Shown: piece after piece, positions 1 through 11,528 of the stretch
How the letters are laid out: each line of letters begins with the position of its first letter
How positions within the stretch are numbered: the first letter of the stretch is position 1
DNA from: Candidatus Heimdallarchaeota archaeon
Lineage (GTDB): Archaea > Asgardarchaeota > Heimdallarchaeia > Heimdallarchaeales > Heimdallarchaeaceae
Length of the DNA stretch: 11,528 nt
Direction of reading: 5' to 3'
Assembly (NCBI GenBank): GCA_021399395.1
Contig: JAAFKJ010000121.1
Span: forward strand, 1 to 11,528
Notes under the pieces: generated by a model
What the model was told of the DNA's origin: nothing
The model's input: the letters and a program-made list of their open reading frames with translations, nothing else
The model's database searches: none
Position numbers and translations under genes: made by a program

Positions 1-1004
1 CTTTTGTACAAATTACGCTTGAGTATTTCATTGGCTAGCTTCTTGATAAATGGGTTATTCTCTTCTTTTTGAGCAGAATAGTGTAGCTGTGTATAAATCA
101 CATCATCAGTTAAGGTCATGAGTGTTTTCCAATAAGGTTTGTCAGCAAAATCCTTGATGAAAGGTAAAACTTCTAACTTCTTTCCTTCTTCAAGCATCTG
201 CAAAATTTGTGATATGAACAGCTTCAACATGTATTCGTAACACCTTACAGTTTTGTGGAAATAAACCCTCGAAAATTGCATATATAGTGCGATAACAACT
301 TGTTCAACAGATTGGATTCCCTTTTCTCTAATAATAATCGCACCTTCATTAGTTAACTCCATTGTATCGAACAACCGTTCAAGATTATACAATCCAAAAG
401 AAACACCAGTTGCTACTGAATCTCTCATCAAGTAGTCCAATGAATCGGAATCTAGTTGAGAATTAATAATCTGATTGTTAAATGGTTTATCTTCTACACT
501 TATCCCTCTTATCATGTTTCCTACTTGTTTCAGATCATATCCTTCTTTATCTAAAATCTGAGCTATTTCGGATTCCTCATCCATAACAATTTGTTCGGAG
601 ATATTTTCATGTCGAATAAACAGTTCATACTTCTCAGCACATGTTTTGCTGTTTGAATTTTTACAAAGCAATCGGATAGTATCTTCAAACATATGGCTGA
701 ATGGACCATGACCAATATCATGAATTAAGGCAGTAAGACTCACTCTTCTGAGATCCTCTTTTGTTAATATCTCTGGATGTTTTTTATTGAGAAAGTTCCC
801 AATGCGATTAGCAACATGGTGGGCACCTAAACTGTGCATGAATCGACTGTGAGTAGCAGATGGATAGGAAATGGACACACCACCCAATTGTATAATTCTT
901 CTTAAACGTTGAAAAATCGATGTGTCAATAATATCTATGATGTTTTTCTCATAAATATCGATGTATTTGTGAACCTGATCTGCAATTGACTTGTAAACTG
1001 ACAT
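1..1004 (-). CDS. HD-domain phosphohydrolase, SAMHD1/YdhJ-like putative dNTP triphosphohydrolase (3'-partial, runs off window)
   Basis: Not in the ORF track; translated by hand from ATG at 1004: MSVYKSIADQVHKYIDI...FQRLRRIIQLGG...YPSATHSRFMHSLGAHH...ALIHDIGHGPFSHMFE...DSDSLDYLMRDS...VYFHKTVR...NEILKRNLYK. FQRLRRIxQLG, HSRFxHSLG, HDIGHGPFSH, DxxDYLxRD and YxHK are the hallmark motifs of the SAMHD1-like HD family. The segments at both ends are in the same frame. Confidence 0.93.
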   Translation of the reverse strand, partial: MSVYKSIADQVHKYIDIYEKNIIDIIDTSIFQRLRRIIQLGGVSISYPSATHSRFMHSLGAHHVANRIGNFLNKKHPEILTKEDLRRVSLTALIHDIGHGPFSHMFEDTIRLLCKNSNSKTCAEKYELFIRHENISEQIVMDEESEIAQILDKEGYDLKQVGNMIRGISVEDKPFNNQIINSQLDSDSLDYLMRDSVATGVSFGLYNLERLFDTMELTNEGAIIIREKGIQSVEQVVIALYMQFSRVYFHKTVRCYEYMLKLFISQILQMLEEGKKLEVLPFIKDFADKPYWKTLMTLTDDVIYTQLHYSAQKEENNPFIKKLANEILKRNLYK

Positions 1005-1025
1005 TGTTGGGGTACTACTATTTAT

Positions 1026-1042
1026 CTACATAACTTTTTGGT
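1026..1042 (-). promoter_or_regulatory. Putative archaeal BRE/TATA promoter for the HD gene
   Basis: The minus strand reads CCAAAAAGTTATGTAG, a purine run followed by a TTAT-type box about 25-30 nt upstream of ATG 1004. Confidence 0.4.
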
Positions 1043-1070
1043 ATAACGAGCTACTTGGACAGCTTCTGGA

Positions 1071-1086
1071 CAAATCTTATTATAAG
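1071..1086 (+). promoter_or_regulatory. Putative archaeal BRE/TATA promoter for the UDP-sugar dehydrogenase
   Basis: CAAATCTTATTATAAG lies about 30 nt upstream of ATG 1114, in the divergent intergenic region. Confidence 0.5.
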
Positions 1087-1113
1087 CAGTTTTTCTACCT
1101 AATTTTGAAGAAA

Positions 1114-2439
1114 ATGAAAATAGCAGTAATAGGAACGGGATACGTAGGACTTGTGGCTGGAGCTTGTTTTGCAAGCAAAGCTCACGATGTTATATGTGTT
1201 GATGTTATTAAAGAAAAAGTAGATAAAATTAATAGAGGAATCAGCCCTATTTTTGAAGAAGGTCTGGAAGATATGCTTCATGACCTTGTGCCTAGAAAGA
1301 AACTTAGAGCTACTTTGAACCTCAAAAAAGCTGTCTTAGAGTCTGAATTGATATTCATAAGTGTTGGAACACCCTCAAAAGATGAAGCAAAGTTTGATTA
1401 TACTTACCTTGAACAGGCAACTAAAGATGTAGGTTTAGCACTCAAGGAAGCAGATGATTACAAAGTAGTTGTTATCAAAAGTACATGTATCCCTGGTACC
1501 ACGATAAATCTTCTCAAACCTATATTAGAACAAATGAGCGGGAAAAAATGTGGAAAAGACTTTGGACTTGGATTCAGTCCCGAGTTTCTTAGAGAGGGAG
1601 TAGCTGTTTATGACTTCATGAATCCTGATAGAATTGTTATCGGAGGAGTAGATGATAAATCTATAGAGATGATTGAATCAGTTTTCATAAATTTCAATTC
1701 CCCAATTATGAACACAGACCCCACAACCGCTGAAATGATAAAAATTACTTCTAATTCATTCCTTGCCATGAAAATCTCTTTCATTAATGAAATGGCAAAT
1801 ATAGCTGAAAAAATCGGCAGTGATATCAAAGATATAGCAAAAGGAATTGGGATGGATAGTAGAATCTCTCCAAAGTTCTTAGGTGCAGGCCTTGGCTGGG
1901 GTGGTTCGTGTTTCCCGAAAGATGTTAGTGCTCTCTGTCAGCAGACAAAAGAAGTAGGAGTACCATCACTAATGCTCGAATCAACTATTGCAGTGAATAA
2001 GAAGCAACCTTTGCGTTCTATCGAATTGTTGGAAGAAGCTCTCGAGGACAATACTGTAAAAGGCAAAAAAATCGCTGTACTTGGATTAGCTTTCAAACCT
2101 AACACAGATGATATGAGAGAAGCTGTGTCTATTCCAATAATAAATAGTCTATTGGATAAAGGTGCAGAAGTTCATGCTCATGATCCAGCTGCTATGAAGA
2201 ATGCAAAAGAGATTTTCGATTCTCCAAATCTATTTCTAGAAGAAGATCCAATTCAAGCTCTATCAGATGCCGAAGGATGCATACTTGTAACAGAATGGAG
2301 GATATATGGGCAATTATCTCCTAAAACGTTTAAGGGTGCAATGAAAACCCCAATCTTAATTGATGGAAGAAGACTATTTGATTCTAAGAAAATGCGGACT
2401 AGAGGGATAAAATATTTCGGAATTGGTTTGGGAAAGTAA
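1114..2439 (+). CDS. ugd: UDP-glucose/GDP-mannose 6-dehydrogenase family protein
   Basis: Rossmann motif MKIAVIGTGYVG, plus VGTP, IKST, SPEFLREG, catalytic-Cys motif GWGGSCFPKD, LAFKPNTDDMREA and DGR near the C-terminus. ATG 1114 (MKIAVIG) is preferred over the ORF-track TTG at 1105. Confidence 0.95.
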   Translation: MKIAVIGTGYVGLVAGACFASKAHDVICVDVIKEKVDKINRGISPIFEEGLEDMLHDLVPRKKLRATLNLKKAVLESELIFISVGTPSKDEAKFDYTYLEQATKDVGLALKEADDYKVVVIKSTCIPGTTINLLKPILEQMSGKKCGKDFGLGFSPEFLREGVAVYDFMNPDRIVIGGVDDKSIEMIESVFINFNSPIMNTDPTTAEMIKITSNSFLAMKISFINEMANIAEKIGSDIKDIAKGIGMDSRISPKFLGAGLGWGGSCFPKDVSALCQQTKEVGVPSLMLESTIAVNKKQPLRSIELLEEALEDNTVKGKKIAVLGLAFKPNTDDMREAVSIPIINSLLDKGAEVHAHDPAAMKNAKEIFDSPNLFLEEDPIQALSDAEGCILVTEWRIYGQLSPKTFKGAMKTPILIDGRRLFDSKKMRTRGIKYFGIGLGK

Positions 2440-2455
2440 TTTCCCCGAATTCCAA

Positions 2456-4555
2456 TTATATATGATTTTTTAATACTATTTCCTTGTTGTAATCAGGAAT
2501 TAAAACATTTTTGTGCTCCTTTCTAAGTACTGAGTTGTCGGGGGTATGAACCATCACTTTTCTTCCCTTCAGTTGAGCAATAAAATCATTTAATCCTTGA
2601 GAATTTGTGTGCCCACTTATGGGAGCTGAAAAGACTTTCTGGTGATATCTTTGCTTTGCAATAGGTAGTGAATTTTGGAGTGCAAATCCTAAAGTGTTAG
2701 GAGCTTGATACCCACAAAGCAATACGCCTGTATTTGGGTCATCTTTGGTAGCATCGAGTAAGTTTCTTGCAGTTCCTCCTTGGAGCATGCCATGTCCTGT
2801 AACAACTATATCATTCTCCTCAAAATTGTTTAGCGAAACACCTTTAACAATGTCATAATTGCCCTTGATTCCCATAACTTTGGAAACGTCAGCTGCTAAA
2901 CCTGTAGTTTTAATATTCTTCTTTGTTGAAACTCTTAAGCGTTCTAAACGTCTTATCATTTCTTGAGTTCTTCCAACTGAAAATGCTGGGATGATTAACC
3001 TATCACAGTTTTCAGCTGCTTGTAAGATTACTGTGTTAGGATCTATATTCTCAGTCTTTCTGTTGTAATATGTACCATCAAATATGGTTACATCACTATC
3101 AACTGGGAATTTAGCTCCATTAAATAACTCACTTGAATCCAATGAAAAATCTCCTGTAAAGAATATACTTTTTCCAAATACATTGATTTTGTATCCTACA
3201 CTACCGAATATGTGCGAAGCGTGATAAGGCGTAACCTCAAAACCAGGACTCACTTCGACGGTTTCATTAGGCGTTAAGGGATTGAAAGCATTTGACAGAT
3301 TGATGATGTTGGAATTATTTAGATAAGCTGCTTGTAAGGGCGTAGCTTTCTTTTTAGTAATTCCATTCTTTCTTATGATTGAAGTAGTAGATTTATGCAG
3401 CTTCTCTGTTAGTATTTTGGTTGATTGTGTTGCATACCACATTTTACCGTTTTTAGGAGTAATTAAGTAAGGAAGTCCACCAGTATGATCTAAATGTGCA
3501 TGAGTTACGAGAACTGCTTTAACATACTTAAGTGCAGGATGCCATCTTGGTATAGAGTTATTTGCAACACTCATTCCAAAATCCATCAAAATAGCATTGT
3601 TATCATGTTGAACCAAGATTCCCATATTGCCGATATTTCCTCCTCCAAGGAAAGTAATTCTGATCTTTTGCGCGACTGAAGGACTGGAATAAGCATGCAT
3701 TGAAGCATATTCTTTTACTACCTCTCTAGGGAATTTAGATAATTTTTCCATTGAAACTGCTTTAGCGTCAATTTTGGAGAGGTGATTTTGTAAGATTGGA
3801 TCTACTACTGTAGGAACAATAGGAAACTTATCTTCTTTGTATTTAGCCTCAATCATCTTCTGAAATTCTGCCATAGAGGTTTTCTTTTCCAACCTTATTT
3901 CTGAACTTAAGGATTTTGAATAGAAATATGCTATTTCATTAAGTAAACCTTGGTCTATATGAAAGTCAAGATACTTAAAGAGTTTAGGTGAGATTGAACT
4001 TGCTATCTCTTCTAAATACTGCGATCGTGTTTTAAGATTAGATAGAATTCTGTCAACATCTTTTCCTATTGCTATGTCCTTTTCTGATAGAATATTTTTA
4101 GAAATGTTTTCTCGAGTTAATTTTGCATATTTTGAGAAGTTCTGAGGTTTAACACCCAATTTTCTTGTGAATCTTAAGAAGTTGTAATAGTTATATTTAA
4201 TTTTCTTTTTCTTAGAGTGAACCCAGAAACTATATACCAGAATCTCTTCTTCTAGAAGTAAATTTGTCTCCAGCTCTTGAAGAACTGATCTAAAAAGTTC
4301 GAAATTAATTGCATCTAACCAATATAGAGCAAATAAATAATATTCTGAAACTTCAGAGAAGTTCTCAGTTAATCCCACCCATGAAATATCAAAAATATTG
4401 ATTAAATTTGTATTTTTGCATATAAAATAGGGATCAGTACTGTTTTTTACAAAATCCCTACAATCATCGTAAATTTTCTGAAAGGTTTTGTTAAGTTTTA
4501 AATTTGGTTTTATTTTCATAATAAATTCCAAAAAAGTGGTCATATCGTTTGTCAT
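2456..4555 (-). CDS. Metallo-beta-lactamase/beta-CASP family nuclease (CPSF73/aCPSF-like) with long N-terminal extension
   Basis: The C-terminal ~400 aa carry ITFLGG, LMDFG, THAHLDHTGG (HxHxDH), HASHIFGS, FTGDF, DGTY (motif A), IIPAFSVGRTQE, GMLQGG, GYQAPNTLG, SGH (motif B) and VMVH (motif C). The N-terminal ~295 aa are unrecognised. Confidence 0.88.
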   Translation of the reverse strand: MTNDMTTFLEFIMKIKPNLKLNKTFQKIYDDCRDFVKNSTDPYFICKNTNLINIFDISWVGLTENFSEVSEYYLFALYWLDAINFELFRSVLQELETNLLLEEEILVYSFWVHSKKKKIKYNYYNFLRFTRKLGVKPQNFSKYAKLTRENISKNILSEKDIAIGKDVDRILSNLKTRSQYLEEIASSISPKLFKYLDFHIDQGLLNEIAYFYSKSLSSEIRLEKKTSMAEFQKMIEAKYKEDKFPIVPTVVDPILQNHLSKIDAKAVSMEKLSKFPREVVKEYASMHAYSSPSVAQKIRITFLGGGNIGNMGILVQHDNNAILMDFGMSVANNSIPRWHPALKYVKAVLVTHAHLDHTGGLPYLITPKNGKMWYATQSTKILTEKLHKSTTSIIRKNGITKKKATPLQAAYLNNSNIINLSNAFNPLTPNETVEVSPGFEVTPYHASHIFGSVGYKINVFGKSIFFTGDFSLDSSELFNGAKFPVDSDVTIFDGTYYNRKTENIDPNTVILQAAENCDRLIIPAFSVGRTQEMIRRLERLRVSTKKNIKTTGLAADVSKVMGIKGNYDIVKGVSLNNFEENDIVVTGHGMLQGGTARNLLDATKDDPNTGVLLCGYQAPNTLGFALQNSLPIAKQRYHQKVFSAPISGHTNSQGLNDFIAQLKGRKVMVHTPDNSVLRKEHKNVLIPDYNKEIVLKNHI

Positions 4556-4642
4556 TATAATGTCCTACTGAATTGTTAAATTTTAAAATATAAGCGTAAT
4601 GTACGTTGTTAATTGAATAAATAAGAAAGAACTTGAGAGATT

Positions 4643-5494
4643 CTATTCTTCTTCTTCTTTAGTGTCACTCTCAAGAAGACTACTGAAAGCGTCTCTTAAT
4701 TCGCCTTGTAAAGCTTCTTTCATTTGTTTTGTGGATCTTCCAGGTGCTGCTGGTGCAGCGGATGGTGTAAAGTCCTTCTCTTCATCATCATCGTCGGAGG
4801 TACGTGATGCTCTTTTTGCTAGTGCATCTTTAACTTCCATATTCAAAACCATAGAAGCTGGCATTGATCCGGTTTCTCCTGCAGCTTCTTGTCTTTCTCG
4901 TCGGTGTTCGTCTTGGTCTACTTTGGTTAAACCTGCTCGAACACCTTGAATGTCATTAGCACTAACACCAAAAGGACTGAAAGCTGGCGATGCTTCTCCT
5001 GGAGCTCCTGGTTCTCCTGGAACTGGTTCTGGTGCTTTCTGCAAACCAGCAGCTGCTTTCATTAAATCTGAACTACTAATTCCTCCACCTGTAGCTCCTT
5101 GAGCTCCTGAAGGTGCTGGAGCGCTACTTAAATCCGGTGCAGCTGATGAGAGATTGGGTGTGCTTGGCGCGGCAGAGAGATTGGGTGCACCTACTGAACC
5201 AGAACTTGCTGCTGCAACTGGTGCTGCAACTGGTGCTGCCGCTGGTGCTGCCGCTATTGGAGCTGCAGCTGGTGCTGCTCTAGCGGCTGGTGCTACTCCC
5301 CCTAATGCTCTTTCAACTGCAGTTATCCGTATGTCCAAAGAGTTAATAAAATCCTCCATCCTCTCTGTTGATTTTACCATTATTGCACCGAAATTTTCAA
5401 GCAATTTAGTAAGCTTCATAATGGCTTTTTTAGAGGGTTCTGCAGTACCAGATAAGAGACCGTCTAGATAATCATCAATTGACACTTGTATCAT
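4643..5494 (-). CDS. Hypothetical, largely disordered Ala/Pro-rich protein with N-terminal coiled coil, two WH2-like motifs and central/acidic-like segments (candidate actin regulator)
   Basis: Long ORF filling the gap between two real genes. The likely start is ATG 5494 (MIQVSIDD), preceded by GGAG and a TTTTATAT box, rather than the ORF-track 5539; GTG 5485 is also possible. The CDS is well supported; the function is an inference from the motifs described in the findings. Confidence 0.8.
   Translation of the reverse strand: MIQVSIDDYLDGLLSGTAEPSKKAIMKLTKLLENFGAIMVKSTERMEDFINSLDIRITAVERALGGVAPAARAAPAAAPIAAAPAAAPVAAPVAAASSGSVGAPNLSAAPSTPNLSSAAPDLSSAPAPSGAQGATGGGISSSDLMKAAAGLQKAPEPVPGEPGAPGEASPAFSPFGVSANDIQGVRAGLTKVDQDEHRRERQEAAGETGSMPASMVLNMEVKDALAKRASRTSDDDDEEKDFTPSAAPAAPGRSTKQMKEALQGELRDAFSSLLESDTKEEEE
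5117..5185 (-). repeat. Three degenerate intragenic peptide repeats P[ND]LS(S)A(A)P
   Basis: The translation reads PNLSAAP-ST-PNLSSAA-PDLSSAP, and the DNA shows GAGATTGGGTG twice. Confidence 0.7.
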
Positions 5495-5510
5495 GTAAAC
5501 TCCAAAAACG

Positions 5511-5526
5511 TGATATAAAAAGTCTA
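5511..5526 (-). promoter_or_regulatory. Putative TATA box for the Ala/Pro-rich protein gene
   Basis: The minus strand reads AGACTTTTTATATCA, about 20-28 nt upstream of ATG 5494. Confidence 0.5.
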
Positions 5527-5569
5527 TGATATTCCTCAAATAGTAAGATAAGAAATAAAATAGGATGTG

Positions 5570-6592
5570 CTATTTTAAGACTTCAGAAATGGAGTTGATT
5601 ACAGTTTCTACGTGCTCAGTAGTGATGCCAAAGTATGTAACCATCCTAAACAGCTGATCTCCCATATGAGTAACAAGTATCCCCTTCTTCTCTAATTTAT
5701 CAGAGACATCACTAGCTGATAGTTGACTCTCAGTGGTATCGACGATAACGATATTAGTATCTACTGGCTTAACTATGAAACTTTCAATTTCCTTCAGCTT
5801 CTCACCAAGCATTTGAGCATGTTTATGATCTTCTGCTAATCTGTCTATCATATTGTTAAGAGCGTAAATTCCAGGAGCAGCAATTATACCAGCCTGTCTC
5901 ATTCCCCCTCCTACAACTTTTCGATTTCTTCTTGCTTCATGAATAAACTTCTCTGTACCGACAATCAAAGAACCTATAGGACAACCTAAACCTTTACTCA
6001 AACAAATTTGAACACTATCAACATTCTCAACAATTTTAGCTGCAGGCATACCTGTTGCAACAGCTGCATTGAACAATCTAGCTCCATCTAGGTGAACGAG
6101 ACCACCATTGTCATGAGCTATTTCTGAAAGAGTATCTATATTCTCCTTAGGAATGATTTTACCTCCACCTCTATTGTGAGTGTTTTCAAGACATAGTAAT
6201 CTAGGAGTAACTCGATGAATGTTATAAGGATCAGTAAAAATAGCCTCTACATCATTTGGATTCATTAAACCGTTATCACCGTTAACAATTAGAGGATAAC
6301 CTCCACTTATCTGAGAAATTCCTCCGACCTCGTATAAATTAATATGACACTCTTTTTCTAGAACGACCCCATCTCCTCTGTGTAGATAAGACATATGTGA
6401 AACCAAGTTTCCTTGAGTGCCACTAGAAACTAACAACCCCGCTTCCTTACCAAGCATTTTTGCAATAAGTCCTTCCAGTTCAATTACAGTTGGATCTTCT
6501 TCCCAAACATCGTCTCCCAGTTGTGCATTCAATATTGAATCCATCATCTCTTTTGATGGAAGAGAAAAAGTATCAGAACGTAAGTCAATCAT
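5570..6592 (-). CDS. ltaE: Low-specificity L-threonine aldolase (PLP-dependent)
   Basis: MIDLRSDT, GDDVWEEDPTV, SGTQGN, LENTHN, HLDGARLFNA, PLP-lysine motif CLSKGLG and GGGMRQAG. The 340-aa length is typical for the family. Confidence 0.95.
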   Translation of the reverse strand: MIDLRSDTFSLPSKEMMDSILNAQLGDDVWEEDPTVIELEGLIAKMLGKEAGLLVSSGTQGNLVSHMSYLHRGDGVVLEKECHINLYEVGGISQISGGYPLIVNGDNGLMNPNDVEAIFTDPYNIHRVTPRLLCLENTHNRGGGKIIPKENIDTLSEIAHDNGGLVHLDGARLFNAAVATGMPAAKIVENVDSVQICLSKGLGCPIGSLIVGTEKFIHEARRNRKVVGGGMRQAGIIAAPGIYALNNMIDRLAEDHKHAQMLGEKLKEIESFIVKPVDTNIVIVDTTESQLSASDVSDKLEKKGILVTHMGDQLFRMVTYFGITTEHVETVINSISEVLK

Positions 6593-6613
6593 TGATTCAA
6601 GCAGAATTTATAG

Positions 6614-6630
6614 AGTTTTAAATCTTTACC
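6614..6630 (-). promoter_or_regulatory. Putative BRE/TATA promoter for ltaE, overlapping the upstream gene's stop codon
   Basis: The minus strand reads GGTAAAGATTTAAAACT, with TTTAAAA about 25-30 nt upstream of ATG 6592. Confidence 0.45.
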
Positions 6631-7196
6631 TTTTTCGTCCTCTTCTTCCTAAACATCGTCGGCATTAAAACTAAACAAAATAATATGGGTGTATATTCAA
6701 ATAACAAGGCTGTAGTAGTATTCTCAACTATTTCGATTTGGATTGTATCTGAAACACTCTGAATGTTATCAGCTGAAAGAGTAAAAGTTACATTCGCAAG
6801 ACCTATCTCAAGAAAAGTAAGATTACATTTAGCTATCTCTATTTCTCCGGGTGCGAGGTCAGTAATTGAACCCTCTAAGTATAATTCACCCTCACTAACT
6901 TTGACATTGGCATCGATTTTAACATTTTTAATTTCTGCCATAGAAAATTGACCGCTATTCTTAACAGTGATATTTACAAAGAGAGGCTGATTCAGGATTG
7001 CAGGAGAAGGATAGGTTTCAATTTTTATGATTTCGAGTATTGTCTCATTCTCAATGATATTTTCAGATAACACTAATCCATTTTCAAACTCCTCAGAATA
7101 ATCTGCTAAGCATACGGATGGAGCAATACTGATTGTTAATAGAATTATAAGAGAGATAAATGAAAAACTAAGAATGTAAACAGCTTTAGTTTTCAT
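6618..7196 (-). CDS. Secreted/surface protein with signal peptide, CARDB-like Ig-fold domain and C-terminal membrane anchor
   Basis: N-terminal basic plus hydrophobic signal (MKTKAVYILSFSFISLIILLTISIAPSVCLA), CARDB-like motifs (VNITVKNSG, LAPGE, NVTFTL) and a C-terminal TTT-ALLFEYTPILFCLVLMPTMF-RKKRTKK. The start could instead be TTG 7211. Confidence 0.7.
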   Translation of the reverse strand: MKTKAVYILSFSFISLIILLTISIAPSVCLADYSEEFENGLVLSENIIENETILEIIKIETYPSPAILNQPLFVNITVKNSGQFSMAEIKNVKIDANVKVSEGELYLEGSITDLAPGEIEIAKCNLTFLEIGLANVTFTLSADNIQSVSDTIQIEIVENTTTALLFEYTPILFCLVLMPTMFRKKRTKKVKI

Positions 7197-7265
7197 TGTT
7201 GTTACCTTCAATGTAATTATGTCTCTAGAACCATATGAATATATTGGAACTGAATAAAAATTCGA

Positions 7266-7282
7266 GAAAGAAACTTATAGGG
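7266..7282 (+). promoter_or_regulatory. Putative BRE/TATA promoter for the methyltransferase
   Basis: GAAAGAAACTTATAGGG, with TTATA about 24-28 nt upstream of ATG 7303 and no SD. Confidence 0.45.
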
Positions 7283-7302
7283 GTACGTATATTCGACTTT
7301 GT

Positions 7303-8091
7303 ATGAAGATTTTCAAGATTTACTCTGAGTATGCTAGAGCATACCATGAGATGTACCAATCTATATTTGACTATGAAGAAGAATTTAAAATTTACGATAA
7401 ATATCTTTCAAAGATCAAAGCTAAAAAAATTCTGGAATTAGGCTGTGGGAGTGGAAACATGGCTAAATTGTTCATAAAGAACAAATATGATTACATAGGT
7501 TTGGACTGTTCTAAAGAAATGATAGCTCTATCAAAAGAGTTTGTACCCAAAGGTAAATTCCTTTTGGGCGATATGCGAAATTTAGAATTAGAAGAAACTT
7601 TTGACGCAGTTTTGGTAACAGGAAGAACTTTTACTCACATGACCACTAACCATGATGTAATGTTCGCCTTAAACTCTATTCATGAAGTATTGAACCACGA
7701 GGGTTGGCTGATTTTTGATAATTTTGACGCTTCAATCATATTTACAGATTTCAGAGAGACATCTCAAAACAAAACAATGTTTGAGAATCGTAAGTATCTT
7801 AGACTTAGTGAAACCTCCTTCGATTTTAATCATGGATGGACATGGAAATGGAAATCTCATTATGAGGTAATTGAGGAAGAGAAAAAAGAAGAATTTGAAG
7901 ATGAGATTACCCTTCGAGCATTTACAGAAGATGAATTGAGATTGTTTTTAAGCATTAACGGTTTCAAGGTCTGTAATATGGAAAAATCCGCTAATGCTAT
8001 CCTAACAGTAGCACAGAAAATAAATGAAGAAAAGACTAATGCTCAAAATATCTATTTCAAGCAGAAGTTAAATGATATCAGTGAAACTTAA
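7303..8091 (+). CDS. Class I SAM-dependent methyltransferase (small-molecule type)
   Basis: Motif I ILELGCGSG, GLDCSKEMI, GDMRNL, FDAV and LxxxGWLIFD, followed by a beta-rich cap typical of Methyltransf_25-like enzymes. The 3' end overlaps serS by 14 bp. Confidence 0.9.
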   Translation: MKIFKIYSEYARAYHEMYQSIFDYEEEFKIYDKYLSKIKAKKILELGCGSGNMAKLFIKNKYDYIGLDCSKEMIALSKEFVPKGKFLLGDMRNLELEETFDAVLVTGRTFTHMTTNHDVMFALNSIHEVLNHEGWLIFDNFDASIIFTDFRETSQNKTMFENRKYLRLSETSFDFNHGWTWKWKSHYEVIEEEKKEEFEDEITLRAFTEDELRLFLSINGFKVCNMEKSANAILTVAQKINEEKTNAQNIYFKQKLNDISET

Positions 8092-9619
8092 TTGTCTCAG
8101 GTAGTTTATCGATATATTTCAAGAAAGGTTCAGGCCAATTCTTTTGGTCTAATCCCTTTTGTGATATAAAGGCTGTTAGGAATCTCTCGAACGAACCACC
8201 ACAACATCCTGACCATAGTTCTACATTTCCTTCAGCTTTTACAGAGAAACCTTTAGGATATTTAGTCCCTATTATAGAAACATTCTGTATCTCTAACCAC
8301 TCACTTTCTTCTCGTGTTCCTCGGTAAGGCATGTATGCTTCATAATCAATGGTTCCTACTAGATCTGTTTCTTTGTCCATCTTCTGTTCACTAGCAGATT
8401 GTTGTAACCACCAAGGCATAACTTGTGCTTCTCTAACTTCTAGGTCAAGAACCTCATTGAAGATTATCCTCATCTTGTCTCTTACAGCTGTTCCAGCCTT
8501 CTTAGCTTGTTTTGGTGAACCAATAAACAATGTTTCAATACGATGGAGTTCATCGACTCGTTCGAAACCATATGCTGATCCAGCTTCATATCTGTAGGTA
8601 GGTCCTGACCAATCATAGATTTTTATTGGAAGACTGCTCTTTGCCAAGGTTTTTCCCTGCAACCAAGCCCAAAATGGAGGGCATTGAGCATATGATAAAC
8701 CTCCTATTGGTGCAGTTACTTTCTCAGCTAATTTTTCTGTAGGTATTGTTTTAGTAATTGTAATATAATCAGCTATCTCCTCAAAATATTCGGGTGTTGG
8801 TTCTTTAGGTTGAACTACAAAATATGGTTCAAATCCTCCTTGGTAAATTCCTTCAGCGTGTTCGGATCTTAACCAAATTGACCAATCTACAAGTTTTGGT
8901 ATCATCATCTGATCATACCCTAAAGGTTTGTAGATGTAATCGACCATTATCTGTTTCATAGCTTCTGCTAGAGTGGTTATTGTTGGAGATAATATCCATT
9001 GATTTCGATAGTTAGTTCTCTGTATCCAATTTGCTTCTTGCATAAGAGTTGTAGGATTCTGGTCTGTAAACAATTCTTTTTCCCCACTCGACCAGACTAT
9101 CTCATGGTGCTCTTTCTTCGCTCCATAGTGCTGTTTTGCTGCTTTATCATTAACTCTGCGAACAATACGCTCGATAGTTCCTTTTTCCACAAAATCTTCT
9201 GGTATTTCTGGGTCGATTTCGATTTTTGCGTAAAACTTGTCTTCTTTTTTGCTGAATTCGATTTTCTTTGTTAAAGGTAGAGTAAATTCTTTCAGAGGTT
9301 CTTGCTCAATTTCAGTTTCAATGGTATATTTTCTAAACTCAAATCCTCTCAATCCCACACGATATTTCTTACCAATGGCTTCAGCCAATTGTTTTCGAAT
9401 TCTAAGGAGTGCTACATGTGGTGGAACTGAATTAACTGAAGCAATAACAAAGCTCAGTTGATTTCCATCTGCATTGATATTTGTTATTGCAAACTCACCC
9501 TCCTTTTTGGATTCTTGTGTTTTTTCAACAAATTGATTAAAGAATTCTGTTAAATCTTCAGAACTTTCATCTGGTAGGGGGCCACTCAGATTGAAAGCAG
9601 CAGCTAAGTAATGTTTCAT
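8078..9619 (-). CDS. serS: Seryl-tRNA synthetase, methanogen-type (Zn-dependent SerRS2)
   Basis: N-terminal alpha/beta tRNA-binding domain with HVALLRIRKQLAEAIGKKYRVGLRG, plus YAQCPPF, class II motif 2 SGPTYRYEAG...GFERVDELHRIE, EWLEIQNVS and motif 3 WSGCCGGSFERF. The Cys/Glu/Cys zinc-ligand pattern is retained. Confidence 0.92.
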   Translation of the reverse strand: MKHYLAAAFNLSGPLPDESSEDLTEFFNQFVEKTQESKKEGEFAITNINADGNQLSFVIASVNSVPPHVALLRIRKQLAEAIGKKYRVGLRGFEFRKYTIETEIEQEPLKEFTLPLTKKIEFSKKEDKFYAKIEIDPEIPEDFVEKGTIERIVRRVNDKAAKQHYGAKKEHHEIVWSSGEKELFTDQNPTTLMQEANWIQRTNYRNQWILSPTITTLAEAMKQIMVDYIYKPLGYDQMMIPKLVDWSIWLRSEHAEGIYQGGFEPYFVVQPKEPTPEYFEEIADYITITKTIPTEKLAEKVTAPIGGLSYAQCPPFWAWLQGKTLAKSSLPIKIYDWSGPTYRYEAGSAYGFERVDELHRIETLFIGSPKQAKKAGTAVRDKMRIIFNEVLDLEVREAQVMPWWLQQSASEQKMDKETDLVGTIDYEAYMPYRGTREESEWLEIQNVSIIGTKYPKGFSVKAEGNVELWSGCCGGSFERFLTAFISQKGLDQKNWPEPFLKYIDKLPETIKFH

Positions 9620-9663
9620 TTTATTATCATCAAAAGAAAAACCTCATCTAATTTAACTTTTCC

Positions 9664-9698
9664 GAATAAGATAAGAAAAAGAGGGGAAAAAGAAGAAA
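9664..9698 (-). terminator. Oligo-T/pyrimidine-rich archaeal-type terminator downstream of the ABC ATPase
   Basis: The minus strand reads TTTCTTCTTTTTCCCCTCTTTTTCTTATCTTATTC directly after the stop at 9701. Confidence 0.55.
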
Positions 9699-9700
9699 TT

Positions 9701-11440
9701 TTACTTGTTATTGTTTTCTTCTTGAATTTGAAGATATTCTTTCAAAATGACTCTTAATGAATCCATTGTCACTCTAGAATCTTCAGTGATTTTACCGTCT
9801 GAAATTCTTATGTGTCTGAAGCCAGGACGAAGCAGAGATAGATCATGAGAACACATGATGAAGGTAGCATTGTTCTGTTCTACAGCATCAATTAGGACAT
9901 CCATCAGAGTACGTGCTAAATCTGAATCCATATTAGCTGTGGGTTCATCAGCTAAAAGCAGCTGTGTTTGTCTAGACAATGCTAAAGTTAATGTAGCTCT
10001 TTGTTTCTCTCCTGCACTTAATTCATCAGGATAAGAATCAAGTTTATGAACAATATGACACTGTTTGGCTACAGATTCTCCAAGATCTGGATCATACTCT
10101 TTTCCTTGGAATAAGTAAGGAATTAGCAGATTATCTCTTAACTCAATAGGTTCAAACAGACTGTGATACTGGGTAATATAAGCTATATTTGCTAGTCTAA
10201 AATCTGATCTAGCTGTATCGTCAGAATGACTGATTTTGAATCCATCGACTGTCAACTGCCCTTCATCAGGTTTGAGTAATCCAGCTATCAGATTGAGTAA
10301 AGTGGTTTTCCCAACTCCAGAAGGCCCTGAAATAAACACAAAATCTCCTTTCTTGACTTCAAGATCCACTCCTTTGATAACAGGATAGTTTTTACCGAAT
10401 ATTCTATAACCTCTATGAACTCCTTTGACTTTTACAAATGGCTTAGCTTTAGGATCAAGTTTAAACTCTCGCTCGAAGAGATAGTCTAAATCCTCAAACG
10501 ATATCTCATCTACAGACTCTTTGAACTGATCGGGGGGTTGTTGAAGAATATCATATACTTCTTCCTTAGACACGAGATCTGGGTTCCACAACATAGCTAT
10601 TTTCTTGGAAGGGTGCACATCAAATTCAGCTACATCTCTAAGAGCTGCAGAAGATTTGATTTTATCTGGAATCTGGATGAAGTTAGATGGATCTATATAG
10701 ACTGTGTTCAAAACTGAAGCATCTTTTAAGAAATCTAATTGAGATTTATCAGATTCATAACCCACTCCAACTAGCCTGCCATCTCGGATAAGGAAACTTT
10801 TCTTGAAAGAATTACGGTATCGAACATCATGAGTAACAATAACCATGGTGGTACCTAATTCCTCATTCACTTCCTTCAGATTCTCAATAATCTCGTAGGT
10901 ATTGGCACTATCAAGCTGACCTGTTGGCTCATCTGCAAGTACAAATTCAGGTTGTCTAGCTAAAGCTATTGCGACAGATAATCTCATTGATTCTCCACCG
11001 CTCAATTTAGCAGCTTTGTTGTTTTTAACATGTTGAAGGTTGAATAAGGTTAGAAGTTCCTCCATCTCTTTCTTAGCTATTTCTCTTGGAGTATGCTTCA
11101 TTTTCATGGGCATAAGTAGATTATCTCTAGCAGTAAGATTGGAGAAAAGATTCCTACTAGTAAATTGGTTAACTAGACCAATATTCTTGTATCTAAAGTC
11201 TCTCCTTTCTTTCTCATTCATTCTATCAATCTGTACCCCGCCGATTAAGATCAAACCGCCAGTTGGAACGTCTGTTCCTGAAAGCATATTGATTAGAGTT
11301 GTCTTTCCAGCCCCCGAGGGACCGATGATGGATACTAATTCTCCATCAGCAACATCCAAATCTAGCCCTCTGAGGGCTGAGACCTTGTAATCAGTCACTT
11401 TGTCGTGGTAAATTTTTATTAAGTCCAAACATCTGATCAT
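9701..11440 (-). CDS. ABC transporter ATP-binding protein, two tandem LolD/MacB(SalX)-type NBDs with an AbrB-like linker segment
   Basis: NBD1 has GPSGAGKT, LSGGE, VLADEPTGQLD and VTHD; NBD2 has GPSGVGKT, LSAGEKQR, LLADEPTANMD and CSHD. There are no TM helices. The likely start is ATG 11440 (MIRCLDL), preceded by an SD-like GGAGTGA. Confidence 0.9.
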   Translation of the reverse strand: MIRCLDLIKIYHDKVTDYKVSALRGLDLDVADGELVSIIGPSGAGKTTLINMLSGTDVPTGGLILIGGVQIDRMNEKERRDFRYKNIGLVNQFTSRNLFSNLTARDNLLMPMKMKHTPREIAKKEMEELLTLFNLQHVKNNKAAKLSGGESMRLSVAIALARQPEFVLADEPTGQLDSANTYEIIENLKEVNEELGTTMVIVTHDVRYRNSFKKSFLIRDGRLVGVGYESDKSQLDFLKDASVLNTVYIDPSNFIQIPDKIKSSAALRDVAEFDVHPSKKIAMLWNPDLVSKEEVYDILQQPPDQFKESVDEISFEDLDYLFEREFKLDPKAKPFVKVKGVHRGYRIFGKNYPVIKGVDLEVKKGDFVFISGPSGVGKTTLLNLIAGLLKPDEGQLTVDGFKISHSDDTARSDFRLANIAYITQYHSLFEPIELRDNLLIPYLFQGKEYDPDLGESVAKQCHIVHKLDSYPDELSAGEKQRATLTLALSRQTQLLLADEPTANMDSDLARTLMDVLIDAVEQNNATFIMCSHDLSLLRPGFRHIRISDGKITEDSRVTMDSLRVILKEYLQIQEENNNK

Positions 11441-11447
11441 ATTCTCA

Positions 11448-11528
11448 TCACTCCAAGTTCCTTGGCATATATTTCGCATAATTCGCCTTCATTGAGAAGT
11501 AGAATATTGACATAAATAATGCCGGTGC
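11448..11528 (-). CDS. C-terminal end of an upstream gene, probably an FtsX/MacB-like ABC permease (5'-partial)
   Basis: The minus frame reads APALFMSIFYFSMKANYAKYMPRNLE* with TGA at 11450-11448, 7 nt before the ATPase ATG. A hydrophobic stretch followed by a short R-x-x-E tail resembles FtsX permease C-termini. Only 26 aa are visible. Confidence 0.5.
   Translation of the reverse strand, partial: APALFMSIFYFSMKANYAKYMPRNLE

Follow-up and report, generated by a model that had tools for sequence, protein, structure and literature searches.

An Asgard-restricted helix and proline-arm protein family with repeated LKKV-type motifs, a possible actin-assembly factor of Heimdallarchaeia

The gene and its upstream region

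The window, a stretch of 11,528 nucleotides from a Heimdallarchaeota genome, carries at positions 4643..5494 of the minus strand a gene for a protein of 283 amino acids plus stop codon. The ORF list and its translation place the ATG at 5494 and the end of the stop codon at 4643. The first-pass annotation of this DNA numbered residues from an upstream TTG at 5539, where the ORF-track count begins, and the ATG numbering used throughout this report is therefore obtained by subtracting 15 from those residue numbers. The ATG-equivalent is the start in most orthologues. On the minus strand the ATG is preceded at a distance of 5 nt by a GGAG (5500-5503), and a T/A-rich TTTTATAT box occupies 5513-5520. 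Reading the sequence, we infer that these elements (5500..5520, minus strand) function as upstream signals of the 283-residue gene, and we refer to them as putative. The stop of the upstream gene lies at 5570, which leaves an intergenic gap of 75 nt. The GC content of positions 5001-5500 is 0.478 versus about 0.35 elsewhere, and this rise matches the stretch that encodes the Ala/Pro/Gly-rich arm of the protein.

Module architecture of the 283-residue protein

The modules that had been listed for positions 4643..5494 from the DNA letters are all present: an N-terminal helix, an Ala/Pro arm, two copies of a short motif, a helix ending in KR with an acidic run, and an end helix with an acidic tail. 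Module positions are given in ATG numbering, all features lie on the minus strand, and the helices and pLDDT values are taken from an AF2 model of the 283-residue protein. The mean pLDDT of this model is 59.6, and the chain is predicted to be mostly disordered.

The N-terminal 'head' (residues 5-63; 5306..5482) contains two AF2 helices, a short one at residues 6-14 and a long one at residues 22-63, the latter with block pLDDT values of 83-94. Helix 22-63 is presumed to be a coiled-coil oligomerisation element. The head is followed by a disordered Ala/Pro-rich arm (residues 64-137; 5084..5305) in which Pro, Ala, Gly and Ser make up 78% of the residues by composition count and the pLDDT is below 50. 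Residues 103-124 of the arm (5123-5188) hold APNLS, TPNLS and APDLS repeats; among 56 relatives P104 is invariant, and N105 and L106 are nearly so. The repeats grow into tandem GGPNLGG-type arrays in other families, and the arm of one family (L070) contains poly-Pro runs.

Two WH2-like motifs are found beyond the arm. Motif 1 (residues 138-156, GISSSDLMKAAAGLQKAPE; 5027..5083) consists of a helix at residues 141-149 and then L151-Q-K153-A-P. Its 17-residue core, G138-A154, reads GISSSDLMKAAAGLQKA, and the nearly invariant residues are A147, A148, L151, K153, A154, and P155. Motif 2 with its flanks (residues 172-203, FSPFGVSANDIQGVRAGLTKVDQDEHRRERQE; 4886..4981) comprises a helix at residues 179-188, the sequence L189-T-K191-V, and a charged helix at residues 194-206. 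The 17-residue core of this second copy, G176-V192, reads GVSANDIQGVRAGLTKV, its counterpart in Heimdallarchaeum genomes is LKKVDPDAHKKE, and the region includes the nearly invariant residues G176, S178, G188, L189, K191, H197, E200, and R201. In both motifs the short predicted helix stands immediately before L-x-K-[A/V], so that L151-Q-K-A and L189-T-K-V are each preceded as in WH2, where an amphipathic helix leads into an LKKT/LKKV-type motif.

The 'C-like' amphipathic helix with a basic end (residues 211-232, MPASMVLNMEVKDALAKRASRT; 4799..4864) corresponds to AF2 helix 213-233, which terminates in KRASR ahead of DDDDEEKDF. In alignments the C-like helix pairs with the E-L-K-x-x-L-x-R-R-R helices that end the proteins of the pan-Asgard mini family, and in one Heimdall family a third LKxV motif occupies the aligned position. 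The acidic run (residues 233-243, SDDDDEEKDFT; 4766..4798) has a net charge of -6 and contains a Phe (F242) and no Trp; of 23 aligned relatives, most have F at this aromatic position and two have L or I there. The gene closes with the end helix (residues 253-278, RSTKQMKEALQGELRDAFSSLLESDT; AF2 helix 255-282), the acidic tail KEEEE, and the stop codon (4643..4738). The end helix is the best-conserved segment of the protein, and its A269 and F270 are invariant among representatives of nine diverse families. Similar Q-G-E-L-x-x-x-[FL] helices are found at the C-terminal end of the ~150-residue pan-Asgard proteins.

A pan-Asgard family with short and long forms

The gene is real and conserved. 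Sixty relatives were found, and every one with a source name is a 'hypothetical protein' from an Asgard or Heimdall MAG. The archaeal context suggested by the first-pass annotation is borne out, as the contig is assigned to Asgard and the relatives are of Heimdallarchaeaceae type. Judged from its sequence, the 283-residue protein belongs, as the long form of the Heimdall lineage, to a pan-Asgard family of ~150-residue proteins built from a head helix, a Pro arm, and an end helix. Within its own genome the 283-residue gene is the sole match to a profile of seven short-form proteins (A7; E 2.8e-8, model positions 13-126), and the reverse search with a long-form profile retrieves ~155-residue proteins whose end helices align. 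The protein belongs to the family by its head and arm, which match the profile, and by its terminal Q-G-E-L-type helix.

The short form is present in 303 of 400 Asgard genomes and in 76 of the 90 high-quality ones. Within the databases searched the family is Asgard-restricted, and 11 matches to it were found among 1.84 billion representatives. The long form was found in 0/22 of the f5 family, which belongs to the same class, although actin is present in most f5 genomes, a point against an actin role. In the large family f20 the head-helix/end-helix module forms the C-terminus of a GTPase of the Gtr1/RagA/Arf type (Pfam 86.4 and 82 bits). The family search returned no fused forms among longer proteins (757-2160 residues), which is weak evidence, and a search for near relatives with a diverse profile gave nothing new. 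In the ESM Atlas the best score of the whole protein was 0.83, to unnamed Asgard clusters, and residues 136-283 had no usable match among the named clusters. A description of the family was not found in the available portions of the literature on Asgard actin, WH2, the WASH complex, nucleation promoting factors, and Heimdall profilin.

The pan-Asgard spread of the short form and the C-terminal fusion to a GTPase in f20 both favor a reading in which the protein would be the adaptor of some other conserved partner in Asgard archaea, such as a small GTPase system or a complex associated with membranes, and the Heimdall L-x-K motifs would serve as extra docking sites for that system. We regard this reading as somewhat unlikely. 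In the available part of one report, an Arf GTPase was enriched when Lokiactin was co-immunoprecipitated in L. ossiferum (bioRxiv 10.1101/2025.11.30.690169), and ties to a GTPase and to actin may therefore coexist.

Repeat statistics and conservation of the motifs

The motif copies constitute a real repeat. Motifs 1 and 2 form the top ungapped 17-mer self-match within residues 130-283 (BLOSUM62 score 38, 7/17 identical), and this score was reached in 11 of 1000 shuffles. Over 56 relatives each motif has a mean column conservation of 0.80; the N-terminal helix reaches 0.84 and the end helix 0.92, with values of 0.47-0.61 in the linkers. Copy number varies across the other Heimdallarchaeia families, which have one, two, three or four motifs, and many of these copies read LKKV, LKKA or LKKAP and then continue into acidic residues. 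The motifs that were first noticed in a single protein are thus conserved among its orthologues, with the canonical LKKV in the more distant ones. The best-known parallel of the LKKV/LKKAP form and of the tandem layout is found in actin-monomer binders, which argues against an adaptor for some other partner.

The motifs of family f3 suggest a further alternative. They read D-D-L-K-S-A-L-S-S-L-K-K, and their L0/L4/L7 spacing with a basic end equals that of the genome's own ESCRT-III tails, ...DDLENEIQKLRRK and ...SDLEAELEGLKKK, and that of the MIM1 consensus. The host genome encodes both ESCRT-III and a Vps4-type MIT protein. The protein could accordingly be a multivalent ESCRT/Vps4 adaptor whose repeated, MIM1-like helices bind MIT domains and recruit or regulate the ESCRT-III disassembly machine. 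We consider this improbable, as Ala or Arg occupies the central hydrophobic position in the family of the 283-residue protein (A148 is nearly invariant) and the motifs lie within the chain and are neutral to basic, where MIM1 is acidic and C-terminal. When a profile built from 18 motif copies was searched against 12,103 ORFs of the host genome, it found only the 283-residue protein; the genome's own gelsolin ORFs were not matched, and its ESCRT-III ORFs were not among the 25 best rows. There is also no ESCRT gene in the neighborhoods examined.

Searches for similarity to known actin factors

The WH2 character proposed for the modules was not recovered by profile searches against Pfam WH2 and the PDB, which returned no WH2, WASP or VASP similarity. 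Pfam WH2 (PF02205, cut-off 23.1 bits) gave no match at E <= 10 in 44 family proteins (1 + 23 + 9 + 12, with the 283-residue protein counted in both of the first sets). A six-frame WH2 search of 83 genomes of the class yielded none over the cut-off and no listed place on family loci; at E <= 1, 6/14 control genomes also gave matches. The helix hydrophobics of the motifs are located approximately one residue further from L-K-K-V than in canonical WH2. A ~740-residue ORF of genus g14 showed sub-threshold WH2-HMM matches in at least nine genomes, which were taken as chance. By eye this ORF has neither the helix+LKKV module nor a Pro-rich arm, and it was rejected as a WH2 lead.

In the PDB, the profile of 18 motif copies matched no WH2, thymosin, WASP or VASP chain, and its best match was viral nsp3 (E 0.46). 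Residues 135-283 of the 283-residue protein returned 0 matches, and the C-terminal half of an f3 orthologue returned only an unrelated dehydrogenase (E 1.2). A profile of 15 E-L-K-x-x-L-x-R-R-R helices gave three weak unrelated matches and no VASP chain, in a PDB copy that may be without a VASP chain containing the G-actin-binding site. The whole-family profile matched coiled-coil and collagen-like low-complexity chains only, and the PDB matches of the head helix were generic coiled coils (HA2, GCN4-adhesin, and tropomyosin-like; E >= 0.0076). Foldseek comparison of the mostly disordered AF2 model with the PDB produced no match at E <= 0.001. That every test of homology to actin factors was negative is a further point in favor of an adaptor with a partner other than actin.

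The commonest Pfam match in the 23-member scan was CCDC53 (PF10152, cut-off 24.6 bits), which recurs in the other scans. It was matched in 6/23 (best E 0.0076), 1/9, and 3/12 proteins, and only one of the 44 proteins scored above the cut-off (L031, 25.5 bits; L074, L077, and L080 scored 23.5, 15.2, and 13.7 bits). The 283-residue protein itself scored 13.7 bits (E 0.086), below the cut-off. A six-frame CCDC53 search found matches at E <= 0.01 in 15/400 genomes and none over the cut-off in any of the 400, and 1/15 of the listed places fell on the family. The CCDC53 matches are at the level of coiled-coil noise. There was no WH1, SHD or WAHD1 Pfam match in the 283-residue protein, and WASH_WAHD was matched in one short-form relative only, at 12.9 bits (cut-off 24.2).

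Actin machinery of the host genome

The proposal of an actin regulator presupposed an actin in the same organism, and the genome search for actin homologues found two actins resembling those of eukaryotes, which score 448 and 437 bits against Pfam Actin, together with gelsolins, an actin-related paralogue, and an ARPC4-like ORF (30.6 bits, cut-off 22.2). Actin was found in 29/31 relatives. Of an Arp2/3 complex, the ARPC4-like ORF is the only component found in this organism. Searches of the host genome, which is 81.8% complete, did not find ARPC2, ARPC3 or ARPC5; as the same searches matched no control genome, the absence of these subunits is unproven. The actin-related paralogue is full-length in only 21/83 genomes of the class (g1, g9, and f2) and is absent from f3, f4, f7, and g12, all of which have the coiled-coil family protein. 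Its distribution is narrower than that of the coiled-coil family and does not track it.

These observations bear on the claim of the first-pass annotation that the gene encodes a WASP/WAVE/WASH-like nucleation-promoting factor. In its strict form, the protein would be a true class I NPF homologue whose VVCA module activates an archaeal Arp2/3-like machine. The module order does match (assembly helix, Pro arm, two V-like motifs, KR helix, and acidic run), the genome holds the ARPC4-like ORF and the actin-related paralogue, and the head helix of one orthologue exceeds the cut-off for CCDC53, a WASH complex subunit. Against this, the acidic run lacks a Trp and its Phe is not universal, CCDC53 reaches its cut-off in that one protein and in no genome of the six-frame search, and a third LKxV motif takes the position of the 'C' helix in one family. 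The patchy occurrence of the actin-related paralogue and the failure to find ARPC2, ARPC3, and ARPC5, in searches without a positive control, also weigh against it. We therefore disfavor true class I NPF homology, which we consider highly improbable. What stands of the original claim is the conserved module order, the Asgard contig, and the actins; the WH2 match, the Trp, and ARPC2/3/5 were not found.

A Heimdall profilin is reported to bind polyproline (PMC8410842), which, with the poly-Pro runs in the arm of family L070, counts in favor of an actin role. The available portions of the published work name profilins and gelsolins as the only Asgard actin regulators (PMC9433394, bioRxiv 10.1101/2025.11.30.690169), and to that extent the slot of an assembly factor is therefore vacant.

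Gene neighborhood

No actin-like gene was present in 46 long-form and 57 short-form neighborhoods (103 in total), 30 of the 57 short-form ones having only about 1.5 kb of flank. In 25 related loci, which are those of close relatives, a Thr-aldolase gene (21/25) and a beta-CASP hydrolase gene (23/25) are found on either side. The neighbors in other families are tRNA-intron endonuclease, BacA, ThiI, DEAD helicase, and similar genes, and the short form is accompanied by eRF1-like, radical SAM, Elf1-type zinc ribbon, PGM, and PIG-L genes. In one family only, the short form has a Ras-family GTPase two to three ORFs away. The neighbors are housekeeping genes. The lack of a genomic link to actin in the 103 neighborhoods favors an adaptor for another partner, but the gene context points to no alternative partner either.

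Proposed function and significance

As the best reading, we tentatively propose that the 283-residue protein is an assembly factor that oligomerises and binds several actin monomers, nearer to the tandem-WH2 and VASP proteins than to Arp2/3 activators of the WASP type, a reading that we hold to be possible without calling it probable. For the 283-residue protein, we infer oligomerisation, actin contact, and an effect on polymerisation as follows. The N-terminal helix 22-63 would gather several chains, and the Ala/Pro-rich arm with its PNLS repeats would provide a flexible spacer and possibly a docking strip. Further contacts or regulation may come from the basic helix, the acidic run, and the end helix shared across Asgard. 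The clustered monomers could then nucleate a filament or be supplied to growing ends. Such a clustering mechanism would be akin to that of the tandem-WH2 nucleators or the Ena/VASP EVH2 module, and not to Arp2/3 activation.

The protein could on this proposal represent the first dedicated prokaryotic actin-assembly factor, coiled-coil-clustered and tandem WH2-like, which would nucleate or elongate Asgard actin independently of Arp2/3, with the short relatives as the ancestral actin-docking adaptor and a possible source of the eukaryotic actin-binding helix of the WH2/VASP-GAB type; taken as a whole, we judge this unlikely. The family is conserved, Asgard-only, and combines a putative clustering helix with an arm rich in proline and with repeated helix+LKKV motifs, and it is therefore a concrete and cheaply tested candidate. 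It sits in the archaeal class usually placed nearest the eukaryotes. If actin binding is true, WH2/VASP-style filament assembly would have originated before eukaryogenesis. If the partner is another one, such as MIT domains or a GTPase, the family would still be a new pan-Asgard short-linear-motif adaptor.

Comparison with known systems

Tandem-WH2 actin assembly factors include Spire, Cordon-bleu, VopL/VopF, and the V region of N-WASP. Like the WH2 factors, the family has a predicted short amphipathic helix leading directly into L-[KQT]-K-[VA], with acidic residues behind it, and like the tandem-WH2 factors it carries one to four copies of the motif on a disordered chain near a Pro-rich region and a putative oligomerising element. 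It differs from them in the lack of HMM or profile similarity, in hydrophobic positions that are set approximately one residue further off, and in its archaeal host.

The EVH2 module of Ena/VASP consists of a G-actin-binding site, an F-actin-binding site, and a tetramerising coiled coil, and its mechanism needs no Arp2/3. The family resembles it in having a Pro-rich region, a WH2-like site, an Arg/Lys-ended helix, and a putative oligomerising coiled coil. However, the coiled coil of the family is N-terminal, there is no EVH1 domain, and homology was not supported by the PDB search with the RRR-helix profile.

With the VCA region of WASP/WAVE/WASH the protein shares the order of an assembly helix, a Pro-rich arm, V-like motifs, an amphipathic KR helix, and an acidic run. 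Unlike these proteins it has no Trp and no recognizable WH1, SHD or WAHD1, and unlike their hosts its genome yielded no full Arp2/3, while the occurrence of the Arp-like paralogue is not tied to that of the family. The head recalls CCDC53/WASHC3 and BRK1-type helices, with one long N-terminal helix and, after it, a low-complexity region rich in Pro; it differs from CCDC53/WASHC3 in its score, 13.7 bits versus the cut-off of 24.6, which 1/44 proteins passes.

The MIM1 consensus of ESCRT-III is a C-terminal acidic helix with the spacing L-x-x-R-L-x-x-L-[KR]. An L0/L4/L7-spaced helix ending in Lys/Arg links the MIM1 tails with the motifs of f3, where the fit is close; in the family of the 283-residue protein, with Ala or Arg at position 4, the spacing does not fit. 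In contrast to the tails, the motif is internal, repeated, and not acidic, has a central Ala in the family of the 283-residue protein, and shows no profile similarity.

A further comparison is with the two-domain gelsolins of Asgard archaea. In the crystal structures described in the available portion of PMC9433394, their WH2-like L-K/R-x-V linker lies on actin. Both that linker and the motifs of the 283-residue protein are Asgard segments with an LKKT-like four-residue motif, and the LKKV and LKKAP copies match the form of the WH2 signature described there for the gelsolin linkers. In the gelsolins the motif follows a folded gelsolin domain, whereas in the present family it comes after a short helix that stands free in a disordered protein.

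Module architecture of the window protein

The gene is a 283-codon open frame on the minus strand (4643-5494) with an ATG start at 5494. A longer alternative frame begins at a TTG at 5539; the first-pass annotation based its numbering on it, and subtracting 15 gives the ATG numbering used here. Most orthologues start at the ATG-equivalent position (MI[HQ]VSIDDY or MSIDDY), and a GGAG, preceded by a T/A-rich box, lies 5 nt upstream of the ATG on the same strand. Local GC rises at the gene (0.478 versus ~0.35), coinciding with the DNA that codes for the Ala/Pro/Gly-rich part. On the plus strand, the ORFs that overlap the gene (4662-4949 and 5154-5471) were rejected as its shadows.

An AF2 model built from a 56-sequence alignment is mostly disordered (mean pLDDT 59.6, pTM 0.23), with helices predicted at residues 6-14, 22-63 (block pLDDT 83-94), 141-149, 179-188, 194-206, 213-233 and 255-282. 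Proline, alanine, glycine and serine make up 78% of the disordered arm (residues 64-137), in which APNLS, TPNLS and APDLS repeats are present. The two copies of a 17-residue motif, a helix with L-x-K-[A/V], occupy G138-A154 and G176-V192 and form the best ungapped self-match within residues 130-283 (BLOSUM62 score 38, reached in 11 of 1000 shuffles). Across 56 relatives, conservation is highest in the C-terminal end helix (0.92), followed by the N-terminal head helix (0.84), the two motifs (0.80 each) and the C-like helix ending in KR (0.77); linkers and acidic runs are less conserved (0.46-0.66). Together the predicted helices, the arm composition, the repeat score and the conservation confirm in every detail the modules that the first-pass annotation had described. 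The conservation of the motifs among orthologues, on which its reading depended, extends to other families, where one to four copies occur.

The window protein belongs to a pan-Asgard family

A single-sequence search returned 11 matches among 1.84 billion representatives. All named relatives are MAG 'hypothetical proteins' from Heimdallarchaeota/Heimdallarchaeaceae, which bears out the archaeal context first assigned to the contig, and the portion of the literature covered by our search holds no description of the family. Profile searches located the full-length protein in five families of the class Heimdallarchaeia. This long form, with L-x-K motifs, occurs in 26 of 30 genomes of family f1, the one genome of f2, 11 of 12 of f3, all three of f4 and 11 of 12 of f7, and in none of the 22 genomes of f5 or the two of f6; a narrower profile gave an agreeing distribution.

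Distant long-form members keep the same plan with varied parts. In Heimdallarchaeum genomes the protein bears three motifs, of which the final one is LKKVDPDAHKKE. The f3 proteins carry tandem arrays of GGPNLGG-type repeats (~9-14 copies in two full-length proteins) and three motifs, such as DDLKSALSSLKKVSPEE. Another f3 protein contains four LK[KA]AP-type motifs, one of them LKAAP. Poly-Pro runs, a single LKKAP motif and GELAEKLARRRQ...EDDFD characterize the f7 proteins, and one f4 protein combines a single motif with VLSELSQVLQRRRKR. In a 573-aa ORF of genome G045 (L069:1048-2769:-), GGPN[ML]K repeats, a LSELKDILARRR helix and an acidic tail come after a phage-integrase domain (52.4 bits); here the C-terminal modules of the family are unusually fused, or the frame is possibly mis-joined.

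Beyond the class, the long-form profile retrieves proteins of ~130-170 aa in which a Pro-rich arm links the head helix to a terminal helix (for example RAQMQGELQSFLTRRRAALE). The profile of this short form, made from seven proteins, matched 303 of 400 Asgard genomes, including 76 of 90 high-quality ones, and in the host genome its only match is the window gene (E 2.8e-8). This exclusive match and the cross-retrieval show that the window protein represents a pan-Asgard family in its long, Heimdall-lineage form, in which L-x-K motifs are inserted between arm and end helix.

Genomic context and host cytoskeletal genes

The gene order Thr-aldolase/window gene/beta-CASP hydrolase is kept in 21 of 25 and 23 of 25 related loci, respectively, these loci being close kin. 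The conserved downstream neighbour (2456-4555, minus strand) encodes a 699-aa metallo-beta-lactamase/beta-CASP protein with an unassigned N-terminal extension of ~300 residues. The window also encodes, on the minus strand, a 513-aa class II aminoacyl-tRNA synthetase (8078-9619) with an N-terminal tRNA_bind_4 domain (78.4 bits), which we take to represent the rare 'methanogen-type' seryl-tRNA synthetase architecture, and a 197-aa ORF (6618-7211) with no Pfam match, hydrophobic stretches close to both ends and relatives at only 3 of 25 syntenic loci. Neighbours in other long-form families and of the short form are housekeeping genes; no actin-like gene was found in 46 long-form and 57 short-form neighbourhoods, 30 of the latter having only ~1.5 kb of flank.

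The host assembly (2.8 Mb, 81.8% complete) does encode the actins that the first-pass reading called for. Two actins score 448 and 437 bits against Pfam Actin (mutual identity 83%), and a 489-aa actin-related paralogue (L003:1276-2745:+, contig C149; 196.8 bits) has a Cys-rich N-terminal extension of ~70 residues. There are also a 163-aa ARPC4-like ORF (30.6 bits) and three gelsolin-domain matches. Pfam Profilin matched neither the host nor any control genome, and ARPC2, ARPC3 and ARPC5 were not found in searches of this incomplete genome that lacked a positive control.

Tests for homology to WASP, VASP and WASH proteins

The first-pass annotation had proposed an archaeal WASP/WAVE/WASH-like actin nucleation-promoting factor of VVCA type. 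At E <= 10, Pfam WH2 matched none of the proteins scanned, which were the window protein, a set of 23 relatives, 9 more distant ones and another 12 members of the family. A six-frame WH2 search of 83 class genomes yielded nothing over the cut-off and no listed place on the family; at the lax level 6 of 14 control genomes also gave matches. PDB searches with profiles built from 18 copies of the motif and from 15 RRR-type helices, together with two that used single sequences, recovered no chain of a WH2, thymosin, WASP or VASP protein. Membership in WH2, VCA, CCDC53 or EVH2 is unsupported by the homology tests. In a family without the long form, a conserved ~740-aa ORF (L107:2140-4344:+ in genome G057, with equivalents in genus g14) matches WH2 at sub-threshold scores of 15.7-19.5 bits over model positions 4-19, in at least 9 genomes; it does not read as having a WH2-protein layout, and these matches are probably due to chance.

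Among the weak matches, the one that recurs most in the family is to the WASH-complex subunit CCDC53 (Pfam cut-off 24.6 bits). The window protein reaches 13.7 bits. Matches also come from 6 of the 23 relatives and from an orthologue that passes the cut-off with 25.5 bits, and there are three additional sub-threshold matches. Since the six-frame search placed 0 of 400 genomes over the cut-off, with 1 of 15 listed weak places on the family, and the PDB matches of the head helix are ordinary coiled coils, we take the signal as helix-plus-Pro-rich composition rather than as demonstrated kinship.

An Arp2/3 activator of WASP type is disfavoured because the acidic run of the window protein contains Phe and not Trp, and because the actin-related paralogue, full-length in only 21 of 83 class genomes (genera g1 and g9 and family f2), is lacking from f3, f4, f7 and genus g12, all of which carry the long form. 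The lack of a WASP chain among the PDB matches also speaks against it.

Candidate partners of the motifs

A less likely rival reading is that the motifs are ESCRT MIM1-like helices. ESCRT-III tails in the host genome (DDLENEIQKLRRK and SDLEAELEGLKKK) have a spacing common to the f3 motifs, but the central MIM1 position is Ala or Arg in the window protein's own family, and a motif profile run over 12,103 host-genome ORFs matched the window protein only. Host locus L105 (1438-2717:+ and 2808-3485:+, contig C180) holds a pair of ESCRT-III genes and a gene for a Vps4-type MIT-AAA protein in a row, and both ESCRT-III tails there end in clear MIM1-like helices.

In the large family f20, a Gtr1/RagA/Arf-like GTPase carries the head-helix/end-helix module at its C-terminus, a hint that the family may bind some other partner altogether. 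One such fusion (L079:997-2199:-, genome G277; Pfam 86.4 and 82 bits) ends in a head helix and end helix (QVLDELKQLFNKKK), and similar ORFs of ~412-436 aa occur in at least 10 f20 genomes. One section of a preprint describes enrichment of 'an Arf GTPase' by Lokiactin Co-IP (bioRxiv 10.1101/2025.11.30.690169, section 9).

Actin regulation, of a tandem-WH2 or VASP-like rather than a WASP-like kind, is the best single mechanism suggested by the sequence, and we put it forward tentatively, as a reading that may well prove wrong. One study shows that in Asgard gelsolins an LKKT-like segment lies on actin (PMC9433394). The motifs resemble WH2-type actin-monomer sites in their amphipathic helix, L-K-K-V/A and acidic residues and in their tandem arrangement with variable copy number, and their setting is alike as well, a disordered chain joined to a presumed oligomerising helix.

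Follow-up and report, generated by a model that had tools for sequence, protein, structure and literature searches.

The gene at positions 4643..5494 on the minus strand encodes a scaffold protein that is restricted to one order of Heimdall-group Asgard archaea and carries two 17-residue peptides. The window, i.e., the whole stretch of DNA that was analyzed, is 11,528 nt in length. The two peptides are real, repeated and selected docking-type linear motifs located in a disordered region. They are copies of one module, which consists of a 9–10-residue amphipathic helix, a G, N or S cap and an extended L-x-K-(V/A)-(P/D) segment. As a tentative reading, the protein may be a multivalent scaffold that binds actin monomers; here we infer both the partner and all steps after binding, and a partner other than actin is nearly as likely as actin. 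Even if the partner is not actin, the protein remains an unnamed scaffold found across the order, with conserved short motifs of three kinds.

Gene, family and protein layout

The features of the gene and its protein are as follows.

4643..5494, minus strand: whole gene, 283 aa plus stop (open reading frame listing)
5512..5522, minus strand: candidate A/T-rich TATA-like box, ~23 nt upstream of the ATG (read from the sequence)
5306..5440, minus strand: long N-terminal helix, residues 19–63 (AF2 helix, pLDDT about 82–92)
5084..5299, minus strand: disordered Ala/Pro-rich linker, residues 66–137 (pLDDT < 50)
5123..5191, minus strand: short repeat (A/T)P(N/D)LS in three copies, residues 102–124 (alignment of relatives)
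5033..5083, minus strand (read 5083-5033): motif 1, residues 138–154, GISSSDLMKAAAGLQKA (AF2 helix 141–149, cap G150, then L151-Q-K153-A-P)
4970..5032, minus strand: Pro/Gly-rich spacer, residues 155–175 (pLDDT < 50; indels in the alignment)
4919..4969, minus strand (read 4969-4919): motif 2, residues 176–192, GVSANDIQGVRAGLTKV (AF2 helix 179–188 ending in G188, then L189-T-K191-V-D)
4877..4915, minus strand: charged helix, residues 194–206 (AF2 helix, directly after motif 2)
4784..4858, minus strand: helix 3, residues 213–237 (AF2 helix)
4769..4795, minus strand: acidic patch, residues 234–242 (alignment; ends in the nearly invariant F242)
4649..4735, minus strand: C-terminal amphipathic helix and acidic tail, residues 254–282 (AF2, pLDDT up to 86)

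Translation most probably begins with the ATG at 5494 rather than with the TTG at 5539. P0002, the copy in the database, has 283 aa, and 22 of the 36 aligned relatives begin at or after the Met of this ATG. The TATA-like box falls within the apparent TTG-started N-terminal extension. The extension peptide appears conserved in some database entries when relatives are aligned, which, at the level of sequence, would fit a conserved promoter and not coding sequence.

The gene is single-copy in 27 of the 31 genomes of its taxonomic family. No RNA run is listed as containing positions 4400..5800, which has no bearing on expression. The gene order HD, UDP-glucose dehydrogenase, beta-CASP, this gene, threonine aldolase, SerRS, ABC is kept in two other genera of the family and has been lost from the sister family, whose gene lies among unrelated housekeeping genes; compared between families, the neighborhood gives no functional clue. 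No Pfam model names the protein in a scan of 36 members and 7 further homologues, and no NCBIfam family has a meaningful score for any of four family proteins. Pfam EAD11 appears in two of seven proteins with a best score of 23.9 bits against a cut-off of 26, and this is read as charged-helix noise. A full-length profile compared with 1.84 billion representatives finds no eukaryotic relatives. It gives 15 matches at E ≤ 0.001, of which all but one are family-like. The exception is P0068, a 572-aa repeat protein (E 9.9e-6), which was treated as spurious, as there is no coiled coil, PNL repeat or C-terminal helix in it. No longer fused forms (551–2000 aa) are found at E ≤ 0.001 with the family alignment, which is weak evidence. 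In the ESM Atlas the best cluster for residues 130–283 (0.76) carries no name and is uninformative. Three other Asgard families have short forms of 140–182 aa, in which the coiled coil and the C-terminal helix alone are retained; Loki is without the long form.

From the N- to the C-terminus the protein displays a coiled coil, an Ala/Pro linker with APNLS repeats, the two motifs, a degenerate third helix, a patch of acidic residues and, at the C-terminus, a further conserved helix. The AF2 model of the whole chain is a set of isolated helices (pTM 0.21). The N-terminal helix is heptad-patterned, is the most conserved block of the protein and includes a highly conserved polar block. It is probably an oligomerizing coiled coil. 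In a PDB search with the full-length profile this helix matches coiled coils only, i.e., a tropomyosin-like chain (E 0.02), VP35 and HA2, and the search as a whole returns coiled-coil matches plus one Nef match only. The linker has a G+C content of 0.44–0.53 compared with about 0.35 around it and accounts for the local rise. Within the APNLS repeats P104 is invariant and A103, N105, L106 and S107 are nearly so. In sister-family homologues the repeat is expanded to as many as 14 GGPNLGGAPS units, which precede the motifs. The spacer between the motifs is variable in length among relatives, with a long insertion in P0057. In the charged helix E196, H197, E200 and R201 are nearly invariant, and there are many invariant columns between 247 and 277.

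The repeated module

The original prediction had described two 17-residue peptides that align without gaps. They are confirmed on the minus strand within the 283-aa protein; their starts are 38 residues apart, and the Pro/Gly-rich spacer that had been described is 21 residues in length. Their gapless likeness is above chance: when the 31,375 possible ungapped pairs of non-overlapping 17-mers in the protein are ranked, this one comes first (BLOSUM62 score 38). The motif 1 and motif 2 sub-profiles, built from 36 relatives, align in register with an hhalign P of 5.1e-5 in a comparison of hand-chosen windows. A chance likeness that stems from biased composition in a low-complexity region is disfavored and is hardly credible. 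The region is indeed rich in Ala, Gly, Pro and Ser, 9 of 1000 shuffles of residues 125–283 attain the score of 38, and, when each sub-profile is compared with the whole family profile, the alternative alignment misses the second copy and falls elsewhere (E 0.59 and 0.69). Against this stand the first rank of the pair, the in-register profile match, the invariance of key residues while their codons vary synonymously, and the presence of three clear motif copies in sister families.

The protein pattern is kept and the DNA has diverged, as had been claimed. The two copies have 24 of 51 bases in common. L151, K153, L189 and K191 are invariant across 17 orthologues, and the motif leucines and lysines remain invariant across 36 relatives. 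In the same 17 orthologues L151 is encoded by four different codons and L189 by three. Invariant leucines and lysines together with changing leucine codons therefore imply selection on the protein, and selection on a linear motif is borne out.

Homologues in the sister families have three copies at this position, several with the ending LKKV or LKKA and others with LKSV, LQSV or LSKA; the LQSV copy shows that the basic residues are not strictly kept. Counting from the leucine, alanine is almost invariant at -4, and -1 is occupied by G, N or S. A profile of 12 sister copies only ranks the open reading frame of the window first among 7,882 frames of its own genome (E 0.0075, next frame 0.23). 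Homologues have one to three copies, and L025 shows a recent duplication; such variation is typical of multivalent motif arrays.

Helix 3 lies at the site of the third motif of the sister families and may be a degenerate third copy with a basic residue at the leucine position, but the motif profile matches it with an hhalign P of 0.022 only. The same profile aligns with the protein's own C-terminal helix at P = 0.0022, and an N-terminal control gives 0.41. Because of this weak likeness between the motifs, helix 3 and the C-terminal helix, all four helices may be repeats of a single unit. The helices could be self-interacting, i.e., fold back on the coiled coil or the C-terminal helix in an autoinhibited or bundled form, or they could be membrane-binding segments, in either case with no partner. 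The short forms, which keep the coiled coil and the C-terminal helix, also speak for such a role. This is nevertheless unlikely. AF2 gives no confident packing (motif pLDDT 56–71 in the free chain), the helices are Ala-rich and weakly hydrophobic and would make poor membrane anchors, and the invariant L-x-K after the helix cap, followed by Pro or Asp-Pro, resembles an extended recognition peptide.

Comparison with WH2 and MIM1 motifs

The module resembles the WH2/beta-thymosin motifs of WIP, WASP, Spire and Cobl in having a short predicted helix and then L-(K/x)-K-(V/T/A) in extended form, in its tandem arrangement within a disordered, Pro-rich region of a probably oligomerizing protein, and in the canonical LKKV of sister-family copies. 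The hallmark of an actin-binding module, in the available text of PMC7407642, is a 9–10-residue helix and then LKK(T/V) "with some variations". The helices that AF2 predicts, with moderate confidence and for the free chain, end just before L151 and L189 in a disordered region and would fit this hallmark as it is given there. The proposed WH2-like nature of the peptides stands as far as a repeated, selected motif with a predicted helix and then L-x-K-V/A is concerned; membership of the WH2 family is supported by neither Pfam, the PDB nor the spacing. The motifs had also been called divergent, as each has one basic residue. Known WH2 motifs include some with only one basic residue, as the second WH2 of WIP reads LRST (available text of PMC7407642).

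Searches with the Pfam WH2 model and against WH2 chains of known structure are negative. The Pfam WH2 model (PF02205, cut-off 23.1 bits) matches none of 43 family proteins, i.e., none of 36 members at E ≤ 10 and none of 7 further homologues. It has no match in the same genome, where 18 candidates were scored. In five sister genomes it gives eight sub-threshold places of 9.8–12 bits, and nothing at the family loci or contigs of the six genomes. A profile of 21 motif copies does not find WH2 chains in the PDB, the sole match being CEP44 (E 0.76). Neither the -4 alanine nor the G, N or S cap at -1 is a known feature of WH2. The spacing is also different. WIP has a helix at 33–42 with hydrophobics L36, L37 and I40, and its leucine is L46 (available text of PMC7407642). 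The leucine of WIP thus follows the helix by three residues, compared with one in motif 1 and none in motif 2, so that the distance here is 2–3 residues shorter; the last helix hydrophobic is six residues before the leucine in WIP and three to four here. From these sequence comparisons, WH2 family membership is not established. An ELM-style WH2 regular expression was rejected as non-discriminating. It matches 41% of the frames ≥ 150 aa in the same genome (1.55 sites/1000 aa) and 8 of 44 family proteins, five of them at a motif copy, and the protein of the window is not among them.

The modules may instead dock a partner that is not actin, e.g., the MIT domain of a Vps4-like ATPase or another Asgard protein, and the scaffold would then gather that partner. 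Taken by itself this is somewhat doubtful. As an amphipathic helix with a basic end the motif is generic, and all the actin-specific sequence tests (Pfam WH2, PDB, gelsolin linkers) came out negative. An MIT-domain gene is present in the same genome (50.1 bits), and the conserved polar block in the coiled coil and the APNLS repeats point to further partners. In addition, an acidic residue, hydrophobics at -7, -3 and 0 and then a basic residue resemble the MIM1 helix of ESCRT-III tails. The strict form of the MIM1 consensus is found in 0 of 44 family proteins, however, and its arginine is replaced here by the almost invariant alanine; given the MIT-domain gene, a looser relation may still exist. 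MIM1 motifs are typically present singly at the C-termini of ESCRT-III proteins, whereas the protein has several internal copies and no Snf7 match. The AF2 helices stop before the last leucine, with a G, N or S cap at -1, which is against one continuous MIM-type helix.

Actin as a candidate partner

Two eukaryote-like actins (448 and 437.5 bits) are found in the same genome; it also has an actin-related protein (196.8 bits), gelsolins and an ARPC4-like gene that scores above the cut-off (30.6 bits). The actin residues that face WH2 lysines are D24, D25, E99, E100 and E334, as listed in the available text of PMC7407642. When aligned to yeast actin (1yag_A), the actin of this genome is acidic at four of these five positions (E29, D30, E107 and E341), and E99 is replaced by N106. 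LKKT-like motifs bind actin in crystal structures of Asgard gelsolins, and the "WH2-like" motif in the D1-D2 linker of two-domain forms reads LRRV, LKHV or LVDV (available text of PMC9433394). This is an Asgard-encoded L-basic-basic-V tetrapeptide that is seen on actin, and the gelsolins of this genome read G-F-L-K-H-F at the linker and so, like the motifs here, have a glycine close to the leucine. The cleft-binding helix of gelsolin is part of a folded domain, whereas the helix here would be free, and the motif profile does not detect the linkers of the genome's own gelsolins. The failed Pfam WH2 and PDB tests, the lack of eukaryotic relatives in the profile search, the WIP spacing, the LQSV copy and the uninformative neighbors would likewise argue, as sequence evidence, against binding of actin by the modules. 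The main text of PMC13716822, as far as it is available, lists profilin, gelsolins and an ARF GTPase in the Lokiactin co-immunoprecipitation, and no such protein; Loki, as noted, has no long form.

If actin is the partner, the N-terminal coiled coil would oligomerize the scaffold, and the long disordered arm would bear the short linear motifs. Each module would bind one actin monomer, as WH2 motifs and the gelsolin D1-D2 linker do, with its helix in the barbed-end cleft and its leucine and lysine placed along the acidic face of subdomain 1. With two to three modules on each chain, an oligomer could gather or deliver several monomers and might act as a nucleator or elongation aid, similar to tandem-WH2 proteins or to the actin-binding half of VASP. 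The Ena/VASP EVH2 region has a G-actin-binding site, an F-actin-binding site and a coiled coil. When this layout is compared with the protein here, both have a Pro-rich stretch and then short helical basic motifs, an oligomerizing coiled coil and a multivalent, oligomeric logic. The coiled coil is C-terminal in Ena/VASP but N-terminal here, there is neither an EVH1 domain nor any Pfam match, and the repeats are of the PNL(S/G) type and not polyproline.

Actin control in Asgard archaea is said to rest mainly on profilins and gelsolins, and no nucleator or elongation factor is named for Asgard actin in the available texts (bioRxiv 10.1101/2025.11.30.690169; PMC13716822). As only profilins and gelsolins are named there as regulators, an assembly factor is missing from these accounts. 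A literature search did not turn up any free-standing WH2-type protein from Asgard archaea. A more speculative and more doubtful proposal than actin binding itself is that this family supplies the actin-assembly factor that has been missing in Heimdall-group Asgard archaea. In that case it would form an oligomeric scaffold with tandem helix-plus-LKKV modules, each holding an actin monomer; the PNL repeats may recruit profilin-actin, and the C-terminal helix may hold the filament. If true, WH2-type filament building of the VASP or Spire kind would have existed before the origin of eukaryotes, and the modules would be either the ancestor of WH2 modules or an independent invention. Should actin be bound via the repeated modules, the protein would be a candidate for filament assembly in the closest archaeal relatives of eukaryotes, and actin regulation based on linear motifs would be older than eukaryotes.

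The order of the elements also resembles a V-V-C-A arrangement. By this account the protein would be a WASP/WAVE/WASH-type factor with two WH2 motifs, a C helix (213–231) and an acidic A region (234–242, with F242), which activates an Arp2/3-like complex and has an N-terminal helix related to CCDC53 or BRK1. Such a factor is very improbable, even with the ARPC4-like gene and the actin-related protein in the genome. ARPC2, ARPC3 and ARPC5 are not found in this 82%-complete genome, a weak point as the same searches gave no match in any control genome either. Six of the 36 members (best E 0.0076) and one of 7 further homologues (E 5.3e-4) match CCDC53 (Pfam PF10152) on the N-terminal helix, but all scores (13.4–20.9 bits) are below the cut-off of 24.6, and the PDB search gives generic coiled coils only for this helix, with equal likeness to the tropomyosin-like chain, VP35 and HA2. 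Myo1_CA appears in 1 of 36 members, at E = 1. The acidic tail of WASP-family proteins carries a conserved tryptophan, whereas the acidic patch here has the nearly invariant Phe and no Trp; in the sister families the patch is acidic too, without an aromatic residue.

A repeated peptide under selection

The coiled-coil protein of 283 aa contains two 17-residue peptides that resemble each other, with sequence and coordinates exactly as originally described (residues in 283-aa numbering):

5083-5033, minus strand: motif 1, residues 138-154
4969-4919, minus strand: motif 2, residues 176-192

Of the 31,375 ungapped 17-mer pairs that can be drawn from the protein without overlap, this one scores best (BLOSUM62, 38). 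Shuffling residues 125-283 reached a score of 38 in 9 of 1000 trials. When profiles of each motif were taken from 36 relatives and compared by hhalign, the two aligned in register (P = 5.1e-5, for hand-picked windows), yet when each motif profile is compared with the whole family profile the other motif is not recovered as a second alignment. The internal repeat is thus genuine, though weak when one protein is taken by itself.

The original prediction held that the protein pattern is kept while the DNA has diverged, i.e., that selection acts on a linear motif, and the comparison of relatives bears this out. The DNA sequences of motifs 1 and 2 are identical at 24 of 51 bases. Residues L151, K153, L189 and K191 are invariant among the 36 aligned relatives, and G138 and G176 are each conserved in 90% or more of them. 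A codon alignment of 17 orthologues (17 of 18 loci; L013, missed by the search pattern, was left out) shows four codons for L151, three for L189 and four for G138. Conserved residues encoded by varied codons indicate that selection acts on the amino acid rather than on the DNA.

Relatives and distribution

A homologue search returned 57 proteins at E <= 0.01, all unnamed or "hypothetical"; the named source organisms are Heimdallarchaeaceae, Heimdallarchaeota or "Asgard group". The 36 aligned relatives were taken from these, with fragments and near-duplicates left out. A profile search of 1.84 billion representatives found only 15 proteins at E <= 0.001. By whole-genome search the gene is present in 27 of 31 Heimdallarchaeaceae genomes and in all six high-quality genomes of this family. 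It is found in all five genera, and is single and full-length wherever the assembly is unbroken. In a sample of 251 genomes from the phylum, the gene turned up in 23 of 25 Heimdallarchaeaceae and, in further families of the order, in 4/10, 1/1 and 0/3; in families of the same class it was not found (0/17 and 0/5 genomes). The rest of the phylum gave three weak matches (E ~1e-4), which are short forms of 140-182 aa from three further Asgard families. All three combine a coiled coil with a Pro-rich linker and a C-terminal helix resembling residues 254-277:

L076, 476-961, minus strand: short form
L077, 382-930, minus strand: short form with an extra internal helix copy
L078, 528-950, minus strand: short form

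Homologues from sister families within the order share the N-terminal helix, which is followed by up to 14 tandem GGPNLGGAPS units, three motif copies, an acidic stretch and a C-terminal helix. The tandem arrays are near-perfect in the following loci:

L023, 342-1625, plus strand
L021, 387-1544, plus strand
L024

The GGPNLGGAPS units occupy the place of three (A/T)P(N/D)LS repeats in the linker of the 283-aa protein. These have a conserved P-N-L core, in which P104 never varies and N105 and L106 are found in 90% or more of the aligned relatives. The PNL repeats are a second conserved short motif, for which profilin would be our guess as a candidate partner.

Several of the sister-family motif copies end in LKKV or LKKA, and others in LKSV, LQSV or LSKA. 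In an alignment of 21 motif copies the leucine is invariant and an alanine four residues upstream is nearly so. When the profile was built from just the 12 sister-family copies, the 283-aa protein's ORF came first among 7,882 frames of its own genome (E 0.0075), on a score added up from three weak stretches, one each on motif 1, on motif 2 and on the C-terminal helix. The full 21-copy profile found no other protein in this genome (next best E 0.36), and the genome's gelsolin linkers were not found. In one Heimdallarchaeaceae genus, a recent internal duplication of ~39 residues (L025, 996-1958, minus strand) has turned two motif copies into three, the last of which ends in LKKV.

Predicted structure, WH2 comparison and actin context

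The AF2 model, built on the 36 relatives, has a mean pLDDT of 59 and a pTM of 0.21. It displays a long helix at residues 19-63 (pLDDT ~82-92 across 21-60), disorder at 67-137, short helices at 141-149 and 179-188 (motifs 1 and 2), and further helices at 194-206, 213-237 and 254-282. The N-terminal helix has a heptad pattern, and a family-profile search of the PDB matched it to coiled coils only (a tropomyosin-like chain, E 0.02; VP35; haemagglutinin HA2). An invariant polar block, K-S-T-E-R-M-E-D (residues 41-48, ~5351-5374, minus strand), lies mid coiled coil; a helix serving oligomerisation alone would not usually carry such a block, which may be a binding site. When the motif profile is compared with the protein's own helices (hhalign), P is 0.0022 for the C-terminal helix, 0.022 for helix 3 and 0.41 for the N-terminal control. 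From this weak likeness, all four helices may be diverged copies of one unit.

Both motif helices stop just short of the invariant leucine. Nearly every copy has G, N or S directly before this leucine, a residue we read as a probable helix cap, and Pro or Asp-Pro directly follows L-x-K-(V/A). Motif helices that self-associate or bind membrane are possible, but the model gives this no support. Docking of a partner other than actin is nearly as likely as actin binding. MIM1 helices bind MIT domains; the motif hydrophobics are spaced much as in MIM1 and the genome has an MIT-domain gene, but a strict MIM1 consensus matched 0 of 44 proteins and the cap speaks against one continuous helix.

As to actin, the hallmark of the binding modules as described in PMC7407642 is a helix of 9-10 residues followed by LKK(T/V) with variations. 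The canonical tetrapeptide is present in sister-family motif copies. In motif 1, positions i, i+1 and i+4 are hydrophobic (L144, M145, A148), the same pattern as L36, L37 and I40 of WIP. LQKA and LTKV had been called divergent; each does have one basic residue, yet this is not disqualifying, since the second WH2 of WIP is given as LRST (PMC7407642). However, the gap from helix to leucine is 0-1 residues here versus three in WIP. A peptide bound to actin would need a different placement. In addition, the motif lysines are not strictly kept across motif copies. Profile comparison went against the WH2 assignment: Pfam WH2 matched none of 36 + 7 family proteins and nothing at family loci in six genomes, and a PDB search with the motif profile matched no WH2 chain. 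Thus on none of the tests applied does the protein qualify as a WH2 family member. What stands of the original prediction is a linear motif, repeated and under selection, that is WH2-like in shape, with WH2-like action via actin as an unproven candidate function. An ELM-style WH2 pattern was dropped as non-discriminating.

The genome, at 82% completeness, codes for two actins (448 and 437.5 bits against the Pfam actin model), two two-domain gelsolins and:

C149, 11294-12529 (L003): actin-related protein, 491-aa open frame, 196.8 bits
C174, 14037-14345 (L058): ARPC4-like gene, 30.6 bits, over the Pfam cut-off

ARPC2, ARPC3, ARPC5 and Pfam profilin were not found in it, in searches run without a positive control. 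A WASP-type V-C-A protein is attractive by eye, but the CCDC53 matches are sub-threshold, Phe stands where Trp is expected and the ARPC4-like gene stands alone. The genome's own actin matches yeast actin along its full length (537 bits), and four of five residues said to face WH2 lysines are acidic (sites as given in PMC7407642). LKKT-like motifs in Asgard gelsolin linkers are described as touching actin in crystal structures (PMC9433394). In the Asgard papers covered, WH2-like motifs occur only inside gelsolins and no assembly factor is named; supplementary lists may hold one. The 283-aa protein is a concrete candidate for actin binding that is cheap to test.

Start site and neighbouring genes

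The gene may be read from two starts, and frames also lie opposite to it:

4643-5539, minus strand: ORF with TTG start, 298 aa
5512-5522, minus strand: A/T-rich TATA-like box, read by eye, ~23 nt before the ATG and inside the supposed extension
4662-4949, plus strand: antisense ORF, 95 aa
5154-5471, plus strand: antisense ORF, 105 aa

Translation most likely begins at the ATG at 5494, giving 283 aa, because the database copy of the protein is also 283 aa, 22 of 36 aligned relatives start no earlier than this Met, and the TATA-like box lies inside the extension. The distance of the box from the ATG suggests a leaderless transcript. The 15-residue TTG-started extension (5495-5539, minus strand) is annotated in some database entries and looks conserved as a peptide; it is probably not translated. 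Both antisense ORFs, rich in Ala, Gly and Ser, mirror the GC-rich Ala/Pro region and are most likely not genes.

Pfam and NCBIfam have no family covering the 283-aa protein, and the gene neighbourhood offers no functional clue. A seryl-tRNA synthetase (8078-9619, minus strand) has an N-terminal tRNA_bind_4 domain (PF18490, E 7.4e-22), here in a Heimdall-group genome; this domain is typical of the methanogen-type enzyme. A beta-CASP/metallo-beta-lactamase nuclease (2456-4555, minus strand), whose N-terminal ~300 residues have no Pfam match, adjoins the gene in two other genera as well (L072, L074).
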